From: Escherichia phage 308Ecol101PP | Sequence record: OR062945.1 | Reading direction: 5' to 3' (one strand) | Length of the DNA: 64,000 bases | Shown: positions 1 through 64,000 of the stretch, in pieces | Numbering within the stretch: the stretch's first letter is position 1 | How the letters are laid out: every line of letters begins with the position of its first letter | Made by a program: the position numbers and the translations under genes | The notes under the pieces: model-generated | What the model saw: the letters and a program-made list of their open reading frames with translations, nothing else | Told to the model about the DNA's origin: nothing | The model's database searches: none

Positions 1-1
1 T

Positions 2-82
2 TGTCCGCCTATTGTAAAGGCAGACCCAAAACAACTCGTGTGGGTCGATTCATTTCAAGTTAAGAAATGGTGGAAACGATGA
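2..82 (+). CDS. 3-prime end of an upstream gene (partial)
   Basis: Open frame from window edge to TGA at 80-82 (...VWVDSFQVKKWWKR*); start outside window. Confidence 0.3.
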   Translation, partial: CPPIVKADPKQLVWVDSFQVKKWWKR

Positions 83-121
83 GAGAAATCGATTTAGGTA
101 TTTTCTGAGAGGTGATTATGC

Positions 122-295
122 ATGACGAACGACCTGACCTCTGAAAATTTCGATAAAATCCGTAAAGGCAAAGCAGAAAGAATGAGACGTTTTAAAGAGT
201 CTTATGATAAAGCTAAAGCCGAAGGAACTATTACATACAAGCCCATTCGATTTAAAAGTTCAAATGAGCCTCTGTACGGTGTACTATGTGGATAG
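122..295 (+). CDS. small hypothetical protein (57 aa)
   Basis: ATG at 122 preceded by GAGAGGTGA; ends TAG 293-295; followed by terminator hairpin; below ORF-track size cutoff. Confidence 0.35.
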   Translation: MTNDLTSENFDKIRKGKAERMRRFKESYDKAKAEGTITYKPIRFKSSNEPLYGVLCG

Positions 296-318
296 GAACT
301 CTTCGGAGTTCCTTTTTT
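295..318 (+). terminator. intrinsic terminator, UUCG tetraloop hairpin plus T-run
   Basis: GGAACTC-TTCG-GAGTTCC followed by TTTTTT. Confidence 0.7.
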
Positions 319-364
319 GCTTTATAAACGGATGATAGAATGAATTAACTAATGAGGAAATAAT

Positions 365-1384
365 ATGAAAATTTTGCACTTAGGCGACTTCCATATCGGA
401 GTCAAACAAGATGACCCATGGGTTCAAGATATTCAACGTGATGGTATTCGTCAAGCAATTGAATACTCTAAGAAACACGGGATTAAAACTTGGATTCAGT
501 ACGGTGATTGGTTTGACGTCCGTAAAGCAATAACACATCGTACAATGGAATTCAATCGTGAAATCGTTGATATGATTTCTAAAGCAGGCATTCACGTTCA
601 TGTCACGATAGGAAACCACGACATGGCGTTTAAGAATACAATAACACCTAACACTGTTTCTGAATTGTTAACTCAATTTGAAAACTTTACTATTTATGAG
701 CATCCAACTACTGTAGATTTTGACGGATGTCTGATTGATATCGTTCCATGGATGTGTGAAGAAAATACGGGTGAAATCTTAGAGCACATCAAGACTTCTT
801 CTGCTGCGTATTGTGTTGGGCACTGGGAACTGAATGGCTTTTATTTCTATAAAGGAATGAAGTCTCATGGGCTTGAACCTGATTTCTTAAAGACCTATAA
901 ACAAGTCTGGTCCGGCCACTTCCACACAATCTCTGAAGCTGCTAACGTCAAATATATTGGGACACCATGGACCCTTACTGCAGGTGATGAGAACGACCCG
1001 CGCGGATTCTGGGTATTTGACACTGATGTTGAACGTATGGAATTTATTCCTAATGAAACAACATGGCATCGACGAATCACTTATCCATTTAAAGGCAAAA
1101 TCAATTATTCTGATTATACTAATCTAGCCGTACGTGTTATAGTATCAGAAATTGATTCAGAGTTGACTAAGTTTGAATCTGAACTTGAAAAAGTAGTTCA
1201 CTCTCTTCGTATGGTTTCTAAAGTTGATAACAGTGTTGAATCTGATGACGACCAGGAAATCGAGATTAAATCACTTCAAGATATCATTAAAGAATATATT
1301 GACGCGATTCCAGATATCTCAGACGAAGACAGAGAAGCGCTGGTCAAATATTCCAACGAACTTTATATTGAGGCAACACAATGA
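365..1384 (+). CDS. 47: gp47 recombination endonuclease subunit (Mre11/SbcD-like)
   Basis: 339 aa; N-terminal MKILHLGDFHIG phosphoesterase motif, GNHD motif; SD GAGGAAA upstream; position upstream of 46. Confidence 0.95.
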   Translation: MKILHLGDFHIGVKQDDPWVQDIQRDGIRQAIEYSKKHGIKTWIQYGDWFDVRKAITHRTMEFNREIVDMISKAGIHVHVTIGNHDMAFKNTITPNTVSELLTQFENFTIYEHPTTVDFDGCLIDIVPWMCEENTGEILEHIKTSSAAYCVGHWELNGFYFYKGMKSHGLEPDFLKTYKQVWSGHFHTISEAANVKYIGTPWTLTAGDENDPRGFWVFDTDVERMEFIPNETTWHRRITYPFKGKINYSDYTNLAVRVIVSEIDSELTKFESELEKVVHSLRMVSKVDNSVESDDDQEIEIKSLQDIIKEYIDAIPDISDEDREALVKYSNELYIEATQ

Positions 1385-1638
1385 CTTTAGATGAATTTAA
1401 CAATGCTGGACTCGGGCTTGAAGTTGAAATAGACGTTAAAGATGATGATGGATTCGAGAACACTATCAAGTATTGGATTGAGCCATTACGCGTTGAAGGC
1501 AATGAAGTTAAAGCAGTTCATGTCTGCACAGACTGGGCTATTGAATTTAGCTTTAATATAATGGACAACGATACTCCTGGCTCTATTCTTAAAATGGCTG
1601 AAGCGTGTATTGAGGACGCGTATAATGACGAAGACTGA
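1381..1638 (+). CDS. hypothetical protein (85 aa)
   Basis: ATG overlaps stop of gene 47 (ATGA); acidic small protein. Confidence 0.5.
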   Translation: MTLDEFNNAGLGLEVEIDVKDDDGFENTIKYWIEPLRVEGNEVKAVHVCTDWAIEFSFNIMDNDTPGSILKMAEACIEDAYNDED

Positions 1639-1864
1639 TTATGAAATCCATCGTCATGAATTTAGTATTGGTGACGGTTATATTGGTGTCGTTGAATGGA
1701 CTGAGAATTACGAGGAATCAACTCCTCGTTTCTTTGGAACAATGTATGTTACCTGTGAGTACGCGCCAGGTGTTGTTATTTATGCAGAACTAGATGAATA
1801 TTTTGCTGATAGAGATGACATGTTAAAATATGTAGAGGACTTCATTCGAAGAGAATACATATGA
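1625..1864 (+). CDS. hypothetical protein (79 aa)
   Basis: ORF track starts at TTG 1610; ATG at 1625 with GAGGA upstream is more plausible; stop overlaps gene 46 start. Confidence 0.45.
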   Translation: MTKTDYEIHRHEFSIGDGYIGVVEWTENYEESTPRFFGTMYVTCEYAPGVVIYAELDEYFADRDDMLKYVEDFIRREYI

Positions 1865-3549
1865 AATCATTTAAATTAAATCGTGTTCGTTATCAAAACA
1901 TCATGTCGGTAGGTGGGAATCCTATTGACATCCAATTAGATAAAGTCCAAAAGACATTAATCACTGGTAAAAATGGCGGTGGTAAATCTACGATGTTAGA
2001 AGCCATTACTTTCGGACTTTTCGGTAAACCATTTCGTGATGTTAAGAAAGGGCAAATCATTAATAGCACGAACAAGAAAGAGCTCTTAGTTGAGCTTTGG
2101 ATGGAATTCGATGGTAAAAAATACTTCATTAAACGTGGCCAAAAGCCCAATATTTTCGAAATCTCCGTTGACGGTGTTCGTCTCGATGAATCTGCCAGCA
2201 GTCGTGACTTCCAAGAAGAATTTGAACGTAGCATCGGAATGTCATACGCGTCTTTTAAACAAATCGTTGTGCTTGGGACGGCAGGGTATACCCCTTTCAT
2301 GGCTCTTAGCACCCCTGCTCGTAGAAAACTTGTCGAAGACCTTTTAGAAGTCGGCACACTCGCCGAAATGGATAAAATCAATAAGTCTCAAGTTCGAGAA
2401 CTTAATTCTCAGGGACAAGTTCTTGATGCCAAGAAAGATGGTATTATCCAACAAATTAAGATTTATAATGAGAATATCGAACGTCAAAAGAAATTATCTG
2501 GTGATAATGTAGCGCGTCTACAGAATATGTATGACGACCTAGCCAAAGAAGCTCGTTCATTAAAAGCAGAAATCGAAGAAGCTAATGAGCGACTACTTAA
2601 TATCGTTCTTGATGAAGACCCTACTGAGGCATTCAACAAGATCGGACAAGAAGCATTCTTGATTAAATCTAAAATCGACTCATATAACAAAGTTATTAAG
2701 ATGTATCATGACGGTGGTACATGTCCTACTTGTGCATCGCAGTTGCACCAGGGTGATCCTATTGTCTCTAAGATTACCGATAAGCTTCACGAATGTAATC
2801 ACTCATTCGAGCAACTTACATGTCACAGAGATAATCTGAGTGTCCTAGTGGACGAATATAGAGCTAATGTTAAGACTAAACAGGACCTTGCATCTGATAT
2901 TCGTACCAAGAAACAAGCAATGATTGCCACTATTGATAAAGCTAAGAAAGTTAAAGCTGCAATAGAGCAAGCCTCAGCAGAATTTATCGACCATGCCGAT
3001 GAGATAGCTTTGCTTCAAAAAGAACTTGATAAAATCATTAAAACAAAATCAGATATCGTTCTTGAAAAATACCATCGTGGTATTATCACAGATATGTTAA
3101 AAGATTCTGGTATTAAAGGTGCTATCATTAAAAAATATGTGCCTCTGTTCAACAAGCAGATTAACCATTATCTTAAAATCATGGAAGCTGATTACGTGTT
3201 TTCTATTGATGAAGAATTCAATGAATCTATAAAATCACGTGGCCGTGAAGAGTTCAGTTATGCTTCATTTAGTCAAGGCGAAAAAGCGCGTATCGATATC
3301 GCATTGTTGTTTACATGGCGAGATATTGCTGAAAAGGTCTCTGGTGTTAGAATCAATACATTAATTATGGACGAAGTCATGGATTCCGCGACTGATTCTG
3401 AAGGTATTAAAGCTATTTCAACAATTCTTAACTCTCTAACCGATGCAAACGTGTTTATAATTAGTCACAGAGACCATGACCCACAAGCTTATGGACAACA
3501 TCTTCAAATGAGCAAAGTTGGACGATTTACTGTAATGACTGTTTCATAA
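1861..3549 (+). CDS. 46: gp46 recombination endonuclease subunit (Rad50/SbcC-like ATPase)
   Basis: 562 aa; Walker A GKNGGGKST near N-terminus, central coiled coil with CPTC zinc hook, C-terminal signature/Walker B (LIMDEV). Confidence 0.95.
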   Translation: MKSFKLNRVRYQNIMSVGGNPIDIQLDKVQKTLITGKNGGGKSTMLEAITFGLFGKPFRDVKKGQIINSTNKKELLVELWMEFDGKKYFIKRGQKPNIFEISVDGVRLDESASSRDFQEEFERSIGMSYASFKQIVVLGTAGYTPFMALSTPARRKLVEDLLEVGTLAEMDKINKSQVRELNSQGQVLDAKKDGIIQQIKIYNENIERQKKLSGDNVARLQNMYDDLAKEARSLKAEIEEANERLLNIVLDEDPTEAFNKIGQEAFLIKSKIDSYNKVIKMYHDGGTCPTCASQLHQGDPIVSKITDKLHECNHSFEQLTCHRDNLSVLVDEYRANVKTKQDLASDIRTKKQAMIATIDKAKKVKAAIEQASAEFIDHADEIALLQKELDKIIKTKSDIVLEKYHRGIITDMLKDSGIKGAIIKKYVPLFNKQINHYLKIMEADYVFSIDEEFNESIKSRGREEFSYASFSQGEKARIDIALLFTWRDIAEKVSGVRINTLIMDEVMDSATDSEGIKAISTILNSLTDANVFIISHRDHDPQAYGQHLQMSKVGRFTVMTVS

Positions 3550-3603
3550 ACGCTTTAACACGATGTGGTTATAATGACCACATCAAATTAAATGGAGAAC
3601 AAC

Positions 3604-3792
3604 ATGGAGTATTCAACTGGCCAACATCTTCTCGTTGTCCCTGAAATTAAAAAATATGTTTTGACCAATACGTTTTCAGGTGAAGAACATATTGTTACTG
3701 AACAAATGCTCAAATCTGCTTTTAAAGATGAGTATAATAAAATAATGTCTAATCGCAATTCCGCATGGACAGTTACCGACTTCTACGAATAA
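3604..3792 (+). CDS. hypothetical protein (62 aa)
   Basis: ATG at 3604 with GGAGA upstream; ORF track used earlier ATG 3592. Confidence 0.45.
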   Translation: MEYSTGQHLLVVPEIKKYVLTNTFSGEEHIVTEQMLKSAFKDEYNKIMSNRNSAWTVTDFYE

Positions 3793-3804
3793 GAGAGAAA
3801 TAAT

Positions 3805-4221
3805 ATGTTTACTACTGCTAAAGGTTTCACTGCTGCTGATCTGAAAGTTACTTCTATCCGTACTGACGCTAACCCACATAACCATAATCGTGTTCGTAAA
3901 GCATGGGTCCTGCATTGTGATGACGCAAGTGCTAAAAAACTCCAATCTTTGCCACAAGAAACTCGTTTTATGATTTATGGTTTTATTGATAACGATGTAT
4001 CTGATATGTGGATTCATCTGATGCGTAAGCACTATAAAGATTCTATTGAAGCCGGCGGAAAAATCGTTCTTGATAAAGATGGTTCTGAGCGTCTGGAAGA
4101 TCTCTACTGTGTTGATGCCGACGAACAACTAATTGCAGCTGGTGAAATTGTTGCTTCTAAAATTCCAGAATATATTGAATCACTGCCTGAAGCTATTAAA
4201 AAGCAGATGGTTGCTGCATAA
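3805..4221 (+). CDS. rpbA: RpbA-like RNA polymerase-binding protein (by position between 46 and 45)
   Basis: 138 aa ORF with SD AGAGAGAAA; occupies the rpbA slot of the T4 gene order; sequence identity not verified. Confidence 0.5.
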   Translation: MFTTAKGFTAADLKVTSIRTDANPHNHNRVRKAWVLHCDDASAKKLQSLPQETRFMIYGFIDNDVSDMWIHLMRKHYKDSIEAGGKIVLDKDGSERLEDLYCVDADEQLIAAGEIVASKIPEYIESLPEAIKKQMVAA

Positions 4222-4263
4222 TAAATTTGTTATAAACTTTGAATTGTCTTGAAAGGAAATAAA

Positions 4264-4950
4264 ATGAAACTGTCTAAAGATACTATCGCTATTCTGAAAA
4301 ACTTTGCCTCTATTAACTCCGGCATTCTGCTGAGTCAAGGTAAATTTATTATGACTCGTGCAGTTAATGGCACCACTTATGCGGAAGCAAATATCTCTGA
4401 TGAAATTGATTTTGACGTAGCACTTTATGATTTGAATAGCTTCTTAAGCATTTTGAGTCTAGTGTCTGATGATGCTGAAATTTCGATGCACACCGATGGC
4501 AATATTAAAATTGCAGATACACGTTCCACGGTTTATTGGCCTGCCGCTGACAAGAGCACCATTGTTTTTCCTAATAAGCCAATTCAATTCCCAGTGGCTT
4601 CTGTGATTACTGAAATTAAAGCCGAAGACCTTCAACAATTGCTTCGAGTTTCACGTGGTCTTCAGATTGATACAATTGCTATTACAAATAAAGATGGTAA
4701 AATTGTTATCAACGGCTATAATAAAGTTGAAGATTCTGGACTAACTCGTCCTAAGTATTCTTTGACTCTTACCGATTATGATGGTTCTAACAATTTTAAC
4801 TTCGTAATCAATATGGCTAATATGAAAATCCAGCCAGGTAACTATAAAGTAATGTTGTGGGGAGCTGGTGATAAAGTTGCAGCCAAGTTTGAAAGCTCTC
4901 AAGTAAGTTATGTTATTGCGATGGAAGCCGATTCTACTCACGACTTCTAA
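4264..4950 (+). CDS. 45: gp45 sliding clamp
   Basis: 228 aa from ATG 4264 (ORF track starts at upstream TTG 4249); MKLSKDTIAILKNF... and C-terminal ...EADSTHDF match T4 gp45 as recalled. Confidence 0.95.
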   Translation: MKLSKDTIAILKNFASINSGILLSQGKFIMTRAVNGTTYAEANISDEIDFDVALYDLNSFLSILSLVSDDAEISMHTDGNIKIADTRSTVYWPAADKSTIVFPNKPIQFPVASVITEIKAEDLQQLLRVSRGLQIDTIAITNKDGKIVINGYNKVEDSGLTRPKYSLTLTDYDGSNNFNFVINMANMKIQPGNYKVMLWGAGDKVAAKFESSQVSYVIAMEADSTHDF

Positions 4951-5025
4951 GTCAAAGCTTTACGTTTATTGTGATACGATTATGGAGGAGAAATCCTCCG
5001 GTTTAATGATAATGAGGAAAATTAC

Positions 5026-5988
5026 ATGATTACTATCAATTCCAAAGAACACATTCTAGAACAGAAATATCGTCCTTCTTCCATTGACGAATGTATTCTG
5101 CCTGCGTATGACCATGAAACATTCAAGTCTTTAGTATCTAAAGGAAAACTTCCTCATATTATTTTGCACTCTCCTTCTCCTGGTACAGGTAAAACAACCG
5201 TAGCAAAAGCATTATGTAATGATATCAATGCCGAAATGATGTTCGTCAACGGTTCTGATTGTAAGATTGATTTTGTACGGGGACCGTTAACCGCATTCGC
5301 TCGTTCAGTCTCAATGGAAGGCAAGCCTAAAGTTATTGTTATTGATGAATTTGACCGTAGTGGCCTCGCCGAATCACAACGTCACCTTCGTACGTTTATG
5401 GAAGAATTCTCTAGTAACTGCTCTATTATTATTACTGCTAACAACATCGATGGAATTATTGAACCATTACGTAGTCGTTGTCGAGTTATCGAATTCGGAC
5501 GTCCAACCGAAGAAGATAAAATCTCGATGATGAAGAAAATGATTCATCGTATGGTTGAAATCTGTAAGAACGAAAATATCGAAATCGCTGATATGAAAGT
5601 TGTTGCAGCTCTGGTTAAAAAGAACTTCCCAGACTTTCGTCGAACAATTGGCCAATTAGACCAGTACTCGTCTAAAGGTGTTCTTGATGCGGGTATTTTG
5701 TCTATCGTAACTAATGACCGTGGCACAGTCTCTGATGTTATCGAAGCAATGAAGAACAAAGATATCAAACAGCTTCGTGCATTAGCTCCAAAATATGCCG
5801 CAGATTATTCATGGTTCATCGATAAATTAGTTTCAGAATGTTATGACCAAGTTGCACCTGGTAAAAGTATTATTTCGCTTTATGAAATTGCAGGCGAAAA
5901 CAATAAGTTTCATGGATTAGCAAGTAATATTGAATTACATGTTATGTATATGCTTCTTCAACTGACCTGCGAACTGACTTGGAAATAA
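5026..5988 (+). CDS. 44: gp44 clamp loader large subunit (AAA+)
   Basis: 320 aa; Walker [11 protein letters not shown], Walker [12 protein letters not shown] motif (LRSRCRV). Confidence 0.95.
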
Positions 5989-5989
5989 T

Positions 5990-6553
5990 ATGAACTTATT
6001 CGATGATGACGTCCAGCTTAACGAGCACCAAATTGCATGGAAGTCTAATGACGCTGATGCGATTCAAAAATGTGCTGATATGTTTAAAGAAAAACCTGAG
6101 AATGAATTCTTTAAAATCATTAATGCTATTAATGAAAAGAAATCTATGTCAATTGCTCAGGTCGACTACTCAAAATTTATGGTTGAGAACTCATTATCCC
6201 AGTTCCCAGAATGTATGCCAGCTGTTTACATGATGAACTTAGTCGGTTCTGAATTAAGTGATGAAGCGCACTTCAACTATATGATGGCGGCAATTCCGCG
6301 TGGTCGTCGATTCTCTAAATGGGCTAAACTAGTCGAAGACACTTCAGAGTTACTAGTTATCAAACTGTTGATGAAACATTACACAATCAACATGAATGAT
6401 GCTACTGAGTATAAGCGGCTCCTTGAAAAAAATAACAAGTTGCCAATAGTCCTTAAAGAACTGAAGGCCATGGTCACTGATGAGTTTCTCAAAGAAGTTA
6501 CAAAAAATGTGAAAGAACAAAAACAATTTAAAAAATTAGCATTGGAATGGTAA
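5990..6553 (+). CDS. 62: gp62 clamp loader small subunit
   Basis: 187 aa directly downstream of 44, coupled start; matches T4 gene order and size. Confidence 0.85.
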
Positions 6554-6555
6554 AA

Positions 6556-6924
6556 ATGATTGAAATTAAATTGAAGAACCCTGAAGATTTTCTGAAAGTC
6601 AAAGAGACTTTGACCCGTATGGGCATCGCTAATAACAAGGATAAAGTCCTTTACCAGTCTTGTCATATCCTCCAAAAGCAAGGTAAGTACTATATCGTCC
6701 ACTTTAAAGAAATGCTGCGTATGGACGGACGTCAGGTTGATATTGACGGTGAAGACTATCAGCGACGTGATTCGATTGCTCAGTTGCTTGAAGACTGGGG
6801 ATTGATTGTTATTGAAGACTCTGCTCGTGAAGATCTGTTTGGCCTGACTAATAACTTCCGTGTTATCTCTTTTAAACAGAAAGATGACTGGACTTTGAAA
6901 GCAAAATATACAATTGGTAATTAA
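6556..6924 (+). CDS. regA: RegA translational repressor
   Basis: 122 aa from ATG 6556 (TAAAAATG overlap with gene 62 stop); MIEIKLKNPEDFLKVKETLTRMGIANNKDKVLYQSCHILQK... matches T4 RegA as recalled. Confidence 0.85.
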   Translation: MIEIKLKNPEDFLKVKETLTRMGIANNKDKVLYQSCHILQKQGKYYIVHFKEMLRMDGRQVDIDGEDYQRRDSIAQLLEDWGLIVIEDSAREDLFGLTNNFRVISFKQKDDWTLKAKYTIGN

Positions 6925-6927
6925 AGC

Positions 6928-6947
6928 AATGGGACTTCGGTCCCATT
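6928..6947 (+). other. stable UUCG-tetraloop hairpin without T-run, regA-43 intergenic
   Basis: AATGGGAC-TTCG-GTCCCATT followed by GGAGTATAAT rather than a U-tract. Confidence 0.5.
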
Positions 6948-6977
6948 TGGAGTATAATAAGTTCATCAACAAACAAA

Positions 6978-7005
6978 AGACAATAACTCGTCTAAAGGAA
7001 ATTAA
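6978..7005 (+). promoter_or_regulatory. putative gene 43 translational operator (hairpin plus SD)
   Basis: AGAC-AAUAACUC-GUCU hairpin followed by AAAGGAAA SD just upstream of the gp43 ATG; loop resembles the T4 gene 43 operator loop as recalled. Confidence 0.45.
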
Positions 7006-9717
7006 ATGAAAGAATTTTACTTAACGGTTGAACAGATTGGTGATTCAATTTTTGAACGTTACATCGATTCTAACGGCCGTGAACGTACTCGTGAAGTAGA
7101 ATATAAACCATCACTGTTTGCTCATTGTCCAGAAAGTCAGGCTACGAAATATTTCGATATCTACGGTAAGCCGTGTACTCGTAAGTTGTTCGCCAATATG
7201 CGTGATGCCTCCCAATGGATTAAACGCATGGAAGATATCGGACTTGAAGCACTTGGCATGGATGATTTCAAATTGGCGTATTTGTCTGACACTTATAACT
7301 ATGAAATCAAATACGACCATACAAAAATTCGTGTGGCTAACTTCGACATCGAAGTAACATCTCCGGACGGGTTCCCTGAGCCGTCACAAGCAAAACATCC
7401 GATTGATGCTATCACTCATTATGACTCAATTGATGACAGGTTTTATGTATTTGACCTTTTGAATTCTCCATATGGTAATGTAGAAGAATGGTCTATTGAA
7501 ATCGCTGCTAAGCTTCAAGAACAAGGCGGTGATGAAGTTCCATCTGAAATTATCGATAAAATCATTTATATGCCGTTCGATAACGAAAAAGAATTGTTGA
7601 TGGAATATCTCAACTTCTGGCAACAGAAAACTCCTGTCATTTTGACTGGATGGAACGTTGAGTCATTTGATATTCCATATGTGTATAACCGAATCAAGAA
7701 TATTTTTGGCGAATCTACTGCGAAACGTTTATCACCACATCGTAAAACTCGTGTTAAAGTTATCGAAAACATGTATGGTTCTCGTGAAATCATTACATTG
7801 TTCGGTATCTCTGTTCTTGATTACATTGACCTTTACAAAAAATTCTCTTTTACCAATCAACCATCATATTCTCTGGATTACATTTCAGAATTTGAATTGA
7901 ACGTTGGTAAACTGAAATATGACGGCCCTATTTCTAAGCTTCGTGAAAGCAATCACCAACGATATATTTCTTATAACATTATCGACGTGTATCGTGTATT
8001 GCAAATTGATGCTAAACGTCAGTTCATCAACTTGAGTTTGGACATGGGTTATTATGCTAAGATACAGATTCAATCTGTGTTTAGCCCAATTAAAACATGG
8101 GATGCTATTATTTTTAATAGCCTTAAAGAGCAGAACAAGGTGATTCCACAAGGTCGTTCTCACCCGGTTCAACCTTATCCCGGCGCTTTTGTTAAGGAAC
8201 CTATTCCAAATCGATACAAATATGTAATGAGTTTCGACCTTACATCTCTGTATCCAAGTATTATTCGCCAAGTGAATATTAGCCCAGAAACAATAGCAGG
8301 AACGTTTAAAGTAGCTCCACTACATGATTATATTAACGCAATCGCTGAACGTCCTTCTGATGTGTACAGTTGTTCTCCTAACGGCATGATGTATTATAAA
8401 GACCGTGACGGTGTTGTTCCAACTGAAATCACTAAAGTCTTTAATCAACGTAAAGAACATAAAGGTTACATGCTTGCAGCTCAACGTAATGGCGAAATAA
8501 TTAAAGAGGCATTGCATAATCCTAATCTTTCTGTTGACGAACCATTAGATGTTGATTATCGTTTCGACTTCAGTGATGAGATTAAAGAAAAGATTAAAAA
8601 GTTGTCTGCTAAATCTCTTAATGAAATGTTGTTTAGAGCTCAACGTACTGAAGTTGCAGGTATGACTGCCCAAATTAACCGTAAATTGCTTATCAACTCA
8701 CTTTATGGTGCACTTGGCAACGTTTGGTTCCGTTATTATGATTTGCGTAATGCTACTGCAATCACAACATTCGGGCAAATGGCTTTACAGTGGATTGAAC
8801 GTAAAGTTAATGAATATCTGAATGAAGTTTGTGGCACAGAAGGTGAAGCTTTCGTTCTTTATGGTGATACAGACTCTATTTACGTATCTGCTGATAAAAT
8901 TATCGATAAGGTTGGTGAATCTAAATTCCGTGATACCAACCATTGGGTAGACTTCTTAGATAAGTTTGCACGTGAACGTATGGAACCAGCTATTGATAGA
9001 GGTTTCCGTGAAATGTGTGAATACATGAACAATAAACAACACTTAATGTTCATGGACCGAGAAGCTATCGCTGGGCCTCCACTCGGTTCTAAAGGTATTG
9101 GTGGATTCTGGACTGGTAAGAAACGTTATGCATTAAACGTGTGGGATATGGAAGGAACCAGATACGCTGAGCCTAAACTCAAAATCATGGGTCTAGAGAC
9201 TCAGAAATCTTCGACTCCTAAAGCAGTACAGAAAGCTCTTAAAGAATGTATTCGTCGTATGCTTCAAGAAGGTGAAGAATCATTACAAGAATATTTTAAA
9301 GAGTTTGAAAAAGAATTCCGTCAATTGAATTATATTAGCATCGCGTCGGTATCTTCTGCGAATAACATTGCTAAATATGATGTAGGTGGATTCCCTGGTC
9401 CTAAATGCCCGTTCCATATTCGTGGAATTCTGACGTATAACCGGGCTATCAAAGGTAATATCGATGCACCGCAAGTTGTAGAAGGTGAAAAAGTATATGT
9501 TCTGCCTTTACGTGAAGGAAACCCATTCGGTGATAAATGTATCGCATGGCCTTCTGGTACTGAAATCACAGATTTAATTAAAGACGATGTACTTCATTGG
9601 ATGGACTACACTGTTCTCCTTGAGAAGACATTTATTAAACCACTTGAAGGATTCACATCAGCAGCGAAACTCGATTACGAGAAGAAAGCATCTCTGTTCG
9701 ATATGTTCGATTTTTGA
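7006..9717 (+). CDS. 43: gp43 DNA polymerase (family B) with 3-prime to 5-prime exonuclease
   Basis: 903 aa; exo motifs FDIEV, YNIIDV; pol motifs SLYPSII, YGDTDS, KxxxNSxYG; sequence matches RB69 gp43 as I recall it. Confidence 0.98.
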   Translation: MKEFYLTVEQIGDSIFERYIDSNGRERTREVEYKPSLFAHCPESQATKYFDIYGKPCTRKLFANMRDASQWIKRMEDIGLEALGMDDFKLAYLSDTYNYEIKYDHTKIRVANFDIEVTSPDGFPEPSQAKHPIDAITHYDSIDDRFYVFDLLNSPYGNVEEWSIEIAAKLQEQGGDEVPSEIIDKIIYMPFDNEKELLMEYLNFWQQKTPVILTGWNVESFDIPYVYNRIKNIFGESTAKRLSPHRKTRVKVIENMYGSREIITLFGISVLDYIDLYKKFSFTNQPSYSLDYISEFELNVGKLKYDGPISKLRESNHQRYISYNIIDVYRVLQIDAKRQFINLSLDMGYYAKIQIQSVFSPIKTWDAIIFNSLKEQNKVIPQGRSHPVQPYPGAFVKEPIPNRYKYVMSFDLTSLYPSIIRQVNISPETIAGTFKVAPLHDYINAIAERPSDVYSCSPNGMMYYKDRDGVVPTEITKVFNQRKEHKGYMLAAQRNGEIIKEALHNPNLSVDEPLDVDYRFDFSDEIKEKIKKLSAKSLNEMLFRAQRTEVAGMTAQINRKLLINSLYGALGNVWFRYYDLRNATAITTFGQMALQWIERKVNEYLNEVCGTEGEAFVLYGDTDSIYVSADKIIDKVGESKFRDTNHWVDFLDKFARERMEPAIDRGFREMCEYMNNKQHLMFMDREAIAGPPLGSKGIGGFWTGKKRYALNVWDMEGTRYAEPKLKIMGLETQKSSTPKAVQKALKECIRRMLQEGEESLQEYFKEFEKEFRQLNYISIASVSSANNIAKYDVGGFPGPKCPFHIRGILTYNRAIKGNIDAPQVVEGEKVYVLPLREGNPFGDKCIAWPSGTEITDLIKDDVLHWMDYTVLLEKTFIKPLEGFTSAAKLDYEKKASLFDMFDF

Positions 9718-9757
9718 TATAATGACATGGACGGTAAACTAATTAAATGAGAGAAAT

Positions 9758-10393
9758 ATGAAAACTACTCCTATTACTATCGCTATTGACGCAATCATAA
9801 AACAAGCTTCTTCTTTGGCCGCTATGGCCAAAGTAATTAGTCAAAACCCTGCTCGTTATAATGCTATTCTAGAAACTCTTCGACGCCCAGGACTTAGTAA
9901 TTATGAAAGCCGAGTAATTATTACAGGTGTTGGTAAGAATGCTAATATTGCAACTAAAGCTTCTGAGACATTTGCTTCACTTGGTATCCCGAGTATGTAC
10001 TTGAACACTGGGCATTATTCTCACGGTGATGCAGGATTCATTGCGCCTAATGATGTGTTGATTCATATTAGTCGTTCTGGTAAAACTGAAGAAATGATAG
10101 GCGTGGCTAAGCATCTTAAAATGATTCGTCCGAACGTCAAACAGATTCTGTTGCATTGTAACCCGGACATTCCACAAGAATACGAAGCTCTTTTTGATTA
10201 TACGTTCTGTACAGGCATCGCAGTAGAGGTTGATGAGAATTCTCTGGCTCCGACCATGTCCACTACATTGTTGTTAGCGCTTATCGATACGTTTGCTATC
10301 AACCTTTCGTCTGAACGTGGATTTACCTCTAATGACTTCCTTAAGTTCCACCCTGGTGGTGCACTAGGTGCCATGTTACGAGGCGAACAATGA
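9758..10393 (+). CDS. SIS-domain sugar-phosphate isomerase, KdsD/GutQ-type (arabinose-5-phosphate isomerase-like), no CBS domains
   Basis: 211 aa; motifs TGVGKNANIATKASETFASLG, HGDAG, SRSGKTEE typical of KdsD-type SIS domains; not a T4 gene. Confidence 0.7.
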   Translation: MKTTPITIAIDAIIKQASSLAAMAKVISQNPARYNAILETLRRPGLSNYESRVIITGVGKNANIATKASETFASLGIPSMYLNTGHYSHGDAGFIAPNDVLIHISRSGKTEEMIGVAKHLKMIRPNVKQILLHCNPDIPQEYEALFDYTFCTGIAVEVDENSLAPTMSTTLLLALIDTFAINLSSERGFTSNDFLKFHPGGALGAMLRGEQ

Positions 10394-10533
10394 AAGCAAT
10401 AACAATAGGACTTTTACTATTGATGCTTGTCATGACTATCTACTGGAGCTTAACGGCTCCAGTAATGATTCCGACTCTTATAATCGGATGGATTATGATT
10501 GGACTACAAGCAAAGTATGAATGCTTTAACTAG
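10390..10533 (+). CDS. small hydrophobic membrane peptide (47 aa)
   Basis: ATGA overlap with SIS gene stop; MKAITIGLLLLMLVMTIYWSLTAPVMIPTLIIGWIMIGLQ...; below ORF-track cutoff. Confidence 0.4.
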   Translation: MKAITIGLLLLMLVMTIYWSLTAPVMIPTLIIGWIMIGLQAKYECFN

Positions 10534-10574
10534 AATAGTGTACAATACTCCTACTTACCAATGAGGACCACAAC

Positions 10575-12260
10575 ATGAAAAAAGCTGTTATTCTTGGTGC
10601 TGGACTGGCAACTCGTTTGTATCCAATAACGCATCATATTCCTAAGGTGCTTGTTAACTATAAACAAGACACTATTCTGAGCAATTTGTATACAATTTAT
10701 TCTGACCTTGGCGCAGATGAAATTATTGTAGTAGTTCATTCAAAATTTGCTGAAACTGTTCGAGCTTATTGTGAGCAAGAAGGGTTCAATGTGACTATTC
10801 GTACAGTTGATGAAGCGTATGGTTCTGCTTATGCTCTTGCTAAATTGCACAAAGATTTAGACGGCCATAATGTAATTGTTAACTGGTGTGATATTATTCC
10901 TGATTTTGGTTCGTGGTCTTGGAATGTTAACGCAATCTATGTTAAGGGTGACGAATGTCGATATAATTTCGACGGTGAAAATATCACTAATGTAGGTTCA
11001 ACAGGTGGTAATGTTGTAGGAATTTATCAGTTCAAAGACTGGGAATTCTATATGGGTTCTACTGATGAGGAAATTCATGAATACTGCAAAGGACGTGATT
11101 TCGTAGAATTCCTTTACGGCAGCGCATTCAATAAATCAGAGCTTATGAATCTAATTGATTTAGGTGATATGCCTAAACTTGAAAAAGCTCATGAAGTTCG
11201 TGAACTTAATCGTAGTTTTAATGCAGTTGAAATTGGTGAAGAAACTGTAACTAAATTCGCATTAACCGAACAGGGCCGAGCTCTTCAGAAAGATGAGATT
11301 TCATGGTATCTTAAAGTGAAATCAGATTCAGTTCCTCAGTTAGTTTCTGTTAATGAAAATAACTTTGAAATGGAACGCATTAAAGGTAAGCCGGCATTTG
11401 AATATATTAAATCCAAATCAAGTCTTGCTCGTCCACAAATTGTTGATGCAATTTTAGATGCACTGAAATTCAGCACAGACACTTATTTTGTAAGTCCTGA
11501 AACTGTTCGTCGTGATTTCACTAAAGAATTCTATACTAAAGTTATTGATCGTTGTGAAAGTATTCAACCATTGATTGATTCATTTGGTAAAATCACACAT
11601 GTGAACTACACTAAGATTGGGCGTCTGAAGCCAATGTTGAAACAAGCTTTAGAACACCTTATTCGTTATCATAACCGTTCTCAGGGACAGTACTCTGTTA
11701 TTCATGGTGACCCGAACTTCAGTAATACTATGATTACTGATAATGGTGAAGTCAAGTTTATCGACCCTCGTGGATATTTTGGTGAAACCAAGATTTATGG
11801 GCCAAAATTGTATGATGAAGCTAAAGTGCTTTACGCTGTTTCAGGTTATGATGAATTCAACGCTAATCCGACTTGGGGACAGTTTACTATTGATGAAACA
11901 ACTTGTAATGTGACTATTAACATCAATCCGTTAGTTTACAAATATGGAAAGATGAGTTCGTTTAACGAGTATCATCATTTGGCAGTGGCAATTATCTGGA
12001 TTGCATTAGGTGGTTATTTCAAGAATAATCCACTTAAAGCGGTAGCCGCATATTATAAAGGTATGGAACTTCTGACTAAGCAATTACGTAATATGGGCCG
12101 TGTACTTCAGGACGGCACTATTAGTTATGATGTAGCAGAACCTGTAACGGCTACTCTGATTACAAAAAATCCTGGTAAATGGGTACTAACTGATAAAGAA
12201 ACTGGTGTTTCTTATCGTCCAATCGGTGGCGATATCACTCATCAATGGGAACGAATCTAA
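10575..12260 (+). CDS. bifunctional protein: N-terminal sugar-1-phosphate nucleotidyltransferase (RmlA/GalU-like) fused to C-terminal APH/choline-kinase-like sugar kinase
   Basis: 561 aa; N-terminal GAGLATRLYPIT (RmlA signature G-x-G-T-R-L-x-P-I-T) ; C-terminal HGDPNFSNTMI...IDPRGYFG (Brenner motif plus DxxG of kinase-like phosphotransferases). Confidence 0.7.
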   Translation: MKKAVILGAGLATRLYPITHHIPKVLVNYKQDTILSNLYTIYSDLGADEIIVVVHSKFAETVRAYCEQEGFNVTIRTVDEAYGSAYALAKLHKDLDGHNVIVNWCDIIPDFGSWSWNVNAIYVKGDECRYNFDGENITNVGSTGGNVVGIYQFKDWEFYMGSTDEEIHEYCKGRDFVEFLYGSAFNKSELMNLIDLGDMPKLEKAHEVRELNRSFNAVEIGEETVTKFALTEQGRALQKDEISWYLKVKSDSVPQLVSVNENNFEMERIKGKPAFEYIKSKSSLARPQIVDAILDALKFSTDTYFVSPETVRRDFTKEFYTKVIDRCESIQPLIDSFGKITHVNYTKIGRLKPMLKQALEHLIRYHNRSQGQYSVIHGDPNFSNTMITDNGEVKFIDPRGYFGETKIYGPKLYDEAKVLYAVSGYDEFNANPTWGQFTIDETTCNVTININPLVYKYGKMSSFNEYHHLAVAIIWIALGGYFKNNPLKAVAAYYKGMELLTKQLRNMGRVLQDGTISYDVAEPVTATLITKNPGKWVLTDKETGVSYRPIGGDITHQWERI

Positions 12261-12646
12261 TGCACCGTGTAAAAAACATGCTTAATCTTTGTTTTGATGT
12301 CGATGATTGTATAACAGAGTGGAATAACAATCGTGATTACGTGAACTTCAAACCAGACGTCGAAATGGTGTCTGCCATTAATGCCCTGTATGATGCAGGG
12401 CATACCATAACGCTTTACACTGCTCGCGGTATGAAGTCAGTAGGTCCTGGTCGTATAGCAATTGACATTCTCCCAAGTCTGATTCAGAACTTGGCAAACA
12501 TTGGATTGAAGTACCATAATTTGCTAACACATAAACCAGTATATGATTGGATTATCGACGACAAAGCTATGCGTCCTGACGAATTCAAAGCTCTTATGAA
12601 TAAAGGCGAATTCGAAACATTTAAATCATATAAACCGAATCTATAA
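12260..12646 (+). CDS. small cap-less HAD-superfamily phosphatase-like protein
   Basis: 128 aa from ATG 12260 (TAATG overlap; ORF track starts at 12245); motif I FDVDD, motif II LYTAR, Lys (HKP), motif IV WIIDDK. Confidence 0.55.
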   Translation: MHRVKNMLNLCFDVDDCITEWNNNRDYVNFKPDVEMVSAINALYDAGHTITLYTARGMKSVGPGRIAIDILPSLIQNLANIGLKYHNLLTHKPVYDWIIDDKAMRPDEFKALMNKGEFETFKSYKPNL

Positions 12647-12692
12647 TAATTTAAGTAAGACCTGCAAAAACCATCGCATCAATTAACGTGGG

Positions 12693-13868
12693 ATGCAAAA
12701 AAAAAAAATGAATACTTTTAAAATCGGAACGAATTTTGATTTAGCTCTTCTTGATAAAATCGTAGAGCTCAATAAAACTTATCCTAATAGCTTGATAAAC
12801 GAAGTATACGGCTCTACAAGAGAAATGGCTTTTGTAGCAGCCAGACCTGATTTTAGGCTTCCTGACGTTGACAAAAAGATGTTAGAAGATTACGTTAAAC
12901 GTTGTAACGAATTAGGTATTTGCTTTAACTATACACTCAACACGATAAATCCTGGTTCAAAAAGAGAACTAGTTGAGTGGAAGAAGAAAGCTATTCAGGA
13001 TTATGTTCAGTATCTTTGGTCAATAGGCGTATGGCGTATTACTATCGCTAACCCTGTTGTTATGGAAATTGTTCGTGAAGTCAATAAAGACATTGAGATT
13101 GAAGTTTCAACAATTCTACATGTCGATGCTGTAACTCAAATCAAATACTTGCATGACCAATATAATATCAAAAAGGTCTGCTGTGGAATTCATAAGAACC
13201 GTTCAGTTTCTTTCCTGAAACGTGCAGCAGAGTTTTGTAATAAGAACAATATAATATTTGAAGTTCTTGTAAATGAGTTCTGTTCTAATGCTGGTAAAGG
13301 GTACACAACACATTGTAGCTATCGTGACTCTTGCTATATTTTCCATAGCACCGATGTTACAGTAGATGATGCCAAATCCTTAAATGGATATCCAATGCAA
13401 CACTGTATTAAAGCTCGTGATACAGATCCATTTAACTGGTTGAGAACTCGTTTTGTTCGTCCTCAAGATTTGAAACTTTATAATGATATTGGTATCACTC
13501 AATTTAAAGTTTCAGGACGTACAGGTAGCACCGACTACATTTTAAAAGTTCTTGAAGCTTACGCTTCTGAAAAGTTTGAAGGTAATTTGTTGGAATTGTG
13601 GAAGCCTTTAGAGACCATTTTCACTCTTGAAAATGAGACTGAGTTTTCACATACGGTAAATATTGAAACCTCTTTGTTAGACGGCTTTTTAGAAAAAAGG
13701 TGGTTCAAACATCCAGATTTCGATTGTGCTAATGAAATCTGCGGGACGACGTGTACATATTGTGAAAGATATTATAAACGTCAGTTATCTAAAAATGGGT
13801 TATCAGAAAACTCTATATCTATTATTGATATAACTAACTCTGATGACGCTTTGAGGTACCCAGAATGA
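12693..13868 (+). CDS. U32-family (peptidase U32 / UbiU-UbiV / RlhA-like) putative Fe-S protein
   Basis: 391 aa; U32-like blocks (ICFNYTLNT; EVLVNEFCSNAGKGYTTHCSY; FKVSGRTGS resembling the K-I-E-G-R motif); C-terminal CxxxCxxC (CGTTCTYC); alternative start ATG 12708 after an A12 run. Confidence 0.55.
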   Translation: MQKKKMNTFKIGTNFDLALLDKIVELNKTYPNSLINEVYGSTREMAFVAARPDFRLPDVDKKMLEDYVKRCNELGICFNYTLNTINPGSKRELVEWKKKAIQDYVQYLWSIGVWRITIANPVVMEIVREVNKDIEIEVSTILHVDAVTQIKYLHDQYNIKKVCCGIHKNRSVSFLKRAAEFCNKNNIIFEVLVNEFCSNAGKGYTTHCSYRDSCYIFHSTDVTVDDAKSLNGYPMQHCIKARDTDPFNWLRTRFVRPQDLKLYNDIGITQFKVSGRTGSTDYILKVLEAYASEKFEGNLLELWKPLETIFTLENETEFSHTVNIETSLLDGFLEKRWFKHPDFDCANEICGTTCTYCERYYKRQLSKNGLSENSISIIDITNSDDALRYPE

Positions 13869-14026
13869 TTTCTAGAAAAACTTTTAACCACCAACTTAAC
13901 GAAGAGATTTTGACTATTAAAATTAACAGCAACGAACAAATTCTTAAAAAGGCCCTTATGGGCCTGTTTGAAACTAAAGCGGCTAAAGTGATTAAAGAAA
14001 CCTGTTCAACTAGAATACTACGCTGA
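13865..14026 (+). CDS. small hypothetical protein (53 aa)
   Basis: ATGA overlap with preceding stop; below ORF-track cutoff. Confidence 0.3.
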   Translation: MISRKTFNHQLNEEILTIKINSNEQILKKALMGLFETKAAKVIKETCSTRILR

Positions 14027-14105
14027 TGCATTTCTTCATAGTGTTCTTGGAAATATCGATGCTGAAGCTTTACGTTATATCAACATCGCTAAGAAATTCA
14101 AATAA

Positions 14106-14128
14106 GCTTTATGAATTGAGTATATAAT
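14106..14128 (+). promoter_or_regulatory. putative MotA-dependent middle promoter upstream of gene 42 homologue
   Basis: GCTTTA (MotA-box-like) 11 nt upstream of TATAAT. Confidence 0.35.
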
Positions 14129-14146
14129 AACTGTATTGAGGTAAAC

Positions 14147-14863
14147 ATGGGAAAACATAACACAATGAAATATATTAAAGCCGCAGATTTTCAATCCGCA
14201 TTTAAAGCTGTCAATCGTGAAATTTTAGAAAATCCACAGTTCGTTACTGATTCTCGTATTGGACGTTGTAATGAAATTGGGTCTATGACAGTAGTTGTTG
14301 ATACCCCTTCATCATTCAAAATGACCGACCCACGTATTAATCGCATCTCTTATGAATATGCTGAAGATTTCTGGAAATTTATGATTTCTGGTGGTACTGA
14401 TGCAAAAGAAGCATTTAAGGCATATCCTAACGTTGCTAAATTTATTTCTAAACCTAAATCAGACGCTTTGCCTGCAAACTTCAACACTTTCTATGGTCCA
14501 CGAATTGCGGCCCAGTTACCAGCTCTTCTCAAAGAACTTAAAGAGAAACCTAATTCACGAAGAGTTGTGTTTCAAATTCTTGAAAGTTCAGATCAGGCTT
14601 TGCTTGATTCGGATGAAACGCTTGAATATCCATGTACTGACTCAGTGACTTATTATATTCGTGATGGTAAGCTTTATACCCACTGTCATATGCGTTCTCA
14701 GAACTGTGCTGTTGTTATGCAGTTGGATTTTTATCTCCAAGGAAAATTACTTCATTATATCGCTAACGAATGTGGTGTAGAAGTTGGTGATTATACTCAT
14801 ACCATGGTAAGTGCCCATGTGTTTGAACGTGATTTTGATTATGTTAAAGGATTCCTTGACTAA
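14147..14863 (+). CDS. 42: thymidylate-synthase-fold deoxynucleotide hydroxymethylase, gp42 (dCMP hydroxymethylase) homologue
   Basis: 238 aa; NSRRVVFQ, EYPCTDSVTYYIRDGKLYTHCHMRSQN, VSAHVFERDF align with T4 gp42/TS active-site blocks as recalled; T4 gene order. Confidence 0.7.
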   Translation: MGKHNTMKYIKAADFQSAFKAVNREILENPQFVTDSRIGRCNEIGSMTVVVDTPSSFKMTDPRINRISYEYAEDFWKFMISGGTDAKEAFKAYPNVAKFISKPKSDALPANFNTFYGPRIAAQLPALLKELKEKPNSRRVVFQILESSDQALLDSDETLEYPCTDSVTYYIRDGKLYTHCHMRSQNCAVVMQLDFYLQGKLLHYIANECGVEVGDYTHTMVSAHVFERDFDYVKGFLD

Positions 14864-15762
14864 TGGCTATTTTCCGCGTACCTATCTTGAGTATGCGGTC
14901 TTATGAAACTGGACAGTATGCTATCCTTAAGGATGGCAACTTCCAACTTCATTTGCACCGTGCTAATCCGGGTGATGTGATTACATATCCACGTAATGCA
15001 TCTGATATTAAAGAATGCGAACGTCTTTTTCCAGAATTTAAGTTTGTTCCATTATGGTATAAAGATAACGCGTATAACACTCGTAAATATTTCTGGTCTG
15101 AAAATGAATTTGTGGTTGATTCATTAATTGCTTATTATGATTGTGATTTTCTAATCACAGATATCACTGGATATGACGGCGCTTTTGATGTGGAATTCAA
15201 TTTCAATATCACTGCAGACCCTAATAAACCACGTTTTTATATTGACGAATTCTTAAAAACCGACATGTTGTCGGTTAATCGTTCACTTCAAACTACTGTG
15301 TTGAATGAACGTCAAAAAGAAGTGCTGGTTAACGCAGGTGCAGATGGTAATAAGATTATCGTAACCCAGAAAGTTATACGTCCTTCCATCATGCAGCGTC
15401 TTGTAGGTGATTTGGCTCCTATTCATCTAGATGGTATTTTTCATCCATTTCGAATTAGTGACCCGTGCTATCGTTTTGAACAAGTGGTTGAATGTGCAAT
15501 TCAATTAGGTCAACCGCTTTATATAACTGATCCAAATAATAGTTTCGACAGAAATAAGTATCCTGAAGAAGCGCTGATTCGAATTTTTAATCCAACTAAA
15601 ACTGAGTACTATCAAATTCTTAAAGGACGTCCGAAGATTCAATATTTCGAAAATCCTGAAGAAGTATTCCATCCAGGTCTTGGTGAGTTCATCTACTTTA
15701 ATGCTTTAATTTCTTCGCCGTATAATATACCTAAATACGAAGATGTCGTAATCGAGGAATAA
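14863..15762 (+). CDS. hypothetical protein in the position of T4 beta-glucosyltransferase (299 aa), no recognisable similarity to beta-gt
   Basis: TAATG coupled start after gene 42 homologue; no motif recognised. Confidence 0.5.
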   Translation: MAIFRVPILSMRSYETGQYAILKDGNFQLHLHRANPGDVITYPRNASDIKECERLFPEFKFVPLWYKDNAYNTRKYFWSENEFVVDSLIAYYDCDFLITDITGYDGAFDVEFNFNITADPNKPRFYIDEFLKTDMLSVNRSLQTTVLNERQKEVLVNAGADGNKIIVTQKVIRPSIMQRLVGDLAPIHLDGIFHPFRISDPCYRFEQVVECAIQLGQPLYITDPNNSFDRNKYPEEALIRIFNPTKTEYYQILKGRPKIQYFENPEEVFHPGLGEFIYFNALISSPYNIPKYEDVVIEE

Positions 15763-15763
15763 A

Positions 15764-16312
15764 ATGGTTAAAATTATTTTAGTAGATGGCCCGGATAATG
15801 CCGGTAAAACAACTTTCATTAATGACATAATGGAAATTAGTGAAAGATATGTAAAGATTGATTTCCCTAAACGAACAGTTGATGGACGTTTCGATGTTAA
15901 GTCTCGAAATGAAGTTGGCTGTTTCGAAACGATGTTGAATTATTTAGACCCTACTAAGATTTATCTGTTAGACCGTGGATATATTAGTAACTGGGTTTAT
16001 GGACGTATTCGACAAGATGCGGACTCGGTTCTTGACGTTTATGAACAGGATTATGTTCGTCTTTGCCAAAACCATGATGTGTTCACAATTATTTTAACAC
16101 GTAACGAAATGACTGAAAGTTTTGAAGACGACCTTATTACTTTGTCTTCATTCGGTTTTAATACAGTCATTTCATATTTTGAAGAGTTTGCAATTCATAA
16201 CAAAATCCAAACGTATCAATTACTTAATCATGACGGTGCTAACAAAGTTATAGGATTTAATGCAAGCGAACGTAATTATTTGATTACAGAAATTATCAAA
16301 TGGGCTCGTTAA
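15764..16312 (+). CDS. P-loop NTPase, putative nucleoside/nucleotide kinase-like protein
   Basis: 182 aa; Walker A LVDGPDNAGKTT at N-terminus, size typical of dNMP/dNK kinases. Confidence 0.5.
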   Translation: MVKIILVDGPDNAGKTTFINDIMEISERYVKIDFPKRTVDGRFDVKSRNEVGCFETMLNYLDPTKIYLLDRGYISNWVYGRIRQDADSVLDVYEQDYVRLCQNHDVFTIILTRNEMTESFEDDLITLSSFGFNTVISYFEEFAIHNKIQTYQLLNHDGANKVIGFNASERNYLITEIIKWAR

Positions 16313-16330
16313 GAGCCTGTTTAAAGTTTT

Positions 16331-16358
16331 AAATGCTGTATAACCCTTAGTATATAAT
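16331..16358 (+). promoter_or_regulatory. putative middle promoter upstream of uvsX
   Basis: AAATGCTGTA (MotA-box-like) 12 nt upstream of TATAAT. Confidence 0.35.
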
Positions 16359-16411
16359 CGTCTTATCTTTTAAACATGAGTAAAATATAATGATGCCTAT
16401 GGAAAAATACA

Positions 16412-17584
16412 ATGTCTGATTTAAAATCTCGTCTGATTAAAGCTTCTACTTCTAAAATGACTGCAGACTTGACTAAGTCTAAGCTGTTTAATAATCGTGA
16501 TGAAGTCCCTACTCGTATTCCGATGTTGAATATTGCATTAGGTGGTGCACTGAATGCCGGGTTGCAATCAGGCTTAACTATTTTTGCTGCTCCTTCTAAA
16601 CACTTTAAAACGTTGTTTGGGCTGACCATGGTTGCAGCATATATGAAGAAATATAAAGATGCAATTTGTTTGTTCTATGATTCAGAATTTGGTGCTTCAG
16701 AATCTTATTTTCGTTCAATGGGTGTTGATTTAGACCGTGTAGTTCATACTCCTATTCAATCTGTCGAACAACTTAAAGTTGATATGACTAATCAGCTTGA
16801 CGCGATTGAACGTGGTGATAAAGTTATTATCTTTATCGATTCAATCGGTAATACTGCATCTAAGAAAGAAACCGAAGATGCGTTGAACGAGAAAGTCGTA
16901 GGTGATATGTCTCGTGCTAAGGCACTTAAATCTCTTTTCCGTATTGTGACCCCGTATCTGACTATTAAAGATATTCCGTGTGTTGCAATTAACCATACAG
17001 CAATGGAAATCGGCGGATTGTATCCTAAAGAGATTATGGGCGGTGGTACAGGTATTCTTTATTCTGCCAACACGGTATTTTTTATCTCTAAACGTCAGGT
17101 TAAAGAAGGCACAGAATTGACCGGTTATGACTTCACGTTGAAAGCAGAAAAATCTCGAACCGTTAAAGAAAAATCTACTTTCCCAATCACGGTTAATTTT
17201 GATGGTGGTATCGACCCATTCAGTGGCTTGTTAGAAATGGCAACTGAAATTGGTTTTGTAGTTAAGCCTAAAGCCGGGTGGTATGCTCGAGAATTCCTTG
17301 ACGAAGAAACAGGCGAAATGATTCGTGAAGAAAAATCATGGCGTGCTAAAGCTACTGATTGTGTAGAATTCTGGGGACCGTTGTTTAAACACAAACCTTT
17401 CCGAGACGCAATTGAAACTAAATATAAACTAGGTGCTATCTCTTCTATTAAAGAAGTTGATGACGCTGTTAATGACCTTATTAATTGCAAAGCAACAACT
17501 AAAGTTCCGGTTAAAACTTCTGATGCACCGTCTGCAGCAGATATAGAAAACGACCTTGACGAAATGGAAGATTTCGATGAATAA
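16412..17584 (+). CDS. uvsX: UvsX recombinase (RecA/Rad51 family)
   Basis: 390 aa; Walker A-like FAAPSKHFKT, Walker B-like VIIFIDSIGN, acidic C-terminal tail; T4 gene order. Confidence 0.95.
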   Translation: MSDLKSRLIKASTSKMTADLTKSKLFNNRDEVPTRIPMLNIALGGALNAGLQSGLTIFAAPSKHFKTLFGLTMVAAYMKKYKDAICLFYDSEFGASESYFRSMGVDLDRVVHTPIQSVEQLKVDMTNQLDAIERGDKVIIFIDSIGNTASKKETEDALNEKVVGDMSRAKALKSLFRIVTPYLTIKDIPCVAINHTAMEIGGLYPKEIMGGGTGILYSANTVFFISKRQVKEGTELTGYDFTLKAEKSRTVKEKSTFPITVNFDGGIDPFSGLLEMATEIGFVVKPKAGWYAREFLDEETGEMIREEKSWRAKATDCVEFWGPLFKHKPFRDAIETKYKLGAISSIKEVDDAVNDLINCKATTKVPVKTSDAPSAADIENDLDEMEDFDE

Positions 17585-17918
17585 TCTCGATGATTTAAAT
17601 CTAGAAATCGTTGATGAATCCCCTTCTTCGGAAGGGGAAGACATTCGCAAAGAACGAGTGTTTAATGAATCTCTTAAAATTATCCGTTCAGCAATGGAAA
17701 ATGTCATTCAAGAGATTCTGATTACACTTGAAGACGGTTCTCATCATATAGTCTATATTACAAAACTAGACTGGGTTGATGGTAAAATCGTAATGGACTT
17801 TGCAGTTCTTGACCAGGATAGAAAAGCAGAACTTGCACCACATGTTGAAAAATGTGTTACAATGCAAGTACAACAAGCTTTTAATGAACGGACCAAGAAA
17901 AAATTTAAATTCTTTTAA
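17577..17918 (+). CDS. 40: gp40-like protein (by position between uvsX and 41)
   Basis: 113 aa from ATG 17577 overlapping uvsX stop; ORF track starts at 17556. Confidence 0.55.
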   Translation: MNNLDDLNLEIVDESPSSEGEDIRKERVFNESLKIIRSAMENVIQEILITLEDGSHHIVYITKLDWVDGKIVMDFAVLDQDRKAELAPHVEKCVTMQVQQAFNERTKKKFKFF

Positions 17919-17927
17919 GGAGTTATC

Positions 17928-19370
17928 GTGGTAGAAATTATTTTGTCTCATCTAGTATATGACCAGGCTTATTTTTCTAAGGTCTGGCCTTATATGGATT
18001 CTGAGTATTTTGAGCGTGGACCGGCAAAAAATGTCTTTAAAATTATAAAGAGCCACGTTAACGAATATAATGCAATGCCATCTATCAATGCGTTAAAGGT
18101 GGCTTTAGATAACAGTTCTTTAACTGAAGCCGAATATAAAGGAACTTCAGACCTAATTGAAAAATTGGCTGATACTCCTGAAGACCATGAATGGTTGGTT
18201 AAAGAAACTGAGAAATATGTCCAGCAAAAAGCGATGTATAATGCTACGTCCAAAATCATTGAGATTCAGTCTAATGCTGAATTACCTCCAGAACAACGTA
18301 ACAAGAAAATGCCTGATGTAGGAGCTATTCCTGATATTATGCGTCAAGCACTTTCAATTTCGTTTGATAGTTATGTTGGGCATGACTGGATGGAAGACTA
18401 TGAAGCACGCTGGCTTTCTTATCTAAACAAAGCACGTAAGGTCCCGTTCAAATTAAACATTCTGAATAAAATCACTAAAGGTGGTGCTGAAACCGGTACA
18501 CTGAATGTTTTAATGGCTGGTGTTAACGTTGGTAAATCTTTAGGCCTTTGTTCACTTGCTGCAGATTATCTTCAAACAGGTCATAACGTTCTTTATATTT
18601 CTATGGAAATGGCTGAAGAAGTTTGCGCTAAGCGTATAGATGCAAACATGCTTGACGTATCACTTGATGATATTGATGATGGTAACGTATCTTATGCTGA
18701 ATATAAAGCCAAGATGGAAAAATGGCGTTCAAAATCCACATTAGGACGTTTAGTAGTTAAACAGTATCCTACTGGCGGAGCTAATGCTAATACATTCCGT
18801 GCATTGCTTAATGAATTGAAACTCAAGAAGAACTTTGTGCCATCTGTAATCATGGTTGATTACTTAGGTATTTGTGGGTCTTGTCGTATCAGAGTTTACA
18901 CTGAAAATAGTTACACATTAGTTAAAGCTATCGCAGAAGAACTTCGTGCATTAGCAGTAGAATCTGAAACAGTTCTATGGACTGCAGCTCAAGTAGGACG
19001 TGCAGCATGGGATGCTTCGGATATGAACATGAGCGATATTGCAGAATCAGCAGGTTTACCAGCAACGGCAGATTTCATGTTGGCCGTAATTGAAACCGAA
19101 GAACTTGCACAAGCCGAACAACAACTTATCAAACAAATCAAATCACGATACGGCGATAAGAATAAGTGGAATAAATTCCTGATGGGTGTACGTAAAGGCA
19201 ACCAGAAATGGATTGAGATTGAGCAAGAAGGCATGAACACATCTAACACAGTAAATGAAAACGCAGGTGCTCAGATGCGTCAGGCAGAGGTGAATCGTAC
19301 GGAACGCGTAGGTAAAGCCAAAGCAACACGTGCTGACCTAGATAGCTTAGCCAATGAGTTAAAATTTTAA
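17928..19370 (+). CDS. 41: gp41 replicative DNA helicase (DnaB-like)
   Basis: 480 aa; GTG start 5 nt after AAGGAG; Walker A GVNVGKS; N-terminus MVEIILSHL... matches T4 gp41 as recalled. Confidence 0.95.
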   Translation: MVEIILSHLVYDQAYFSKVWPYMDSEYFERGPAKNVFKIIKSHVNEYNAMPSINALKVALDNSSLTEAEYKGTSDLIEKLADTPEDHEWLVKETEKYVQQKAMYNATSKIIEIQSNAELPPEQRNKKMPDVGAIPDIMRQALSISFDSYVGHDWMEDYEARWLSYLNKARKVPFKLNILNKITKGGAETGTLNVLMAGVNVGKSLGLCSLAADYLQTGHNVLYISMEMAEEVCAKRIDANMLDVSLDDIDDGNVSYAEYKAKMEKWRSKSTLGRLVVKQYPTGGANANTFRALLNELKLKKNFVPSVIMVDYLGICGSCRIRVYTENSYTLVKAIAEELRALAVESETVLWTAAQVGRAAWDASDMNMSDIAESAGLPATADFMLAVIETEELAQAEQQLIKQIKSRYGDKNKWNKFLMGVRKGNQKWIEIEQEGMNTSNTVNENAGAQMRQAEVNRTERVGKAKATRADLDSLANELKF

Positions 19371-19376
19371 TAAAAA

Positions 19377-19397
19377 GGAGACTTCGGTCTCCTTTCG
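19377..19397 (+). terminator. UUCG-tetraloop hairpin terminator after gene 41
   Basis: GGAGAC-TTCG-GTCTCC followed by TTTCGGGGTTT. Confidence 0.55.
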
Positions 19398-19399
19398 GG

Positions 19400-19429
19400 G
19401 TTTACATCTTCCTCTAGGCATGATACGAT
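19400..19429 (+). promoter_or_regulatory. putative early promoter
   Basis: GTTTAC at 19400-19405, weak -10 TACGAT about 18 nt downstream. Confidence 0.35.
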
Positions 19430-19458
19430 GTACTTACACCAACCAAGAGGAAAACATT

Positions 19459-19833
19459 ATGAATATGTCTCAAGCAATTTTTACTGCAATCACCGAAAAC
19501 ACAACTGTTGAAGTAGTTTCTCCACTGGCAACCTACGTTATTCTTGCTCCTAAAACTATTGTATCTCGTATGGAAAACATGGGCAAACGTATCGTACAAA
19601 TTGTTGGAGCCGGAAATCAAAAACTTGATTATCTGCGAACCATCAAAGCTTATGAACATTTCCAACTCGAAAAAGGTTCTCCTATCCAGGTAGAACTCGT
19701 AAATGGTGATATCGTTCGAGCAATGTTCCATCATTTCTATGCATTGAATGACCCATCTAAAGCAGTTCGTTTAATTGCATACGACGCAAACCAAACCGAA
19801 ATCAACGCAGATGTATCTAAATTACGTTTTTAA
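19459..19833 (+). CDS. hypothetical protein (124 aa)
   Basis: ATG 19459 after AGAGGAAAA; ORF track begins at 19420. Confidence 0.5.
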   Translation: MNMSQAIFTAITENTTVEVVSPLATYVILAPKTIVSRMENMGKRIVQIVGAGNQKLDYLRTIKAYEHFQLEKGSPIQVELVNGDIVRAMFHHFYALNDPSKAVRLIAYDANQTEINADVSKLRF

Positions 19834-19843
19834 GTTTACTTCT

Positions 19844-19872
19844 CCAGTAGTTGTGTTATTATAGACCTATCA
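19844..19872 (+). promoter_or_regulatory. early promoter (GTTTAC -35, 17-nt spacer, TATTAT -10, AGACCTATC downstream)
   Basis: Consensus elements present; embedded in a 13-bp inverted repeat. Confidence 0.6.
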
Positions 19873-19888
19873 ACTACTGGAGAACAAA

Positions 19889-20206
19889 ATGAAAACCATC
19901 GATTGTAAAGCAGAATTTAAGATTTTTTATCACGGTTCAAGTAGTTCAGCTAACATCGAAAACATGCTTTGTCCTCCTGAGGAAACAGGAGTTCTGTCTG
20001 AAACCGGACGTAAGAAAAACTTGGATCGTGTATTCTTTACTGAAGATATCGGTTTAGCAAAGATTTATGCAGGACGAGCAGCACGCTCTTATGGAGGTGA
20101 ACCACGTCTCTATCGAGTAATTTCTCCGGTAGACGTAGTTCAAATGAATGATACTAAAGGTGCTACAGTTTATCACGCTGAATGGGCATTTTGTGAGGAA
20201 ATATGA
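19889..20206 (+). CDS. hypothetical protein (105 aa) with H-G-S ... Y ... E residues
   Basis: ORF with SD GGAGAACAAA; FYHGSS, IYAGRA, YHAEW blocks. Confidence 0.5.
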   Translation: MKTIDCKAEFKIFYHGSSSSANIENMLCPPEETGVLSETGRKKNLDRVFFTEDIGLAKIYAGRAARSYGGEPRLYRVISPVDVVQMNDTKGATVYHAEWAFCEEI

Positions 20207-20394
20207 GCAAATTAACTAAAGTTACTTTTATAGGTTGGTTTAAAAGCGGTGAGATGTTCACTAAAGATATCATGTTATCAGGTGATCGCGAAGAAATCGA
20301 GTGGGTTACGGTACAACTTGCTGAAGTGAACAACGCATTAGTTAAAGCATTTGTTAATGACGAGAAAGTTTTTGAAGCTGATTTCAGAGGATAA
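20203..20394 (+). CDS. hypothetical protein (63 aa)
   Basis: ATGA-coupled start. Confidence 0.45.
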   Translation: MSKLTKVTFIGWFKSGEMFTKDIMLSGDREEIEWVTVQLAEVNNALVKAFVNDEKVFEADFRG

Positions 20395-20395
20395 T

Positions 20396-20608
20396 ATGTA
20401 TTCAACTGTGTTTAAACCATCAACATACGAATTTGCATCAACTACACAATGGAAAGCTCTTATTCTGGAAGGATGGGAACTAATGATGGACTGTGAAGCA
20501 TCTGAAAAGTTTCCGCACGGCAAAGTGGACTTCGTTAAATTTGCTGTACGTCCGACTAAACGACAGATTCGTCAAGAAAAACGCAAATTTCGCAAAAGTT
20601 TAAAATAA
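20396..20608 (+). CDS. hypothetical protein (70 aa)
   Basis: ATG 20396 after CAGAGGATAA; ORF track starts at 20351. Confidence 0.45.
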   Translation: MYSTVFKPSTYEFASTTQWKALILEGWELMMDCEASEKFPHGKVDFVKFAVRPTKRQIRQEKRKFRKSLK

Positions 20609-20610
20609 CT

Positions 20611-20640
20611 GTTTACAAGCACCACATACTGTGTTACTAT
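20611..20640 (+). promoter_or_regulatory. early promoter
   Basis: GTTTAC, 18-nt spacer, TACTAT. Confidence 0.5.
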
Positions 20641-20668
20641 CTTTTTATCAACTACAGAGGAAATTAAA

Positions 20669-21037
20669 ATGAAAAAATTAATCGCTTTAGCAATGGTATT
20701 TGGATTAACCGGATGTGGTGCCCATGGCTTTATCCCTAATAACGTTGGCCAATTGATTTACAATCCGAATGTTAAACAATATGAACAACCTAAAGTTGAA
20801 GTGGAAGACCCGGTTACTGTAGGTAATCGAATGATTCAAGCTGATGCCCATGCTCAACGTTATCGTGACTCTGATACTGTAGCTGTGTCAAAGGAACAGC
20901 GCGTTAAAGAACATTGCTTACAGGCTACTGAAATCGCATTCATTCGCTATGTTGAAACAACCGGTAAAGAGCCTACCCAGAAACAAATCGCGAATAACTA
21001 CGTCCAGTGTATTGAACGTTTAAACAAATTTAATTAA
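20669..21037 (+). CDS. putative lipoprotein (122 aa)
   Basis: Signal peptide MKKLIALAMVFGLTGC with lipobox L-T-G-C; SD GAGGAAA. Confidence 0.6.
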   Translation: MKKLIALAMVFGLTGCGAHGFIPNNVGQLIYNPNVKQYEQPKVEVEDPVTVGNRMIQADAHAQRYRDSDTVAVSKEQRVKEHCLQATEIAFIRYVETTGKEPTQKQIANNYVQCIERLNKFN

Positions 21038-21040
21038 TTG

Positions 21041-21073
21041 GTTTACGCCAAAGTTAAAACAAGATGCTATAAA
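21041..21073 (+). promoter_or_regulatory. putative early promoter
   Basis: GTTTAC with TATAAA about 21 nt downstream (spacing atypical). Confidence 0.3.
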
Positions 21074-21098
21074 CATAACAAATCAAGAGGAAATTAAC

Positions 21099-21347
21099 AT
21101 GGAATTATTCGTGGCTAGTTCAGTAGCAGTTTTAATCGCAGGTATTGGTTCAATCATCATTTACATGTTGCCTTGGGTAATCGCACTTATTCGTGGCACA
21201 AAAAGCACAACAGCAATCTTCTTTGTATCTTTACTCTTTAACTGGACGATGATTGGTTGGATTGGAACTTTAATTTGGTCTATTGTTGCCGAAAAGAAAT
21301 CTGCTCAGCAGCCTCAACAAGTAATTATTATTCGCGAAAAAGAATAA
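21099..21347 (+). CDS. small integral membrane protein (82 aa, 2-3 predicted TM helices)
   Basis: Hydrophobic stretches VAVLIAGIGSIIIYMLPWVIALI and FFVSLLFNWTMIGWIGTLIWSIVA; SD AGAGGAAA. Confidence 0.55.
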   Translation: MELFVASSVAVLIAGIGSIIIYMLPWVIALIRGTKSTTAIFFVSLLFNWTMIGWIGTLIWSIVAEKKSAQQPQQVIIIREKE

Positions 21348-21352
21348 ACTTG

Positions 21353-21382
21353 TTTACATTATAGATGGACTATAGTATAGTA
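21353..21382 (+). promoter_or_regulatory. early promoter
   Basis: GTTTAC, 18-nt spacer, TATAGT, AGTCCTATC downstream. Confidence 0.55.
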
Positions 21383-21410
21383 GTCCTATCAAATCAACTA
21401 AGGAGTTAAA

Positions 21411-21704
21411 ATGAAAAAGTTATCATTGGCAGCAATCTTACTCGCAGTATCATGTGCACCAGCTCCAGTTACGGCAGGTTATGATAAAGACCTCTGTGAG
21501 TGGTCAATGACTGCAAATCAAGAAGATGTTGAACAACAAATCTTCTCTGATATCATGAACATCACTAAACGAGACCGTCCTAATATGGTTAATAAAGTTG
21601 TTGAACAACTTAAGTCCGGTGGTATCATGCAGTACAATTATGTTTTGTATTGTGACCCTAATTTCGATAACAAAGATATCGTAACCGAAATCACAGGTGA
21701 ATAA
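21411..21704 (+). CDS. putative lipoprotein (97 aa)
   Basis: Signal peptide MKKLSLAAILLAVSC with lipobox; SD AAGGAG. Confidence 0.6.
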   Translation: MKKLSLAAILLAVSCAPAPVTAGYDKDLCEWSMTANQEDVEQQIFSDIMNITKRDRPNMVNKVVEQLKSGGIMQYNYVLYCDPNFDNKDIVTEITGE

Positions 21705-21705
21705 T

Positions 21706-22356
21706 ATGATTTATTACATGCACAAAAACGCGCCATTTAAATATGGTAAATTTCCTAATGCACAATGTTATAATATAACGCCGAATGAAAATAATAACGG
21801 TTATCATATTGGTGTAATTTTTGTAATTGTTAAAGATAACGAAATCGTTGCCTGGGCTGATTTTAAAGGTACAACGTATGATGTTAATCCGGTGCCTTTC
21901 ACATATTACAATATAATGGATTTGGCATATGATTATAATTGGTTTAATCATGACGCGTTGGCTCATATTGAAGGTGTAGGATTTGACATCTCTTATTCTA
22001 GCTATTCATTATGTCCTATGAGCCGAGCTCACGGTAAAGATGCATCATATCTTTCATTTCGGAAACGTGTAAACTTCAAACGTAGTACAGAGTATGTCGG
22101 TGGACTCTTTGTTAAAGATAATAAAATAACCCGTATTAGTTATCCTTTAAGTGTAGGTCAAAAAGATGTTGATGTTGATTTAGACTTAACTGAAAATAAC
22201 ATTAATCATATTGCTTCTGTATATTTTGATATCGATGAAAAAATTGTAGTGTGTGGATACGAATTACCACCTGAAGAAAAGGCTGAAGCAATTGAAGTCG
22301 AATTAGAAATTTCTGTTGATGACCAAATATTTAATGCATTTATGAATCGAGGTTAA
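21706..22356 (+). CDS. hypothetical protein (216 aa), AT-rich
   Basis: ATG 21706 after CAGGTGA; ORF track begins at GTG 21697. Confidence 0.5.
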   Translation: MIYYMHKNAPFKYGKFPNAQCYNITPNENNNGYHIGVIFVIVKDNEIVAWADFKGTTYDVNPVPFTYYNIMDLAYDYNWFNHDALAHIEGVGFDISYSSYSLCPMSRAHGKDASYLSFRKRVNFKRSTEYVGGLFVKDNKITRISYPLSVGQKDVDVDLDLTENNINHIASVYFDIDEKIVVCGYELPPEEKAEAIEVELEISVDDQIFNAFMNRG

Positions 22357-22357
22357 A

Positions 22358-22555
22358 ATGACTACTGCAATTTGCACTGGTTCTAAAATTAGTGTTTTTA
22401 CAAGTTTTGAAGATTATGAAGTTGTTTCAAAACACCAATACCATATTAGCGTAAAAGCTAATGATGGTGTAATTTGGAATATTCCACAGTATGAAGGCAC
22501 TACATATGAAGTCACAGATATAAATGGTGACAAAGCAATCTTTGTAATTGATTAA
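22358..22555 (+). CDS. hypothetical protein (65 aa)
   Basis: ATG after CGAGGTTAAA. Confidence 0.45.
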   Translation: MTTAICTGSKISVFTSFEDYEVVSKHQYHISVKANDGVIWNIPQYEGTTYEVTDINGDKAIFVID

Positions 22556-22574
22556 ATATACTCAGGAGGTACCT

Positions 22575-23042
22575 ATGGGTATTATTAACACTGCAATAGA
22601 TTCTGTTTACGCATATAAGTTTATTCGACTAATGCAAAAACCTTTTACCGAATGGAAAGCATACGAAGCCAAAATCATCGATGAACGTGGAAGTGTTCTT
22701 AAACGTCCTTCTACTCCCGAAGAGAAAGCGGCGTATACACCTTTTCATGCTTCAGTTCGTTCAATGAAGCGAATGATGAGCACTGTTCCAGGTCTTAATG
22801 GAATGGCCTCAATGATGTCTGCCTGGAGTGCTGTAGCTTCACGCTATAACATTACGGAAGAACAGCAGAAAGAAATATTTAAAGAACTCCCTTTATTTGA
22901 GGATATGGTTGCTGGTGATTCAGGTGGCAGCCCTCAAGCTATTGCATCAGGAACAACTACAGGTGCAGTCGTAAATAAAGGTCCAGAACAAATTCCTTCC
23001 AAGAAAAGAAAGCGAATTAAAGTAAATATTAATAAGTTGTGA
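22575..23042 (+). CDS. hypothetical protein (155 aa) with basic C-terminal tail
   Basis: ATG 22575 after strong SD CAGGAGGT; ORF track begins at 22548. Confidence 0.5.
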   Translation: MGIINTAIDSVYAYKFIRLMQKPFTEWKAYEAKIIDERGSVLKRPSTPEEKAAYTPFHASVRSMKRMMSTVPGLNGMASMMSAWSAVASRYNITEEQQKEIFKELPLFEDMVAGDSGGSPQAIASGTTTGAVVNKGPEQIPSKKRKRIKVNINKL

Positions 23043-23081
23043 TATGATGGCCTTATTAATTTAAGGCCTCTGGAGAATACT

Positions 23082-24104
23082 ATGGCTGAATGGATAGATA
23101 ATGAATTTGCTTATCGTGCGTTTTCTCACCTACCTCGTTTTAGACAAATCAATAATTCAAGCACATTTAAATTAACATTTCGTTGTCCAGTTTGTGGCGA
23201 CTCCCAGACAGATGCAATGAAAGCTCGTGGATGGTATTATGGCGGTACTCCTGGTAATGTACATTGCTATAATTGTCAATACCACAATACAATTTCCGGA
23301 TACTTAAAAGAATATGACGAAGAGCTTTATCGCGAATATCTAATGGAAGTTCGTAAAGAAAAAGCTAGAATGGAACCAAAGATTGAAAAGGTTCCTGAAG
23401 CTAAGCCGGAGCCAGAGAAAAAGACTATAAATTCTTTACCGTCTTGTTCTCGTCTGGACAAGCTGCCTGAAGAGCATCCTATTGTGAAATATGTTAAGTC
23501 TCGATGCATTCCTAAAGAATCATGGAACAGATTATGGTTCACATTAGAATGGCCTAAATTGGTCAACAAGATTCAACCTGGTACGTATAAGAAAGAGATT
23601 CCCGAACCACGTTTAGTGATTCCTATTTTTAATAAAGATGGGAAGGCCGAGTCATTCCAAGGGCGTGCACTTCGTAAAGATGCTCCTCAGAAATATATCA
23701 CTATTAAAGCGTTTGAGTCTGCAACAAAAATTTATGGTGTTGAACGTGTTAAGGAAGGAGACGTCTGGGTAATGGAAGGCCCTATTGATAGTTTATTCAT
23801 ACCCAATGCAATCGCTATTACAGGCGGCTCAATAGATTTAGATGTGGTACCATTTAAAGAACGTCGGGTATGGGTAATGGATAATGAACCTAGGCATCCG
23901 GATACTATAGCTCGCATGAAGCGATTAGTTGATGCAGGCGAACGTGTCATGTTCTGGGACCGAGCTCCATGGAGATCAAAGGATGTGAATGATATGGTAA
24001 TGAAAGAAAATGCAACACCACAAGAAATTTTAGAATATATGAAACAGAATATTTCAAGTGGGTTGCATGCTAAAATGAGATTATCTCGTTATTCGAAGAT
24101 TTAA
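23082..24104 (+). CDS. 61: gp61 DNA primase
   Basis: 340 aa; N-terminal zinc ribbon CPVCGD...CYNC, TOPRIM-type central region; T4 gene order and size. Confidence 0.85.
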   Translation: MAEWIDNEFAYRAFSHLPRFRQINNSSTFKLTFRCPVCGDSQTDAMKARGWYYGGTPGNVHCYNCQYHNTISGYLKEYDEELYREYLMEVRKEKARMEPKIEKVPEAKPEPEKKTINSLPSCSRLDKLPEEHPIVKYVKSRCIPKESWNRLWFTLEWPKLVNKIQPGTYKKEIPEPRLVIPIFNKDGKAESFQGRALRKDAPQKYITIKAFESATKIYGVERVKEGDVWVMEGPIDSLFIPNAIAITGGSIDLDVVPFKERRVWVMDNEPRHPDTIARMKRLVDAGERVMFWDRAPWRSKDVNDMVMKENATPQEILEYMKQNISSGLHAKMRLSRYSKI

Positions 24105-24298
24105 ACAAGCCCTATAATAGCAAAGGCCAAATCAACTACAGTATCCAATGGAACAGAAGGAACTATAATACCATTAGCAACTAACAATGGTGCAATCCCG
24201 AAGTTCCATGAAATAATGCCACCTACAACTATTGCGGCGATAGCAGTTTTCTTTTTATTGCCTTTAATAGCGTTTATTAACGATGGAAGTTTAAACAT
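24101..24298 (-). CDS. small membrane protein (65 aa) encoded antisense to the early gene direction
   Basis: Minus-strand ATG preceded by AAGGAG at 6-nt spacing; highly hydrophobic (AIAAIVVGGIISWNFGIAPLLVANGIIVP). Confidence 0.5.
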   Translation of the reverse strand: MFKLPSLINAIKGNKKKTAIAAIVVGGIISWNFGIAPLLVANGIIVPSVPLDTVVDLAFAIIGLV

Positions 24299-24386
24299 AA
24301 TATCTCCTTAGTTACCTATTATTTATTACGCTTTATAAAATTAATGTTAGAATTAACTCTCTTATACTGAATTGAAAGGAAAAATA

Positions 24387-24908
24387 ATGGCACACTTTAA
24401 CGAATGTTCACAACTTATTTCTGGTGTTGATAAAGCAGAAGAAGCTTATTTTAATGCTCTGATTCACGAAGATAAAGACCCACTTCAGGTAATGCTTGAT
24501 ATGCAGAAATCTTTACAGGTTCGTTTGGCAAATGACAAGCCTGAACATAACAAACATCCTGATGAATTGGCCACTGCAGGCGACGTTGTTGATTGGCTGC
24601 GTAATCAGAAAGATTATATTGATGATGAATTCCGTGAACTGCTGACTTCACTTGGTGGTATGAGCAATGGTGAAAAAGCCGCCAGCAGTGTATGGAAGCC
24701 GTGGAAAGCACAACATGCTGAATATCGTAATCGTCGTATCGATGAACTGTCTCCTGAAGACCAGCTTGAAATTAAATTTGAGATGATTGATATTCTGCAC
24801 TTCGTTCTGAACATGTTCCAAGGTCTGGGTCTTTCTGCTGAAGAAATCTTTAAACTGTATTATCTGAAGAATGCTGAAAACTTTGCTCGTCAAGACCGAG
24901 GTTATTAA
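24387..24908 (+). CDS. 56: gp56 dCTPase/dCTP pyrophosphatase (MazG-like)
   Basis: 173 aa from ATG 24387 (ORF track starts earlier at 24372); MAHFNEC..., DEFRELLTSLG, IDILHFVLNMF, C-terminal KNAENFARQDRGY match T4 gp56 as recalled. Confidence 0.85.
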   Translation: MAHFNECSQLISGVDKAEEAYFNALIHEDKDPLQVMLDMQKSLQVRLANDKPEHNKHPDELATAGDVVDWLRNQKDYIDDEFRELLTSLGGMSNGEKAASSVWKPWKAQHAEYRNRRIDELSPEDQLEIKFEMIDILHFVLNMFQGLGLSAEEIFKLYYLKNAENFARQDRGY

Positions 24909-25081
24909 TGGCTCGTTTAAATAAACGTCAGCTTAAGAAAGCTCATAAGAAACGTATTGACCAACTATTTAAAAATGATAACAGTGAGCTTATTTGTAAG
25001 CTCCTGTCTAATCAGCTTCAGCATGTTAGTCAATTATCAGACCATCTACATATGGTTGATTGGGTTGCAAATGAAACTTGA
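24908..25081 (+). CDS. small hypothetical protein (57 aa)
   Basis: TAATG-coupled to gene 56 stop; below ORF-track cutoff. Confidence 0.3.
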   Translation: MARLNKRQLKKAHKKRIDQLFKNDNSELICKLLSNQLQHVSQLSDHLHMVDWVANET

Positions 25082-25295
25082 TTTTTATGCATGGCAAAAA
25101 GCCGGGAGACCGGCTAATAAAGCATTCGGCTCTGATGGATATAATACTAGACTCCACTGGAAATTTAATACTCCAGATGATTATTCTCCGGTAATAATTA
25201 ACGGTGATGTTGTTATATTAGCTAAATTCGGATATTTTATTGTCCCGAAGAAATTCATTATAAATACACCTGTAATTAAACAACAAAGGAGTTAA
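25071..25295 (+). CDS. small hypothetical protein (74 aa)
   Basis: ATG 25071; ORF track alternative begins at 24957; weak SD. Confidence 0.3.
   Translation: MKLDFYAWQKAGRPANKAFGSDGYNTRLHWKFNTPDDYSPVIINGDVVILAKFGYFIVPKKFIINTPVIKQQRS
25259..25266 (+). promoter_or_regulatory. late promoter TATAAATA upstream of soc
   Basis: Exact TATAAATA 32 nt upstream of the soc ATG. Confidence 0.6.
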
Positions 25296-25297
25296 TT

Positions 25298-25534
25298 ATG
25301 GGTGGTTATGTAAACATCAAAACCTTTACGCATCCTGCTGGTGAAGGTAAAGAAGTTAAAGGTATGGAAGTTTCTGTGCCGTTTGAGATTTATTCAAACG
25401 AACATCGGATTGCAGATTCTCATTACCAAATCTTTCCATCAGAAAAGGCAGCTTATTCTACTGTAGTTTCTGATGCAGCTGACTGGAAAACTAAGAACGC
25501 TGCAATGTTTACCCCTACACCAGTAAGTGGTTAA
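25298..25534 (+). CDS. soc: Soc small outer capsid protein
   Basis: 78 aa; YVNIKTF..., AHYQ/SHYQ, FPSEKAAYSTV match T4 Soc as recalled; late promoter upstream, terminator downstream. Confidence 0.8.
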   Translation: MGGYVNIKTFTHPAGEGKEVKGMEVSVPFEIYSNEHRIADSHYQIFPSEKAAYSTVVSDAADWKTKNAAMFTPTPVSG

Positions 25535-25543
25535 ATAATTTAA

Positions 25544-25570
25544 GGAATCCTTCGGGGTTCCTTTTTTTTT
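25544..25570 (+). terminator. intrinsic terminator, UUCG hairpin plus T9
   Basis: GGAATCC-TTCG-GGGTTCC followed by TTTTTTTTT. Confidence 0.8.
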
Positions 25571-25579
25571 GTTTCTACA

Positions 25580-25609
25580 GTTTACAAACACTAAAAACTG
25601 TGTTAAGAT
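25580..25609 (+). promoter_or_regulatory. putative early promoter
   Basis: GTTTAC with TAAGAT about 18 nt downstream. Confidence 0.4.
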
Positions 25610-25637
25610 ATTCTTACTTACTCAAGAGGAGAATAAT

Positions 25638-25865
25638 ATGTTAAATCGTTGGATTAAACCTAATAACACATTAGGTGCTTTGATTGCTCAAGAAGTTTCG
25701 TTGAAATACGGTCTTGGATATTACGATGATGTAGTCGTACACTCATTCATGATGGATGGTGAAGACGTCAAATTTAATGCCGAAATCCGTTGGGATGATG
25801 GTGGTGTTCGTTTTGTTCGAGGAACAATTAATGCTTACGATACTGAAGAAGTTGTTTGCTGTTAA
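25638..25865 (+). CDS. hypothetical protein (75 aa)
   Basis: ATG 25638 after CAAGAGGAGAA; ORF track begins at 25569. Confidence 0.45.
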   Translation: MLNRWIKPNNTLGALIAQEVSLKYGLGYYDDVVVHSFMMDGEDVKFNAEIRWDDGGVRFVRGTINAYDTEEVVCC

Positions 25866-25879
25866 ACCAGGCGAAGGTA

Positions 25880-26067
25880 TGATGCCTATTCCTGATACAC
25901 ACGAAAAAAGTTGGGAATACATTGGTGACGGCATGATGGAAGAAGTTATTCGTCCTAAGTCTGCTTCAAACTCTTCAAGTTATAATCATTCATACGTATC
26001 GTCTTGGCCCGGTGATTCTGGGTCAAGTTATTCTGATTGTGGTTCAAGCTCAGGGAGCTGCGAATGA
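25880..26067 (+). CDS. hypothetical protein (62 aa), Ser/Gly-rich C-terminus
   Basis: ATG 25880 after GAAGG; ORF track begins at 25756. Confidence 0.3.
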
Positions 26068-26243
26068 ACAAGATAGTTAAATGGTTTAAAAGCTGGGACG
26101 ATGGTGTCGGTCCAGAAGATTGGCTGGATGTTCTTGAAGAGAATATGGCTAAAGAATTCCAGAAACATGAAGAAAAGCTCGTCGAAGATGAAGGCGAACG
26201 TATTGTAAAACTTTATATGGGTGAACCATCGAGGAAATTATAA
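26064..26243 (+). CDS. hypothetical protein (59 aa)
   Basis: ATGA-coupled start; ORF track begins at 26037. Confidence 0.35.
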   Translation: MNKIVKWFKSWDDGVGPEDWLDVLEENMAKEFQKHEEKLVEDEGERIVKLYMGEPSRKL

Positions 26244-26707
26244 TGGATGCTATGCTATTTAAAATGTATTTGCTTGAAGCCAAGTCATTTAAACATATAC
26301 CAGTGGAAGATAAGACTCCACTAGAAATAGCTATTCTAATTAACAAAAGTCTAAATAATCCGCAATATATCGTAGAAGAATTCTGCAAATTGCAGATTCC
26401 TAAAGGTTACAAAATTCGTGTAGAGCGAGTTGGAGCTATTACTCGTTCTAAAAATTCTCCGTTTAGTCTTGAAGAAGGCATAAAGGACTTAGGTTATGAA
26501 TCTACGGAAAATGCCGTTTATGTGAATCCTGAAAAGCGTTTAGACCTGTTTGAAAAGCGAGACCATAAGTATTTTGCCAAAAAATACTTTATTACATCAT
26601 TAGCAGATTTAATCCATTTGCAACGAGCTATTTGGAAATTTTTTAAGACAAAAGGTGTAGCACTAGAAACATTCTCTGAACCGGCTAGTTTTTATCTAGG
26701 TGAATAA
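26243..26707 (+). CDS. hypothetical protein (154 aa)
   Basis: TAATG-coupled start. Confidence 0.5.
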   Translation: MDAMLFKMYLLEAKSFKHIPVEDKTPLEIAILINKSLNNPQYIVEEFCKLQIPKGYKIRVERVGAITRSKNSPFSLEEGIKDLGYESTENAVYVNPEKRLDLFEKRDHKYFAKKYFITSLADLIHLQRAIWKFFKTKGVALETFSEPASFYLGE

Positions 26708-26708
26708 T

Positions 26709-26888
26709 ATGGACCTTATGAGTATGTTTGACGAGCCTGAAGTTGAGGCTCCTAAAGTGCATCGTAGTGAACTTATTGATGAACTAGATAGTATTATACA
26801 ACGACACGGCTTTAGTTTACCTGTTGAAGCCCTGAAAGACCTTGCATCTTATTATGACGACCCTCCACCATGGAGTCCTTGGAAATGA
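26709..26888 (+). CDS. hypothetical protein (59 aa)
   Basis: ATG 26709 after TAGGTGA; ORF track begins at GTG 26700. Confidence 0.4.
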   Translation: MDLMSMFDEPEVEAPKVHRSELIDELDSIIQRHGFSLPVEALKDLASYYDDPPPWSPWK

Positions 26889-27049
26889 AAGAGAAATTGA
26901 AAGAGAAATTCTTACTAGAAATCAAGGAAAAAGACTTTGAGACATGGTATCGAATGGTGAAAGGGCTGACATTGCTTTTTAAAGCATCGTTATTCATGTT
27001 AGAACAACCTGGTCCTGATGGGCCTTTAGTAGGAAAGCTTAAAAAGTAG
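26885..27049 (+). CDS. small hypothetical protein (54 aa)
   Basis: ATGA-coupled; contains direct 12-nt repeat GAAAGAGAAATT x2 at start. Confidence 0.3.
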   Translation: MKEKLKEKFLLEIKEKDFETWYRMVKGLTLLFKASLFMLEQPGPDGPLVGKLKK

Positions 27050-27077
27050 TTTACATTCCCTCCTCTCGTGTTATGAT
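27049..27077 (+). promoter_or_regulatory. early promoter
   Basis: GTTTAC, 17-nt spacer, TATGAT, AGGCTTATC. Confidence 0.5.
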
Positions 27078-27104
27078 AGGCTTATCTTTAAATGGAGGTC
27101 TATC

Positions 27105-27686
27105 ATGACATGTCAATCTGAACTTCAAGAACGTGAATACCTAACAAATCTGATTGATAGCAAATTCACCCGCCAAGAACAAAACATTCTCTGGGCTTGC
27201 ACCGATTCTAAGGAAGACCCAGATTTCCACTATGAATTAGACCATCTTGTTCGTAAGCATATGACTTCTACAGTACCAGTAGAACTCTACCGTGGTGTAA
27301 CTCCAGAAGAAGTAGAACGTCTTTCCCTTCTTTCTGTGGGATGCCATTGGTCTCCTGGACGAGTAACATCGTTCACAACTGATTTCAGTACAGCTCGTCA
27401 ATTCTCCGGGAGATGGGAATATCAGACGTACACTATTCTTAGTCTCAGGAATGCTCCGTTCATTTTTGATTACTACCAAAACATGGTTAACATTGTACTC
27501 GCCGGAAAGAACCCTAAGCATGTTATGGAAGAAACTCGTATCGATGTCCTAGATATGATTGAATCTGAGCAAGAGTACATGGTCTCAGGTATCTCTAGAT
27601 TTGAGATTGTGGAAATTGAAGACTTAGAATATGACCCTTTATCTCGGTTATACAAAATCATTCATTTGAAAATGTTGAATTTTTAG
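27105..27686 (+). CDS. ADP-ribosyltransferase, ModA/ModB-like (R-S-E class), paralogue 1
   Basis: 193 aa; LYRG (Arg), SFT (S-x-S), EYMV (Glu) ; paralogous to next gene; T4 modA/modB position upstream of dda. Confidence 0.6.
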   Translation: MTCQSELQEREYLTNLIDSKFTRQEQNILWACTDSKEDPDFHYELDHLVRKHMTSTVPVELYRGVTPEEVERLSLLSVGCHWSPGRVTSFTTDFSTARQFSGRWEYQTYTILSLRNAPFIFDYYQNMVNIVLAGKNPKHVMEETRIDVLDMIESEQEYMVSGISRFEIVEIEDLEYDPLSRLYKIIHLKMLNF

Positions 27687-27715
27687 TGTACAAACTCTTC
27701 CGATGATGATACTAT
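27686..27715 (+). promoter_or_regulatory. early promoter
   Basis: GTGTAC, 18-nt spacer, TACTAT. Confidence 0.45.
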
Positions 27716-27743
27716 ACCTTTATCAACCATAGGAGAAACCTAA

Positions 27744-28352
27744 ATGTTTATGCCGTATAACGAGTGTGAAATTGAAGAAATGGTTCGTCGTGCTCAAAAC
27801 CCCGAATATCAAGATGTATTGCAGTACGAAATTGATAGTCAATTCAGCGATAATGAACAAAGCGTCCTTTGGCAGTGTATGGAAAACAAGCCAGACTGTA
27901 TTCAACAGGAGTTAAGTTCAATCGTTCGTAGAAATTGGACGTCTTCTGTTCCTGAGACAATGTATCGTGGAATCTCTAAGAAAACTATGGCCACACTCGA
28001 TGATAAAGGCATTGGTAGTATTATTAAATTTGACAGAGTAATGAGCTTCAGCCCAGTGTTCGGTGTAGCGCGTAACTTTGCTTCGTATAATTTTTACGGA
28101 ACATTTAATATGTTCTGCATCAAAGATGCACCATTTGCTTTCAACTTCCGTGAACATATGCTTAATATGATTCTGGCTGCACCATCTTGTGAGTTCAATG
28201 GAGCTTTCCCTGAAGCGACAAGACGGTCTAATGCTAGACTTATATCTGACGAATGTGAATTTATGCTCCCTATAGGGACTACACTGCGTGTAGATTCTAT
28301 TATTCAAGATGGACGTTATACAATCTGGAATCTGTCTATTGTCAGTTACTGA
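27744..28352 (+). CDS. ADP-ribosyltransferase, ModA/ModB-like (R-S-E class), paralogue 2
   Basis: 202 aa; MYRG, SFS, ECEFM motifs; shares N-terminal block (Q..VLW.C...K.D) with paralogue 1. Confidence 0.6.
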   Translation: MFMPYNECEIEEMVRRAQNPEYQDVLQYEIDSQFSDNEQSVLWQCMENKPDCIQQELSSIVRRNWTSSVPETMYRGISKKTMATLDDKGIGSIIKFDRVMSFSPVFGVARNFASYNFYGTFNMFCIKDAPFAFNFREHMLNMILAAPSCEFNGAFPEATRRSNARLISDECEFMLPIGTTLRVDSIIQDGRYTIWNLSIVSY

Positions 28353-28426
28353 CTGAATTGGAATAACCGGATGGAACTCAGAACCATTATAACACATAAA
28401 AAATTAAAGCATTTTATGAAAAAAGA

Positions 28427-28455
28427 GTGTACACTACCTGAGGGCATGATATTAT
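28427..28455 (+). promoter_or_regulatory. early promoter
   Basis: GTGTAC, 17-nt spacer, TATTAT, AAGCTTATC. Confidence 0.5.
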
Positions 28456-28505
28456 AAGCTTATCAGCTAAACGACCTTAACGTCCGTAAGACAGAGGAAA
28501 ATATT

Positions 28506-29252
28506 ATGTTATCAAATAATAAAATTAACAAAATTAATCGTCGTCTTGACCACACCAGAGCTTCTGCGAAGAGACGCTCTAAGGATTTTAACTTAGACTT
28601 TAATTACCTTAAAAACATTCTTGATCAAAAGGTCTGTGCTTACTCAGGTGAATCTTTTAATAACTCTGTTGAAGGTGAGAAATTATCCTTAGAACGTTTT
28701 AATAATGATATAGGCTACATTAAAGGTAATGTTATCCCGGTTAAGAAAAAATATAACACGGCTCGTTCTGATTTAACATTAGAAGAACTTATTGAGAAAC
28801 GCGATGCCATTGCAAGACGTATCGCTAATCCTTCGGCCCGTAAAGTAGAGAAACTTAATCTCGACGAGAAGAAATGGGCCCAAATTAAAAAGGTTTATGG
28901 TACTATTTTAAAAATCCGAGCAAAACGTGAAAATCGTGTTAAGCATATGGCGAACATGATGAAAAATCAACCTTTATCTAACGAATCTAAACTTAGAATT
29001 GTTGCTTTGAAAGCACGCATTAATGGCTCACATCAAGCAGAAGGCCATGAACTTACTAAACTCAACGTTCTTCTTAAAGGCTCTGACTGGAAAACTAAAA
29101 CTAAATTAACTGACGCTGAATCGCTTTTCGATACATATGATAAAGTTATCCAAGGTCTGCAACGTTTTGAAAAGATTGGTTTCATTGGTAAATTAAAATT
29201 GAAACGTGGCTTACCACTTAGCGCATCATTATTCCAACTGATTAAAGGTTAA
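28506..29252 (+). CDS. hypothetical basic protein in the T4 srd position (248 aa)
   Basis: Position between mod genes and dda as for T4 srd; identity not verified. Confidence 0.4.
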   Translation: MLSNNKINKINRRLDHTRASAKRRSKDFNLDFNYLKNILDQKVCAYSGESFNNSVEGEKLSLERFNNDIGYIKGNVIPVKKKYNTARSDLTLEELIEKRDAIARRIANPSARKVEKLNLDEKKWAQIKKVYGTILKIRAKRENRVKHMANMMKNQPLSNESKLRIVALKARINGSHQAEGHELTKLNVLLKGSDWKTKTKLTDAESLFDTYDKVIQGLQRFEKIGFIGKLKLKRGLPLSASLFQLIKG

Positions 29253-29254
29253 TT

Positions 29255-29566
29255 ATGGTTTATGTATATGCAATAGTTTATCGAGATATGGAAGGATTTA
29301 CTGTCCCGGTTCCACTTGATGAGCATCGTCCTGCAGTATTTTTTAGAAAGGATATTGCAGATAAAGTTTTCGATACTTTGAAAACACAGTATAAAACAGA
29401 TTTAAAAATGGGAGTTCTAAGAATGGTTGAAACTCCGCGTAAGTTCTGGTTTAATAAGCTTGAAATGAAACACGTTAAACTAGATGCGGAGACGCAAAGA
29501 TTGTATCAACGAATCCTGGACACAGGCCGTATTGTTAGTATTCCAATTGCAGGGACTTTACGATGA
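29255..29566 (+). CDS. hypothetical protein (103 aa), dda.1 position
   Basis: ORF with SD AAAGG; stop overlaps dda start. Confidence 0.5.
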   Translation: MVYVYAIVYRDMEGFTVPVPLDEHRPAVFFRKDIADKVFDTLKTQYKTDLKMGVLRMVETPRKFWFNKLEMKHVKLDAETQRLYQRILDTGRIVSIPIAGTLR

Positions 29567-30876
29567 CATTTGATGATTTGACTGAAGGCCAGAAAAACGC
29601 CTTCAACGTTGTTATGGAAGCTATTAAAGAAAAGAAACATCATGTAACTATTAATGGACCTGCTGGTACAGGTAAAACAACCCTTACTAGATTCATCGTT
29701 GAAGCCCTTATTTCTTCTGGAGAATCAGGTATTATTTTAGCAGCCCCTACACATGCTGCTAAAAAGGTTCTAAGCAAACTTGCTGGTCAAGAAGCATCGA
29801 CTATTCATAGCATTCTTAAAATCAACCCAACTACATACGAAGAAAACGTATTGTTTGAACAGAAAAAGGTTCCAGACTTAGCCTTGTGTCGTGTACTGTT
29901 ATTTGATGAAGCGTCAATGTGCGACCGTTCTCTGTTTAAAATAATGTTAGCTAGTATCCCTAAATGGTGTACAGTAATTGGAATCGGCGACCGATGCCAG
30001 ATTCGTCCGGTAGACCCAGGCGAATCAACTGCGTATCTAAGTCCTTTCTTCACTCACAAAGACTTCGTGCAATGCAACCTTACAGAAGTTAAACGTAGCA
30101 ATGCACCAATTATTGATGTTGCGACTGATATTCGTAATGGCAAATGGATTTACGATAAAGTAGTTGATGGGCACGGCGTTCATGGATATACAGACCTTAA
30201 ATCGTATATGATGAACTATTTTAACGTCGTTAAAACTCCTGAAGACCTTTTCGAAAATCGAATGATGGCATTCACAAATAAGTCGGTGGACAAGTTAAAT
30301 TCAATTATTCGCCGAAAACTTCTTGAAACAGAAAAACCATTTATTAAAGACGAAGTCATTGTTCTACAAGAGCCATTTACTAAGACATATAAGCTAGACG
30401 GTAAAAATATGACCGAAATGCTTTTCAATAATGGGCAATTCGTTCGTATTCGAGATGCTGTAGAAACGTCTACATTCGTTAAAGCACGTGGTGTTTCAGG
30501 CGAATATATGATACGATACTGGAATCTTACAGTAGAAACATATGGTGATGATGAAGAATACGTCCGAGAGGATATAAAGGTTATTTCTTCTGAAGAAGAG
30601 CTTTATAAATTCAATTTGTTTTTGGCTAAGACCGCAGAAACATACAAATTCTGGAATAAAGGTGGTAAAGCTCCATGGAGCGAATTCTGGGATGCTAAAC
30701 GTATGTTCACTAAGGTGAAGGCACTACCAGTATCAACCTTCCATAAGGCCCAGGGTATGTCTGTTGACACAGCCTTTGTTTATACACCGTGTATCCATTA
30801 TGCCGATTCAGAATTAGCTAAACAGTTATTGTATGTCGGCACAACTCGTGGTCGGTTTGACGTCCATTTTATTTGA
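29563..30876 (+). CDS. dda: Dda DNA helicase (SF1B)
   Basis: 437 aa; Walker A GPAGTGKTT; MTFDDLTEGQKNAFN... and C-terminal YVGTTRGR match T4 Dda as recalled. Confidence 0.9.
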   Translation: MTFDDLTEGQKNAFNVVMEAIKEKKHHVTINGPAGTGKTTLTRFIVEALISSGESGIILAAPTHAAKKVLSKLAGQEASTIHSILKINPTTYEENVLFEQKKVPDLALCRVLLFDEASMCDRSLFKIMLASIPKWCTVIGIGDRCQIRPVDPGESTAYLSPFFTHKDFVQCNLTEVKRSNAPIIDVATDIRNGKWIYDKVVDGHGVHGYTDLKSYMMNYFNVVKTPEDLFENRMMAFTNKSVDKLNSIIRRKLLETEKPFIKDEVIVLQEPFTKTYKLDGKNMTEMLFNNGQFVRIRDAVETSTFVKARGVSGEYMIRYWNLTVETYGDDEEYVREDIKVISSEEELYKFNLFLAKTAETYKFWNKGGKAPWSEFWDAKRMFTKVKALPVSTFHKAQGMSVDTAFVYTPCIHYADSELAKQLLYVGTTRGRFDVHFI

Positions 30877-30885
30877 GAGAAAATT

Positions 30886-31563
30886 ATGAGCACTGACGTT
30901 ATTATAGATTTTGAAACATTCGGCAATACATCAAAAGCGGCTGTTATTGACCTTGCGGTTATTGCATATAATTCCGACCCTGAAGTTGTTGAATCATTTG
31001 AAGAACTTGTTCAACGAGGTAAGCGAATTAAATTTAATTTAGCTTCTCAGAAAGGGAAGCGAGTTTTCGCTAAATCCACTATGAAATGGTGGAAAGAACA
31101 ATCGGCTGAAGCACGTAAAAACTTGGCTCCGTCTGAAGACGATGTCACTACGCTTGAAGGCATCAAAATCTTTTTAGATTATTGCCGAGCTAATAAAGTT
31201 GACCAATGGAAATCACAGATGTGGTGCCGTGGTATGAGCTTTGACTTCCCGATCTTGGTCGATTTGATTCGTGACCTCTATCGTGATGAAGGTGTTCTTG
31301 AACCAGATATTGATACTGATAAATTAGAACCGGTTAAATTCTGGGCTCAACGCGATATTCGTACGGCAATCGAAGCTTACTCGTTGACACGAGGATTAAG
31401 TATGTGTCCATTACCGATGGGTACGCTAAAAGGATTCGTTGCCCATGATAGTGTTCATGATTGTGCTAAAGATATTTTGATGTTAAAATATGCTCAGCGT
31501 TATGCGCTTGGTCTTGAAGATGTCCCTGAGAATCCTGACCCGTTAAGTGTAAAACAGCGATAA
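30886..31563 (+). CDS. dexA: DexA exonuclease A (DEDD family)
   Basis: 225 aa; N-terminal IIDFETFG exo motif, later HDSVHDC; T4 gene order downstream of dda. Confidence 0.8.
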   Translation: MSTDVIIDFETFGNTSKAAVIDLAVIAYNSDPEVVESFEELVQRGKRIKFNLASQKGKRVFAKSTMKWWKEQSAEARKNLAPSEDDVTTLEGIKIFLDYCRANKVDQWKSQMWCRGMSFDFPILVDLIRDLYRDEGVLEPDIDTDKLEPVKFWAQRDIRTAIEAYSLTRGLSMCPLPMGTLKGFVAHDSVHDCAKDILMLKYAQRYALGLEDVPENPDPLSVKQR

Positions 31564-31568
31564 AATCA

Positions 31569-31598
31569 GTTTACAACCAAGGACGGTTGGAGTATAAT
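31569..31598 (+). promoter_or_regulatory. early promoter
   Basis: GTTTAC, 18-nt spacer, TATAAT. Confidence 0.6.
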
Positions 31599-31628
31599 CT
31601 TTCTATCTTAACCAAACGGGAAACAATT

Positions 31629-32123
31629 ATGAATATCAATACTACGTCTACTTACATCCTGAAAGACGAAAAACAAATCAACTGGTACGGTGCTTCAGTG
31701 CGAGCTTATGAAAAGTTTTGTGAAATTTTAGGTGCCACTCAAGGTAATAGTTTCACTATTGTTAACTTCATCAAACAAGTTGAAGGCCCTTGGTTATTCT
31801 TAGAAATTAAAAATTCATACGGTACAATTTCTACTACTGCCCTTCCGAGCACCGACTTTGAACTCTTGATTGAAGAAGCACCTGTTAAAGATGGTCTCCA
31901 CTTTGATATGGATATCGTTTGTATGTACGGTACTCTGATTAAGCCTATTGAGCCTACTGATTTATTGTGTAAATATGTTTCAATTCGACGCCCATTCGAT
32001 GGTCCAGTAAATGGATGGGTAACTGACCAGTGGATTGAAGATGGGGTTGAACTTCTGAACGTTGTTCATGCCGGTGATTTTAGTGTGGTTCCGCGTAGTG
32101 CTGTGGTTAATATCCTTAATTAA
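31629..32123 (+). CDS. hypothetical protein, member A of a tandem paralogue family (conserved C-terminal DQWIEDG module)
   Basis: 164 aa from ATG 31629 (ORF track begins at 31587 inside the promoter); C-terminus GWVTDQWIEDGVELLNVVHAGDFSVV. Confidence 0.5.
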   Translation: MNINTTSTYILKDEKQINWYGASVRAYEKFCEILGATQGNSFTIVNFIKQVEGPWLFLEIKNSYGTISTTALPSTDFELLIEEAPVKDGLHFDMDIVCMYGTLIKPIEPTDLLCKYVSIRRPFDGPVNGWVTDQWIEDGVELLNVVHAGDFSVVPRSAVVNILN

Positions 32124-32125
32124 TG

Positions 32126-32155
32126 TTGTACATCCAAGGATGGATGGAGTATAGT
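32126..32155 (+). promoter_or_regulatory. early promoter
   Basis: TTGTAC, 18-nt spacer, TATAGT; spacer resembles that of the promoter at 31569. Confidence 0.5.
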
Positions 32156-32183
32156 GAATTCAATTTAAACAAAGAGAGAAATT

Positions 32184-32714
32184 ATGATTACTATTGGTGA
32201 AATCCTTCGTGTATCTCCTGCTTCTCGTTCTAAAGCTGCAGGTCGTCTGGTTGAAGTAGCAGGACTTCGTACTAACGGCATGGGACGTGTTAAAGAAGTT
32301 AAAGTTCGAATCATCCCCAGTTTTGGCGGACAAGACGCCCAGTATGCTTACGTAAGTCCTAAATTCCTGGAAAAACATATACGAGTCCAATTTGCTTCAA
32401 GCGAAGAAGTTGCACCTGCACACTTTGCTTCTGTTGAAGAAGTTGAATCACGTGATGGATACGTATGTGAATCCACTGAGCCTAATGTACAGTTCAAATG
32501 GGCCCTTTGCAAAGGCGTTGAATTTATAACCGATAAAGAATTTGATTACATCGACGAATACGGTTATCCAAGCAAAACTGATATTATGTGTGGCTTCATT
32601 AGTGACCAATGGGTTGAAGATGGTGAAAAGTTATACAATATCGTATTCTTAGGTGACTTCCGAGTTGTTAAAGAATCTGAAATCACTCGCTATGTGTCTC
32701 CTCGTAAAGCTTAA
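32184..32714 (+). CDS. hypothetical protein, member B of tandem paralogue family
   Basis: 176 aa; N-terminus SPASRSKAAGRLVEV and C-terminus GFISDQWVEDGEKLYNIVFLGDFRVV shared with member C. Confidence 0.55.
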   Translation: MITIGEILRVSPASRSKAAGRLVEVAGLRTNGMGRVKEVKVRIIPSFGGQDAQYAYVSPKFLEKHIRVQFASSEEVAPAHFASVEEVESRDGYVCESTEPNVQFKWALCKGVEFITDKEFDYIDEYGYPSKTDIMCGFISDQWVEDGEKLYNIVFLGDFRVVKESEITRYVSPRKA

Positions 32715-32723
32715 GGAATTATT

Positions 32724-33143
32724 ATGAATATTGTAAATCTCTCTACAGGTGATTACGTATATGTATCTGTTGCTTCTCGCTCTAAAGTTGCCGGGAAGTT
32801 GGTTGAAGTTCTTTCTGTGAGTGATCCGGTTTTTGGTCGTAACCAAGTTAAAGTTCGTGACGCTGATGGCAACATTGGTTACGTTAAAAGCCAATTCATT
32901 GAACCGGAAGAAAAAGCGTTCAAATGGAAACTGTGCAGGTCTGTTTTAGTTGTAAAAGACCATGAATTTACTATTGCTGCTGCAACTGACGGGTCTCCAT
33001 GGTCAACGAATCAAGTTGCTGGTTTTATTTCGGACCAATGGGTAGAAGATGGTGTTAAGCTTTATAACATCGTTTTCGCTGGACAGTTCATGGTAGTTCC
33101 TGAGTTCCAAATCAAAAAATATTGTCCAGCATCTTTTGCATAA
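32724..33143 (+). CDS. hypothetical protein, member C of tandem paralogue family
   Basis: 139 aa; SVASRSKVAGKLVEV and GFISDQWVEDGVKLYNIVFAGQFMVV. Confidence 0.55.
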   Translation: MNIVNLSTGDYVYVSVASRSKVAGKLVEVLSVSDPVFGRNQVKVRDADGNIGYVKSQFIEPEEKAFKWKLCRSVLVVKDHEFTIAAATDGSPWSTNQVAGFISDQWVEDGVKLYNIVFAGQFMVVPEFQIKKYCPASFA

Positions 33144-33147
33144 AGTT

Positions 33148-33176
33148 GTTTACTTCTCCTCTGGATTTGGTATTAT
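33148..33176 (+). promoter_or_regulatory. early promoter
   Basis: GTTTAC, 17-nt spacer, TATTAT. Confidence 0.55.
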
Positions 33177-33202
33177 ATCCATATCAACCAGAGGAGAATA
33201 AT

Positions 33203-33727
33203 ATGTTAGTTTACCGCGTAGAACGTAGTTTTTGTACTCAACGTGAATCATTACCAGGAATTGCTATCGAAGATGGTAAAGCCGTCAGAATTTGGGAAAC
33301 CTCTTGGAATAAAGAACCTCGCTCGCCATACGGCTGGTCGGGCACCGACAACTCTGAAGAAACATGGGAGTTCCTTGATAAGCATGGAATACTCTCAGGT
33401 AACTTCTACCATCATGGCGACAACTATAATGTCCCTAATCGTCCTACAGTAAATGAAGACAAACTCCTTGAACAAAATATCTTAAGATACTATAGAATTG
33501 ATCACACATTTGAATTGAGTGAAGATTGGGCTCAAGGGTTCTATTTTGGATTTGAAAGTGTTGACGCGGTTTATGCATGGTTTGATGACCAGGTGGATGT
33601 TGAACTCTTGAAAGCTAAAGGATACTACATCGCGGTCTATGAAGCACCTGATTTCATCCTCGGAAGTTGTCAATTAATGTTTAGACGTTCATTGGCAGAA
33701 CAAGTTGATTTTATTTTGCTAAAATGA
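33203..33727 (+). CDS. hypothetical protein (174 aa)
   Basis: ATG 33203 after CAGAGGAGAATAAT; ORF track begins at 33122. Confidence 0.5.
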   Translation: MLVYRVERSFCTQRESLPGIAIEDGKAVRIWETSWNKEPRSPYGWSGTDNSEETWEFLDKHGILSGNFYHHGDNYNVPNRPTVNEDKLLEQNILRYYRIDHTFELSEDWAQGFYFGFESVDAVYAWFDDQVDVELLKAKGYYIAVYEAPDFILGSCQLMFRRSLAEQVDFILLK

Positions 33728-33756
33728 TGTACAACAACTATGGCCTATGATACTAT
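33727..33756 (+). promoter_or_regulatory. early promoter
   Basis: ATGTAC, 18-nt spacer, TACTAT, AGACCTATCAA. Confidence 0.5.
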
Positions 33757-33784
33757 AGACCTATCAAAACAAGAGGAGAATATT

Positions 33785-34012
33785 ATGAAACGTCAAATCA
33801 TTAAAAACGTAACTACTGATTCAAACATCGATGAGTTTGAAGATGTTCTGTTTAATCCTGATTTAGTTGTTGTACAGAAAAACTGGACCGAATTTTTATG
33901 CTACACCGAAGTGGTTTACGTTTACGAAAAACTCGGTGATGAAATGCCTATCTATGGTATCTTCCGTGAAATCACTGAAAACGGTACAACTTATTGGAAG
34001 GAAACTTATTAA
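33785..34012 (+). CDS. hypothetical protein (75 aa)
   Basis: ATG 33785 after CAAGAGGAGAA; ORF track begins at 33740. Confidence 0.45.
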
Positions 34013-34422
34013 TGGCTAATAAATTCCGCGTTAACTCATGGTACCAATTTATAGATAAACGTACCCAAAAAGAGTTTATTAAAAACCACACTGATAATGG
34101 GATTTATGCACGACGTCTTGGCATGGAACCATTTAAAGTATTAGATGTTGACCATCTTGGCCGTCCTACTAAAATTGTGACATCTACTGGCACGGTTGGA
34201 TACGCAACAGGCGGTGATATTCTTGATGAAAACTTTATCTGGCTCTCTACTAGTGAAGCAGAGTTTTTTGATGAAGTGGGAAATCCATATCAAGCGTCCG
34301 AAGAGCAAGATTCTGGTGAACTTGACGAATTGACTGAATTTCCTGTGACGACGATTACTATCGAAAATAACGACCAGGCATGGTCTTTGTATCAAATGTT
34401 GAAAGCACATTTTAAGGAATAA
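34012..34422 (+). CDS. hypothetical protein (136 aa)
   Basis: TAATG-coupled start at 34012; ORF track begins at 33994. Confidence 0.5.
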
Positions 34423-34424
34423 TA

Positions 34425-34604
34425 ATGCCGTTATACGACTATAAATGTCAATCTGAAGATTGTGGCCATGAATATGAAAAAATTAAAAGGATTTCTGAAC
34501 GAGAAAACGATGTTTGTCCTGAATGTCATCGTCTGTCTACTCGTCGGGTTTCTGCTCCTAAACATGTGAACGGTGGTTTTTACGACTTACTTAAGAAGGG
34601 TTAA
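34425..34604 (+). CDS. small zinc-ribbon protein (59 aa), FmdB-like CxxC...CxxC
   Basis: MPLYDYKCQSEDCGHEY...DVCPECHR; SD TAAGGAATAATA; below ORF-track cutoff. Confidence 0.5.
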   Translation: MPLYDYKCQSEDCGHEYEKIKRISERENDVCPECHRLSTRRVSAPKHVNGGFYDLLKKG

Positions 34605-34606
34605 TT

Positions 34607-35029
34607 ATGGCTTTTAAAGGTTTTGAAGTTGGTAAGAAATATCGTATTATCAAAGGACAGGAAGATAATTTCTTGAGAATTCTTAATACGACTGGTAAAC
34701 GTCTTAACACTACTCTGCATACAGTTTTATTATCAAGAGATTTTATCGTAGAAGAGATGATTGGTTACGGTGTTTCAATGATTGCCGCTGAAACCGATGG
34801 ACCTGGACGTACAATCATTAGTATGCAAGGTGATATTCTGATTTATGGTGCAGAATTTAAATTCTTTGAAGAAGTTCCGGAACCAGATACAACTGTCGAT
34901 TTCAAAAAAGGCTCTATAGAATTTGTTGATGGTTCGGTGATCGTATCAGGCGATGTGGTCATTACAGTTAAAAGTGAACAAGGGCGTTTGGCTGCAATTG
35001 ATGCACTTCAGAAAATTAAATTTAAATAA
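34607..35029 (+). CDS. hypothetical protein (140 aa)
   Basis: ATG after AAGGGTTAATT; terminator immediately downstream. Confidence 0.5.
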   Translation: MAFKGFEVGKKYRIIKGQEDNFLRILNTTGKRLNTTLHTVLLSRDFIVEEMIGYGVSMIAAETDGPGRTIISMQGDILIYGAEFKFFEEVPEPDTTVDFKKGSIEFVDGSVIVSGDVVITVKSEQGRLAAIDALQKIKFK

Positions 35030-35047
35030 GGGCTTCGGCCCTTTTTG
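35030..35047 (+). terminator. UUCG hairpin terminator
   Basis: GGGC-TTCG-GCCC followed by TTTTTGCTTT. Confidence 0.6.
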
Positions 35048-35092
35048 CTTTAGATTTCGGATGATAGAATACCTTCATAACGAGGAGACAAC

Positions 35093-36910
35093 ATGATTAA
35101 AAATGAAATTAAGGTATTGTCAGATGTAGAACATATTAAGAAACGTAGTGGCATGTATATTGGTTCTTCGGCCAAAGAAGCCCACGAGCGTTTTTTGTTT
35201 GGTAAATATCAACAAGTTGAATATGTTCCTGGTCTGGTTAAATTAATCGATGAGATTATTGACAACTCGGTTGATGAAGCTATTCGTACATCATTTAAGT
35301 TTGCAAATAAAATCGATGTGCAAATTAAAAATAATCAAGTTTCGGTGGAAGATAACGGACGTGGTATTCCTCAAGGTTTAGTTACCGACCAAACAGGTGA
35401 ACAAATTCCTGGGCCTGTAGCAGCCTGGACTATTCCAAAGGCTGGTGGTAACTTTGGTGATGACTCTGAACGCAAGACTGGCGGTATGAACGGCGTCGGG
35501 AGTAGTTTAACTAATATCTTCTCTACGTTGTTTACAGGCATAACGTCAGATGGCGAAAATGAAATCACTGTTAACTGTTCAAACGGAATGGAAAACAAAT
35601 CGTGGTCTTCTAAGAAATCTAAAGGTAAAGGCACTAAAGTAATCTTCACTCCTGATTTCTCTTCGTTTGAAGAACATAATTTATCTCAAATTTATTTAGA
35701 TATTACTTTAGACCGACTTCAAACATTGGCAGTCGTTTATCCTGATATCAAGTTCACATTTAATGGTAAAAAGGTTGATGGTAATTTTAAACGATTTGCT
35801 AAACAATTTGGCGAAGATAACATCATTCAAGAAAATGATAAAGTCTCTATAGCATTCACAACATCACCAGATGGCTTCCGTCATTTAACTTATGTGAATA
35901 ACATCCATACTAAAAATGGTGGTCATCATGTTGAATGTGTAATGGATGATATCTGCGAACATCTTTTGCCGGGTATTAAAAAGAAATATAAGGGTATTGA
36001 AGTCACTAAAGCTCGTGTTAAAGAATGTCTCACAATGTTGATGTTTATTAGAGACATGAGCAACATGCGTTTTGATTCTCAGACTAAAGAACGTTTAACG
36101 TCAACGTATGGTGATATTCGTAATCATATCCAATTGGATGCTAAGAAAATTGCTCAGGCACTTCTTAAAAACGAAGCCTTGATTATGCCTATTGTTGAAG
36201 CAGCATTAGCTCGTAAATTGGCAGCAGAAAAGGCTGCAGAAACTAAAGCAGCTAAAAAGGCAACTAAAGCTAAGGTTCATAAGCATATTAAAGCTAACCA
36301 ATGTGGTAAAGATGCAGATACGACATTGTTCTTAACAGAAGGTGATTCGGCAATTGGTTATCTCATTGATGTTCGTGACCGTGAACTACACGGCGGATTC
36401 CCATTACGTGGTAAGGTGATGAATAGCTGGGGTATGTCATATGCTGATATGATGAAGAACAAAGAGCTCTTTGATATCTGTGCTATCACAGGTCTTATTC
36501 TTGGTGAAAAGGCAGAGAACACGAACTATCGTAATATTGCAATTATGACCGATGCCGATCATGACGGTCTTGGAAGTATTTATCCGGCTTTGCTTGCTTT
36601 CTTTAGTAATTGGCCTGAATTGTTTGAACAAGGACGTATTCGCTTTGTTAAAACGCCTGTAATTATTGCACAAATTGGCAAAACTCAAAAATGGTTTTAT
36701 ACTGTAGCTGAGTATGAAGAAGCTAAAGATACACTTCCTAAGCATAGTATTCGATACATCAAGGGATTAGGCTCCCTTGAAAAGTCAGAATATCGTGAAA
36801 TGATTCAGAACCCTGTGTACGACGTAGTTAAACTTCCTGAAAATTGGAAAGAACTCTTTGAAATGTTGTTGGGTGATGATTCAGAACTTCGTAAAGAATG
36901 GATGTCCTAA
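35093..36910 (+). CDS. 39: gp39 DNA topoisomerase II large subunit (GyrB-like ATPase plus TOPRIM), unsplit form
   Basis: 605 aa; GHKL ATPase motifs (IDEIIDNSVDEA, EDNGRGIP), TOPRIM (LTEGDSA, DADHDG); one continuous ORF. Confidence 0.9.
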   Translation: MIKNEIKVLSDVEHIKKRSGMYIGSSAKEAHERFLFGKYQQVEYVPGLVKLIDEIIDNSVDEAIRTSFKFANKIDVQIKNNQVSVEDNGRGIPQGLVTDQTGEQIPGPVAAWTIPKAGGNFGDDSERKTGGMNGVGSSLTNIFSTLFTGITSDGENEITVNCSNGMENKSWSSKKSKGKGTKVIFTPDFSSFEEHNLSQIYLDITLDRLQTLAVVYPDIKFTFNGKKVDGNFKRFAKQFGEDNIIQENDKVSIAFTTSPDGFRHLTYVNNIHTKNGGHHVECVMDDICEHLLPGIKKKYKGIEVTKARVKECLTMLMFIRDMSNMRFDSQTKERLTSTYGDIRNHIQLDAKKIAQALLKNEALIMPIVEAALARKLAAEKAAETKAAKKATKAKVHKHIKANQCGKDADTTLFLTEGDSAIGYLIDVRDRELHGGFPLRGKVMNSWGMSYADMMKNKELFDICAITGLILGEKAENTNYRNIAIMTDADHDGLGSIYPALLAFFSNWPELFEQGRIRFVKTPVIIAQIGKTQKWFYTVAEYEEAKDTLPKHSIRYIKGLGSLEKSEYREMIQNPVYDVVKLPENWKELFEMLLGDDSELRKEWMS

Positions 36911-36930
36911 GCTCCTTCTGGAGCTTCATT
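36909..36930 (+). terminator. possible terminator hairpin after gene 39
   Basis: AGCTCC-TTCT-GGAGCT followed by TCATTTTAATTTT. Confidence 0.35.
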
Positions 36931-36952
36931 TTAATTTTAATAAGGCTTAATT

Positions 36953-38053
36953 ATGAAAGTTATGTTTATCCCATCTCGCGCAGTCCCATTTAATCCTGAC
37001 CGTGTACAAGGTGGTCTTGAAGCAGTACATTTAAATGTGTTGAAATATCTTGTGTCCATCGGTGCTGATATTGATTATATCGGCTTTGATAATGACACGT
37101 TTGGTGACTGGAAAGTTACACACCATCCTGTTGGTCATCTGACTAAATTTAGTCTAGGTATGAGTTATACTATGGCTCGTAAGATTGTTGAACTAGCCGG
37201 CATCCATGAATACGATTTTGTTGTTACTATGGAACCGACTAAACTAACCGTTCAGGCAATTAAAGACGCAGGTCTCTCTAAAGTTCATAAGAATTTTATG
37301 GCAACACCATTTGAACCGGTATCTCGTGGCATTGTTCAAATTTGGGACCAGACTATTCAAATTCATAAGAATGGTGGTAAGAGTTATGCTCCTACTAAAG
37401 CCTTCCGTGAATTTGAACGCAAATATTGTTATATGACTTCAGGTCTGACTGACAAAATTGATTATGATTATTGGCGAGCAAATCCGTTGTTTGAAGCCGA
37501 AGATTATCCGGTTATTTGTTTGAATGAGAAACCTGAAGTTCTTCCGGCGACTGATCTGATTATTAGTGCACAACGTTATGACACTAAAATGCGTCGTACT
37601 GATGTTGCTCTTGAAGCGATTAAAGCACTAGGCGAAAATGGTGTAGGATACTGTCCAAGCAAATGGGCACCACCAGCTAAATATCCTGTTATTATTGATG
37701 CTCCACACAGTGAAATCATGGAACGTCTTAAAACAGCTAAAGCGCTTATTAATACGTGTCCTGACACAGGTACGGTAGAGAATAGTTCTATTGAAGCCAT
37801 CTCTAAAGGTGTCCCTGTAATCCAGTTAGTTTTTAAGGATTATCCTCATGCGACATTCGAATACGACCCAGATACTGTGCGTGTAGAAATTGATTCCTCT
37901 ACTCCTAAGAAAGAAGTAGTTGCGCTTTACACAAAAGCTGTATTAGAATTCACTGACACATACGAAGCTCGAGTTAAACGTGCTGAAGCAGTATGGAAGA
38001 AGTATAACCGAGATGCAGTTGTTGCGATGTGGGATAAAATCTTCACAGCGTAA
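36953..38053 (+). CDS. GT-B fold glycosyltransferase (GT4-like), candidate DNA hydroxymethylcytosine glycosyl (pentosyl) transferase
   Basis: 366 aa; C-terminal GT-B donor-binding pattern CPDTGTVENSSIEAISKGVPVI (E-x7-E); located between gene 39 and rIIA. Confidence 0.6.
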   Translation: MKVMFIPSRAVPFNPDRVQGGLEAVHLNVLKYLVSIGADIDYIGFDNDTFGDWKVTHHPVGHLTKFSLGMSYTMARKIVELAGIHEYDFVVTMEPTKLTVQAIKDAGLSKVHKNFMATPFEPVSRGIVQIWDQTIQIHKNGGKSYAPTKAFREFERKYCYMTSGLTDKIDYDYWRANPLFEAEDYPVICLNEKPEVLPATDLIISAQRYDTKMRRTDVALEAIKALGENGVGYCPSKWAPPAKYPVIIDAPHSEIMERLKTAKALINTCPDTGTVENSSIEAISKGVPVIQLVFKDYPHATFEYDPDTVRVEIDSSTPKKEVVALYTKAVLEFTDTYEARVKRAEAVWKKYNRDAVVAMWDKIFTA

Positions 38054-38145
38054 ATCCTGAATCGCCTGAGGCACTATTACACATAAGATGATAAATTATA
38101 TGGTCTTTAGTAATAGTGCCCTAGGAATCTACTGAAGAGAATATT

Positions 38146-38346
38146 ATGAGAACATATAACGTGGACTTGGAACTTTTTGATAAAGCAGTGCTCCGGGAAT
38201 TCCGGCTTATCCAAAGATTTTTTGATATCGAGTCAGCAGAGTCCTTTAAAGAACGCTTTAAAGAAATTCGATATAAAATACAAACCGATACAGCTACTAA
38301 AGAAGAACTTCTTGAAGTAGCAGAAATTTTTAAACGTAACTTGTGA
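38146..38346 (+). CDS. hypothetical protein (66 aa)
   Basis: SD GAAGAGAATATT; helical small protein. Confidence 0.45.
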   Translation: MRTYNVDLELFDKAVLREFRLIQRFFDIESAESFKERFKEIRYKIQTDTATKEELLEVAEIFKRNL

Positions 38347-38358
38347 TGAGAGAAAAAT

Positions 38359-40572
38359 ATGATTATTGAAACGGCTAAAGAAACGATTATTGGTTCAGGC
38401 GGTAAGAGCACAGCATTTACTATTCAAGGCAATAGCAAAGTTTATAAGATTTTGTCTAATGACCTTTATACAAACAAAGAATTGGCTTGTGTACGTGAAT
38501 TAATCACAAACTGTATTGATGGGCAAATTCTTAATGGTTGCACTGATAAGTTTATTGTTCAGGCTCCAGGTCGTTTAGACCCACGTTTTGTAGTTCGTGA
38601 TTTTGGACCTGGTATGAGTGATTTCACTATTCGTGGTAATGACGAAGAGCCAGGAATTTATAACTCATATTTTGCTTCAACTAAAACATCGAGTAACGAT
38701 TTCATTGGTGGATTCGGACTCGGCTCTAAAGCTCCATTAGCATATACTGATACGTTTAACCTTACGTCTTATCATAATGGTGAAGTTCGTGGTTACGTAA
38801 TCTACCAAGATGACACAGGTCCACAGATTAAGCCGACCTTTGTAGATAAGATGGGTCCTGATGACCGTACGGGTGTAGAAGTAGTTGTACCGGTTAACCC
38901 GGAAGATTTTGAAAAGTTTGCATCCGAAATTGCATATGTTATGCGTCCTCTAGGTGATATTGCAGAAGTTCGTGGTGTTAAAGATATTAAATACTTCCCA
39001 GAATTTGATGATGTATATTTGGCCAAGGAAGCTCCATGGGGTGAACGTGGTAATATCATGGCTGTTTATGGCGGTATTGTATATCCAATCGGAAGTGTTA
39101 TTAAAGAACAAACATGGATGATGACACGATGCACTACAGCTTATATTAAATTCCCAATGGGTGAACTAGATGTTGCTCCGTCTCGCGAAGCATTGTCATT
39201 TGATAAACGTACAGTAGCAAATATCCATAAACGCGTTGCAGAAATCGATGCTAAATTGTTCGCTGAAGATTCTAAGAAATGGATTGATTGTAAATACCCA
39301 CGACATGTGTTCCGCGAAATTGATTCTCTTGGCTATACCGCTCGTAAATACATGGAAAAGGCCGGGTCTAATATTGAATCACTGAAATACTCTAAAGAAC
39401 AACTAACTTATTCTGAGTTGTACAAACGTTTTAAAATGGGACCTGAGTGGTGTAATCTTGGTGTCGTATACGATATCGTTGAATCCCCTCGTCTTCGTCG
39501 TATTCGTGAAAGTGGTAGCTCATCATCAACCATTTCAATTAACAGCCTGATTGGCATTAACATTAAAAACGTTGAAATTGTTATTGACGATGTTAAGGGA
39601 CGCGTTCCATTAATGCGAGCTCTTAATTCAATTGAAATGTCTAAAGACGAGGTTAAATTATCCGGTAAAGTTCCACGCGGTTTTGGTAAAAGCGTACTAT
39701 TCGTTGACCCTACAGACGAAGATGCAATGAAACTTCTGGAACGCCTTAAAGTTATCTTTGATGGCGACAACATTAACATGTACAAGACTTCAGAGCTTTT
39801 ACAAATCGTTAAGCCATGGATTGAAGTCAGGAAACGGACTAATGAGCCTCGTCCTAAATCCCCGAGTGCTCATCGATTCTTTAAGAATGAAAACGATGTT
39901 TGGGTATCAGAAGACCTCTTTATTCCGGCAAGTGAAGCAGATGAAATCCAAGGTTATGCTATAGTTCGTAATCGTTCTAATGCTGAATGTCTTGACGCAG
40001 ATAAAGGTTGGTTGAACTATGACTCCAATTTCTTGACCCGTATTGCTGATTTGTCAGGTATTAAAGAGTTCACTGTAGTTCGTCCACAGATTGCTAAGAA
40101 AGTTCGTAAACTTGGTGAAGTAGAATGCTTGTTCGAAAAATCAATTAATGACTATATTACGCTAATTGATAAAGTGGATTATGATGAGTATGTATCACCA
40201 AGTCGTAGAGCACAGCCTTATTTGAATCATATTACTCGTAACGAAGAGCTTAACTTCCTTAGTAAGTATTTTAGCTCTAAGAACAAAGAAATCAGTAAAG
40301 ACTTTGCAAAACTCTCAACAGTAAATAATCGTTGGGGATGGAATCGATTCGCAGGTGCTACTAATACAGACCTGAATAAGAAGTTAGAATTGTGTGCTAA
40401 AATTTTCGATAAGCTTAAAGATAATGCTTACGATAATGATGATAAAATGGTTATTGAATTCGAAACCAATTATCATATTGTGTCAGAATACATGGGACGA
40501 CGTGGTACTCTTTCCAAAGAACAGGTCGCTCAAATCGTTAAATTCATGAAGGCCGTGGAAGCGGCCAAATAA
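38359..40572 (+). CDS. rIIA: rIIA protein
   Basis: 737 aa; N-terminal GHKL-type ATPase-like motif (VRELITNCIDG, DFGPGM); followed by rIIB; T4 gene order. Confidence 0.8.
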   Translation: MIIETAKETIIGSGGKSTAFTIQGNSKVYKILSNDLYTNKELACVRELITNCIDGQILNGCTDKFIVQAPGRLDPRFVVRDFGPGMSDFTIRGNDEEPGIYNSYFASTKTSSNDFIGGFGLGSKAPLAYTDTFNLTSYHNGEVRGYVIYQDDTGPQIKPTFVDKMGPDDRTGVEVVVPVNPEDFEKFASEIAYVMRPLGDIAEVRGVKDIKYFPEFDDVYLAKEAPWGERGNIMAVYGGIVYPIGSVIKEQTWMMTRCTTAYIKFPMGELDVAPSREALSFDKRTVANIHKRVAEIDAKLFAEDSKKWIDCKYPRHVFREIDSLGYTARKYMEKAGSNIESLKYSKEQLTYSELYKRFKMGPEWCNLGVVYDIVESPRLRRIRESGSSSSTISINSLIGINIKNVEIVIDDVKGRVPLMRALNSIEMSKDEVKLSGKVPRGFGKSVLFVDPTDEDAMKLLERLKVIFDGDNINMYKTSELLQIVKPWIEVRKRTNEPRPKSPSAHRFFKNENDVWVSEDLFIPASEADEIQGYAIVRNRSNAECLDADKGWLNYDSNFLTRIADLSGIKEFTVVRPQIAKKVRKLGEVECLFEKSINDYITLIDKVDYDEYVSPSRRAQPYLNHITRNEELNFLSKYFSSKNKEISKDFAKLSTVNNRWGWNRFAGATNTDLNKKLELCAKIFDKLKDNAYDNDDKMVIEFETNYHIVSEYMGRRGTLSKEQVAQIVKFMKAVEAAK

Positions 40573-40581
40573 GGAAACATT

Positions 40582-41529
40582 ATGTACAATATTAAATGCT
40601 TGTCCCAAGAAGAACAGTTAGAAGCTTACGGCCTGGTTGAATCAGGCAAATGGACTCGTAAAGAAATTGCCGATTACTTCGACATTTCAACAGATACTCT
40701 TCGTAAGATTGTTAAGAATTTTAAAGCAGAAGGCGTTGTCCCTGAAGCAAACGATGCCTCTTATGTAATCGAAGAAGTTCCAGAAAATGATGAACCTATT
40801 ATCGGCGGACATCGTCCTGAAATCGTATGGAACGCGTCATCTAAATTTATTTCAATTATTGAAGGACGCGTAGCATACAATGCGACTCCATCAAGTCATG
40901 CAAATTTTGAAGAAATTAAAGCTAATCTGGTCGCAGGAAACCTTAGTAAAGCTGTCGAACTTATTAACATCAAGAAAGCTATTAGTAAGTTTGTTGACGG
41001 TAATGTTGTTATTGAAGGTGGTAGTTTATTTTATCAAGGTATAGAGATTCGTTCTGGCCTGGTTAATCGTATTATTGATTCTATGGAAAAAGGCGAAGAC
41101 TTTAAATTCTATCTACCGTTCCTTGAAAACCTGTTAGAAAACCCAAGCGAAAAAGCTGTACAACGTTTATTCGACTTCTTGGTTGCAAATGATATTGAAA
41201 TCACTGAAGATGGGCATTTCTACGCGTGGAAAGTAGTTCGTAAAGATTATTTAGATTGCTATAGCGGTACATTTGATAACTCACCAGGTAAAGTTGTTTC
41301 AATGCCTCGTACTCGTGTTAACGATGATGATACACAAACCTGCTCCCGTGGTCTACATGTTTGCGCTAAATCGTATATTCGTTACTTTGGTTCTAGCTCA
41401 GATAAAGTTGTTAAGGTTAAAGTTCATCCACGTGATGTTGTGTCCATCCCAGTTGACTATGGCGATGCTAAGATGCGTACTTGTCGTTATGAAGTAATTT
41501 CAGACGTTACTGAATTATTTGCAGAATAA
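40582..41529 (+). CDS. rIIB: rIIB protein
   Basis: 315 aa immediately downstream of rIIA; size and position as in T4. Confidence 0.75.
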   Translation: MYNIKCLSQEEQLEAYGLVESGKWTRKEIADYFDISTDTLRKIVKNFKAEGVVPEANDASYVIEEVPENDEPIIGGHRPEIVWNASSKFISIIEGRVAYNATPSSHANFEEIKANLVAGNLSKAVELINIKKAISKFVDGNVVIEGGSLFYQGIEIRSGLVNRIIDSMEKGEDFKFYLPFLENLLENPSEKAVQRLFDFLVANDIEITEDGHFYAWKVVRKDYLDCYSGTFDNSPGKVVSMPRTRVNDDDTQTCSRGLHVCAKSYIRYFGSSSDKVVKVKVHPRDVVSIPVDYGDAKMRTCRYEVISDVTELFAE

Positions 41530-41534
41530 TAATT

Positions 41535-41557
41535 GGGGACTTCGGTCCCCTTTTTTT
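41535..41557 (+). terminator. intrinsic terminator, UUCG hairpin plus T7
   Basis: GGGGAC-TTCG-GTCCCC followed by TTTTTTT. Confidence 0.8.
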
Positions 41558-41571
41558 CTTTAGGGGTAATT

Positions 41572-41859
41572 ATGATTCATCCATTTGACGTATCAGAATC
41601 CAAAATTGCTAATCTTCGTGGTCATCATAAGTGTAAATCAGTTTATTGTGCTAAATTGGTAAAACATCCTGGCGATGCACACTATGGTTGGTTAGAATGC
41701 GACGAAGTTGTTATTGAAATCCCACCGGTAGATGCAGAATATCTTGAAGAAGGTGACCGCATTTATTTTGGCGAACTACACATCAGAGGTATCTATGGTA
41801 AAGACGAACTTGGGACTGTTGAGACTGAAGAATCTTCCGACATTTATCCTGTCGAATGA
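41572..41859 (+). CDS. hypothetical protein (95 aa) with Cys/His cluster
   Basis: ATG 41572; ORF track begins at 41533 inside the terminator; HHKCKSVYCAKLVKHPGDAH. Confidence 0.4.
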   Translation: MIHPFDVSESKIANLRGHHKCKSVYCAKLVKHPGDAHYGWLECDEVVIEIPPVDAEYLEEGDRIYFGELHIRGIYGKDELGTVETEESSDIYPVE

Positions 41860-41875
41860 GTTTTTGACTAGTGAA

Positions 41876-42352
41876 ATGAAGGTGAAGATTGCTGACACTG
41901 CTCGGTATTCCCTGAGCCAAAATCCTGACCAAAACAAAGAAGATGTAGTTCGACGTTGTAAGGTTGCGGTCTTTGCAGAGTATGTAGTAGCAAATTGGCT
42001 AGACGGATATGTTAATAAAGGTATTGAAGACGTAGAAGACCCGTACACGTATGCATGGGACGTGTTAGCCCATCCCAAGTATTGTGGAATTCGTGTAGAA
42101 GTCAAGACACACCAGATAGATTCTAAATGGATTTCTGTTACCACAGGATACAGTGGTGATTATCCAGGTGGCAACGGAATCAACATAGGGCCCTTCTTGA
42201 ACCATCGAGTCGCAGATTGCATTATTATATTAGATGTCAAAGAAACCTCACCTGACGTCTTCTCTTATTCTATAAAGTTCGTGGGAGACCATGAAGACCT
42301 AAAGAAAATCGTCCGCAAGAGCAACTACAACGGGTGGTATCTTCAACTTTAA
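41876..42352 (+). CDS. hypothetical protein (158 aa) in the T4 denB position
   Basis: ATG 41876 after stop of preceding ORF; ORF track begins at 41732; identity with DenB not verified. Confidence 0.35.
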   Translation: MKVKIADTARYSLSQNPDQNKEDVVRRCKVAVFAEYVVANWLDGYVNKGIEDVEDPYTYAWDVLAHPKYCGIRVEVKTHQIDSKWISVTTGYSGDYPGGNGINIGPFLNHRVADCIIILDVKETSPDVFSYSIKFVGDHEDLKKIVRKSNYNGWYLQL

Positions 42353-42363
42353 TTTCATAAAAG

Positions 42364-42393
42364 TGTTTACAACTAAGTAGGACTATGATATAG
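42364..42393 (+). promoter_or_regulatory. early promoter
   Basis: GTTTAC, 18-nt spacer, TATAGT, AGTCCTATC. Confidence 0.55.
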
Positions 42394-42420
42394 TAGTCCT
42401 ATCTAAAAGAGGATAACATC

Positions 42421-42684
42421 ATGAAATTTAAATTTTTCTACGCAAAACATAAAGTAACAGGCGAATTTGTTTCAATGTACAACACTGCAGATGACGAAGG
42501 GATGATTTATACCCATTTGGGTCTATCTCATTGGGACTCAGACGTGCCTTATATGTCATCTGAAGCCGAAATAACTCGTCTGGTTAATGGACATATGAAC
42601 TACCATTTTAGTGTTATTCTTTCTAAAGACCTTAAAGAGGTTATCAACAAAGGATATATGGAACTCGCGGAAGTTGAGATATGA
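42421..42684 (+). CDS. hypothetical protein (87 aa)
   Basis: SD AAGAGGATAA. Confidence 0.5.
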   Translation: MKFKFFYAKHKVTGEFVSMYNTADDEGMIYTHLGLSHWDSDVPYMSSEAEITRLVNGHMNYHFSVILSKDLKEVINKGYMELAEVEI

Positions 42685-42767
42685 GCTCTAAAATGTGGAT
42701 CGGAATATGGTTGCTTAGTATCCCTATGATTTGTATAGTATTTTCAATTGTATTGAGGTACTTATGA
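42681..42767 (+). CDS. hydrophobic micro-protein (28 aa)
   Basis: ATGA-coupled; MSSKMWIGIWLLSIPMICIVFSIVLRYL. Confidence 0.3.
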   Translation: MSSKMWIGIWLLSIPMICIVFSIVLRYL

Positions 42768-42874
42768 AAAATGCACTTATTATTGTACTAAGAACAATTT
42801 GTGATACGGGTTTTTACATCGCATGTTCGTTCACTGGATCATGGTTGGCTTTAACATATTTTAATGTAATTTAA
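42764..42874 (+). CDS. hydrophobic micro-protein (36 aa)
   Basis: ATGA-coupled, SD GAGGT; MKNALIIVLRTICDTGFYIACSFTGSWLALTYFNVI. Confidence 0.3.
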   Translation: MKNALIIVLRTICDTGFYIACSFTGSWLALTYFNVI

Positions 42875-42876
42875 TT

Positions 42877-42906
42877 GTTTACAACAAGGTAGGATTATGG
42901 TATAGT
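42877..42906 (+). promoter_or_regulatory. early promoter
   Basis: GTTTAC, 18-nt spacer, TATAGT, AGTCCTAC. Confidence 0.55.
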
Positions 42907-42934
42907 AGTCCTACTGAAACATGAGGAACACAAA

Positions 42935-43135
42935 ATGGCTAAGCTTTTTAAAGATGTTGAAATTGGTGAAAAATTTGTTCTGAATAATGGTCAGCAGCTT
43001 ATTCGTGTAGCTTCTATCGCCGGACAAACTCATAACTGTATCGCCACAACGTGTTGGACTCGATTCTTTATTGAAGATGACACTGAATGTTTAACTATTG
43101 AAGAGCTTTTTGAACGTTCTGATATAGCCGAATAA
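42935..43135 (+). CDS. hypothetical protein (66 aa)
   Basis: SD GAGGAACACAAA. Confidence 0.45.
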   Translation: MAKLFKDVEIGEKFVLNNGQQLIRVASIAGQTHNCIATTCWTRFFIEDDTECLTIEELFERSDIAE

Positions 43136-43137
43136 AA

Positions 43138-43167
43138 TTGTACAAACTCTTGAGAGCAGAGTATAAT
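43138..43167 (+). promoter_or_regulatory. early promoter
   Basis: TTGTAC, 18-nt spacer, TATAAT; -10 lies between 8-bp inverted repeat arms. Confidence 0.55.
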
Positions 43168-43211
43168 GCTCTCATGGATTACAAAAACATTAATCAATTG
43201 AGGAAATTAGC

Positions 43212-43658
43212 ATGTCCAAATATTTAACTCGTAAAGACCTTCTGGCAGTTGGCGGTGAAGTTGTTGCAGTAGTTCGTAATGGCGAATACGGTTCTGAAGT
43301 TTCTAAAGAGTTTCGTTCTCGTGAAGGTTTTTACTTCTTTGTTAAAGGTTCATCTGACTGGCGTCAAGTTGCAGCACGATTCTTTGTAGGACGTCAACGT
43401 TCTAAACAAGGGTTGGATGCAATTCTTTCTCACATTCGTCAAGGCCGTTCGCAACTAGCCCGTACTATGGGCACTAACAATATTGAATATGATGTAATCT
43501 TTGTTGCAGCTAAGAACATGAAACCCCTGACTACTGGTTATGGTAAAGGACAATTGGCTCTGGCATTCACTCGCAATCATACATCAGAATATCAAACACT
43601 CACTGAAATGAACCGTCTTCTGGCAGATAATTTCAAATTCGTTCTGCAGAGTTACTAA
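43212..43658 (+). CDS. ndd: Ndd nucleoid disruption protein
   Basis: 148 aa; [29 protein letters not shown]..., [31 protein letters not shown] match T4 Ndd as recalled. Confidence 0.75.
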
Positions 43659-43710
43659 TTTATACGGGCCTATTAAGTTAGGCCTTTAATTTATTTTTGA
43701 GGTAATTAAA

Positions 43711-43860
43711 ATGGTAGCATGGATTATTGCATTGCTGTGTTGGTCGTTTTTATTCGTTAACACTTTAGTTACAGGCGAAACAACAGTATTTCAACAGGCT
43801 GTGTCACAAGGTACCTTAGCGGTCTTAGCTCTTCTTAACGTATTAAAAGGCGAGCAATGA
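43711..43860 (+). CDS. small membrane protein (49 aa)
   Basis: SD GAGGTAATTAAA; MVAWIIALLCWSFLFVNTLV...; position resembles the T4 ac/ndd.x region. Confidence 0.4.
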   Translation: MVAWIIALLCWSFLFVNTLVTGETTVFQQAVSQGTLAVLALLNVLKGEQ

Positions 43861-43997
43861 TTAAGAAAATCTTAGCAGGAGCCTTCGGGCTCTTGTTTTT
43901 GCTTACGGTTCTGTACTACGGTGTGATGTTTGGGCTAATCCAAGTAGTGCTTTTCATTTCAGATGTTATAATGGTTATTCGTTCATTAATATGGTGA
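43857..43997 (+). CDS. small membrane protein (46 aa)
   Basis: ATGA-coupled; MIKKILAGAFGLLFLLTVLYYGVMFGLIQVVLFISDVIMVI. Confidence 0.4.
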   Translation: MIKKILAGAFGLLFLLTVLYYGVMFGLIQVVLFISDVIMVIRSLIW

Positions 43998-44001
43998 AAA
44001 T

Positions 44002-45327
44002 ATGCAATTGAATTCTCGTAATCTAAAAAGTATTATTGATAACGAAGCCTTAGCATATGCGATGTACACCGTTGAAAACCGTGCAATCCCAAACATGATT
44101 GATGGATTTAAGCCGGTTCAACGTTTTGTGGTTCATCGTGCGTTAGATTTGGCTCGTGGTAATAAAGAAAAATTTCATAAACTTGCGTCAATTGCAGGCG
44201 GTGTTGCAGATTTAGGTTATCACCATGGTGAATCTTCTGCACAAGATGCAGGTGCATTGATGGCTAACACATGGAACAACAACTATCCGTTGTTAGATGG
44301 CCAAGGCAACTTTGGTTCTAGAACAGTCCAAAAAGCTGCAGCATCTCGTTATATTTTTGCTCGTGTAAGTAAAAATTTCTATAACGTATATAAAGATACT
44401 GAATATGCTCCAGCTCATGAAGATAAAGAACACATTCCACCAAAATTCTATCTTCCTATTATTCCGACAGTTCTTTTGAATGGTGTCTCTGGTATTGCAA
44501 CCGGTTACGCAACAAATATTCTGCCTCATAGTTTTAAATCAGTCAAAAAGGCTGTATTACAAGCTCTTCAAGGTAAAAATGTCACTAAGCCAAAAGTTGA
44601 ATTCCCGGAATTCCGTGGTGAAGTACATGAAGTTGATGGGCGTTATGAGATTCACGGAACATATAAGTTCACATCTCGCACTCAAATGCAGATAACTGAA
44701 ATCCCGTATAAATTCGACCGTGAAACGTATGTGAGTAAGGTTCTTGACCCGTTGGAAGACAAAGGTCTAATCTCATGGGAAGATGATTGCGGTGAACACG
44801 GCTTTGGATTTAAGGTGAAGTTCCGTAAAGAGTACTCGCTTCCTGATGATGAAGAGCTACGTCATGAAAAAATCATGAAAGATTTTAGTCTCATCGAACG
44901 TCGTTCACAAAACATCACAGTGATTAATGAAAAGGGTAAATTAGCGGTCTATGATAACGTAGTAGACTTAATCAAAGATTTTGTTGAAGTCCGTAAGACT
45001 TACGTTCAGAAACGTATTGACAACAAAATCCTTGAATCTGAAAAAGCATTTAAACTTGCTTTTGCTAAGGCGCACTTCATCAAAAAAGTTATCAACGGTG
45101 AAATTGTGATTCAAGGCAAGACTCGTAAAGCTTTGACTGAAGAGCTAGCACAAATCGAAATGTATAAAGAACATGTCGATAAACTGGTAGGTCTTAACAT
45201 CTTCCATATCACTTCCGATGAAGCACGTAAATTAGCAGAAGAAGCTAAAGCTAAGAAAGAAGAAAATGAGTATTGGAAGTCTACTGATGTTGTGACAGAG
45301 TACACTAAAGACTTGGAGGCACTTTGA
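44002..45327 (+). CDS. 52: gp52 DNA topoisomerase II medium subunit (GyrA-like)
   Basis: 441 aa; GyrA-type N-terminal region (IPNMIDGFKPVQRFVVH), active-site region; T4 gene order. Confidence 0.9.
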   Translation: MQLNSRNLKSIIDNEALAYAMYTVENRAIPNMIDGFKPVQRFVVHRALDLARGNKEKFHKLASIAGGVADLGYHHGESSAQDAGALMANTWNNNYPLLDGQGNFGSRTVQKAAASRYIFARVSKNFYNVYKDTEYAPAHEDKEHIPPKFYLPIIPTVLLNGVSGIATGYATNILPHSFKSVKKAVLQALQGKNVTKPKVEFPEFRGEVHEVDGRYEIHGTYKFTSRTQMQITEIPYKFDRETYVSKVLDPLEDKGLISWEDDCGEHGFGFKVKFRKEYSLPDDEELRHEKIMKDFSLIERRSQNITVINEKGKLAVYDNVVDLIKDFVEVRKTYVQKRIDNKILESEKAFKLAFAKAHFIKKVINGEIVIQGKTRKALTEELAQIEMYKEHVDKLVGLNIFHITSDEARKLAEEAKAKKEENEYWKSTDVVTEYTKDLEAL

Positions 45328-45403
45328 GTGCCCTAGCCTTAGGATTTCTCAGTGCAATAGCTGCACTAGTGATTTGGCTGTATTGGTTGGACAAACATGA
45401 TTA

Positions 45404-45437
45404 GGGAGCTTCGGCTCCCTTTTGTGCATTTTTTTTT
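45404..45437 (+). terminator. intrinsic terminator, UUCG hairpin plus T-rich tract
   Basis: GGGAGC-TTCG-GCTCCC followed by TTTTGTGCATTTTTTTTT. Confidence 0.75.
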
Positions 45438-45446
45438 CACAAAACA

Positions 45447-45475
45447 GTTTACATGTGCTTCAAACATGATATTAT
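45447..45475 (+). promoter_or_regulatory. early promoter
   Basis: GTTTAC, 17-nt spacer, TATTAT, AGACCTATCAA. Confidence 0.6.
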
Positions 45476-45514
45476 AGACCTATCAAATCAAAACAACCAA
45501 ATTGGAGAAATAAA

Positions 45515-46147
45515 ATGTCTAAAGTTACTTACATCATCAAAGCTTCTGAAAACGCTCTGAATGAAAAAACTGCTGCAATAATGGTTTATATCATTAAGAA
45601 CAACTTCACCACTGCTGCCAATGTCCGTGAAGCTCTGGAAGCAGAATACAATGCATCGGTTGTTAACTCTAACATTGGTGTATTGATTAAGAAAGGTTTA
45701 GTCGAAAAATCTGGTGATGGACTTGTAGCAACAGGCGAAGCAATGGATATTATCCAAAAAGCTGCAGACCTCTTTGCCCAAGAAAATGCTCCAGAACTTC
45801 TTCAGAAACGTAACACTAGAAAAGCACGTGGAGTTACTCCTGAAATGCATGAATTAGCAAACTTTGTTTTTGAAAATATTAAAGATAAAGTTGAAGTTAA
45901 AGAAATTGGTGAAAACCGTAGTAACTTGGAAGTTCGATTCGCTAAACGAGTTCTAGGCATTCGCCAAATTGAAATTCGACGAGATGGCGCTCTTAGAATC
46001 TTTGCATACAACATGTCAGAAACTGAATCAAAGCTGTTTACTTCTCTTGAAAATGATGTTAAGATTAAGATCGGTGGTAAATATACTTACATTGACTTCC
46101 CTAATGTGTCCAAAGAAATCATTACCCTTGTAACTAACGTACTGTGA
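45515..46147 (+). CDS. motA: MotA middle-transcription activator
   Basis: 210 aa; MSKVTYIIKAS..., NSNIGVLIKKGLVEKSGDGL, QENAPELL match T4 MotA as recalled. Confidence 0.8.
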   Translation: MSKVTYIIKASENALNEKTAAIMVYIIKNNFTTAANVREALEAEYNASVVNSNIGVLIKKGLVEKSGDGLVATGEAMDIIQKAADLFAQENAPELLQKRNTRKARGVTPEMHELANFVFENIKDKVEVKEIGENRSNLEVRFAKRVLGIRQIEIRRDGALRIFAYNMSETESKLFTSLENDVKIKIGGKYTYIDFPNVSKEIITLVTNVL

Positions 46148-46157
46148 GGAATACATA

Positions 46158-46487
46158 ATGAATAAGCTGAATATTATTAACGAACTTCGTAAATGTGCAG
46201 AACCTACTCAGGAAGGATGGGATATTTGGTACCACGGGGCTTATTTAGGGACAATTGTAAAGATTAAAGCAGGCCAATATACGGTTATTCGTGAAAATAA
46301 TGACGCGCCATTTGGCCTTCGTAAAAACTACATGGCAGCGATCAGTTCATTTGTTGATGCAGCTTACGAAATCTATAAAGAAGATTATAAAGAATATCAA
46401 CAGTCACAACCGGTTATTCGTTCGATTGGTGTAAATAAACAAGCACAAAAATCTATTTGGCAACGTATTAAGGAATGGTTTAAATGA
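46158..46487 (+). CDS. hypothetical protein (109 aa)
   Basis: SD GTGAGGAATACATA. Confidence 0.5.
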
Positions 46488-46945
46488 AAACTTTTAAAGA
46501 ACGTTTAGCTCTGTTAGATAAAGCTTTGTCGCGTGAGACTCCGGAAAGTCTAGCTGCTAAATTAGCTTCTTACGGTGGTGAATATACAGAACAAAATGTT
46601 TTAGATGAAGTTCCTGAAATCTGTTGGCAGACTCTGTATTGGGATGAAAACCAAAAGTATCAACGACGAATTGTCTGCGCAGCCAACCGTTTTAAATTAA
46701 AAGATGGACGAACTCTTATTATTCCAGGTGCTCGTCATTACTCTAAAGATATGGCTGAAGTACTTGATATAGTTGGTCCTCAATTAGTCTCGCAACAAGT
46801 TTGTGGCGACGACCAAGGCTTTATCGACCAATACTCTAATTACTGGACGCGTGAAGAAGCAATGATTATTGCAACGTATGCTGGACAGGTACGTATTGAA
46901 CGTGGCGGAAGTGAGAAAGAACTTTATTCAGAGGACCTTTATTAA
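46484..46945 (+). CDS. hypothetical protein (153 aa)
   Basis: ATGA-coupled start. Confidence 0.5.
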
Positions 46946-47226
46946 TGAATATTAAACAACTCCAGATTGATGCTATTGAAGCCCACATTAATCATATCAA
47001 ACGCCTGAATGCTATGATGGAAGAAAATTATGGTATGTATGCTAATCAGCCTGGTTGGGATGCTTTAGACCATCCTTATTTGGTTAATTTATGTAAAGGT
47101 GACACGTTAGCAATTATTCGTGATGGGTTAAAACCTTTCTTGCGTGACATGTATATTAAAATGAACGAAGAAATTATTAGCTCGTTGCAATATCAATTAA
47201 GGAAATTAGACGATGAGAATAATTGA
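46945..47226 (+). CDS. hypothetical protein (93 aa)
   Basis: TAATG-coupled start. Confidence 0.5.
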   Translation: MNIKQLQIDAIEAHINHIKRLNAMMEENYGMYANQPGWDALDHPYLVNLCKGDTLAIIRDGLKPFLRDMYIKMNEEIISSLQYQLRKLDDENN

Positions 47227-47437
47227 TTCTAAAGTAGATTATTTTAATTCCGTTAATGATAAGAATAAAGCTTTAATTCGCCACTTTATTACTGAGATGG
47301 GTTATACCGACTCTAAAGATTTGAAAGAGCACATTATCGAATGTTCTGTGGCTAAAAAGTTTTCTTTCACAGACAAATGTTTAAACGAGGTTATAAAGCA
47401 TTATGAACAATCTTGTAGCAAAACACGATTTCAATAA
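47213..47437 (+). CDS. hypothetical protein (74 aa)
   Basis: SD AAGGAAA; overlaps preceding stop. Confidence 0.45.
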   Translation: MRIIDSKVDYFNSVNDKNKALIRHFITEMGYTDSKDLKEHIIECSVAKKFSFTDKCLNEVIKHYEQSCSKTRFQ

Positions 47438-47511
47438 GGCTTCCGTCCATAAGGACAAAAAGAAATCAGAACTTCAATCTAAACGTAAACAAAAACATAA
47501 GGGTAAAGACT

Positions 47512-47811
47512 ATGCTTACTAAAATCAAAGAAAATCCTGCCACTGAACTTGTTATTCGATGTGAAGAACTTGCAGAGCTTTATCAGGTTAACCGAGAAGT
47601 GTGTCGTAGTGTTATCGTAGATATGGAAGATGAAGTCTGTTCTCGAATTGAGTTTAGTGTTGATTTCAGTCATTCTAAACCCGGTGAAATCACTATCGTA
47701 TTTGGTTCTGACTACACTGAAGAACAGGCTCTTAATGTCTTAGAATATGAAATGTCATTCTTTGACATACAGGACTACATTGATAGTTATAAGGAACAAT
47801 ATGAGTCATAA
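47512..47811 (+). CDS. hypothetical acidic protein (99 aa), possible Arn-like anti-restriction protein by position
   Basis: SD AAGGGTAAAGACT; net acidic; sits between motA and asiA. Confidence 0.4.
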   Translation: MLTKIKENPATELVIRCEELAELYQVNREVCRSVIVDMEDEVCSRIEFSVDFSHSKPGEITIVFGSDYTEEQALNVLEYEMSFFDIQDYIDSYKEQYES

Positions 47812-47962
47812 TCTTCAGAACGTAGTAGAGGCCGAACGTGAGCGTGAGGCTTTAGTCTATAATGAACTATTAGTTCAGTTCTTGGCCTTACACTCGTACG
47901 AACAGGAAGACTATACCAATTACGTTAAAAGCGTAGAAAAAGCTGTTTACAATCAACACTGA
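47801..47962 (+). CDS. hypothetical protein (53 aa)
   Basis: ATG 47801 overlapping preceding gene; ORF track begins at 47747. Confidence 0.35.
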   Translation: MSHNLQNVVEAEREREALVYNELLVQFLALHSYEQEDYTNYVKSVEKAVYNQH

Positions 47963-47972
47963 TAATGGTACT
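47943..47972 (+). promoter_or_regulatory. early promoter upstream of asiA
   Basis: GTTTAC, 18-nt spacer, TACTAT. Confidence 0.55.
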
Positions 47973-48008
47973 ATATCCATATCAACTAAGTGGAATGAAT
48001 AAAACGTT

Positions 48009-48281
48009 ATGAATAAAGACATTGAAATCGTACGTGAAATTATTACTATTGCTTCTATTTTGATTAAATTCTCTAGGGAAGATATTGTTGAAGACCGAGC
48101 AAGTTTCATCGGATTCTTGAATGAGATTGGAATTAAAAAAGATGGTCGGCAGCTAAATCAGAATTCTTTTAGAAAACTAATTACAAATTTAACTGCCGAA
48201 GAAAAGAAAACACTGATTAGTGAATTCAATGAAGGTTTTGAAAATATTTATCGTCATTTAGCGATGTATTCTAACAACTAA
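48009..48281 (+). CDS. asiA: AsiA anti-sigma-70 factor
   Basis: 90 aa; VREIITIASILIKFSREDIVE..., NQNSFRK, LISEFNEGFE match T4 AsiA as recalled. Confidence 0.85.
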   Translation: MNKDIEIVREIITIASILIKFSREDIVEDRASFIGFLNEIGIKKDGRQLNQNSFRKLITNLTAEEKKTLISEFNEGFENIYRHLAMYSNN

Positions 48282-48941
48282 TTATTTAGCCCTTCCTAGT
48301 ATTCGGATCGCTTGGTTGCATATAGCCGCTAAGCGATCTTCCTCAAGTATATTACTCCCCTTATACCAATACATCGTCACAGTTCCGGCATAGATGTTAT
48401 CCAAATTAAAGTATGGACAACTATACATATAAGAAAGTTCGGCAGTCTTAGATTTTGTAGGCAAAAATGCAAATTCTGATTTAGATGAGAAATGACGGCC
48501 ACTTAAATGAATTATATATTCATTGGCCGTTTTATCCACCGGGAATCCGCCAAGGGACTTTTCAGAAATTGTGCTAGGTAGTTTGCCTTCATAAGCTATA
48601 AGGTCGACAAAATAATTTAAGTTTTTAGGTCTGAAAGAATACACAGCACTAAAATCTGCACCAGATGAGATATGAACTATTTGCAGTTGTTCTAGAGCCG
48701 CAGATTCAAAACGTAAAGCTCGTTCTTTTTGGATTATTTCAGTATAAGTATCATACTTAGCTCTTACATAATAATCCAGCAAAATACTTCCTTTGTACCA
48801 TATTAGTGCCATTAGGAACAAAAGAATAATTACCGCTACTCGGGACATTAAAACCTTTCCGGTAGCGTTATCTTTGAAAATACGATCTAGCAACCCAAAT
48901 AGAATATCACTAAGCGAAAATGATACTTTTGGTGTTGCCAT
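48282..48941 (-). CDS. t: holin T
   Basis: 219 aa; single N-terminal TM helix (VAVIILLFLMALIWY) plus large C-terminal domain; position next to gene 38. Confidence 0.8.
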   Translation of the reverse strand: MATPKVSFSLSDILFGLLDRIFKDNATGKVLMSRVAVIILLFLMALIWYKGSILLDYYVRAKYDTYTEIIQKERALRFESAALEQLQIVHISSGADFSAVYSFRPKNLNYFVDLIAYEGKLPSTISEKSLGGFPVDKTANEYIIHLSGRHFSSKSEFAFLPTKSKTAELSYMYSCPYFNLDNIYAGTVTMYWYKGSNILEEDRLAAICNQAIRILGRAK

Positions 48942-48950
48942 AATACCTCC

Positions 48951-49502
48951 TTACTTAAAGATATTTATAATCGCTTTGATAATAGATTTGTTTTCAAGGT
49001 CAGGGAATTTAGGGAATTCGCCGCCAAGATGTTCATGTTTTTCTAAAAGGGCAAAGAATTTTTTGAGCTCTTTAAATTTTCGTTTTTCTTCTCTATTAGC
49101 AACCTCTGCGTCAATAAGAGAACTTAAAACACTGAATAATTTATAGAGTTCATGAATTTTCTTATCACGTTGAACTACGCGTTTATATGCTTCATCTTCC
49201 TTCCACCCGTCGTCGGTCCAAATGTCAAATTCACCGGGTTCTTCTGTAGTAACATTTTGAAGAGCACCTGGAGTGTCAATAACAATTTTTTGCTTATCAT
49301 AAGTCCATACTGTTTTTCCACGATGGTCTTCAACATATACCCATTCTTGTTCGCGTTCATCAAATACAACAGCATAGCCTTCTTTAGGGTCTAAAGGTTT
49401 TTTTGGTGTCGAATGAGCCGGAAATCCTACGCCTTTTAATGGTTTATAATTTTCTTCTTTGTAAAATTCTTTAGTGTCAAAATAATAGTGATAGAGTTTC
49501 AT
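48951..49502 (-). CDS. 38: gp38 long tail fibre assembly chaperone (T4-type)
   Basis: 183 aa; MKLYHYYFDTKEFYKEENYKP..., FALLEKHEHLGGEFP match T4 gp38 as recalled. Confidence 0.8.
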   Translation of the reverse strand: MKLYHYYFDTKEFYKEENYKPLKGVGFPAHSTPKKPLDPKEGYAVVFDEREQEWVYVEDHRGKTVWTYDKQKIVIDTPGALQNVTTEEPGEFDIWTDDGWKEDEAYKRVVQRDKKIHELYKLFSVLSSLIDAEVANREEKRKFKELKKFFALLEKHEHLGGEFPKFPDLENKSIIKAIINIFK

Positions 49503-49528
49503 ATTATAAAAAAGGGACAGAAGTCCCT
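49503..49528 (-). terminator. minus-strand terminator between genes 37 and 38
   Basis: Minus-strand AGGGAC-UUCU-GUCCCU followed by U-run. Confidence 0.5.
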
Positions 49529-49533
49529 TCTCC

Positions 49534-52500
49534 TTATGCTAAACGAACGATATAGTTAAAAGCAACGTTTTTAACTGTGTTTTCTGTATTTCCTGTGGCA
49601 TTTACAGTTATTGTATGACCATGAGAACCAATCGCTACCGAATGAGAGTGGGCACCAATACCTACAGTATGTGTATGGGCACCAATACCAACGGTGTGGG
49701 CATGGTTACCTGTGGTACTTGTAGTTCCTGACCAACTATGAGTGTGGGCACCATCTGAAGAAGTTTTGGCCATATTCGACGCTGCAGTAGCACCGCTCAC
49801 GGATCCAGTGATTTTAGCGTTGCCGTTTGGTCCCGCACTATTGTATCCATCATAGAATATGCTAGTGGGTACGCCGCCTTGTATCTGAGGGCCTGAACGC
49901 GCGTGTTGGTGCGCACCAGCGGAACCAGTATTACCACTCACTGTATGGTTATGATTACCAGTGGTATTGCTGGTCTTAGTACCATAGTCGAAGCTACTTG
50001 TCGTCTTAGTACCATAATCAAAACTTGACGTGGTCTTAGTACCCAAATCTGTGCTTGATGCACTTGCACTATGGCTATGTGACTTAACACCGTCTGCTTC
50101 TGTACTTAGTACAGCACGCCCGGATGGTTTACCCTTGATAGTTTGACCACGCATATCAGGCAGAGCGCCGGAAGGATACACCGCAGCTAACTTAGGATAC
50201 AAGCCAGCATCAAATGTTTGACCTTCCATTATGGCATAACCTTCAGGAGGTGTATCAGTAGGCCAAGGAATCGGAGCACCAATTGGATAACTTGAGACAA
50301 TATCTGTCTTAAGGTTATTTATTGTGGTATTCAAGTTAGCAAAATTACCAGAACCACCAGTAATATTACCATCAGTACCGAATTGAGCATTACCAACTTT
50401 TAATGGTTTAGTAATATCGACAGAATCAGAGTTTAATGCAATACCATGTGAATATGTGTAGCTGTGCATACGAACGACGTTGCCGCCATCGCCAATACCT
50501 AAATACCATTTCGGAACATCTGCTTTACGTCCTTGAATGAAGTTAGAAGACTCTTGTGTTGGAGCATTTATTCTAATAGCATCTGATGCCATATTTACTG
50601 TTATGCGTTGACCAGCCGTAGTACCAGTTGTATCTACTTTAAATCTACCACCGCCGATATCTACTACATGGTCCATAGAAACTTGGCCATCGCCTAAATT
50701 GATATAAAACGGGCGAAGATTACTTATTCCACCACTTTCACCGGCATCTTTAGGAGTCGGAATAATGTACAGACTTGTTTCTGAACGTCGGAAAATAGCG
50801 CCGTATTCAGCGTTCCAAATTCTTAATGCGTCGGCTGTTCCACCGAATTTAGCTTGGCCGTTTACAGATAATCCATTATTTGCAACTAAACTTGATTCGC
50901 TAACAATAGAACCGGCCGATATAATACCACCACCCACACGTAAAGCGCCGGAAATTCTGAATTGAAGAGCACCGACAGTTTCAGAACCCGTCGGTGCTAA
51001 ACGTTGAGAATAAAAATGATAGCCCTGGCCATCATACAATTCAAATACGGTTTCACGATTACCGGCGGTGGAGTCGAATGCATTACCCCAGGCTTTCATA
51101 GTCAGATAACTTTTATTTTGTCCTGAACGGGTCCCGGCGTTCCACTGGATAGTTCTCGAGCCATCAACTTTGCTAGGGGCGCCAAATTTAAGGCCTTCGG
51201 TATTATTAGAACTATTTAAAAATAATTCGTTGTCTAATTTAACAGGTTGGATAGAAGAAATAGTGCCGTCAGCATAAAACTGTACATTATTAGAGCCAGT
51301 TACCAATTTCAAAATACCCGGATTAACTTCCATGCCTTCTTGAGTATTAATATTAGTTTTGCCTTTACCACGGAAATAGTGGTTCATTTTTCCGCCAGAA
51401 TTATATCCAATATGGGTTTGACCATCTCCAGCAGAGTTTTCATCAGCCTGAGTTTGGACTGATAAAAGAGCGGCGTTGGTTCCAGGCATAATCCATGTGG
51501 TTCCTTGGTCTTCTGAACGTCCAAATAAACCTTTGCGAGTACTACGGAAACTGTCAGGAGTAATAGAAGCAACAGAATTCCCTGAACCAACTAAATCATA
51601 AACACCGGTTTTTTTGTATGATAGCCCCGTCCCGTTATCGCCTAGAGCTAAATAAACACCGAATCCTAAAGCGGCACCATTACCATAGTCGCTTGACGGG
51701 TATCCTGCAGTCACAGTACCGATGGCCAGGCTATTGCGGATAATCATTCTGCCGTCATTACGAATACCATATAATTTAAATGATGGTGTATTACCAGACC
51801 ACCAAGAAACTTCATCAGCCTGGCCTGTTTGTGCAGTAACAATTTCATGATACATTGTACTACCGGATTTAGCTCGCACTTTACGAAGATAGTTTACACC
51901 ATTCGTTTCGCCGGTGCCTGGATATACATAATTAACTAATGAATCTGTATCATATACACCAAAGGCTTTGCCACCGTGGATAACTGTATCAGCTGCAATG
52001 CGTTTAGTTACTAACGAATCTGATGCTAAAATACGGTTGGCTTGAAATTCACCGCCGTTTATAGAACGGAAATAGAATTCGCTATTAACGGTGCTTCCTG
52101 TTCCTTGTCTAACTCTAAGACGTATTTCACCATCAGTTGTAGTTTGAGGACGAGCATATATAACGCCTCGTTCAGTGCCATCAGCATTTTCAAACCATAA
52201 ATGGGCATTTGATGTTTCACCAGGTGAAGCTCTTGTATAAAACGAACCTTGCAATGCTCTAAAAGTTTGAGCTGAAATACTAGTACCAGCGGTAATCTGG
52301 CCACTTGTGGAAAAATTTCCAAAATTGTTTATTGGCCCATTAACACGTAAAGTTCCATTAATAGTAACGTTGCCGTCAACCTGGCCACCTTTAGCAAAGC
52401 CTAGGCTAATAATATTACCGAGGTCATCTTTAGTAAAAAGAGTTCGATCTTTTAAGTTTATCGCTAATTCGCCTTCGGCTAATTGTGCTGCAGTAGGATT

Positions 52501-52551
52501 AACTCCTGCCACTTTGCTTCTTTTAAATTGTATCTGTTTTAATGTAGCCAT
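49534..52551 (-). CDS. 37: gp37 long tail fibre distal subunit (receptor-binding)
   Basis: 1005 aa; C-terminal His-x-His boxes (GNHNHT, GAHQHA, GAHTHS, GNHAHT, GAHTHT, GAHSHS, GSHGHT); order 34-35-36-37-38. Confidence 0.9.
49972..50062 (-). repeat. three tandem ~30-nt repeats inside gene 37 (protein repeat [10 protein letters not shown])
   Basis: GTCTTAGTACCATA...-like unit repeated three times on the + strand; in-frame within gp37. Confidence 0.6.
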
Positions 52552-52559
52552 AAGTCCTC

Positions 52560-53222
52560 TTAATAATAGCCGAAATCTTGAACAGAATCTTTAATTACAA
52601 TCTGGTCGAAACGAGGAACATGATTAGCCTCAGACGCCGGATTCTGTGAGAAAAAGTTTGGTGCTGTTAAAGTACCAATCATGGTATCGCCAGAACGCAA
52701 TACACGGGAATTTGTGTTATCCGTAACAATATTTATTCGTCCATCAACATAATCTTTTCGTGTGAGATCATTTGCTGCAACCGGAGCAGTAGCGTTAGAA
52801 CGGACAGGACCAATTGCATAAAAACCGCCCTTAGTGCTGATATCACCGGTACGAGCGTTAATAACAACAGTTCGGTCTGCTGAACCTTGTGATGACTTAA
52901 AACCAATACCATTCCACGAAACGATGTCAATATTTGCCATATCAAAAGTAGCTGCATCACCGTTACCTGGATAAACACCACACTGTTGACTACTACCTAC
53001 AGTAGGAACATGTACGCCTCCATTAAATCGAACAGTTGCAGCGTAAGTACCACCATTAGCTTTAGAAACGAAATCGTTATCAGCAGCTTGTGGTTTATTA
53101 TATTCTGAATAGAGTTTAAACGTTTTATACAGGACGTCATCACCTGCTGGCATTAAAGGGAAATTACCTTGATGCCATATAACGGCACCGCCAGTTGTAC
53201 TACCAGCTTTTAAATCGGCCAT
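52560..53222 (-). CDS. 36: gp36 long tail fibre hinge connector
   Basis: 220 aa between 35 and 37; T4 gene order and size. Confidence 0.8.
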
Positions 53223-53246
53223 AGTTGTCTCCTTATATGTATACCA

Positions 53247-53254
53247 TATTTATA
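53247..53254 (-). promoter_or_regulatory. late promoter TATAAATA (minus strand) upstream of gene 36
   Basis: + strand TATTTATA = minus-strand TATAAATA about 25 nt upstream of gp36 start. Confidence 0.55.
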
Positions 53255-53279
53255 CAAAAATGGGAGACCGAAGTCTCCC
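53255..53279 (-). terminator. minus-strand UUCG hairpin terminator after gene 35
   Basis: Minus-strand GGGAGAC-UUCG-GUCUCCC followed by CAUUUUUG. Confidence 0.6.
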
Positions 53280-53284
53280 TAAAT

Positions 53285-54412
53285 TTATTCTGATGCTTCT
53301 TTAAATTCTTGTCCAAATACCTTACCAGTATCAGTTGAAGATTGAGTAGGTAATGTCATTATGTCTGGAGCACTTAAAGATTCTGAAACATAATTTACAC
53401 GAATACCATTTACACCAAACTCAGCAGGTTTTGAAACACTTCCATTACATGATACTTCAGTGAATATAACGTTTCTTAATCCACCTTGCCCGACTGGAGC
53501 TGTACGATAACAATAAATCGTGTACCCATCAGCTCCAGCAGGAATTTCTATATAGTCTTCATATATCTTCCATTCACCTGCGCCCCCATCAAAGTTTATA
53601 TCCTTAAATGAAATAGGTGAAGTAGAAGGAGATTTAAAGAACCGAATAGAAAGTCGTGTCGTCCCTTGTGCTAACAAATCAGCATCAGCCATTAGTTGGA
53701 ATTTCATATAAAGGAAATCTCCAGGCTTCAATTTATACCCAGCGAGAGGTGTAATAAGGGACGTTGTAGGCATCCTTTTAATTTCATTATTAGTACCTCC
53801 AACAGCAGATAAAAATGTGTCTGTCGATTCGTACGTACGACTAGGGAAGCCGGTAGCACCAATATCATCGATCGTGTCGTACACAACATCAAGTGGTGTA
53901 CTATAGTCGGTTGAAGTTTTCTTATTACTATACTTAATATGTTCTAGTGCTATAGCATTCTTACCAGAAATATAAAATGCTGAATAAGAAATGTCCACTA
54001 TATTTAAAACTTGTTGAGCTAATGGAATAACAGAACTCCCAGCTTTAGTAAACCATGCGAGAACTTCGGGTGGAAAGTTTGTTTTAGCATTAGTAACAAG
54101 AGCAAATATAAAATTTGAAGCGTATGTGTCCATGTAAGTAACGAATGCGCTTGACGTGGCGTCGTTTTCAGTAGAGAAATTATATGTCTTAGATTCAACT
54201 ACTGCACCTGTTGTAGGATTTATTACACGAACGTTTAATCCAACAGAAAAAACCTGGGACCCAAGTGGATTATCTTGGAACTTAATATAAGCAGGAGATG
54301 TTGATAGCGGGCAAGAGCCCGCTATGCTTAATTTAAATCGTACTGAATTGCTTTCCGATAAAAATGGCGTTTGGACGTATCCTTGTCCAAACTTAGCCAT
54401 AAATTTTTCCAT
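53285..54412 (-). CDS. 35: gp35 long tail fibre proximal connector
   Basis: 375 aa between 34 and 36; T4 gene order and size. Confidence 0.8.
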   Translation of the reverse strand: MEKFMAKFGQGYVQTPFLSESNSVRFKLSIAGSCPLSTSPAYIKFQDNPLGSQVFSVGLNVRVINPTTGAVVESKTYNFSTENDATSSAFVTYMDTYASNFIFALVTNAKTNFPPEVLAWFTKAGSSVIPLAQQVLNIVDISYSAFYISGKNAIALEHIKYSNKKTSTDYSTPLDVVYDTIDDIGATGFPSRTYESTDTFLSAVGGTNNEIKRMPTTSLITPLAGYKLKPGDFLYMKFQLMADADLLAQGTTRLSIRFFKSPSTSPISFKDINFDGGAGEWKIYEDYIEIPAGADGYTIYCYRTAPVGQGGLRNVIFTEVSCNGSVSKPAEFGVNGIRVNYVSESLSAPDIMTLPTQSSTDTGKVFGQEFKEASE

Positions 54413-54420
54413 AATACCTC

Positions 54421-57400
54421 TTATTCAATCCACTCAAATTTAACAGTTTTATTCACAGGGTCTGGAATAATGCGGACATTACCAATCCTTAAGAAATCCC
54501 TTATTGTCAAGTTTCCGATTGTTGCATTATCAGAAGGTAAAGCGCCAATATCAGAAGGTTGAGGAGGGTTACCTCCGTCAAATACCTGAACAAAACTTGA
54601 CCAAGAGTTTTTGGTTTTCTGCCATGTACGTGTCCAACGGGTTGTACGTGCTTCTGTAGTTGTTGGATAAGTAATCCAATCTTGGTAAAGCGAATCAAGT
54701 GTATTACCAAACTGAGTCAGTGTACCAGGAGATTTAACTTCTTCGCCACGTTCTAAGTATGGAAGTCCAGTCACTTCATTAGTTTTTTCAACCATTTTAA
54801 AATAACCCGGGAATTGGTTATAAGTGGCTGAATCGTTAATATCGATTGACCAGAATCCGACTGTATCAGCAGTAGGAGCACGAGTGTATAAATCAGCAGT
54901 TTTAGAACCCTGAGAACGAATTCTCGAGTTAACAGTTAAACCACCTGAATTTATAGTAGCACCTTTGGCAATGATTAAGCCTTCACCAATCGTTACTTGG
55001 CCGGATGCATTATTAATAGCTAAAGGACGTAATCCATTAAATCCGCCAGTCTGATCACCTGATGCAGTAAGCATAAAATAGGTATTAGCAGCATCATTAC
55101 GAATAAAGAATCCGTAATCACCACTAATTGCTCTGAATGCGTTTGCACTATAGGTTATAAATTCACCCTGTGCTGTCACCGAACGTCCAAATGTTGCCGC
55201 ACCATTAGCATTCAATGTTCCGGATGCATTAACATTAATCGGCCGAACTGTACCGTTGATGCTGAAAGTAATATTACCAAGGTTATCCCGTTGTGAATAA
55301 AAGTGGTTAGATGTTTCATCACCAACTTCAAATATCGTAGCACGAGATGTATCAGAACCGCCGGCGAATTGGTTACCCCATACACGGATATTCATCGCCT
55401 GAGCAGGGTTGTTTCCAGTTTGTGGACCTTTTTCAAATATTAAGCGAGTTGAAGCACCTGTATTAGAAATAGTTAATGTACTATTAGCAGATACCGAACC
55501 ACCAAACGTAGCCGTACTAGATGATACAAGAGGGGCACTCAGATTCGTTTGTTGGGTTAAGGTTAGTGAACCATTAACCGTCTGTGTAATGTCCCTACGA
55601 ATGAACTGAGATGAATCTAGGCCATCTAATAAATTTGCGTCAGCAGCTTTTGCTTTTAATGGCAAATAGTTAGCAAGTACACGGTTTAATTCATATGGTG
55701 ATACCGCATAACTATTTTTCTCATATGATTCTAAAGGTTGTGTTGAACCAACTGTATCATTACCAACAAATGTAATAGAACCGGATGAAGTTTTAACGAA
55801 TCCGCGAATTGCTGTAGTAGCAGCCCATGTTGGTTCACTCTGCACAATCCATTTTAAATTCTTAGGAGATACAGCAGTGTTCGCTGACGTTCCAGTCACA
55901 GTTTCAGACTGGGTTGCAACCTTGATTACACCTTCAGACGTTTCAGTGGACTTAGTCCCTAAAAGCTTTTTAGGAGTAATAAGAACATCATCTAAAGTTC
56001 CTGCATTAGATTCTGCCTGGGTCGCTACGCGAAGTGTACCACGTTGTGTTTCATTTGCTTTAGAAATATCAAGAGTATAATGGTTCCACAAGGTTCCTTC
56101 TTCAATAAGTCCGGAATCAGAATTAACACTGGTACGGTCAGAAGAATCAAAATGAGTTTTAATTTTCAGTGGAGTCGAGATACGAGTATCATCAGTTCCA
56201 GTATCAAATTCAACTTGCGTAGCAATTTCGGCTATGCCGGATAATCCTTCCGTCGCTCTCCTATCATTTAACGTCTTAGGCGTTACTGCACGTGTATAAT
56301 CAGTCCCAGCATTAGTTTCTGCTTGCGTAGCAATTTCAATTAAACCAATACGTCCATCAGTAGAAGTTTTCTTATGTAGTGTTTCAGGAGTTACTACAGC
56401 ATGAGAGTATCCAGACTGAGATTGTCCAGCAATTACTTCACTATCAATAGCTAAAATTACTGCACCTTGTTGGGCGTAAGTTGCTTTATATTGGTCAAGG
56501 GCTTTAGGAGAAATAGTTAAATTATTTACGGTTTTATTATAAACATTAGTGCCTGCAGCCCCACGAGTTTCGGCAGGAGTAGCAGAAGTAGTTGATACAT
56601 ATTTAACTATACCCGATAGTGTTTCGGAACCCTGACGTGCCTGTAATTTCTTAGGCGTAATAATCGTTGTGTCATCAAGACCAGCATCGGTTTCAGTCTG
56701 AGTAGCAATTTCAGCAAGACCGCGACGAGTTTCAGTTGCTGTACGCTCATTTAGTTTTTTAGGCGTAACAATAGTATCGTCCACAAATGATGCTGTGGAA
56801 TTCTGGTTAACTTGTGCTGTTGTAGCAATTTTAGCGATACCACGTCGAGCTTCAGTTGCTGTACGATTTGCCAACGTTTCAGGAGTAATAGCAACTTCTT
56901 TAGCCGGAGTATTCTCTAAATCAACATTTGCTTGCGCTTGAGTAGCAAGAGCAATAACACCTAAACGAGCTCGTGTAGCATCAGTTCCAGCATCAACACG
57001 TTCTACCGTAGGGACATTCTGTTGAACAACCCAATAATGAGTGTCAGAATCGGTGTCTTCGATATACGCTAATTCTAATACAGGAACATATGAAGTAGTG
57101 CCATTGAATTCTAGTTCAGTAACAGAGACCCATTGAGCATCAGGTGGATATTCAGAACGTTTAGGGAACTGAAGCAACGCAATAGAAGAAGCAATTGTAT
57201 CACCTTCGGCAGCTTTAATTTTTACTGTTTGGCCTTTACGCATGTAGTTCATTGAAATTTTAACAGTGTCACCACTCAAAATTCCAGTAGGCAGCGTAAG
57301 ATTAATAGTTCCGGCTGTAGCGTTATTTGTGCCAAAAATAAGAACTTCTTCATTTGGACGAATATTTGAATCCGCACGGATAATACGAAGACGCGATTTC

Positions 57401-58296
57401 TGGTCGCCTTCCCATATACGCCATAAACTATTTGCAGCATCAAAAACAAAAAACGCGTCAGAGTCATTTCTGCCTTCGGCAATATGAGTCCCGACTTCAC
57501 CAATAGACGTTGTATCATCAAATGTTTTAACAATTGTATGATACAGTGGGTTTAATCTATCTAAATCGACTAGGCTGATTATATCACCATTGTTAGCATT
57601 ACGTGGAAGTGTAATGTTGATTGGTGCTGCACTAGTAAAACGACGAACGATAAAATCATTTGCTTGTGCTTGGTATGGTGTCGCAGGTGTAACAGTGATT
57701 GATTCTTTACCGTAATCAATGATATACATCTGCCACAAACGATTACTAAACACAAACACTAGTTGTGAACGTGGTCGCGTCATTAAAACTGTACGAACTT
57801 GTTCACCTCTAAAGTTTAAAATACTCTGCACAGACGCGTTAATCTGTACTTTAACTGTCCCGGTTCTTCCACCAATATCAGCCAAAACAACAGTATCACC
57901 ATCAACCGGCGCATTTGGCAATGTGAAAACCATATCATTGCCAGCACCAGTGTTAACCGAAATCGATTCACCTGAAGAAAGTTGATAAGTCCCAGAAGCG
58001 ACAGTTATCCATTGTGCATCGGTACGAACTGCACGCCATTGTAAAAGGTTAAATGCCCCGGAAGGAGACACGATATCATTTATTGCTTGATATAAACGGT
58101 TGTCATAAAGAACAACAAATCCTTTGTTATATCCACGCGTAGAATCATATACTTGAACGGTGTTTTCTTGTACCAGGAAGTCAACGTTTACGCCATCAGT
58201 ACCTACTGTACGGTCGGCTAATGCTACGTTAACAATCTTGTCGCCACCGGCGTCCAGACCGTCTTCGGCTCTGAACTTACGTTTGATGTCGGCCAT
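54421..58296 (-). CDS. 34: gp34 long tail fibre proximal subunit
   Basis: 1291 aa; repetitive beta-rich sequence with recurring TPKKL/ATQAE-like units; late promoter upstream. Confidence 0.9.
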   Translation of the reverse strand: MADIKRKFRAEDGLDAGGDKIVNVALADRTVGTDGVNVDFLVQENTVQVYDSTRGYNKGFVVLYDNRLYQAINDIVSPSGAFNLLQWRAVRTDAQWITVASGTYQLSSGESISVNTGAGNDMVFTLPNAPVDGDTVVLADIGGRTGTVKVQINASVQSILNFRGEQVRTVLMTRPRSQLVFVFSNRLWQMYIIDYGKESITVTPATPYQAQANDFIVRRFTSAAPINITLPRNANNGDIISLVDLDRLNPLYHTIVKTFDDTTSIGEVGTHIAEGRNDSDAFFVFDAANSLWRIWEGDQKSRLRIIRADSNIRPNEEVLIFGTNNATAGTINLTLPTGILSGDTVKISMNYMRKGQTVKIKAAEGDTIASSIALLQFPKRSEYPPDAQWVSVTELEFNGTTSYVPVLELAYIEDTDSDTHYWVVQQNVPTVERVDAGTDATRARLGVIALATQAQANVDLENTPAKEVAITPETLANRTATEARRGIAKIATTAQVNQNSTASFVDDTIVTPKKLNERTATETRRGLAEIATQTETDAGLDDTTIITPKKLQARQGSETLSGIVKYVSTTSATPAETRGAAGTNVYNKTVNNLTISPKALDQYKATYAQQGAVILAIDSEVIAGQSQSGYSHAVVTPETLHKKTSTDGRIGLIEIATQAETNAGTDYTRAVTPKTLNDRRATEGLSGIAEIATQVEFDTGTDDTRISTPLKIKTHFDSSDRTSVNSDSGLIEEGTLWNHYTLDISKANETQRGTLRVATQAESNAGTLDDVLITPKKLLGTKSTETSEGVIKVATQSETVTGTSANTAVSPKNLKWIVQSEPTWAATTAIRGFVKTSSGSITFVGNDTVGSTQPLESYEKNSYAVSPYELNRVLANYLPLKAKAADANLLDGLDSSQFIRRDITQTVNGSLTLTQQTNLSAPLVSSSTATFGGSVSANSTLTISNTGASTRLIFEKGPQTGNNPAQAMNIRVWGNQFAGGSDTSRATIFEVGDETSNHFYSQRDNLGNITFSINGTVRPINVNASGTLNANGAATFGRSVTAQGEFITYSANAFRAISGDYGFFIRNDAANTYFMLTASGDQTGGFNGLRPLAINNASGQVTIGEGLIIAKGATINSGGLTVNSRIRSQGSKTADLYTRAPTADTVGFWSIDINDSATYNQFPGYFKMVEKTNEVTGLPYLERGEEVKSPGTLTQFGNTLDSLYQDWITYPTTTEARTTRWTRTWQKTKNSWSSFVQVFDGGNPPQPSDIGALPSDNATIGNLTIRDFLRIGNVRIIPDPVNKTVKFEWIE

Positions 58297-58326
58297 TCGT
58301 TTTTCCTTTATTGTTTCAATAATACT

Positions 58327-58334
58327 TATTTATA
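58327..58334 (-). promoter_or_regulatory. late promoter TATAAATA (minus strand) upstream of gene 34
   Basis: + strand TATTTATA about 31 nt upstream of gp34 start codon. Confidence 0.6.
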
Positions 58335-58399
58335 CCAGTTTACGCTTTCAAATGAGTATGTTACTATAGTCAAGTTGACTAACTGAACAAGAGGTTCAT

Positions 58400-59317
58400 A
58401 TGGATTTAGAAATGATGTTGGATGAAGATTACAAAGAAGGTATTGCACTTGCCGACTTTAGTAACATTGCATTGGCAGCCGCATTAAACAACTTTGAAGA
58501 TGGCGATAAAATTACTGTTCCGATGGTTCGCCATGTAATCTTGAATTCAATTCGTAAAAACGTAGTGATGTTCCGTAAGCAAGGCTATACAAAATTTGTA
58601 TTGTGTATGGATAATGCTACTTCAGGTTATTGGCGTCGTGACTTTGCTTACTATTACAAGAAAAATCGTAAAACCGATCGTGAAGCTTCAAAGTGGGATT
58701 GGGAAGGATATTTTACTGCACTCCGTCAAGTTGTTGATGAGATTAAGAAATACATGCCGTACGTTGTAATGGATATTGACAAGTATGAAGCAGATGACCA
58801 TATCGGTGTATTAACTAAATATTTGTCATTAGCTGGACATAAGGTATGTATTGTTGCATCAGATGGTGACTTTACACAATTACACAAATATCCTAACGTT
58901 AAACAGTGGTCGCCACCACAGAAAAAATGGGTTAAAATTAAGAACGGTTCTGCTGAAATTGATTGCATGACTAAAATTCTTAAAGGTGACCGTAAAGACG
59001 GCGTTGCATCTGTTCGAGTTCGTGGCGACTTCTGGTTTACCAGAGTTGATGGTGAACGAACTCCGAGCATGAAAACAACGATTATTGAAGCAATTGCCAA
59101 TGACCGTTCTCAAGCTGAAGTATTATTAAGTGCGGAAGAATATAAACGGTATCAAGAAAATTTGGTTCTTATTGATTTTGATTATATCCCTGATAATATT
59201 GCTTCAACCATTATAGAGTATTATAACTCATATAAACCACAACCTAAAGGCAAGATTTATTCATACTTTGTAAAATCTGGTCTTTCTAAATTAACAAGTG
59301 TAATTAATGAATTCTGA
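58400..59317 (+). CDS. rnh: RNase H (5-prime to 3-prime exonuclease / FEN-like)
   Basis: 305 aa; acidic active-site blocks (VLCMDN, KYEADDHIG, VASDGDF); T4 position adjacent to gene 34. Confidence 0.85.
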   Translation: MDLEMMLDEDYKEGIALADFSNIALAAALNNFEDGDKITVPMVRHVILNSIRKNVVMFRKQGYTKFVLCMDNATSGYWRRDFAYYYKKNRKTDREASKWDWEGYFTALRQVVDEIKKYMPYVVMDIDKYEADDHIGVLTKYLSLAGHKVCIVASDGDFTQLHKYPNVKQWSPPQKKWVKIKNGSAEIDCMTKILKGDRKDGVASVRVRGDFWFTRVDGERTPSMKTTIIEAIANDRSQAEVLLSAEEYKRYQENLVLIDFDYIPDNIASTIIEYYNSYKPQPKGKIYSYFVKSGLSKLTSVINEF

Positions 59318-59324
59318 GGTAAAC

Positions 59325-59594
59325 ATGGCTAAGAAAGAAGCAGTTGAATTTAATCAAGATGTGCATGGTGAAGAACTGGCTAAACTAGTCAAGGAAGCTT
59401 CCGATAACAAACTTAAAATTTCTGGTTATAATGAACTGATTAAAGACATTCGTACTCGTGCTAAAGAAGAGCTTGGCGTCGATGGAAAAATGTTTAATCG
59501 TTTGTTAGCTCTTTATCATAAAGACGCACGTGACCAATTTGAAGCTGAAAACGAAGAGGTAGTCGAGCTTTATGACACAGTTTTCACTAAGTGA
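59325..59594 (+). CDS. dsbA: DsbA-like dsDNA-binding protein (by position between rnh and 33)
   Basis: 89 aa from ATG 59325 after CTGAGGTAAAC; ORF track begins at 59307. Confidence 0.55.
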   Translation: MAKKEAVEFNQDVHGEELAKLVKEASDNKLKISGYNELIKDIRTRAKEELGVDGKMFNRLLALYHKDARDQFEAENEEVVELYDTVFTK

Positions 59595-59910
59595 TATTAA
59601 ACCGGTTGATGAGACCGGTTTATCTGAACAAGAATTAGCAGTAAAACACGATAAAGATGATATCGCTAAATTGCTTGACCGACAAGAAAATGGATTCATT
59701 ATCGAATCCATGGTTGAACAATTTGGTATGTCTTATTTAGAAGCAACAACTGCTTTCTTGGAAGAAAATTCTATTCCAGAAACACAATTTGCTAAATTTA
59801 TTCCTACAGGAATTGTTGAAAAAATTACAAGCGAAGCAATTGACGAAAATATGCTTCGCCCATCAGTTGCTCGTGGTGAAAAAACTAATACGTTAGATTT
59901 CTTATTATGA
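59572..59910 (+). CDS. 33: gp33 late transcription co-activator
   Basis: 112 aa; acidic, C-terminal ...TNTLDFLL hydrophobic tail; position upstream of gene 59. Confidence 0.75.
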   Translation: MTQFSLSDIKPVDETGLSEQELAVKHDKDDIAKLLDRQENGFIIESMVEQFGMSYLEATTAFLEENSIPETQFAKFIPTGIVEKITSEAIDENMLRPSVARGEKTNTLDFLL

Positions 59911-60560
59911 TTAAAATACGCATGCCTCCTGATGGAGAACGTTATATTAACGGAAAATCGGTATACAAACTATACTTGATGTGCAAACAACATTTTAATG
60001 GTCGGTATGACGTAATCAAATATAACTGGTGCATGCGTGTTTCGGATAATGCGTATCAAAAACGCCGAGATAAATATTTCTTTGAAAAACTAGCAGAGAA
60101 ATATAAATTGAAGGAACTCACCTTGATATTCATAAGCAACTTAGTTGCTAACCAAGACGCATGGATTGGTGAGATATCAGACGCTGATGCATTAGTTTTC
60201 TATAGGGAATATATTGGACGTCTCAAACAAGCCAAGGAGACGTTTGCTGAAGATGTACGTAACATCTACTATTTCGGTAAGAAAGTTGAAGTTAGCGCGC
60301 TTCAAGAGATATTTGATTATAATAATAAAGTTCAGTCGAGCTACATATTTAAATTGCTACAAAGCAATATAATTTCATTTGAAACCTTCTTGTTGTTAGA
60401 TTCATTTTTGAATATTATAGATAAGCACGACGAACTCACCGATAACTTAGTCTGGCAAAATTATTCTACCAAATTAAAGGCATATCGAAAAATACTTCAA
60501 ATCGATGGAAATGCTGCTAAGAAATTGTTCATAGAAACAATCAAATCATGTAAGTATTAA
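59907..60560 (+). CDS. 59: gp59 helicase loader
   Basis: 217 aa; ATGA-coupled; position immediately upstream of gene 32 as in T4. Confidence 0.8.
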   Translation: MIKIRMPPDGERYINGKSVYKLYLMCKQHFNGRYDVIKYNWCMRVSDNAYQKRRDKYFFEKLAEKYKLKELTLIFISNLVANQDAWIGEISDADALVFYREYIGRLKQAKETFAEDVRNIYYFGKKVEVSALQEIFDYNNKVQSSYIFKLLQSNIISFETFLLLDSFLNIIDKHDELTDNLVWQNYSTKLKAYRKILQIDGNAAKKLFIETIKSCKY

Positions 60561-60599
60561 GCTTTATTTCTTGTGTGTTAAAATTACTTTATAAATAAA

Positions 60600-60682
60600 T
60601 CATACCAGCTACGAGGTATAAGTGTCGTAGCAACCAACTGTAAGTAAATAAATTAAATAATCTAAATAAAAGGTAATAATCC
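60600..60682 (+). promoter_or_regulatory. gene 32 autoregulatory translational operator (hairpin/pseudoknot plus unstructured AU-rich tract)
   Basis: GCUACGA-10 nt loop-UCGUAGC stem at 60608-60631, then AU-rich tract AAGUAAAUAAAUUAAAUAAUCUAAAUAAAAGGUAAUAAUCC up to the gp32 ATG. Confidence 0.6.
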
Positions 60683-61585
60683 ATGTTTAAACGTAAATCT
60701 ACTGCTGACCTCGCTGCTCAAATGGCTAAACTGAATGGTAACAAAGGTTTCTCTTCAGAAGATAAAGGCGAATGGAAGCTGAAGCTAGATGCATCCGGTA
60801 ATGGTCAAGCGGTAATTCGTTTCTTGCCAGCAAAAACTGATGATGCACTACCATTTGCAATTCTTGTTAACCACGGTTTCAAGAAAAATGGTAAATGGTA
60901 TATTGAAAATTGCTCTTCTACACATGGTGATTACGACTCTTGTCCTGTATGTCAGTACATTAGTAAAAATGACCTGTACAATACCAACAAAGCTGAATAT
61001 TCTCAACTGAAACGTAAAACTTCTTATTGGGCTAATATTCTGGTTGTTAAAGACCCTCAAGCTCCAGATAACGAAGGTAAAGTATTTAAATATCGTTTCG
61101 GTAAAAAGATTTGGGACAAAATCAATGCAATGATTGCAGTTGATACCGAAATGGGTGAAACTCCAGTTGATGTTACTTGTCCGTTTGAAGGTGCTAACTT
61201 CGTTCTGAAAGCTAAGCAGGTTTCTGGTTTTAGCAACTATGACGAATCTAAATTCTTGGGTCAATCTGAAATTCCTCGTATTAATGATGAAGCATTCCAG
61301 AAAGAACTATATGACCAGATGGTAGACCTTACCACTTTGACGGCTAAAGACCAGTTCAAATCCTTTGAAAAATTAAATGAATCTTTCGCTAAGGTTCTTG
61401 GTACTGCCGCTCTTGGTGGTGCAGCAGCCGCAGCAGCTTCTGTTGCAGATAAAGTTGCTTCTGACCTTGACGATTTTGATAAAGACATGGAAGCCTTTAG
61501 TTCTGCAAAAACTGAAGATGACTTCATGAGCTCTACCTCATCCTCTGATGATGGTGACCTCGATGACCTGTTAGCCGGTCTATAA
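60683..61585 (+). CDS. 32: gp32 single-stranded DNA-binding protein
   Basis: 300 aa; zinc-binding H...C...C...C, acidic Ser/Asp-rich C-terminus ([18 protein letters not shown]). Confidence 0.95.
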
Positions 61586-61592
61586 TAAATCG

Positions 61593-61613
61593 GGAGACTT
61601 CGGTCTCCCTTTT
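61593..61613 (+). terminator. intrinsic terminator after gene 32
   Basis: GGGAGAC-TTCG-GTCTCCC followed by TTTTGAG. Confidence 0.7.
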
Positions 61614-61640
61614 GAGTATCTGTAAATTGCCGAAAAAGTT

Positions 61641-61669
61641 GTTTACTTCTTCCCTGGATGTGTTAGTAT
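61641..61669 (+). promoter_or_regulatory. early promoter
   Basis: GTTTAC, 17-nt spacer, TAGTAT, AGACCTATCAA. Confidence 0.55.
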
Positions 61670-61698
61670 AGACCTATCAACAACATGAGGAAATCAAA

Positions 61699-62103
61699 AT
61701 GGAAATCGGAAAATCTTATATCATTAACCCTTTATTTAAAGATGACTTTGTTCAAGAAGCACCACACAATAACGCTAAGATGTTAAAATTGATTGAACTC
61801 CACGGGCCTAGTTTTGTTGTAAACGGAATGGAACCTGATTATGATAGCGATACGTCAAACGTAGTAAGTGTAACTATGGAAGATGGTACTGTATGTTCTG
61901 CCGGTGGTGAAATTGAAACTTATTTTGAGATTTATCCTGACGAGTTCAAATACTTTATTGAGTACTTTACTGAGGTAACTTTAGAAAAGCCTCAACCTAC
62001 TAACGAAGGTATAACTTTAGGTGTAACAAAAATCCATTGTATCGTAGATGAAACCAACGTCGACGAAATCATCAAACTTTTGCAAAAAACTTTTAAAAAG
62101 TAG
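61699..62103 (+). CDS. hypothetical protein (134 aa)
   Basis: SD CATGAGGAAATCAAA. Confidence 0.5.
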   Translation: MEIGKSYIINPLFKDDFVQEAPHNNAKMLKLIELHGPSFVVNGMEPDYDSDTSNVVSVTMEDGTVCSAGGEIETYFEIYPDEFKYFIEYFTEVTLEKPQPTNEGITLGVTKIHCIVDETNVDEIIKLLQKTFKK

Positions 62104-62132
62104 TGTACAATCAGATAGGGTTATGTTATAGT
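62103..62132 (+). promoter_or_regulatory. early promoter
   Basis: GTGTAC, 18-nt spacer, TATAGT, AGCCCTATCAA. Confidence 0.5.
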
Positions 62133-62167
62133 AGCCCTATCAAATCAAAAGTGAAGCGGAGAATAAA

Positions 62168-62416
62168 ATGAGATTGCAACGCCAGAGCATCAAAGATTCG
62201 GAAGTTAGAGGTAAATGGTACTTCAACATCGTCGGTAAAGACGCTGAACTCCTTGAACAAGCTGAAGAAGCTTTACGAGAAATGGGTTGGAACGAAGAAT
62301 GTGATGGATGTCCACTCTACGAAGATGGTGAAAGTGCAGGATTCTGGATTTATCATTCTGACGTCGATCAGTTTAAAGCTGATTGGAAAGTTGTTAAGAA
62401 AAATCTGAGGAAATAA
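62168..62416 (+). CDS. hypothetical protein (82 aa)
   Basis: SD GAAGCGGAGAATAAA. Confidence 0.45.
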   Translation: MRLQRQSIKDSEVRGKWYFNIVGKDAELLEQAEEALREMGWNEECDGCPLYEDGESAGFWIYHSDVDQFKADWKVVKKNLRK

Positions 62417-62418
62417 TT

Positions 62419-64000
<1,582 letters not shown>

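Follow-up and report, generated by a model that had tools for sequence, protein, structure and literature searches.

The open reading frame at positions 36953–38053 of Escherichia phage 308Ecol101PP (sequence record OR062945.1) raises the question of whether its product is a DNA glycosyltransferase and, if so, which step of a DNA modification pathway it catalyzes. The stretch of DNA analyzed here, referred to as the window, is 64,000 nucleotides in length, and the reading frame, its motifs, the signals upstream of it and the genes of the cluster at 9758–16312 are located on the + strand. A preliminary description of the window had placed a gene for a GT-B glycosyltransferase between topoisomerase gene 39 and rIIA. 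The reading frame extends from an ATG to a stop codon and encodes a protein of 366 amino acids. It is flanked on one side by gene 39 (topoisomerase II large subunit, 605 amino acids, 35093–36910), with Pfam matches for GyrB, HATPase and Toprim, and on the other side by rIIA.1 (38146–38346; PF24210, E 2e-30), followed by rIIA (38359–40572). The exact coordinates and the neighbors identified with Pfam thus bear out the proposed position, as well as the statement that the gene is found at neither of the two T4 glucosyltransferase loci. The gene order 39, reading frame, rIIA.1 and rIIA is the same as that of RB69p004, p003, p002 and p001 in RB69, and the same order is found in HX01. A Shine-Dalgarno-like AAGG, read from the letters, appears at 36942–36945, 7 nt upstream of the ATG. 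A hairpin that resembles a terminator (AAGCTCC-TTCT-GGAGCTT, with a T-rich run after it; 36909–36926) overlaps the stop codon of gene 39 and is 27 nt upstream of the start of the reading frame. The terminator scan around the gene returned one site versus 0.9 expected by shuffling, and the hairpin alone is not significant. The counts of promoters and terminators around the gene do not exceed those of shuffled sequence, and no regulatory claim is made.

Sequence comparisons clearly point to a real gene that is under purifying selection rather than a chance reading frame. The gene is kept in 155 Mosigvirus genomes with a nucleotide identity of 90–99.9%. It differs from the RB69 copy by 17 synonymous and 3 non-synonymous codons, and from the copy in JK45 by 17 synonymous codons and 1 non-synonymous codon. 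The 90% cluster that holds the protein is shared with 253 Mosigvirus sequences, and the exact sequence of 366 residues is already deposited in NCBI and UniRef (phages SF and F2; “Glycosyltransferase, Mosigvirus”). Other public labels of the gene (“hypothetical protein”, “DNA alpha-glucosyltransferase” and “ATP-binding protein”) are uninformative or wrong. We rejected as a misnomer the name “DNA alpha-glucosyltransferase” that RefSeq gives to the copy in HX01; the T4 enzyme is only 10% identical and differs in locus, donor and acceptor.

The protein aligns without gaps to RB69 ORF003c, also named gp3 (RB69p003, NP_861693.1), with 363 of the 366 residues identical. The two proteins are equal in length, differ at 3 amino acids and are encoded at the same place between gene 39 and rIIA.1. 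The glycosyltransferase of phage HY126 (PDB 9IQZ and 9IR0) is an ortholog as well, with about 3–4 amino acid differences from the window protein. Thomas et al. 2018 (PMC6024577) proposed that ORF003c is the arabinosyltransferase of RB69, and the preliminary description correctly mentioned such a proposal for the gene at this position (99% identical). A proposal from 2026 makes it the second, beta-linking enzyme, listed as “beta-arabinosyltransferase 2” in Table 1 of PMC13326640, and the same role is given in PMC13390438. An arabinosyltransferase named Aat was deleted from phage Bas46 and the mutant was sensitized to a defense system, according to a secondary citation, which credits the work to a 2025 paper (Mahler et al. 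2025). Record MZ501046 was considered as the genome of Bas46 and rejected; it is that of Bas44, a Tequatrovirus. We take Aat of Bas46 to be probably the 366-residue protein. The gene, the structure of its product and the role proposed for it have all been published before, and the window adds no new biology.

The AlphaFold2 model of the protein (pLDDT 91.5, pTM 0.87) contains two Rossmann-like alpha/beta domains and a C-terminal helix that returns to the N-terminal domain, as is characteristic of the GT-B fold. The protein is 98–99% identical to the “phage HY126 glycosyltransferase” of 9IQZ and 9IR0, and its structure matches that of the solved HY126 enzyme. UDP is named as bound in the title of 9IR0, the protein of which is 99% identical to the window protein. 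The GT-B fold claimed for the reading frame is therefore confirmed at the level of structure.

The assignment to GT4 by sequence fared differently. The preliminary description had stated that the reading frame ends in a GT4/GT-B donor-binding pattern, TGTVENSSIEAISKGVPVI. The pattern is present at residues 272–290 (37766–37822), which is not the end of the protein but a point three quarters into it. No match was obtained in Pfam at E ≤ 1 or in NCBIfam, PF00534, PF13692 and PF13439 did not reach their gathering thresholds, and PHROG 8302, which holds the protein, is annotated as “unknown function”. Since none of these resources returned a glycosyltransferase match, the GT4 pattern is without statistical support by sequence alone. 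Distant members of the family reach glycosyltransferase profiles only below the Pfam cut-off, with E values of 0.013–0.048 for P0136 (Glycos_transf_1 and Glyco_trans_1_4, on the region of the pattern) and 0.0028 for P0009 (GT4-conflict).

Within the family formed by ORF003c and its homologues, no block is more conserved than this pattern, and it is folded in the model as a helix (277–284) followed by a strand (289–294). E276 and E281 are kept in all of the full-length members. The family sequence reads E276-x4-E281 and then A-I-S-x-G-x-P-V. In the EX7E pattern of GT4 enzymes the two glutamates are eight residues apart; the second glutamate and the G-x-P-V of the ORF003c family fit, and EAxxxGxPV resembles the end of the motif, but the first glutamate is off register and not at –8. 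Two other conserved segments are found. The glycine-rich loop GGLE (residues 20–23, 37010–37021) follows beta-strand 1 (residues 2–6 in the model), and G20, G21 and L22 are invariant; from general knowledge of GT-B enzymes we take this loop to be the counterpart of the N-terminal glycine loop of GT4. The segment SAQRYDTKMRR (residues 205–215, 37565–37597; Q-R-x-D...R-K/R) follows the strand 203–206 where the C-terminal Rossmann domain begins, and Q207, R208, D210, R214 and K/R215 show no or almost no variation. By analogy with the GR....KG motif of GT4, its basic residues likely bind phosphate.

The donor substrate is suggested by an NDP-arabinofuranose cassette at 9758–13868, recognized with Pfam and NCBIfam and 98–99.5% identical to RB69p055, p053+p052, p051 and p050. 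The cassette encodes an SIS/arabinose-5-P isomerase (9758–10393), an AfhE-like bifunctional nucleotidyltransferase and kinase (10575–12260), an AfhF-like HAD-type phosphatase (12245–12646) and a U32-peptidase-like protein (12693–13868), with the roles of the enzymes as given in PMC13326640. The region 9758–16312 is 97.4% identical in nucleotide sequence to that of RB69, and the 5-hydroxy-dCMP synthase and the UDP-arabinose cassette co-occur with the 366-residue gene. At the position of gene 42 a thymidylate synthase homologue is encoded (14147–14863; PF00303; 98.7% identical to RB69 gp48), which is a predicted 5-hydroxy-dCMP synthase and not a dCMP hydroxymethylase. In an alignment made by eye with E. 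coli ThyA, N186 is 23 residues past C163 (RSQN), the equivalent of the catalytic cysteine, and presumably matches the described D169N signature. RB69 gp48 is marked as “confirmed experimentally” in PMC13326640. The modified base is 5-hydroxycytosine, and the earlier assumption of hmC was wrong.

The slot after gene 42 was also misread in the preliminary description, where it was said to hold a protein unrelated to beta-gt. The 299-residue protein encoded there (14863–15762), directly after the ThyA homologue, is a compact GT-B as well, corresponds to a fusion of RB69p047 and p046, and is found in all of the arabinosylating T4-like phages. There are two GT-B transferases in the window, not one, and the 299-residue protein is the likelier of the two to be the first (base-proximal, alpha) arabinosyltransferase. 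In conflict with this role, UDP-xylose pyrophosphorylase activity in vitro has been reported for its homologue in Thanatos. The cluster is closed before uvsX by a thymidylate-kinase-like nucleotide kinase of 182 amino acids (15764–16312), 97.8% identical to RB69p045 (“thymidylate kinase”).

The fold, the near-identity to a crystallized UDP-binding enzyme, the orthology to RB69 ORF003c, the purifying selection and the co-variation with sugar-chain length found here are combined with two results from published work, namely the modification chemistry and the activity on DNA that the Acinetobacter paralogues show in vitro when supplied with UDP-Araf. On these grounds, we consider it probable that the 366-residue protein acts in the arabinosyl-5-hydroxycytosine pathway as a GT-B DNA glycosyltransferase that depends on a UDP-sugar and adds the second arabinose. 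The proposed pathway would begin with 5-hydroxy-dCMP, made by the ThyA homologue (14147–14863), in place of dCMP, and with UDP-d-arabinofuranose made by the cassette enzymes encoded at 9758–12646. After replication, the 299-residue GT-B would attach the first, alpha-linked arabinofuranose to O5 of the cytosine, and the 366-residue enzyme would add a second arabinofuranose to the first sugar in a beta-1,3 linkage. [quoted passage not shown] For the second transfer, DNA and not a nucleotide is the inferred acceptor; for the first arabinosylation, mononucleotide and DNA were not distinguishable as acceptors in the work of Lee et al. Of the earlier proposal that this gene encodes the enzyme that uses the cassette product, the tie to the NDP-arabinose cassette thus stands for a candidate in DNA glycosylation. 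The role of starter is improbable, and the enzyme is probably an extender of the sugar chain. If Aat is the same gene, the Bas46 mutant known from the secondary citation fits an accessory, non-essential step.

In the published chemistry of the modification the base-proximal sugar is alpha-linked and the second and third sugars, the linkages attributed to this family, are beta-linked. A beta configuration for both of the latter fits one enzyme family with one stereochemical outcome. The nearest structural neighbors of both phage GT-Bs are of the retaining type, and the linkages credited to the two enzymes are opposite in anomeric configuration. The fold therefore does not settle which GT-B makes which bond, and an assignment of retaining or inverting chemistry from the fold neighbors was rejected. 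It is conceivable, though unlikely, that one GT4-like scaffold has been switched between retention and inversion on the single donor UDP-d-Araf, that the two assignments are reversed, or that the single Mosigvirus enzyme acts only as an oligomer, which sets the mono:di ratio of approximately 1:4 by sequence context. Any of these would represent a mechanistically new kind of DNA glycosyltransferase.

The order of the two transferases is addressed by the distribution of the ORF003c family. Phage records with the family number only 211. Of these, 155 are of the Mosigvirus type and have a single place, and each of the others, namely 55 Acinetobacter phages and one record that is mislabelled, has two. 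Phages of Serratia, Shewanella, Klebsiella and Yersinia, and others like them, gave no match. An apparent member from a Yersinia phage, “Tegunavirus sp. BRC001”, was rejected as a mislabelled Acinetobacter-type phage with two copies, 92% identical to the Acinetobacter phage protein. The 299-residue GT-B is found in 348 records, which include Serratia, Shewanella, Klebsiella and Yersinia-type phages and Thanatos. Word-indexed searches for the ORF003c family returned 5 and then 10 clusters, and 1.84 billion representatives, searched exhaustively with a profile, yielded only 11 relatives and no bacterial GT4. Judged by these searches, the family is tiny and without a bridge to the bacterial GT4 enzymes. 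[quoted passage not shown] DLP3 and Maestro have two copies of the family each. The number of family copies tracks the chain length, with zero, one and two copies for mono-, di- and tri-arabinose, respectively.

This pattern bears directly on the earlier reading (Thomas et al. 2018, and the preliminary description) in which the 366-residue enzyme transfers the first arabinose to the modified cytosine. ORF003c was the sole glycosyltransferase that HMM methods detected in 2018 (PMC6024577), and its ortholog in the window is a bona fide UDP-binding GT-B. The reported pyrophosphorylase activity for the homologue of the 299-residue protein would also favor such a role, as would the finding of Lee et al. 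that single DLP3 glycosyltransferases, including the 299-type gp79, are inactive on 5hoC-DNA. However, the ORF003c family is missing from every arabinosylating lineage except the Mosigvirus and Acinetobacter phages. The lineages that lack it have the full cassette and the 299-residue GT-B, and mono-arabinosylation is nonetheless reported for at least Thanatos and LC53, so the first transfer cannot depend on the family. The Bas46 deletion mutant, as cited, also contrasts with Thanatos, where loss of the cassette gene TH1_060 nearly abolishes propagation. A starter role is judged improbable.

Addition of the second arabinose by the 366-residue enzyme could still depend on a partner. Lee et al. 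found that gp76 and gp77 of DLP3, both paralogues of this family and 57% identical to each other, are active only jointly, and the ORF003c family may thus act only as a complex. If the 366-residue enzyme were active only in a homo- or hetero-oligomer, for example with the 299-residue GT-B, the whole complex would set the chain length and there would be no independent second step. Mosigviruses, however, make the disaccharide with a single copy, and the gene has been translocated independently to a site 21 kb from that of the 299-residue GT-B, which argues against an obligate, co-evolving heterocomplex. We regard an obligate oligomer as no more probable than a starter role. An acceptor other than DNA (for instance a phage protein, a glycolipid of the host envelope or a small molecule), with a coincidental link to DNA arabinosylation, would suit the nearest structural relatives (PimA, WaaG, BshA and a tetrahydrobiopterin glycosyltransferase act on lipids, LPS and small molecules), the rank of only 33 for T4 alpha-GT among the structural neighbors and the location of the Mosigvirus gene in the early region beside rIIA and away from the cassette, but it is very improbable given that 55 genomes of Acinetobacter phages have homologues embedded within the arabinosylation cluster (DLP1_075 and DLP1_074 directly after the kinase), that the paralogues modify DNA in vitro and that the distribution follows the sugar-chain length.

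Arabinosylated 5-hydroxycytosine is a recently defined hypermodification of phage DNA that blocks type II restriction enzymes and reportedly gives protection from the Brig1 glycosylase and from type I CRISPR-Cas. Among coliphages, Mosigviruses are often used in therapy and as models. An assignment of each enzyme to its sugar would enable phages or DNA substrates to be engineered with a chosen number of arabinoses (one, two or three) and would help to predict the sensitivity to modification-dependent defenses. The value of this analysis is corrective, in that the acceptor is identified as 5-hydroxycytosine, two GT-Bs are recognized, and faulty public labels are exposed.

The suggested structural comparison with the T4 enzymes supported the GT-B fold but not a close relationship. 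T4 DNA alpha-glucosyltransferase (PDB 1Y6F and 1XV5) is 10% identical and ranks 33rd, behind about 30 bacterial GT4, GT5 and GT20 enzymes; neither sequence or Pfam homology to it nor its locus is found for the 366-residue protein. The same protein has neither sequence or close structural homology to T4 beta-gt nor the place after gene 42. The bacterial retaining GT-Bs of the GT4 type (BshA, PimA, MshA, WaaG and the sucrose-phosphate synthase Tll1590) are 10–15% identical, and the phage enzyme is set apart from them by its proposed acceptor, a sugar on DNA. The closest functional analogue is the beta-glucosyl-HMC-alpha-glucosyltransferase of T2 and T6 (“TAGT” type; gentiobiosyl-hmC), for which the acceptor is likewise the first sugar on a modified cytosine and a beta-linked second sugar is added. 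It differs in the transfer of glucose from UDP-Glc and in the hydroxymethyl linker, and there is no detectable sequence relationship, the window protein being without a Pfam match at E ≤ 1. Members of the same family are gp77 and gp76 of DLP3 (identical or near-identical to DLP1_075 and DLP1_074), which align over the full length with 41–43% identity and share the motifs GGLE, SAQR.D..R[KR], NTC..TGT[VI]E[NH].S.EAI..G.PV.QL and HAT.E.DP. The DLP3 pair acts on arabinosylated DNA with UDP-Araf and adds a third arabinose to RB69 DNA in vitro; the DLP3 product is a trisaccharide with a beta-1,5-linked third sugar. The Acinetobacter phages have two tandem copies within the cluster, whereas Mosigvirus has one translocated copy. 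The two Acinetobacter copies resemble each other (57%) more closely than they do the Mosigvirus protein. The duplication is therefore later than the split, and the Mosigvirus protein is a co-ortholog of both gp77 and gp76, not of gp77 in particular.

The open reading frame at 36953-38053 on the plus strand extends from an ATG to a stop codon and encodes a protein of 366 amino acids in DNA of the Mosigvirus type (RB69-like T4-type coliphage). The gene for the topoisomerase II large subunit (gene 39; 605 aa, GyrB, HATPase and Toprim domains) is found upstream at 35093-36910, and rIIA.1 (38146-38346; PF24210, E 2e-30) and rIIA (38359-40572) follow downstream, as located in the preliminary description. 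RB69 ORF003c (RB69p003) is identical at 363 of 366 residues and likewise lies between rIIA.1 and gene 39. The 1101-bp region shares 90-99.9% nucleotide identity with 155 phage records, the best match (99.9%) being phage HX01. Purifying selection acts on the gene, which differs from the RB69 copy at 17 synonymous and 3 non-synonymous codons and from that of phage JK45 at 17 and 1, respectively.

A hairpin with a 7-bp stem and a T-rich run is present at 36909-36926 on the plus strand, 27 nt upstream of the ATG, where it overlaps the stop codon of gene 39; one such terminator-like site is also given by shuffled sequence. In Shigella phage JK45 (MK962757.1), filed under Tequatrovirus despite its Mosigvirus-type genes, positions 2601-3200 contain a tandem duplication of approximately 500 bp that covers the 3' portion of the gene and the downstream spacer (window 37661-38149). 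The duplicated stretch is annotated as an additional 411-bp ORF and could be genuine or an assembly artefact. An HNH homing-endonuclease gene is inserted directly upstream of gene 39 in HX01 (NC_018855.1, 3462-4145); the window (35030-35092) has no insert and thus differs from HX01, even though the 366-aa gene is 99.9% identical in the two. Public labels for the 366-aa protein are "hypothetical protein", "ATP-binding protein" (JQD51), "glycosyltransferase" and "DNA alpha-glucosyltransferase", the last of these in the HX01 RefSeq record and in many Acinetobacter phages.

The assignment of a GT-B fold to this protein is secure. Structures of a phage HY126 glycosyltransferase that is 99% identical to it, including one with bound UDP, became available in 2025 (He et al. 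2026). The other strong structural matches are all NDP-sugar-dependent GT-B enzymes, T4 beta-glucosyltransferase is absent from the best 60 matches, and the structure resembles bacterial GT4-type enzymes more closely than it does the T4 alpha- or beta-glucosyltransferase. No match was obtained with Pfam at E<=1 or with NCBIfam, and the PHROG match, 8302, is labelled "unknown function". The GT4 motif thus led to a good guess at a GT-B enzyme, but the match itself lacks statistical support. The motif occupies residues 272-290 (nt 37766-37822), the most conserved block of the family, and not the end of the ORF; its EX7E element is atypical (E276-x4-E281). The protein is predicted to work like a GT4-type enzyme, yet it falls outside the sequence-profile definition of the Pfam GT4 families.

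Arabinose in RB69 DNA was reported by Thomas et al. (2018), who used HHpred and Phyre2 to identify ORF003c as the putative arabinosyltransferase (PMC6024577); the preliminary description was correct in referring to this proposal. The modified base is 5-hydroxycytosine, not hmC as assumed there, and 5-hydroxy-dCMP is made by the ThyA homologue RB69 gp48 (Lee et al. 2026, PMC13326640). RB69 DNA carries beta-D-Araf-(1-3)-alpha-D-Araf-O5-dC together with the mono form, and a trisaccharide is found in the DNA of Acinetobacter phage DLP3 (PMC13326640). In the same paper gp46:47, of the 299-aa type, is proposed as the first transferase, and gp3, the RB69 ortholog of the 366-aa protein, as "beta-arabinosyltransferase 2" (PMC13326640). 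Single glycosyltransferases were inactive on 5hoC-DNA in vitro, and a third arabinose was added to RB69 DNA from UDP-Araf by DLP3 gp76 and gp77 together (PMC13326640). The linkages attributed to the family of the 366-aa protein are all beta, and the base-proximal linkage is alpha. An independent study of Mosigvirus NP gave a mono:di ratio of 1:4. The finding is thus already known, the gene having been proposed in 2018, the structures released in 2025 and the second-sugar role printed in 2026.

The family is very small. Word-indexed searches returned 5 and then 10 clusters, and a profile search run exhaustively over 1.84 billion representatives gave 11 proteins, with no bacterial GT4 among them. 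Using tblastn against 50,697 phage genomes, the family was detected in 211 records. Mosigvirus-type records (those named Escherichia, Shigella, Enterobacteria, phage or Mosigvirus) account for 155, with one place each, and Acinetobacter T4-like phages for 55, with two places each. One record, OZ038340.1 ("Tegunavirus sp. BRC001"), was rejected as a Tegunavirus member of the family, since its two copies match Acinetobacter phage DLP1 at 92% identity; the record appears to be a mislabelled T4-like phage of the Acinetobacter type. Both Acinetobacter copies lie within the arabinosylation cluster, directly after the kinase. The single Mosigvirus copy lies 21 kb from the cluster and has moved out to the gene 39/rIIA.1 junction. 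The Acinetobacter paralogues are 57% identical to one another and 41-43% identical to the Mosigvirus protein. The two lines had therefore separated before the duplication took place, which makes gp76 and gp77 both co-orthologs of the Mosigvirus enzyme and slightly refines the published gp3-gp77 pairing.

Family copy number varies with chain length. The family is missing from mono-arabinosylated Thanatos and LC53, single-copy in the disaccharide makers RB69, NP, Bas46 and Bas47, and present twice in the trisaccharide maker DLP3, as it is in Maestro. All of the phages compared carry a GT-B of the 299-aa type. The Bas46 gene named Aat is presumably the same gene as that at 36953-38053. Other papers credit Mahler et al. 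2025 with the observations that LC53 is mono-arabinosylated and Bas46 (and Bas47) di-arabinosylated, and that Bas46 with the arabinosyltransferase Aat deleted is susceptible to a defence system. The 366-aa GT-B enzyme probably uses UDP-D-arabinofuranose as the donor and alpha-Araf-O5-cytosine in replicated DNA as the acceptor, extending it by beta-1,3-Araf. This activity possibly depends on a complex, since the paralogues gp76 and gp77 are active only as a pair. That the protein is instead the initiating arabinosyltransferase is unlikely, given the absence of its family from mono-arabinosylating phages. A non-DNA acceptor is highly improbable, because the Acinetobacter homologues sit in the cluster and the paralogues act on DNA in vitro.

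The whole arabinosylation cluster is present in the window and is 97.4% identical in nucleotide sequence to that of RB69. It encodes an arabinose-5-P isomerase (SIS domain, 9758-10393), a bifunctional nucleotidyltransferase/kinase (10575-12260, RB69p053 and p052 fused), a HAD-type phosphatase (12245-12646), a U32-like protein of 391 aa (12693-13868, plus strand; PF01136, E 7e-11), a thymidylate-synthase homologue (14147-14863, plus strand), a 299-aa protein (14863-15762, plus strand, RB69p047 and p046 fused) and a thymidylate-kinase-like protein (15764-16312), followed by uvsX. The U32-like protein has no counterpart in the cluster of Acinetobacter phage DLP1, and its sole description in Lee et al. 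is "sugar or heterocycle reductase" (PMC13326640). The thymidylate-synthase homologue is 98.7% identical to RB69 gp48. Its N186 (RSQN, 23 residues past the catalytic-Cys equivalent) is taken, from an alignment by eye, to occupy the position of D169 in E. coli ThyA. An Asn at this position is the signature described for 5hodCMP synthases. The protein is predicted to be a flavin-dependent 5-hydroxy-dCMP synthase rather than a dCMP hydroxymethylase. Labels for this "gene 42" homologue in many GenBank records are "dCMP hydroxymethylase" or "thymidylate synthase".

The 299-aa protein, dismissed in the preliminary description as unrelated, is a second GT-B candidate, so this genome has two and not one. 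The main inference about the 366-aa protein was reasonable; its ranking as the best candidate needs correction, the 299-aa protein being the proposed first transferase. The 299-aa protein is far more widespread than the 366-aa protein (138+ clusters; 348 phage records), and the records include Klebsiella, Serratia, Enterobacter, Proteus, Yersinia, Pectobacterium, Erwinia and Edwardsiella phages as well as Shewanella Thanatos phages. The Thanatos homologue was reported as a UDP-xylose pyrophosphorylase. In the HX01, IME341 and C6 records, the match to this protein overlaps a feature called "RNA polymerase binding protein". The best structural neighbours of both GT-B proteins are retaining-type enzymes (GT4/GT5/GT20), and the first linkage in RB69 DNA is alpha and the second beta. 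The two products are thus opposite anomers, and the fold by itself does not tell which enzyme catalyses which step. Should both enzymes draw on one UDP-D-Araf anomer, one of them would have to be inverting.

The 366-aa protein belongs to neither the T4 alpha- nor the T4 beta-glucosyltransferase family. Its closest functional analogue is the second-sugar transferase of T2/T6 (gentiobiosyl-hmC), with no detectable sequence relationship between the two. It is a member of the RB69 ORF003c/HY126 glycosyltransferase family, and effectively a copy, in sequence, synteny, structure and co-occurrence with the cassette.

Follow-up and report, generated by a model that had tools for sequence, protein, structure and literature searches.

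Genetic work on the bacteriophage T4 protein Ac dates from the 1960s at the latest, judging by the citations of a 2025 preprint, and ac sets both the acriflavine sensitivity and the dye accumulation of infected cells (10.1101/2025.06.30.662393). Deletion of ac gives acriflavine resistance, as does the single substitution G38R, and Ac expressed alone sensitises E. coli to acriflavine (10.1101/2025.06.30.662393). The same preprint proposes that T4 Ac blocks the AcrAB-TolC efflux pump (10.1101/2025.06.30.662393). Such a block is a hypothesis even in T4, and a literature search returned no paper with direct evidence for an interaction between Ac and AcrB.

In T4 the genes 52.1, ac and ndd.2 to ndd.6 have transcripts of the early class (PMC9697503 Table S2), and the corresponding small proteins were undetected by shotgun proteomics in T4 (PMC9697503), which is expectable for such small hydrophobic peptides. 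The T4 deletion sa-delta-9, which removes 52.1 through denB, still gives 50% of wild-type phage; the stimulation of phospholipid (PG) synthesis is lost and the phage yield is down (PMC6071114). The block containing these genes is non-essential and deletable in T4. The start of the middle promoter P52 in T4 is listed at 165227 (PMC2988021 Table 1), and no functional study of ndd.6 or 52.1 was found in the literature searched. T4-type phages also carry PeSL (promoter-early + stem-loop) cassettes (PMC2839356, PMC4122927), and the 2014 paper on these cites the ndd.x region as one where PeSLs mediated the exchange of ndd.4 and ndd.5 (PMC2839356, PMC4122927).

Layout and annotation of the locus

The window, i.e. 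the whole stretch of 64,000 nucleotides analysed here, derives by its sequence from a Mosigvirus, an RB69-like T4-type phage, and over the stretch described below it shows 99.8% identity to Escherichia phage ST0. Between rIIB and gene 52 four ATG ORFs, here w28, w36, w49 and w46, are situated on either side of ndd (Table 1), at the positions where a previous sequence-only reading had placed them, and ndd, w49, w46 and gene 52 follow each other in this order on one strand. The translational coupling suggested by that reading was confirmed by ATGA stop/start overlaps between w87 and w28 (42681-42684), w28 and w36 (42764-42767) and w49 and w46 (43857-43860), together with Shine-Dalgarno-like motifs upstream of every start (GAG for w28, GAGGT for both w36 and w49, and GGCGAG for w46).

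The ORFs had also been taken to be unannotated, which does not hold, as all four are annotated CDSs in the HX01 RefSeq record (NC_018855) and in phage 55, and the RefSeq record of RB69 lists the 49-aa ORF as Ac, a name also used in HX01, and the 46-aa ORF as gp52.1. The annotations of HX01, RB69, phage 55 and T4 concur with the identities given to the four ORFs here. That such genes are easily missed was a correct remark; the GenBank record of ST0 is without w28, w36 and w46, RB69 is without w28 and w36, and in many other phage records one to three of the four are missing.

Our preferred explanation, which we hold with good confidence, is that the four ORFs are genuine early genes and represent the Mosigvirus version of the T4 block of small membrane proteins, with w28 as Ndd.6, w49 as Ac, w46 as gp52.1 and w36 as a genus-restricted orphan. 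The counterpart in T4 would be the non-essential stretch between rIIB/denB and gene 52. By homology these genes are already known, three of them being related to named T4 genes and w36 being catalogued as PHROG 18561.

Table 1. Positions of the ORFs and of neighbouring genes and elements in the window.
Feature	Position	Strand	Description
rIIB	40582-41529		
Early promoter + hairpin cassette (PeSL-like), copy 1	42348..42401	+	TTTACA-N17-TATAGT, extended TG
w87 (RB69ORF270c)	42421..42684	+	Soluble 87-aa protein; first gene of the coupled unit w87-w28-w36
w28	42681..42767	+	28 aa, hydrophobic peptide with a predicted single helix, T4 Ndd.6 homologue
w36	42764..42874	+	36 aa, moderately hydrophobic, Mosigvirus-restricted orphan
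Early promoter + hairpin cassette (PeSL-like), copy 2	42860..42913	+	Upstream of the ndd.1 homologue
ndd	43212-43658		
Terminator-like hairpin	43666..43685	+	Between ndd and ac, in the T4 stp slot; terminator scan
w49	43711..43860	+	49 aa, predicted two-helix peptide, T4 Ac homologue
w46	43857..43997	+	46 aa, very hydrophobic, gp52.1 / DUF7396
Putative MotA-type middle promoter for gene 52 (T4 P52 equivalent)	43945..43972	+	Within the 52.1 coding sequence; predicted from motif
gene 52	44002-45327		Topoisomerase medium-subunit gene
Fifth hydrophobic micro-ORF	45324..45404	+	26 aa; its TTG start overlaps the stop codon of gene 52; annotated in HX01

Membrane character, conservation and expression

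The best 19-residue Kyte-Doolittle means were 2.61 for w28, 2.19 for w49 and 2.52 for w46, in agreement with the earlier description of the ORFs as hydrophobic membrane peptides, while w36 with 1.59 is borderline. Since AT-rich DNA yields hydrophobic random ORFs, some or all of the four could be open by chance in such intergenic DNA and give no functional peptide, and among the 285 small ATG ORFs of the window a mean of ≥1.9 was indeed reached, if only by 7.7%. The borderline hydropathy of w36, its restriction to one genus and its frameshift in PECP20 would fit such an origin, as would the lack of any detected peptide in T4 proteomics, but as the T4 transcripts are early and the peptides nevertheless undetected, absence from mass spectrometry is a weak refutation. 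Against chance frames stand PHROG profile matches for all four ORFs (E = 1.9e-11 to 1.5e-28), dN/dS values within Mosigvirus of 0.21-0.53 and thus below 1 in 4/4, the Shine-Dalgarno motifs and ATGA coupling described above, and the genetic phenotype of T4 ac. Even w36 (dN/dS 0.26) is intact in 14/15 Mosigvirus sequences, the indel in p000y being an in-frame deletion of 3 nt. When comparing between genera, w28, w49 and w46 have a pS of 0.6-0.9 and keep their amino acid motifs despite saturated synonymous sites; judged from these substitutions, the cross-genus comparison shows that selection acts on the peptides. We therefore regard an origin as chance frames as extremely unlikely.

Three sigma-70-type early promoter-like sites were identified at 42366-42394, 42878-42906 and 43139-43167, and in our preferred explanation transcription would start from these, with the translation of each peptide coupled to that of its upstream neighbour. 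In the host inner membrane each peptide would form one or two membrane-inserted alpha-helices and may modulate host envelope proteins, with probably no enzyme among them. Searches of NCBIfam, PADLOC and Rfam gave no meaningful match for the four ORFs.

The sequence-only reading suggested that the peptides might affect lysis timing or superinfection exclusion. In favour of this, their genes are neighbours of rIIA and rIIB, whose early products associate with the membrane and have links to lysis phenotypes, and T4 employs the small membrane proteins Imm, Sp and RI for exclusion and lysis roles. However, no holin, antiholin, Imm, Sp or RI family match was obtained for any of the ORFs in Pfam, PHROGs, NCBIfam or PADLOC (E ≤1), and the one review found that covers T4 sa-delta-9 is silent on lysis and exclusion (PMC6071114), so that we find this role very unlikely.

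The w87-w28-w36 module

w28 is 54% identical to T4 Ndd.6 across 28/28 residues and matches the profile of phrog_8851 (E = 1.9e-11), which T4 Ndd.6 matches as well. Its reading frame is intact in 15/15 Mosigvirus sequences (dN/dS 0.21), and homologues are present in Gaprivervirus VR26 and Gelderlandvirus CF-SP2, where the motif W..W.LSIPxIC is kept and synonymous sites are saturated. A tblastn search with w28 retrieved Mosigvirus-type records only, which reflects the limited sensitivity of so short a query, since T4 Ndd.6 is 54% identical. PHROG 8851 carries the label 'outer membrane protein', in T4 tables worded 'predicted outer membrane protein' (PMC9697503 Table S2), and this label on the Ndd.6 family is an old localisation prediction. 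The hydropathy profile of w28 is compatible with a single alpha-helical span, and the predicted hydrophobic helix of 28 residues fits the inner membrane; its SIPxIC motif, as far as the sequence tells, is no canonical lipobox.

For w36 the profile of phrog_18561 was matched over 36/36 positions (E = 1.5e-28), and tblastn, again limited in sensitivity by the short query, gave 152 records, all of them Mosigvirus-type. Among 1.84 billion proteins w36 makes up one representative cluster, and going by these searches PHROG 18561 is limited to Mosigvirus. Homology of w36 to a T4 gene was considered and rejected as no T4 protein matched, including Ndd.5 in the same slot and Ndd.2 of the same length.

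Upstream of w28 the soluble w87 matches phrog_2390 (E = 2e-41) with a dN/dS of 0.06, and in VR26, too, an ndd.6 homologue comes next after the w87 homologue. The module is flanked on both sides by the two cassettes of Table 1, a direct repeat of 54 nt with 83% identity for which shuffled sequences gave zero matches, and these are the only copies within the window. w36 would reside in a promoter-bracketed module prone to shuffling. A scan of IMG/VR with Ndd found only three loci, which are near-identical. At the other end of the locus the micro-ORF after gene 52 is preceded by a GGAGG motif, and five other Mosigvirus sequences retain it.

The Ac homologue

w49 matches phrog_2501 with E = 2.9e-22 over 48/50 positions, the value for T4 Ac being 2.2e-25. 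The two proteins share 34% identity across 38 aa, including the motifs CW and (S/T)VFxQAxxQG, and in the alignment G34 of w49 corresponds to T4 Ac G38. An AF2 model of w49 (pLDDT 79) proposes a helix at residues 2-21, a break and a second helix at 24-45. A search for homologous proteins with w49 gave nothing beyond proteins of T4-type phages.

The earlier suggestion that the peptides affect permeability or dye sensitivity gains a footing for w49, by analogy with the acriflavine sensitivity and dye accumulation set by T4 Ac. Ac is the only one of the four with a phenotype on record, and this by homology. As the identity to T4 Ac is only 34%, and as the Ac homologues of the preprint all have ≥93% nucleotide identity (10.1101/2025.06.30.662393), acridine sensitivity dependent on w49 is extrapolated from T4 Ac. 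By the same homology Ac would raise the intracellular level of acridines and similar cationic dyes.

gp52.1 and the predicted promoter of gene 52

w46 covers 1-46 of 46 positions of Pfam PF24129 (DUF7396) with E = 2.4e-22 and 79.3 bits (gathering threshold 27), and also matches phrog_3595. T4 gp52.1, of the same length, is 72% identical (pS 0.74, dN/dS ~0.06), and a search for homologous proteins with w46 returned only proteins of T4-type phages. In 8/9 genera sampled 52.1 is located directly upstream of gene 52, the exception being Acinetobacter phage Mokit; T4, VR26, Kp15882, KaAlpha, COW86c, CHI14 and CF-SP2 all have this arrangement. The AF2 monomer model shows one helix at residues 2-45 (pLDDT 97), a model that does not separate a single-pass peptide from a hairpin.

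When analysing the coding sequence of w46 a putative MotA box, TGCTTTT (43948-43954), was identified, followed by a 12-bp spacer and a TATAAT -10 box (43967-43972). The predicted start at ~43979 lies 23 nt ahead of the gene 52 ATG, the same distance as in T4, where this ATG is at 165204. The 52.1 ORF would in our preferred explanation double as carrier of a MotA-dependent promoter from which gene 52 is transcribed at middle times.

This arrangement could also mean that the role of the region is mainly in cis, ac and 52.1 serving to deliver ribosomes to gene 52 through translational coupling and 52.1 to house the middle promoter, with the peptides themselves minor. In the window 4 nt separate the stop of w46 (43997) from the gene 52 ATG (44002), and this distance is 4-12 nt in all genera having a 52.1 homologue. 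The MotA box and the -10 box moreover coincide exactly with the codons of VLFISDVIM, the best-conserved part of the 52.1 peptide, and the nucleotides of the motif are retained in six other phages of five other genera. A third-position test on amino-acid-invariant codons (4/7 vs 4/11, p = 0.63) did not separate constraint on the DNA from constraint on the peptide, and leaves the promoter unsupported as the cause of the conserved stretch. Residues L19, Y20, Y21, G22, V23, F25, S43, L44 and W46 are invariant in an alignment of 13 sequences and all lie outside the promoter, while synonymous sites in 52.1 vary between genera. A middle promoter would also free gene 52 from upstream translation at middle times, and the ac phenotype depends on the peptide, as seen from the missense substitution G38R and from expression in trans. 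A mainly cis-acting role is for these reasons judged improbable.

A more far-reaching possibility is that the peptides act as a toolkit, dedicated to binding machines of the host inner membrane. AcrB would then be plugged or distorted by Ac, and gp52.1 would act on a partner of its own, e.g. a host transporter or the phage topoisomerase, which gp52.1 might tether to the membrane; one small peptide may explain the lost stimulation of phosphatidylglycerol synthesis in the T4 block deletion. A specific partner for gp52.1 is suggested by its constant co-location with gene 52 and by a helix conserved at the peptide level. As a whole we regard this toolkit as speculative and rather unlikely.

Significance

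As these genes are catalogued and Ac has long been studied genetically, the locus carries little weight as a discovery. Its practical value is modest and lies in the uneven annotation of micro-genes among near-identical phage records, which affects pangenome and orphan-gene counts, and in the divergence of Mosigvirus Ac, which offers a natural test of the residues needed for the proposed efflux-pump interaction. Mutagenesis of 52.1 must reckon with the predicted middle promoter inside its coding sequence.

Comparison with known systems

In E. coli the inner-membrane peptide AcrZ (49 aa) binds AcrB and modulates the substrate range of the pump. Like Ac it is a helical membrane peptide of ~50 aa, and both might act on AcrAB-TolC, a possible functional analogy taken as a lead only. 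The two differ in that Ac is proposed to inhibit the pump, whereas AcrZ modulates its substrate range.

Compared with T4 Ndd.6, w28 has the same length and a similar slot after denB, and it is likewise coupled by ATGA to the small ORF that follows; it differs in that it, as its VR26 homologue, sits behind an 87-aa soluble protein absent from T4. w49 resembles T4 Ac (51 aa) in PHROG 2501, in size class, in the predicted two-helix shape and in its slot, just ahead of 52.1 and gene 52. It is 49 aa long because CAA replaces the usual Mosigvirus TAA stop, which creates the ATGA overlap with 52.1, and between ndd and ac the window has a hairpin in place of the stp of T4, marked as putative terminator in the WFbE185 and G53 records.

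The flanking cassettes resemble the PeSL cassettes of T4-type phages as promoter and hairpin repeats bracketing a module of small ORFs in the ndd.x region, with TTTACA-N17-TATAGT as the promoter of both copies. In the window the hairpin lies over and downstream of the -10 element, whereas in PeSLs the stem-loop reportedly precedes the promoter. Finally, w46 shares with T4 gp52.1 both the position directly upstream of gene 52 and the P52 middle promoter, in the window a predicted one, inside the coding sequence, and the variation between the two proteins is confined to the N-terminal half.

Gene order and family assignment

The four hydrophobic micro-ORFs w28, w36, w49 and w46 (named by their length in amino acids) are members of known families, in a region of T4-type genomes that is well described, dispensable and plastic. 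The sequence-only reading had claimed four translationally coupled ORFs, and all were found with the positions and sizes it gave, with ATGA overlaps at w87/w28, w28/w36 and w49/w46. The start codon of gene 52 lies 4 nt from the w46 stop and a purine-rich, Shine-Dalgarno-like motif is found 5–9 nt upstream of the start of each of the four ORFs. The ac stop codon, usually TAA in Mosigviruses, is CAA in the window (43858–43860) as well as in HX01, ST0 and one metagenome contig, which makes Ac one Gln longer, at 49 aa, and gives rise to its ATGA overlap with 52.1. The 1.8 kb region 42300–44100 shares 99.8% identity with Escherichia phage ST0 and 95–99% with ~150 other RB69-like Mosigvirus phages.

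Features of the region from rIIA to downstream of gene 52
Feature	Position	Strand	Remark
rIIA	38359-40572	+	
rIIB	40582-41529	+	
denB	ends at 42352	+	
54-nt direct repeat, copy 1	42348-42401		
w87	42421-42684	+	87 aa
w28	42681-42767	+	
w36	42764-42874	+	
54-nt direct repeat, copy 2	42860-42913		
w66	42935-43135	+	66 aa
ndd	43212-43658	+	Pfam Phage_T4_Ndd, E = 4.9e-89
ndd-ac spacer	43659-43710		
Terminator-like hairpin	43666-43685		between ndd and ac
w49	43711-43860	+	
w46	43857-43997	+	
MotA-type middle promoter of gene 52, predicted	43945-43972		inside w46
MotA box	43948-43954		TGCTTTT
-10 element	43967-43972		TATAAT
gene 52	44002-45327	+	
Fifth micro-ORF	45324-45404		26 aa, TTG start
GC-rich hairpin	45404-45420		after fifth micro-ORF

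When the small ORFs of the annotated T4 region were translated and compared with the window, T4 Ndd.6 showed 54% identity to w28 over all 28 residues, Ndd.1 43% to w66, Ac 34% to w49 over 38 residues and gp52.1 72% to w46, while w36 had no match among them. Profile searches placed w28 and T4 Ndd.6 in phrog_8851, w49 (2.9e-22) and T4 Ac (2.2e-25) in phrog_2501 and w46 and gp52.1 in phrog_3595, and w46 scored 79.3 bits against Pfam DUF7396 (cut-off 27). In the case of w36 the profile match was phrog_18561 (1.5e-28), tblastn gave 152 records, all of Mosigvirus type, and one cluster was all that an exhaustive HMMER search returned from 1.84 billion representative proteins; as judged from these matches, w36 is restricted to Mosigvirus.

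The ORFs had also been described as unannotated, which does not hold since the records of HX01 (RefSeq NC_018855) and phage 55 annotate all four; coverage is uneven elsewhere. In HX01, w28 is named "outer membrane protein" and w49 "Ac acridine resistance protein", and in phage 55 w28, w36 and w49 are putative transmembrane proteins and w46 a hypothetical protein. That such ORFs are easily missed was a fair remark, as ST0, the closest relative, has a GenBank record without w28, w36 and w46, and the RB69 RefSeq record has ac and gp52.1 but neither w28 nor w36. Clear homologues of Ndd.6 in VR26 (L009, 1140–1223) and CF-SP2 (L012, 2258–2347) and of gp52.1 in CF-SP2 (L012, 3214–3348) are yet unannotated in GenBank. 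Several phage records (MN864145, OP870146, OL631257, PQ368522) call Ndd "naphthalene 1,2-dioxygenase", which looks like a propagated annotation error.

Conservation and predicted structure

In a set of 15 Mosigvirus sequences, every colinear locus has undamaged w28, w49 and w46 frames; the exceptions are RPN187, where the ac slot holds a different gene, and the metagenome contig IMG_a, which stops within w46. The w36 frame is intact in 14 of the 15, with a frameshift in PECP20 and a 3-nt, in-frame deletion in p000y. Pooled dN/dS values, which are based on small counts, were 0.21 (w28), 0.26 (w36), 0.21 (w49) and 0.53 (w46), and 0.06–0.10 for larger neighbour genes. As evidence of selection on the peptides, comparisons between genera are more telling than these within-Mosigvirus ratios: 52.1 keeps 72% of its residues relative to T4 at a saturated pS of 0.74 (ratio ~0.06), and the Ndd.6 family motif MSSK.W...W.LSIPxIC..F is kept in T4, VR26 (Gaprivervirus) and CF-SP2 (Gelderlandvirus) at pS 0.6–0.9.

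The membrane character proposed for all four peptides was upheld by Kyte-Doolittle analysis for w28, w49 and w46 (best 19-residue means 2.61, 2.19 and 2.52) and is borderline for w36 (1.59). Since a mean of 1.9 is reached by 7.7% of the 285 small ATG ORFs of the window, hydrophobicity alone is weak evidence in such AT-rich DNA. AlphaFold2 predicted two helices for w49 (residues 2–21 and 24–45, break at G22-E23, pLDDT 79), similar to the two-helix ESMFold model of T4 Ac (preprint 10.1101/2025.06.30.662393), and for w46 a single unbroken helix (residues 2–45, pLDDT 97) exceeding the length of one membrane span. In the membrane w46 may be a hairpin, a tilted helix or an oligomer, arrangements that a monomer model does not tell apart.

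Ac and the function of the block

Deletion of ac, a determinant of acriflavine sensitivity, makes T4 resistant, as does Ac G38R, and E. coli becomes more sensitive to acriflavine, and apparently also to ampicillin, when Ac is expressed by itself (10.1101/2025.06.30.662393). That Ac would block AcrAB-TolC is put forward in that preprint as a proposal and restated in a 2026 PNAS paper as an assumption. The homologues surveyed in the preprint were those with at least 93% nucleotide identity. When w49 is aligned to T4 Ac, the CW pair of helix 1 and the (S/T)VFxQAxxQG motif are kept, including the Gly matching G38. The suggested effect on dye sensitivity would apply to one peptide, w49, by homology with T4 Ac. 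Searches of Pfam, PHROGs, NCBIfam and PADLOC gave no support for roles in lysis timing or exclusion. In general terms the interpretation was right: these are small membrane peptides, one of them tied to dye sensitivity.

T4 with the deletion sa-delta-9, which takes out 52.1, ac, stp, ndd, ndd.1 to ndd.6 and denB, still gives a yield 50% of that of wild-type phage but loses the post-infection stimulation of phospholipid synthesis; the ndd.1 to ndd.6 products are described as unknown in the same 2018 review (PMC6071114). Time-resolved omics of T4 lists early transcripts for 52.1, ac, stp and ndd.2 to ndd.6, their proteins being listed as not detected (PMC9697503), and the papers searched included no functional study of 52.1 or ndd.6.

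Comparison of six loci (L008, L009, L011, L012, L014, L022) revealed that the ac slot is interchangeable between phages. In Karamvirus, Jiaodavirus and Gaprivervirus it holds an unrelated hydrophobic protein of 54–60 aa with two predicted hydrophobic segments, CF-SP2 has both Ac and this unrelated protein, and Mosigvirus RPN187 (L022, 2576–2737) carries the VR26-type protein in place of Ac. A metagenomic ENA protein of 47 aa (P0016) joins, in frame, residues 1–14 of a T4-type Ndd (MKYMTVTDLNNAGA, differing from T4 at one position) to the last 33 residues of gp52.1, apparently through a natural deletion that took out ndd, stp and ac. A fifth hydrophobic micro-ORF overlaps the gene 52 stop and has GGAGG 6 nt upstream; it is annotated in HX01 and conserved in five further Mosigviruses, and is unrelated to the hydrophobic micro-ORFs in the same slot of T4, VR26 and CHI14.

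Promoters, repeats and comparison with T4

The predicted promoter inside w46, with a 12-bp spacer between MotA box and -10 element, is on sequence grounds the equivalent of the T4 middle promoter P52. Its predicted start (~43979) lies 23 nt upstream of the gene 52 ATG, as does the mapped P52 start (165227 against 165204; printed as 65227 in the table of a review, PMC2988021, and taken as a dropped digit). Both elements are conserved as DNA sequence in T4, VR26, Kp15882, KaAlpha, COW86c and CHI14, and in CF-SP2 bar one change. They overlap VLFISDVIM, the most conserved peptide stretch of 52.1/DUF7396, and part of the family conservation may therefore be at the DNA level. A third-position test at this stretch did not tell DNA-level and peptide-level constraint apart (p = 0.63). 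Outside the promoter L19, Y20, Y21, G22, V23, F25, S43, L44 and W46 are invariant in an alignment of 13 sequences, and the synonymous sites of their codons vary between genera.

Three σ70-type promoter matches of T4-early character are located upstream of w87, w66 and ndd. Among Mosigviruses no stretch varies more than the spacer between ndd and ac (pairwise difference 0.12); where T4 has stp, the window has a terminator-like hairpin instead. The first two promoters lie inside a 54-nt direct repeat (copies 83% identical; no matches in shuffled sequences), each copy containing TTTACA-N17-TATAGT and a hairpin, and the two copies flank the w87-w28-w36 module. This combination of promoter and stem-loop is similar to the PeSL cassettes of T4-type phages, proposed to shuffle gene modules, for which a 2014 paper gives the promoter form TTTACW-N17-TAYWAT and, as an example, an ndd.4/ndd.5 exchange in this same region.

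Follow-up and report, generated by a model that had tools for sequence, protein, structure and literature searches.

A probable, deeply diverged Arn homologue in the motA-asiA interval of an RB69-like Escherichia phage

Results

The window analysed here, a stretch of 64,000 nucleotides from Escherichia phage 308Ecol101PP (sequence record OR062945.1), is a Mosigvirus (RB69-like) genome carrying genes for arabinosyl-hydroxymethylcytosine DNA. The 2.8 kb around its motA-asiA interval are 97-98% identical to the Mosigvirus genomes Mizar, mar005P1, SHSML-52-1 and APCEc01. The product of positions 36953-38053 shows 99% identity to ORF003c of RB69, for which an arabinosyltransferase role has been proposed (Thomas et al. 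2018, PMC6024577), a thymidylate-synthase-fold protein is encoded at the gene 42 position, and an NTP-transferase resembling RB69 ORF53_52c is also encoded in the window; the phage is thereby identified as RB69-like, with arabinosyl-hydroxymethylcytosine in its DNA.

The genes that bound the interval had been taken in a preliminary description as regulators of middle transcription, and Pfam confirms both. Upstream lies motA, the activator of middle transcription (45515-46147, plus strand, 210 residues; Pfam MotA_activ E=2.4e-39 and MotCF E=2e-8; phrog_1345 E=5e-90; 51% identity to T4 MotA), and downstream asiA, the anti-sigma-70 factor (48009-48281, plus strand, 90 residues; Pfam AsiA E=2.4e-32; 72% identity to T4 AsiA). 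Holin t of the window is 75% identical to its T4 counterpart. Between the two regulators lie seven tightly packed genes, all on the plus strand. Six had been described previously, and all six are present on that strand where they had been placed; each matches a phage protein family, with PHROGs E-values from 1e-30 to 1e-72, so they are real genes rather than chance open reading frames. The total, nonetheless, is seven, as a gene of 39 codons that is annotated in relatives was absent from the set of open reading frames then considered. The six had also been called uncharacterised, which holds as regards function, but five of them are orthologues of named T4 genes (arn.4, arn.3, arn.2, arn.1 and asiA.1). 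The T4 order is asiA, asiA.1, arn, arn.1, arn.2, arn.3, arn.4, motA, and the window displays its mirror image with an orthologue in every slot: motA, arn.4, arn.3, arn.2, arn.1, the 39-residue gene, a 99-residue gene, a 53-residue gene and asiA.

The arn.4 orthologue (46158-46487, plus strand, 109 residues; phrog_1594 E=2e-52) shows 74% identity to T4 Arn.4 across the 68 annotated residues of the latter, and is named Arn.4 in relatives. It is followed by the arn.3 orthologue (46484-46945, plus strand, 153 residues; phrog_839 E=3e-72), the best conserved gene within the interval at 82% identity to T4 Arn.3, then by those of arn.2 (46945-47226, plus strand, 93 residues; phrog_1844 E=5e-42; 41% identity to T4 Arn.2) and arn.1 (47213-47437, plus strand, 74 residues; phrog_4452 E=1e-38), the last being 72% identical to an extended, TTG-started form of T4 arn.1. 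The gene at the asiA.1 position encodes an acidic protein of 53 residues (47801-47962, plus strand; phrog_5245 E=2e-30) with 26% identity to T4 AsiA.1, which itself matches phrog_5245 weakly (E=2.6e-4). This gene had been read from position 47747 as a protein of 71 residues. That reading was rejected, because the phrog_5245 profile aligns with the longer form from residue 19 onwards, an AAGGAA Shine-Dalgarno sequence marks the start at 47801, and relatives annotate 162 nt. None of these five genes (arn.4, arn.3, arn.2, arn.1 and the one in the asiA.1 slot) has a Pfam or NCBIfam match, NCBIfam giving nothing for any of the seven. PDB profile searches with arn.3, arn.4 and arn.2 gave no credible match, and a single-sequence AlphaFold model of arn.3 was unusable (pLDDT 38). 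Along with the 39-residue gene, all of them are conserved T-even early genes that are not known to take part in the Arn mechanism.

The seventh gene (47403-47522, plus strand) encodes a lysine-rich peptide of 39 residues, with pI 10.1 and a net charge of +8, belonging to the DUF7230 / RB32ORF249c family (Pfam DUF7230 E=5e-13, 49 bits against a curated cut-off of 27; phrog_1359). It is 79% identical to its T4 counterpart, and 16 synonymous versus 8 non-synonymous codon differences between the two indicate purifying selection. A tblastn search located the DUF7230 gene in 1342 phage records spread over numerous genera, including that of Pectobacterium phage PM2, where no Arn-like open reading frame follows it. 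This ultra-conserved peptide gene, translationally coupled to its 99-residue neighbour, is unannotated in the T4 reference. Literature searches on ORF259c, DM_Arn, DUF7230 and RB32ORF249c returned nothing relevant.

Spacing from motA through the 53-residue gene ranges from +10 to -35 nt per junction, with overlaps of 1-35 nt, and 46 nt precede asiA. A scan of positions 45300-48300 for MotA boxes (middle promoters) found none, and the terminator scan stayed at chance level, with no convincing terminator from 45448 to 47962. Two sigma-70-like promoter candidates were detected on the plus strand, both with an extended TG: a T4 early-type one upstream of motA (45448-45475; TTTACA-16-TATTAT, 10/12 consensus matches) and another upstream of asiA (47946-47974; TTTACA-17-TACTAT, 9/12 consensus matches). 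Both are pattern matches from a consensus scan that gave, overall, fewer sites than shuffled sequence. Considering the tight packing, the lack of an internal MotA box or terminator and the position of these candidates, the interval would seem to belong to an early transcription unit with motA at its head.

The gene of main interest (47512-47811, plus strand) encodes 99 residues and overlaps both the 39-residue and the 53-residue genes by 11 nt. The strongly acidic character previously attributed to its product was borne out, with 23 Asp and Glu against 8 Lys and Arg, pI 4.15 and a net charge of -15, and gene order places it exactly in the T4 arn slot, as had been proposed. This slot upstream of asiA.1 and asiA is conserved in the window, T4, VR25, phiD1, the metagenomic contig L007, Klebsiella phage PMBT63 and Edwardsiella phage PEi20. 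The products of this slot and of that of asiA.1 diverge strongly from T4, at 16% and 26% identity, respectively, versus 41-82% for their neighbours, which marks these two positions as a local hot spot of divergence.

Direct comparisons of the 99-residue protein with T4 Arn were blank. BLASTP gave no alignment, and the Pfam model DM_Arn (PF22134; curated cut-off 26 bits) did not match the protein even at E<=10. This model scores T4 Arn at 186.7 bits and a protein intermediate between both families, the 91-residue metagenomic P0023, at 16 bits (E=0.015); it was evidently built from a narrow T4-type clade. A single-sequence phmmer search of the PDB yielded nothing, and a word-indexed protein search recovered close relatives only. 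Profile comparisons, on the contrary, consistently pointed to Arn. For T4 Arn, the best PHROGs match after its own family is phrog_8202, the family of the 99-residue protein, in a full-length alignment (E=0.005). When a profile of Mosigvirus and Gaprivervirus/Dhakavirus sequences was searched against the PDB, the top match was 3wx4_A (E=4.6e-4; second match 0.28), and hhalign of the same profile with the T4-type alignment gave E=5e-5. Not one of 20000 composition-preserving shuffles of T4 Arn came up to the 22.2 bits of the unshuffled protein (the best gave 14.3), so acidity alone is insufficient for the match. In the reciprocal comparison, with a narrow profile of T4-type sequences, the 99-residue protein obtained 4.3 bits, a value equalled or exceeded by 369 of 20000 shuffles; as this profile has almost no diversity, the low score was not counted against homology.

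P0023 was one of three clusters retrieved in an exhaustive search of 1.84 billion representatives. Its gene sits directly upstream of a 42-residue open reading frame, asiA and holin t, that is, in the equivalent slot, and the protein aligns over its full length both with T4 Arn (33% identity, E=7e-11) and with the window protein (29% identity, E=9e-15). Used as a tblastn query against all phage records, it recovered both allele types, in 559 records. A wider profile (A9) was then available by adding P0022, P0023 and the slot open reading frames of PMBT63 and PEi20 (36.7 and 23.4 bits, respectively, against the family HMM), with no T4-type sequence included. Its best match in the PDB was 3wx4_A, at E=2.1e-9 (41 bits; residues 5-92 aligned with 3-92), followed by one at 0.6, and hhalign gave 96% probability (E=3.9e-9). 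Motifs common to both families are an L-x-x-L-Y helix, Y-(R/H)-S-(I/V), a glycine before the central strand and a C-terminal (D/E)-(I/L)-x-D-Y-(I/F). By sequence, the 99-residue protein thus falls within an Arn superfamily and outside DM_Arn as delimited by Pfam.

The charge pattern is in agreement with this placement. Among the 15 acidic positions of T4 Arn that are aligned, 9 are also acidic in the 99-residue protein versus 3.5 expected (p=0.0009), and every non-T4-type Arn relative examined is acidic (pI 4.05-4.4). The net charge of -15 of the 99-residue protein, with acidic residues at T4-equivalent positions, is as expected of the DNA-mimic class.

An AlphaFold2 model of the protein, computed from an alignment that excluded T4-type sequences, reached a mean pLDDT of 80.7 and displayed a beta-alpha-alpha-beta-beta-alpha-alpha topology. 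The best match for this model among 350,542 PDB chains was 3WX4, the crystal structure of T4 Arn (Foldseek probability 1.00, TM 0.59/0.59, 92 aligned columns), a moderate TM accompanied by an E-value of 0.022. Ferredoxin-like domains also appeared among the matches, with TM about 0.5, and among predicted viral structures the model also matched uncharacterised proteins of ~90 residues from the T4-like phages EcS1, KP179 and AmPh_EK29. As modelled, therefore, the 99-residue protein is predicted to share the three-dimensional fold of Arn.

Close relatives of the protein constitute the phrog_8202 family, known from RB69 as RB69ORF259c, with 88-100% identity in 165 phage records; 13 further relatives, from Gaprivervirus/Dhakavirus, show about 33%. 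The copy in the window simply adds to this family and differs from it in nothing substantive. Across phages, the arn slot holds T4-type, Mosigvirus-type, Gaprivervirus-type, metagenomic P0023-type, Klebsiella-phage-type and Edwardsiella/Enterobacter-type alleles. The suggestion that the allele might be suited to the modification carried by this phage did not hold, since alleles ~90-95% identical to it occupy the same slot in the glucosyl-type (glucosyl-hydroxymethylcytosine) Tequatroviruses phiD1, slur03, slur08, slur14, Aplg8 and G2540; an allele tailored to arabinosyl-hydroxymethylcytosine was accordingly rejected. Relatives are also present in Gaprivervirus, a genus without known glycosyltransferases. 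In phiD1 all gene lengths of the arn.4-to-asiA.1 module are of Mosigvirus type, which suggests that the module has passed between genera.

Discussion

The evidence from the wider profile (E=2e-9 against the PDB, 96% hhalign probability), from P0023 and from the predicted fold upholds the earlier proposal of an Arn-like anti-restriction candidate, and the 99-residue protein is very probably encoded by a diverged arn allele. It represents a further, deeply diverged member of the known Arn family rather than a new kind of system. With T4 Arn (PDB 3WX4, PF22134, phrog_3151) it shares the slot downstream of arn.1 and upstream of asiA.1 and asiA, a similar length (99 versus 92 residues), an acidic pI, and a colinear full-length profile alignment that includes the C-terminal E-I-x-D-Y-(I/F)-(D/E) motif, and T4 Arn is the top structural match of its model. 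On the contrary, it differs in its low overall identity, by which it escapes BLASTP and DM_Arn, in its higher net negative charge (-15 versus -9), in a C-terminal extension some 8 residues long (SYKEQYES) and in not conserving N70, a T4 residue important for PUA-Cal binding. T7 Ocr, ArdA and lambda Gam are likewise small, very acidic, early proteins that bind where host defence enzymes would contact DNA (PMC12707154), but they have non-homologous folds and are directed at type I restriction-modification/BREX and RecBCD; PDB sequence and fold searches revealed no similarity of either kind between them and the 99-residue protein.

According to the account of Ho et al. 2014 and earlier work given in PMC12707154, T4 Arn mimics DNA; it keeps McrBC from restricting non-glucosylated hydroxymethylcytosine DNA, and it binds H-NS. 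It also blocks a PUA-Cal-HAD defence through its beta-sheet face, an activity in which T2-Arn, three substitutions apart, fails (PMC12871103). The reading favoured here, to which we assign a probability of roughly 0.55, is that the 99-residue protein is the Mosigvirus arn allele, orthologous to T4 Arn though strongly diverged from it, and acts as an early DNA-mimic anti-defence protein. Expressed early in infection from the promoter next to motA, it would dimerise as T4 Arn does and present a DNA-like array of carboxylates, and would fill, as an acidic decoy, the site with which host proteins bind DNA. Its likeliest targets would be the type IV enzyme McrBC, the default candidate, through its McrB subunit, and the nucleoid protein H-NS. 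Since McrBC would otherwise cut hydroxymethylcytosine DNA before its arabinosylation, the protein may protect such DNA. Inhibition of McrBC is suggested here by homology alone, and at only 16% identity the T4 target cannot simply be assumed for the window protein.

A serious rival arises from the extreme divergence of the slot and the lability of Arn specificity: the protein might keep the Arn fold and have been retargeted, serving as an acidic decoy against some host DNA-binding defence or regulator other than McrBC, such as a GmrSD/BrxU-type type IV enzyme, a PUA-Cal-HAD-like system or H-NS alone. The drop in identity at the arn and asiA.1 slots, against better conserved neighbours, fits such a change of target and is what an arms-race interface would be expected to produce. 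Across T-even-like genera the arn slot is home to at least five types of allele, T4-Arn and T2-Arn already inhibit different defences (PMC12871103), and T4 Arn itself has several partners, namely McrBC, H-NS and PUA-Cal. Nevertheless, no specific alternative has positive evidence in its favour, McrBC is the sole restriction target shown genetically for the Arn family, and the hosts of these phages (E. coli K-12 and relatives) carry it, so that retargeting is regarded as the less probable course, at something under one chance in three in our estimation. A related and more doubtful proposal views the arn slot as a hypervariable anti-defence locus in which each allele neutralises its own set of host DNA-binding defence proteins; the Mosigvirus spectrum would then differ from that of T4 Arn, and the DUF7230 peptide might cooperate.

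Other explanations depart further from T4 Arn. An Arn-derived protein might have lost any anti-defence role and act as a regulator or partner of early neighbours such as the DUF7230 peptide or the asiA.1 product. Translational coupling through the 11-nt overlaps on both sides and the opposite charges of the basic peptide (+8) and the acidic protein (-15) would accord with such a function, which is nonetheless improbable when DUF7230 is far more widely spread than any Arn allele, occurs in PM2 without a following Arn-like open reading frame, and when the acidic character is strongly kept across all alleles, as fits mimicry. Finally, an unrelated small acidic protein could have replaced arn, its likeness to Arn being a matter of composition and of a common alpha/beta fold. 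The blank BLASTP and DM_Arn results would accord with such a replacement, many proteins have small alpha/beta sandwich folds, and ferredoxin-like domains reach TM about 0.5 in Foldseek. However, the shuffle control, the gap between the first PDB match and the second, the colinear full-length alignments with their shared C-terminal (D/E)-(I/L)-x-D-Y motif and the significant similarity of a single intermediate, P0023, to both families leave this explanation effectively refuted.

Existing annotation seldom reflects the relationship. In the RB69 record the gene appears as a hypothetical one, as it does in most of 178 records, and PHROGs assigns no function to phrog_8202. Some records depart from this: bas47_0085 of the BASEL phage AlbertHofmann, a phrog_8202 member, is annotated as 'anti-restriction nuclease protein Arn' (the BASEL paper contains no discussion of this annotation), the copy in vB_Eco_F31 is labelled 'anti-restriction nuclease', and the RefSeq re-annotation of Enterobacter-phage relatives of the PEi20 protein reads 'inhibitor of MrcBC restriction'. 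In many records, arn.1 to arn.4 carry the label 'anti-restriction nuclease' while the Arn homologue itself is called hypothetical, a widespread misannotation in which the labels come from gene names and not from evidence.

In the 2021 comparative study PMC8056088, the Arn column of Supplementary Table 3 is blank for all Mosigvirus, Dhakavirus and Gaprivervirus phages, and no Arn is recorded for the RB69-like and JS98/VR-like phages nor for six Tequatroviruses, the Group I phages phiD1, slur03, slur08, slur14, Aplg8 and G2540. The present analysis closes this apparent gap, as every one of these phages has a diverged form of arn at the conserved position. Given that single substitutions in Arn already shift the defence that is blocked, these diverged natural alleles provide a panel on which the evolution of DNA-mimic specificity may be followed, be it towards McrBC, towards H-NS or towards newer defences like PUA-Cal-HAD.

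Conserved and Arn-related genes between motA and asiA

The widest conservation in the motA-asiA interval is displayed by the gene for a 39-residue, lysine-rich DUF7230 protein of pI 10.1 (window 47403-47522, plus strand; sequence beginning MNNLVAKHDFNKASVHKDKKK), whose 5' end overlaps the 3' end of arn.1 and whose 3' end overlaps the start of arn. Tblastn detected it in 1342 phage records at 60-80% identity, in phages of Escherichia, Klebsiella, Enterobacter, Vibrio, Aeromonas, Edwardsiella and Pectobacterium. Codon differences between the window and T4 copies comprise 16 synonymous and 8 non-synonymous changes. The gene is left without annotation in the T4 RefSeq record and in VR25 despite an intact ORF in both (T4, L004 2081-2200, minus strand; VR25, L005 about 2390-2510, plus strand). 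Literature and PDB searches with the 39-residue protein found no publication and no structural relative.

The ORFs that follow DUF7230 in Klebsiella phage PMBT63 (L009 1823-2188, 36.7 bits with the family HMM) and Edwardsiella phage PEi20 (L011 1910-2176, 23.4 bits) are Arn-superfamily members too. In PMBT63 the annotated gene encodes 121 residues, with the Arn domain running from residue 33, just past an internal methionine at residue 30, and its true start is therefore probably at 1910. There are 142 records with this Klebsiella-type allele; among the matches listed, all are labelled hypothetical. The HMM that scored both ORFs was used with P0014 excluded, this being a member of the T4-Arn family from a Logan assembly (pI 10.1) in which asparagine or lysine replaces nearly every aspartate or glutamate of T4 Arn. 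Such a substitution pattern is that expected from pervasive G-to-A changes, and P0014 probably represents a read assembly affected by damage or hypermutation, not a variant that functions.

Annotation and divergence of the neighboring genes

As annotated in T4, arn.1 and arn.4 encode 43 and 68 residues, respectively, versus 74 and 109 in their window and VR25 homologues. For arn.1 (extended frame region at L004 2175-2393, minus strand; homologue at window 47213-47437), a 72-residue frame is intact in T4 from a TTG start and aligns with the homologues over its full length, so that the T4 annotation may be too short. Regarding arn.4 (L004 3128-3334, minus strand; homologue at window 46158-46487), the N-terminal 41 residues seem to be absent from T4.

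Many GenBank and RefSeq records, as illustrated by the annotations of relatives (L002, L003 and L013), label the arn.1 to arn.4 homologues as "anti-restriction nuclease", also the name of phrog_4452, while the true Arn homologue is a "hypothetical protein". It has no functional basis as a label and appears to derive from the names of the genes, from which it spread.

The gene in the asiA.1 slot (window 47801-47962, plus strand), encoding an acidic protein of 53 residues, is a second fast-evolving gene adjoining arn. Its product is strongly diverged from T4 AsiA.1 (26% identity), the two having in common only the N-terminal MSHNLE..VVE..R motif, which also opens a longer PMBT63 protein (88 residues) and a 42-residue protein on metagenomic contig L007.

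DNA modification genes and possible exchange of the module

The window carries the arabinosyl-hmC gene set, all on the plus strand, formed by a counterpart of RB69 ORF003c (36953-38053; 99% identity), for which a role as hmC arabinosyltransferase has been proposed, a thymidylate-synthase-fold protein resembling dCMP hydroxymethylase (14147-14863), and a 561-residue NTP-transferase-domain protein similar to RB69 ORF53_52c (10575-12260).

Yersinia phage phiD1, a Tequatrovirus, contains a Mosigvirus-type arn.4-to-asiA.1 module (L006 1147-2951), with gene lengths equal to those of the Mosigvirus type and an Arn allele ~95% identical to that of the window. Its presence in this phage suggests that the module has been exchanged between genera by recombination, and a Mosigvirus-type module in a Tequatrovirus also accounts for the apparent absence of Arn from six Group I phages in PMC8056088.

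What the first reader, a model, noticed from the sequence alone, without database searches (positions are those of the whole stretch)
48951..52551. T4-type adhesin architecture: chaperone-like gp38 with the receptor tip in gp37
gp38 is the short 183-aa chaperone type, and gp37 carries C-terminal His-x-His boxes, implying the gp37 tip itself binds the receptor. gp37 also contains three tandem ~30-nt repeats ([10 protein letters not shown]) just upstream of the His boxes, a likely site of length variation and host-range change.
Basis: partly seen in the sequence, partly recalled or inferred. Interest (0 to 1): 0.35.

Follow-up and report, generated by a model that had tools for sequence, protein, structure and literature searches.

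The report
T4/TuIb-type tail-fibre tip and chaperone
This is an ordinary, already well-described T4-type phage tail-fibre tip (gp37) with its assembly chaperone (gp38); the short repeats are part of the fibre's rigid metal-binding stem, not a host-range switch.

Summary
The coordinates hold exactly two minus-strand genes of an RB69-group (Mosigvirus) T-even phage: gp38 (183 aa) and gp37 (1005 aa). gp38 is 68% identical to the T4 and TuIb gp38 chaperones and shows no T2/T6-type adhesin features. The gp37 C-terminus matches the T4 receptor-binding tip structure 2XGF (E=1e-86). It is 89% identical to phage TuIb gp37 (sequenced in 1990) and 97% to Mosigvirus NBG1. All eight His-x-His boxes lie in the last 181 residues. 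So the "T4-type architecture" reading is supported, and it is already known.

The repeat claim is only partly right. There are two full 30-nt copies plus a partial third, and they lie between His boxes 1 and 2. The two full copies differ at 8 of 30 nt, and none of these differences changes the peptide, so the duplication is old and under selection. The copy absent from T4 is matched by an extra 9-aa VGIGAHxHx unit on the returning strand. In 117 of 118 unique homologous tips the two strands stay balanced, and more distant relatives with one more unit follow the same rule.

Among close relatives the repeat number does not vary. Sequence variation, and one natural 5-aa duplication, sit in the head domain (aa 884-929), which is equivalent to the T4 receptor-binding tip. 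Interest is low.

The parts
48951..49502 (-). gene 38: 183-aa T4-type tail-fibre assembly chaperone (Tfa family), not an adhesin
   Evidence: ORF. Pfam Caudo_TAP 23.3 bits against a cut-off of 22.1. PHROG 105 'tail fiber assembly' 1e-49. 67.6% identity to T4 gp38 'distal long tail fiber assembly catalyst', 100% to phage JM10, about 33% to lambda Tfa. 68% identity to TuIb gp38.
49508..49533 (-). g37-g38 intergenic hairpin followed by a U-run; a GGAG lies about 28 nt before the gp38 ATG
   Evidence: Sequence. RNA fold -15.8 kcal/mol, z = -3.1. The equivalent site is annotated as a terminator in phage NBG1.
49534..52551 (-). gene 37: 1005-aa distal long-tail-fibre subunit with a C-terminal receptor-binding tip
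   Evidence: ORF. PHROG 1699 'long tail fiber protein distal subunit' 1e-255. Pfam Gp34_trimer, gp37_trimer and Collar. Best full-length match in the phage collection is only about 77% aa identity, so the shaft is mosaic.
50137..50280 (-). collar (knob, D10-equivalent) domain, aa 758-805
   Evidence: Pfam PF07484 Collar, E=4e-11. Aligned to 2XGF.
49903..50079 (-). outgoing (ascending) stem strand, aa 825-883, carrying His boxes 1-3 (HSH 825, HNH 867, HQH 881)
   Evidence: His-box positions. Aligns to the T4 stem 882-931 (domain limits from PMC9603124 and PMC6957217).
49954..50043 (-). 10-aa stem repeat: two full copies [10 protein letters not shown] (aa 837-846 and 847-856, nt 49984-50043) plus a degenerate third [10 protein letters not shown] (aa 857-866). 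T4 lacks one full copy.
   Evidence: TRF period 30, 2.4 copies. DNA. 8 of 30 nt differences with no change to the peptide. 10-aa gap in T4 in the alignments.
49765..49902 (-). head (receptor-binding tip) domain, aa 884-929, between His boxes 3 and 4. Unrelated in sequence to the T4 head; TuIb-type.
   Evidence: Equivalent to T4 932-959 by His-box register. 65% variable columns among 8 same-architecture relatives. 89% overall C-terminal identity to TuIb.
49615..49746 (-). returning (descending) stem strand, aa 936-979, with His boxes 4-8. Includes three 9-aa (V/A)xIGxHxHx units (27-nt tandem repeat), one more than T4.
   Evidence: TRF period 27 at 49627-49705. His-box spacings 14, 9, 9, 9 against 14, 9, 9 in T4. 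9-aa gap in T4.
49537..49614 (-). conserved C-terminal return into the collar ([26 protein letters not shown])
   Evidence: Near-invariant in the alignment with T4, TuIb and NBG1 and across 38 homologues.
53247..53254 (-). TATAAATA, T4 late-promoter consensus upstream of gene 36; probable start of a g36-g37-g38 late transcript (inferred)
   Evidence: Pattern match. Five matches in the window is not above chance, so the position relative to the genes is the only argument.

Best explanation
The span encodes the distal long-tail-fibre subunit gp37 and its dedicated folding chaperone gp38, in a T-even (Mosigvirus, RB69-group) phage. The arrangement is that of T4 and TuIb.

gp38 is inferred to help gp37 trimerise and not to be part of the virion.

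The last ~250 residues of gp37 form three parts:
- a collar;
- a long thin stem, in which each chain runs out (aa 825-883) and comes back (aa 930-979);
- a small head at the far end (aa 884-929).

Eight His-x-His boxes per chain are predicted to form eight metal (iron) sites stacked along the trimer axis. T4 has seven.

The [10 protein letters not shown] repeat is stem scaffolding. Each 10-aa unit on the outgoing strand is partnered by one 9-aa xIGxHxHx unit on the returning strand. The extra copy relative to T4 therefore lengthens the stem by one metal-binding layer.

Receptor specificity resides in the head. The head is TuIb-like, so the outer-membrane porin OmpC is the most likely receptor.

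Shown here: homology, motif positions, strand balance, and where variation lies. Inferred: metal binding, the chaperone role, the layer pairing and the receptor.
For: Identity of the two genes:
- gp37 aa 728-1005 matches T4 gp37 tip PDB 2XGF, E=1.1e-86, with gaps of exactly 10 aa (second [10 protein letters not shown]) and 9 aa (one VGIGAHxHx) in T4.
- It is 89% identical to TuIb gp37 and 97% to NBG1, both with the same architecture.
- gp38 is 67.6% identical to T4 gp38 and 68% to TuIb gp38; PHROG 105 1e-49; Pfam Caudo_TAP.
- The genomic neighbourhood is g34-g35-g36-g37-g38-t, as in T4. The window is 97.7% identical to Mosigvirus ST0 over 18 kb.

Stem register:
- His boxes are at 825, 867, 881 | 936, 950, 959, 968, 977. 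In T4 they are at 883, 915, 929 | 966, 980, 989, 998.
- The T4 positions fall in the published stem segments 882-931 and 960-1009 that flank the tip 932-959 (PMC9603124, PMC6957217).

Balance of the two strands:
- In 118 unique tips the outgoing-minus-returning His-box span is 13-15 in 117. The classes are 42|27, 46|32-33, 56|41 and 70|55.
- Independent distant relatives with one further outgoing unit (L084, L085, L093) have five nine-spaced His boxes.

Selection on both repeat copies: 8 of 30 nt differences with 0 aa changes in the window; pooled pS 0.75 against pN 0.11 over 38 unique copy pairs.

Head as the variable part:
- 65% variable columns against 8-20% in the other regions.
- Phage F31 carries a QGGVP tandem duplication in the head.

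Literature: seven iron sites and head-located receptor residues in T4 (PMC6957217, PMC5221442). A conserved T4/lambda receptor-binding-protein family with a 30-70 aa specificity insert and a gp38-like assembly protein; TuIb receptor given as OmpC(/LamB) (PMC9659904).
Against: - No structure was obtained for this protein. The AlphaFold2 monomer model was unusable (mean pLDDT 52, pTM 0.19). The layer-by-layer pairing of the extra 10-aa and 9-aa units is therefore inferred from indel covariation and the T4 register, not seen.
- The covariation involves few independent events. The needle classes may be old modules spread by recombination.
- One metagenomic relative (L002) has the extra outgoing unit without the extra returning unit. 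This is either an assembly error or evidence that imbalance can be tolerated.
- The head differs from TuIb at about 10 of 46 positions, and single substitutions are known to change specificity in T4. The OmpC prediction is therefore soft.
- Hashemolhosseini et al. [quoted passage not shown]
Confidence: 0.85

Rival explanations
1. One reading: the tandem [10 protein letters not shown] repeats are an unstable, slippage-prone site. Changes in copy number would alter fibre-tip length and so switch or expand host range.
For: - Copy number does differ between lineages. T4 has one full copy; this phage, TuIb and lambda-type side tail fibres have two.
- One relative (L001) has two nucleotide-identical copies, which suggests occasional homogenisation or re-duplication.
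- A published title (Tetart et al. [quoted passage not shown] I could not read that paper to see which segment is duplicated.
Against: - In the window the copies differ at 8 of 30 nt, which is poor substrate for slippage, and none of the differences changes the peptide.
- 39 of the 40 listed phage records with this tip type align ungapped over the repeat (516 or 513 nt). The one exception (F31) has its insertion in the head.
- No T4/lambda-type 'IVRLA' tip has more than two full copies in 2.9 million viral contigs. Only 3 contigs match a three-copy pattern, and all are distant relatives.
- In 117 of 118 unique tips the number of outgoing units is matched by returning-strand units, so a lone copy change should unbalance the stem.
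- T4 receptor and host-range mutations map to the head (PMC6957217, PMC5221442).
Confidence: 0.06
2. gp38 is not only a chaperone. It would either stay on the fibre as the adhesin (T2/T6/S16 type) or help determine which receptor the gp37 tip recognises.
For: - The 1990 TuIb record annotates the homologous gp38 as 'receptor-recognizing protein 38'.
- gp38 of this phage is only 68% identical to the T4 and TuIb proteins.
Against: - No similarity to T2/S16-type gp38 adhesins. The only family hits are Caudo_TAP and PHROG tail-fibre-assembly families.
- The length is 183 aa, against about 260 aa for the adhesin type (PMC3157838).
- gp37 has no intramolecular-chaperone or cleavage module. It ends in the T4-type IVRLA return strand.
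- T4 gp38 is absent from virions (PMC9603124).
Confidence: 0.07
3. The repeats and His boxes are compositional or low-complexity coincidence with no structural meaning.
For: The region is rich in G, S, T and H and looks low-complexity. The pattern FDYG-x6-FDYG-x6-FDYG also occurs in unrelated proteins of Myxococcales and Bacteroidaceae.
Against: - Homology to a solved structure at E=1e-86.
- Invariant His and Gly columns across 38 homologues.
- All eight HxH motifs lie in the last 181 of 1005 residues.
- Strong purifying selection on both copies.
Confidence: 0.01

Closest known systems
Phage TuIb gp37/gp38 (GenBank X55191; Montag, Hashemolhosseini & Henning 1990)
   Same: - Gene order 37-38-t.
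- The gp37 C-terminus is 89% identical, with an identical architecture: two full [10 protein letters not shown] copies, His-box spacings 42, 14, 55, 14, 9, 9, 9, and the same head length.
- gp38 is 183 aa in both.
   Different: - About 10 substitutions in the 46-aa head.
- gp38 is only 68% identical.
- The genome backbone here is Mosigvirus (RB69 group), whereas the TuIb record is filed under Tequatrovirus T4.
Phage T4 gp37 receptor-binding tip (PDB 2XGF, Bartual et al. 2010) with chaperones gp38 and gp57A
   Same: Collar, interwoven His-box stem, head, and C-terminal return strand. 72% identity over the C-terminal ~277 aa. gp38 is 67.6% identical.
   Different: - This stem has one more outgoing 10-aa unit and one more returning 9-aa His-box unit, giving 8 HxH against 7.
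- The head is 46 aa against 28 aa and is unrelated in sequence.
T4- and lambda-based receptor-binding-protein family: lambda Stf/Tfa and enterobacterial prophage side tail fibres (Magaziner & Salmond 2022, PMC9659904)
   Same: Conserved flanks around a 30-70 aa specificity insert, with a gp38/Tfa-like assembly gene immediately downstream. Many prophage members share the two-copy (56|41) stem.
   Different: Those proteins sit on siphovirus or P2/Mu-type fibres with unrelated N-terminal shafts. Their Tfa proteins belong to the other assembly-protein subfamily (PMC9659904).
T2/T6/S16-type tip (gp38 adhesin capping a cleaved gp37)
   Same: Same locus position, between g36 and t, and same role in host recognition (PMC3157838, PMC7917993).
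   Different: It is a different solution. There, a ~260-aa gp38 with glycine-rich motifs is the adhesin, and gp37 carries a cleaved intramolecular chaperone. Neither feature is present here.

Membership tests
T4/TuIb/lambda-Stf-type receptor-binding tip (gp37 C-terminal collar-needle) | Significant sequence homology to the solved T4 gp37 tip across collar and stem | tested here: met
   phmmer against PDB: 2xgf_A, E=1.1e-86, query aa 728-1005 to chain 2-242.
T4/TuIb/lambda-Stf-type receptor-binding tip (gp37 C-terminal collar-needle) | Phage tail collar domain immediately before the needle | tested here: met
   Pfam PF07484, 43 bits against a cut-off of 24, aa 758-805.
T4/TuIb/lambda-Stf-type receptor-binding tip (gp37 C-terminal collar-needle) | His-x-His boxes on both the outgoing and returning stem strands, in register around a variable head | tested here: met
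   Three boxes before the head and five after it. The outgoing-minus-returning span is 15, as in 117 of 118 family members.
T4/TuIb/lambda-Stf-type receptor-binding tip (gp37 C-terminal collar-needle) | Conserved C-terminal return strand (...GNTENTVKN[IV]AFNYIVRLA) | tested here: met
   Alignments.
T4/TuIb/lambda-Stf-type receptor-binding tip (gp37 C-terminal collar-needle) | gp38/Tfa-like assembly gene directly downstream | tested here: met
   The gp38 ORF starts 31 nt after the gp37 stop. Homology.
T4/TuIb/lambda-Stf-type receptor-binding tip (gp37 C-terminal collar-needle) | Interwoven homotrimer with octahedral iron sites formed by the His boxes | tested here: inconclusive
   Only a monomer AlphaFold2 run was possible. 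Mean pLDDT 52 and pTM 0.19, so the model is unusable. No multimer or metal modelling was available.
T4/TuIb/lambda-Stf-type receptor-binding tip (gp37 C-terminal collar-needle) | The head domain binds the cell-surface receptor (OmpC or LPS in T4, OmpC in TuIb) | not testable with these tools
   Needs adsorption or plating assays. Only the concentration of variation in the head was shown.
gp38/Tfa tail-fibre assembly chaperones (Pfam Caudo_TAP, PHROG 105) | Profile match above the curated threshold and homology to T4 gp38 and lambda Tfa | tested here: met
   PF02413, 23.3 bits against a cut-off of 22.1 (marginal). PHROG 105 1e-49. 67.6% identity to T4 gp38, about 33% to lambda Tfa.
gp38/Tfa tail-fibre assembly chaperones (Pfam Caudo_TAP, PHROG 105) | Required for gp37 folding and absent from the mature virion | not testable with these tools
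   Known for T4 (PMC9603124, PMC6957217); not testable in silico here.
T2/T6/S16-type gp38 adhesin system | A ~260-aa gp38 with an N-terminal attachment domain and glycine-rich motifs flanking hypervariable loops | tested here: not met
   gp38 is 183 aa. No adhesin-family hit in Pfam or PHROGs; only assembly-protein families match.
T2/T6/S16-type gp38 adhesin system | gp37 C-terminal intramolecular chaperone that is cleaved off | tested here: not met
   No such domain in Pfam. The C-terminus is the T4-type return strand.

The most novel reading that the evidence does not exclude
The gp37/Stf needle stem may be a quantised 'ladder'. Its length would change only by coupled gain or loss of one 10-aa x-FDYG unit on the outgoing strand and one 9-aa xIGxHxHx unit on the returning strand, each step adding one metal site.

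In all families sampled, the number of outgoing units plus one equals the number of nine-spaced His boxes:
- 2 and 3 in T4;
- 3 and 4 in this phage;
- 4 and 5 in distant relatives.

A parallel set of 14-aa layers occurs 0, 1 or 2 times on both strands.

If stem length is tuned to the depth of the host's surface layer (LPS core, O-antigen or capsule), it would be a second, so far unexamined axis of host-range adaptation. It would also give a simple design rule for engineering fibre reach. I did not find this rule stated in the papers I could search; Bartual et al. 2010 was not readable here.
Probability: 0.2. Interest if true: 0.4.

Novelty: already known. Interest (0 to 1): 0.15.

Why it matters
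It confirms which of the two T-even adhesin designs this phage uses. That tells anyone engineering or predicting its host range to look at gp37 residues ~884-929, the TuIb-like head with OmpC as probable receptor. They should not look at gp38 or the stem repeats.

The one mildly useful by-product is a simple rule: the two strands of the stem always gain or lose units together. This should be respected when grafting or resizing such fibre tips. It also predicts eight rather than seven metal sites for this protein.

Tried and rejected
1. AlphaFold2 of the C-terminal 226 aa with a 38-sequence alignment gave mean pLDDT 52 and pTM 0.19. This is expected for a monomer model of an obligate interwoven trimer. 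I discarded it and ran no fold search.
2. Several papers are not held in the library: Bartual et al. 2010 (by DOI and as PMC2996694), Chen et al. 2017 (PMC5691408) and Miller et al. 2003 (PMC150520). Structural limits were taken from PMC9603124 and PMC6957217 instead.
3. I could not establish which segment is duplicated in the Tetart 1996 host-range mutants. Secondary sources give only the title, a G938V substitution and a recombinant approach. A search for 'His boxes' with 'tail fiber' found nothing.
4. The generic terminator scan missed the g37-g38 hairpin. It was found by eye and then folded.
5. I considered that the repeat might be recent and slippage-prone. This was rejected on the 8 of 30 nt divergence that leaves the peptide unchanged, and on the conservation of the duplication in prophage fibres.
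6. I considered a T2-type adhesin and rejected it.
7. The three-copy DNA pattern also hit unrelated FDYG-repeat proteins in Myxococcales, Bacteroidaceae, a cyanobacterium and an actinobacterium. These are irrelevant to tail fibres.
TRF and direct reading were used instead.
Full report
**What is at the coordinates**

The span 48951-52551 holds exactly two minus-strand ORFs: a 183-aa protein (48951-49502) and a 1005-aa protein (49534-52551). Their neighbours on the same strand are:
- the T holin (48282-48941; Pfam Phage_holin_T, 1e-90);
- gp36 (52560-53222; Pfam Phage_T4_gp36);
- a 375-aa gp35-position protein;
- a 1291-aa gp34-position protein.

This is the T4 long-tail-fibre module g34-g35-g36-g37-g38-t. 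The adjacent 18 kb is 97.7% identical to Escherichia phage ST0 and about 97% to APCEc01 and mar005P1. NBG1, whose record is filed as Mosigvirus mar005p1, carries the closest gp37 tip. The window therefore comes from an RB69-group (Mosigvirus) T-even phage.

**gp38**

The 183-aa protein matches Pfam Caudo_TAP (lambda gpK/Tfa family) just above threshold, at 23.3 bits against 22.1. It matches PHROG 105 'tail fiber assembly' at 1e-49.

By tblastn it is:
- 100% identical to the protein of phage JM10;
- 96-99% identical to those of many Mosigviruses;
- 67.6% identical to T4 gp38 ('distal long tail fiber assembly catalyst');
- about 33% identical to lambda Tfa.

It is 68% identical to TuIb gp38. Nothing links it to the ~260-aa T2/T6/S16-type gp38 adhesins described in PMC3157838 and PMC7917993. 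Its absence from virions is known for T4 (PMC9603124) but was not tested here.

**The gp37 tip**

gp37 matches PHROG 1699 'long tail fiber protein distal subunit' (1e-255). It also matches Pfam Gp34_trimer, gp37_trimer and Collar.

Residues 728-1005 align to the crystal-structure chain of the T4 receptor-binding tip, 2XGF, at E=1.1e-86.

There are eight H-x-H motifs. Their first His residues are at 825, 867 and 881, then 936, 950, 959, 968 and 977. There are none in the first 824 residues.

The seven T4 motifs are at 883, 915, 929 | 966, 980, 989, 998. They fall in the published stem segments 882-931 and 960-1009, which flank the tip subdomain 932-959 (PMC9603124, PMC6957217). By register, the window protein divides as follows:
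- outgoing stem, aa 825-883;
- head, aa 884-929;
- returning stem, aa 930-979;
- a conserved return strand to the C-terminus.

In T4 the His boxes of the three chains coordinate seven iron ions along the needle axis (PMC6957217). Eight boxes here predict eight sites; this is an inference.

**The repeats**

Tandem Repeats Finder reports a 30-nt period with 2.4 copies at 49971-50043, and a second array with a 27-nt period and 2.3 copies at 49627-49705.

At the protein level the first array is:
- [10 protein letters not shown] (aa 837-846);
- [10 protein letters not shown] (aa 847-856);
- a degenerate [10 protein letters not shown] (aa 857-866).

It lies between His boxes 1 and 2. So there are two full copies rather than three, and the array lies inside the His-box array rather than upstream of it.

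The two full DNA copies differ at 8 of 30 positions, and none of these differences changes the peptide. One of them is a TCA/AGT serine codon switch. Eight random substitutions would leave the peptide intact with P about 5e-6. Across 38 unique copy pairs from relatives, pooled pS is 0.75 and pN is 0.11. The duplication is therefore old, and both copies are held by purifying selection. It is not a fresh slippage product.

**Coupling of the two strands**

Relative to T4, the window protein has an extra 10 aa on the outgoing strand (the second [10 protein letters not shown]). It also has an extra 9 aa on the returning strand (one VGIGAHxHx unit).

I tested whether this pairing is general. I took 120 homologues from the protein search and 80 viral-contig loci, and reduced them to 118 unique tips.
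- His box 1-2 spacing is 32 with three nine-spaced returning boxes, or 42 with four.
- The outgoing-minus-returning His-box span is 13-15 in 117 of the 118 tips.
- There are four stem classes: 42|27, 46|32-33, 56|41 and 70|55.
- The classes also differ by 0, 1 or 2 pairs of 14-aa layers, always on both strands.

As a forward test, I searched for sequences with three or more exact FDYG units.
- Distant relatives with one further unit (L084, L085 and L093; spacing 54) have five nine-spaced His boxes.
- L086 and L091 (three proper units, spacing 44) have four, one of them degenerate in L091.

If the degenerate leading unit ([10 protein letters not shown]) is counted, outgoing units plus one equals the number of nine-spaced returning His boxes: 2 and 3 in T4, 3 and 4 here, 4 and 5 in those relatives.

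The single exception is L002. This is a 10.5-kb metagenomic contig from a close relative whose gp38 is nearly identical. It has the extra outgoing unit but lacks one returning unit. I cannot tell whether that is an assembly collapse or a real variant.

Two caveats apply. The classes may represent few ancient events spread by recombination. No trimer structure could be computed, because the monomer AlphaFold2 model had pLDDT 52.

**Where specificity lies**

The C-terminal 277 aa are 89% identical to phage TuIb gp37 (GenBank X55191), 97% to NBG1 and 72% to T4. TuIb has the same two-copy repeat and the same His-box spacing, so this architecture has been in the databases since 1990.

About 50 phage records carry this tip at 90% identity or better. 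They include Mosigviruses, Tequatroviruses and Yersinia phage phiD1. Of the 40 listed records, 39 align without gaps over the repeats (516 or 513 nt). The exception is phage F31, whose extra 15 nt encode a QGGVP tandem duplication inside the head.

Among eight unique tips of identical architecture, variable columns are distributed as follows:
- head: 65%;
- stems: 17-20%;
- collar: 15%;
- return strand: 8%.

In T4, residues that determine LPS or OmpC binding and host range lie in the head: I933, N937, G938, T939, Y953 and others (PMC6957217, PMC5221442).

PMC9659904 describes the whole group (T4, TuIa, TuIb, Ur-lambda, PhiNP and more than 200 others) as one receptor-binding-protein family. It has conserved flanks, a 30-70 aa specificity insert and a gp38-like assembly protein. 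That paper lists OmpC(/LamB) for TuIb.

The most likely receptor here is therefore OmpC. This is an inference from 89% identity, with about 10 substitutions in the head.

The architecture claim is supported, and it is textbook knowledge.

The claim that the stem repeat is a hotspot for length variation and host-range change is not supported:
- copy number is fixed within the tip type;
- the copies are diverged at the DNA level;
- a lone copy change would unbalance the stem;
- natural variation and T4 host-range mutations sit in the head.

There is precedent for duplications expanding T4 host range (Tetart et al. 1996, title cited in PMC3157838). I could not read that paper to see which segment is involved, so a small residual probability remains.

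**Novelty and interest**

The module is already known. gp38 is 100% identical, and the tip 97% identical, to deposited phages.

Full-length gp37 has no match better than about 77% aa identity. This reflects the usual mosaic shaft of T-even fibres.

The only mildly new element is the explicit strand-balance rule for stem length. I did not find it stated in the searchable literature. It is a structural corollary of the known fold rather than a new kind of system.

Noticed in passing
window 49508-49533 (- strand), between gp37 stop (49534) and gp38 ATG (49502): A strong hairpin, GGAGAAGGGAC-UUCU-GUCCCUUUUUU, with -15.8 kcal/mol and z = -3.1. The equivalent site is annotated as a terminator in phage NBG1. 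The only Shine-Dalgarno-like GGAG lies about 28 nt before the ATG, at the foot of the stem, so the hairpin may also bring it close to the start codon. From memory only, I recall this being described for T4 gene 38. The generic terminator scan missed it.
   Followed up: partly
window 48962-48969, 53247-53254, 58327-58334 (- strand): The T4 late-promoter consensus TATAAATA sits just upstream of t, g36 and g34 respectively. This suggests a g36-g37-g38 late transcript. The total count in the window (5) is not above chance, so only the positions are suggestive.
   Followed up: no
window 53285-54412 (- strand), gp35-position protein: It scores just above the Pfam gathering threshold for ILEI (interleukin-like EMT inducer / FAM3-type domain, PF15711): 29.4 bits against 27, aa 58-128. 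This is an unexpected family name for a tail-fibre hinge protein.
   Followed up: no
window 49534-52551 (gp37 as a whole): The flanking genome is about 97% identical to known Mosigviruses, and the tip is 97% identical to NBG1. The best full-length gp37 match in 50,697 phage records is only about 77% aa identity. DNA hits are broken into 2-4 pieces. The shaft is a new mosaic combination.
   Followed up: partly
L002 (IMGVR_UViG_3300030021_000020), tip ORF ending near locus position 3807: This close relative has a gp38 that differs at only two residues. Its gp37 has two full [10 protein letters not shown]-type units but only three nine-spaced His boxes. It is the only unbalanced stem among 118 unique tips. 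It is either a 27-nt assembly collapse or deletion, or a tolerated imbalance.
   Followed up: partly
L001 (IMGVR_UViG_2706795401_000001, 170.8-kb T4-like contig), repeat region: The two 30-nt repeat copies are nucleotide-identical here, whereas they differ at 3-13 nt in the 37 other unique pairs. This suggests occasional gene conversion or re-duplication.
   Followed up: no
L083 (Escherichia phage vB_Eco_F31, OP870147.1 159193-160323): A 5-aa tandem duplication, QGGVP-QGGVP, lies inside the head domain of an otherwise about 95% identical tip. It is a natural example of a small duplication in the receptor-binding part.
   Followed up: partly
L084, L085 (IMG/VR), L093, L087, L086, L091 (genome contigs): These are more distant tail-fibre tips with different collar and C-terminal ends. 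They have three or four perfect FDYG units, and correspondingly four or five nine-spaced His boxes. L087 is cut by the contig end. The stem repeat system extends beyond the T4/lambda 'IVRLA' family.
   Followed up: partly
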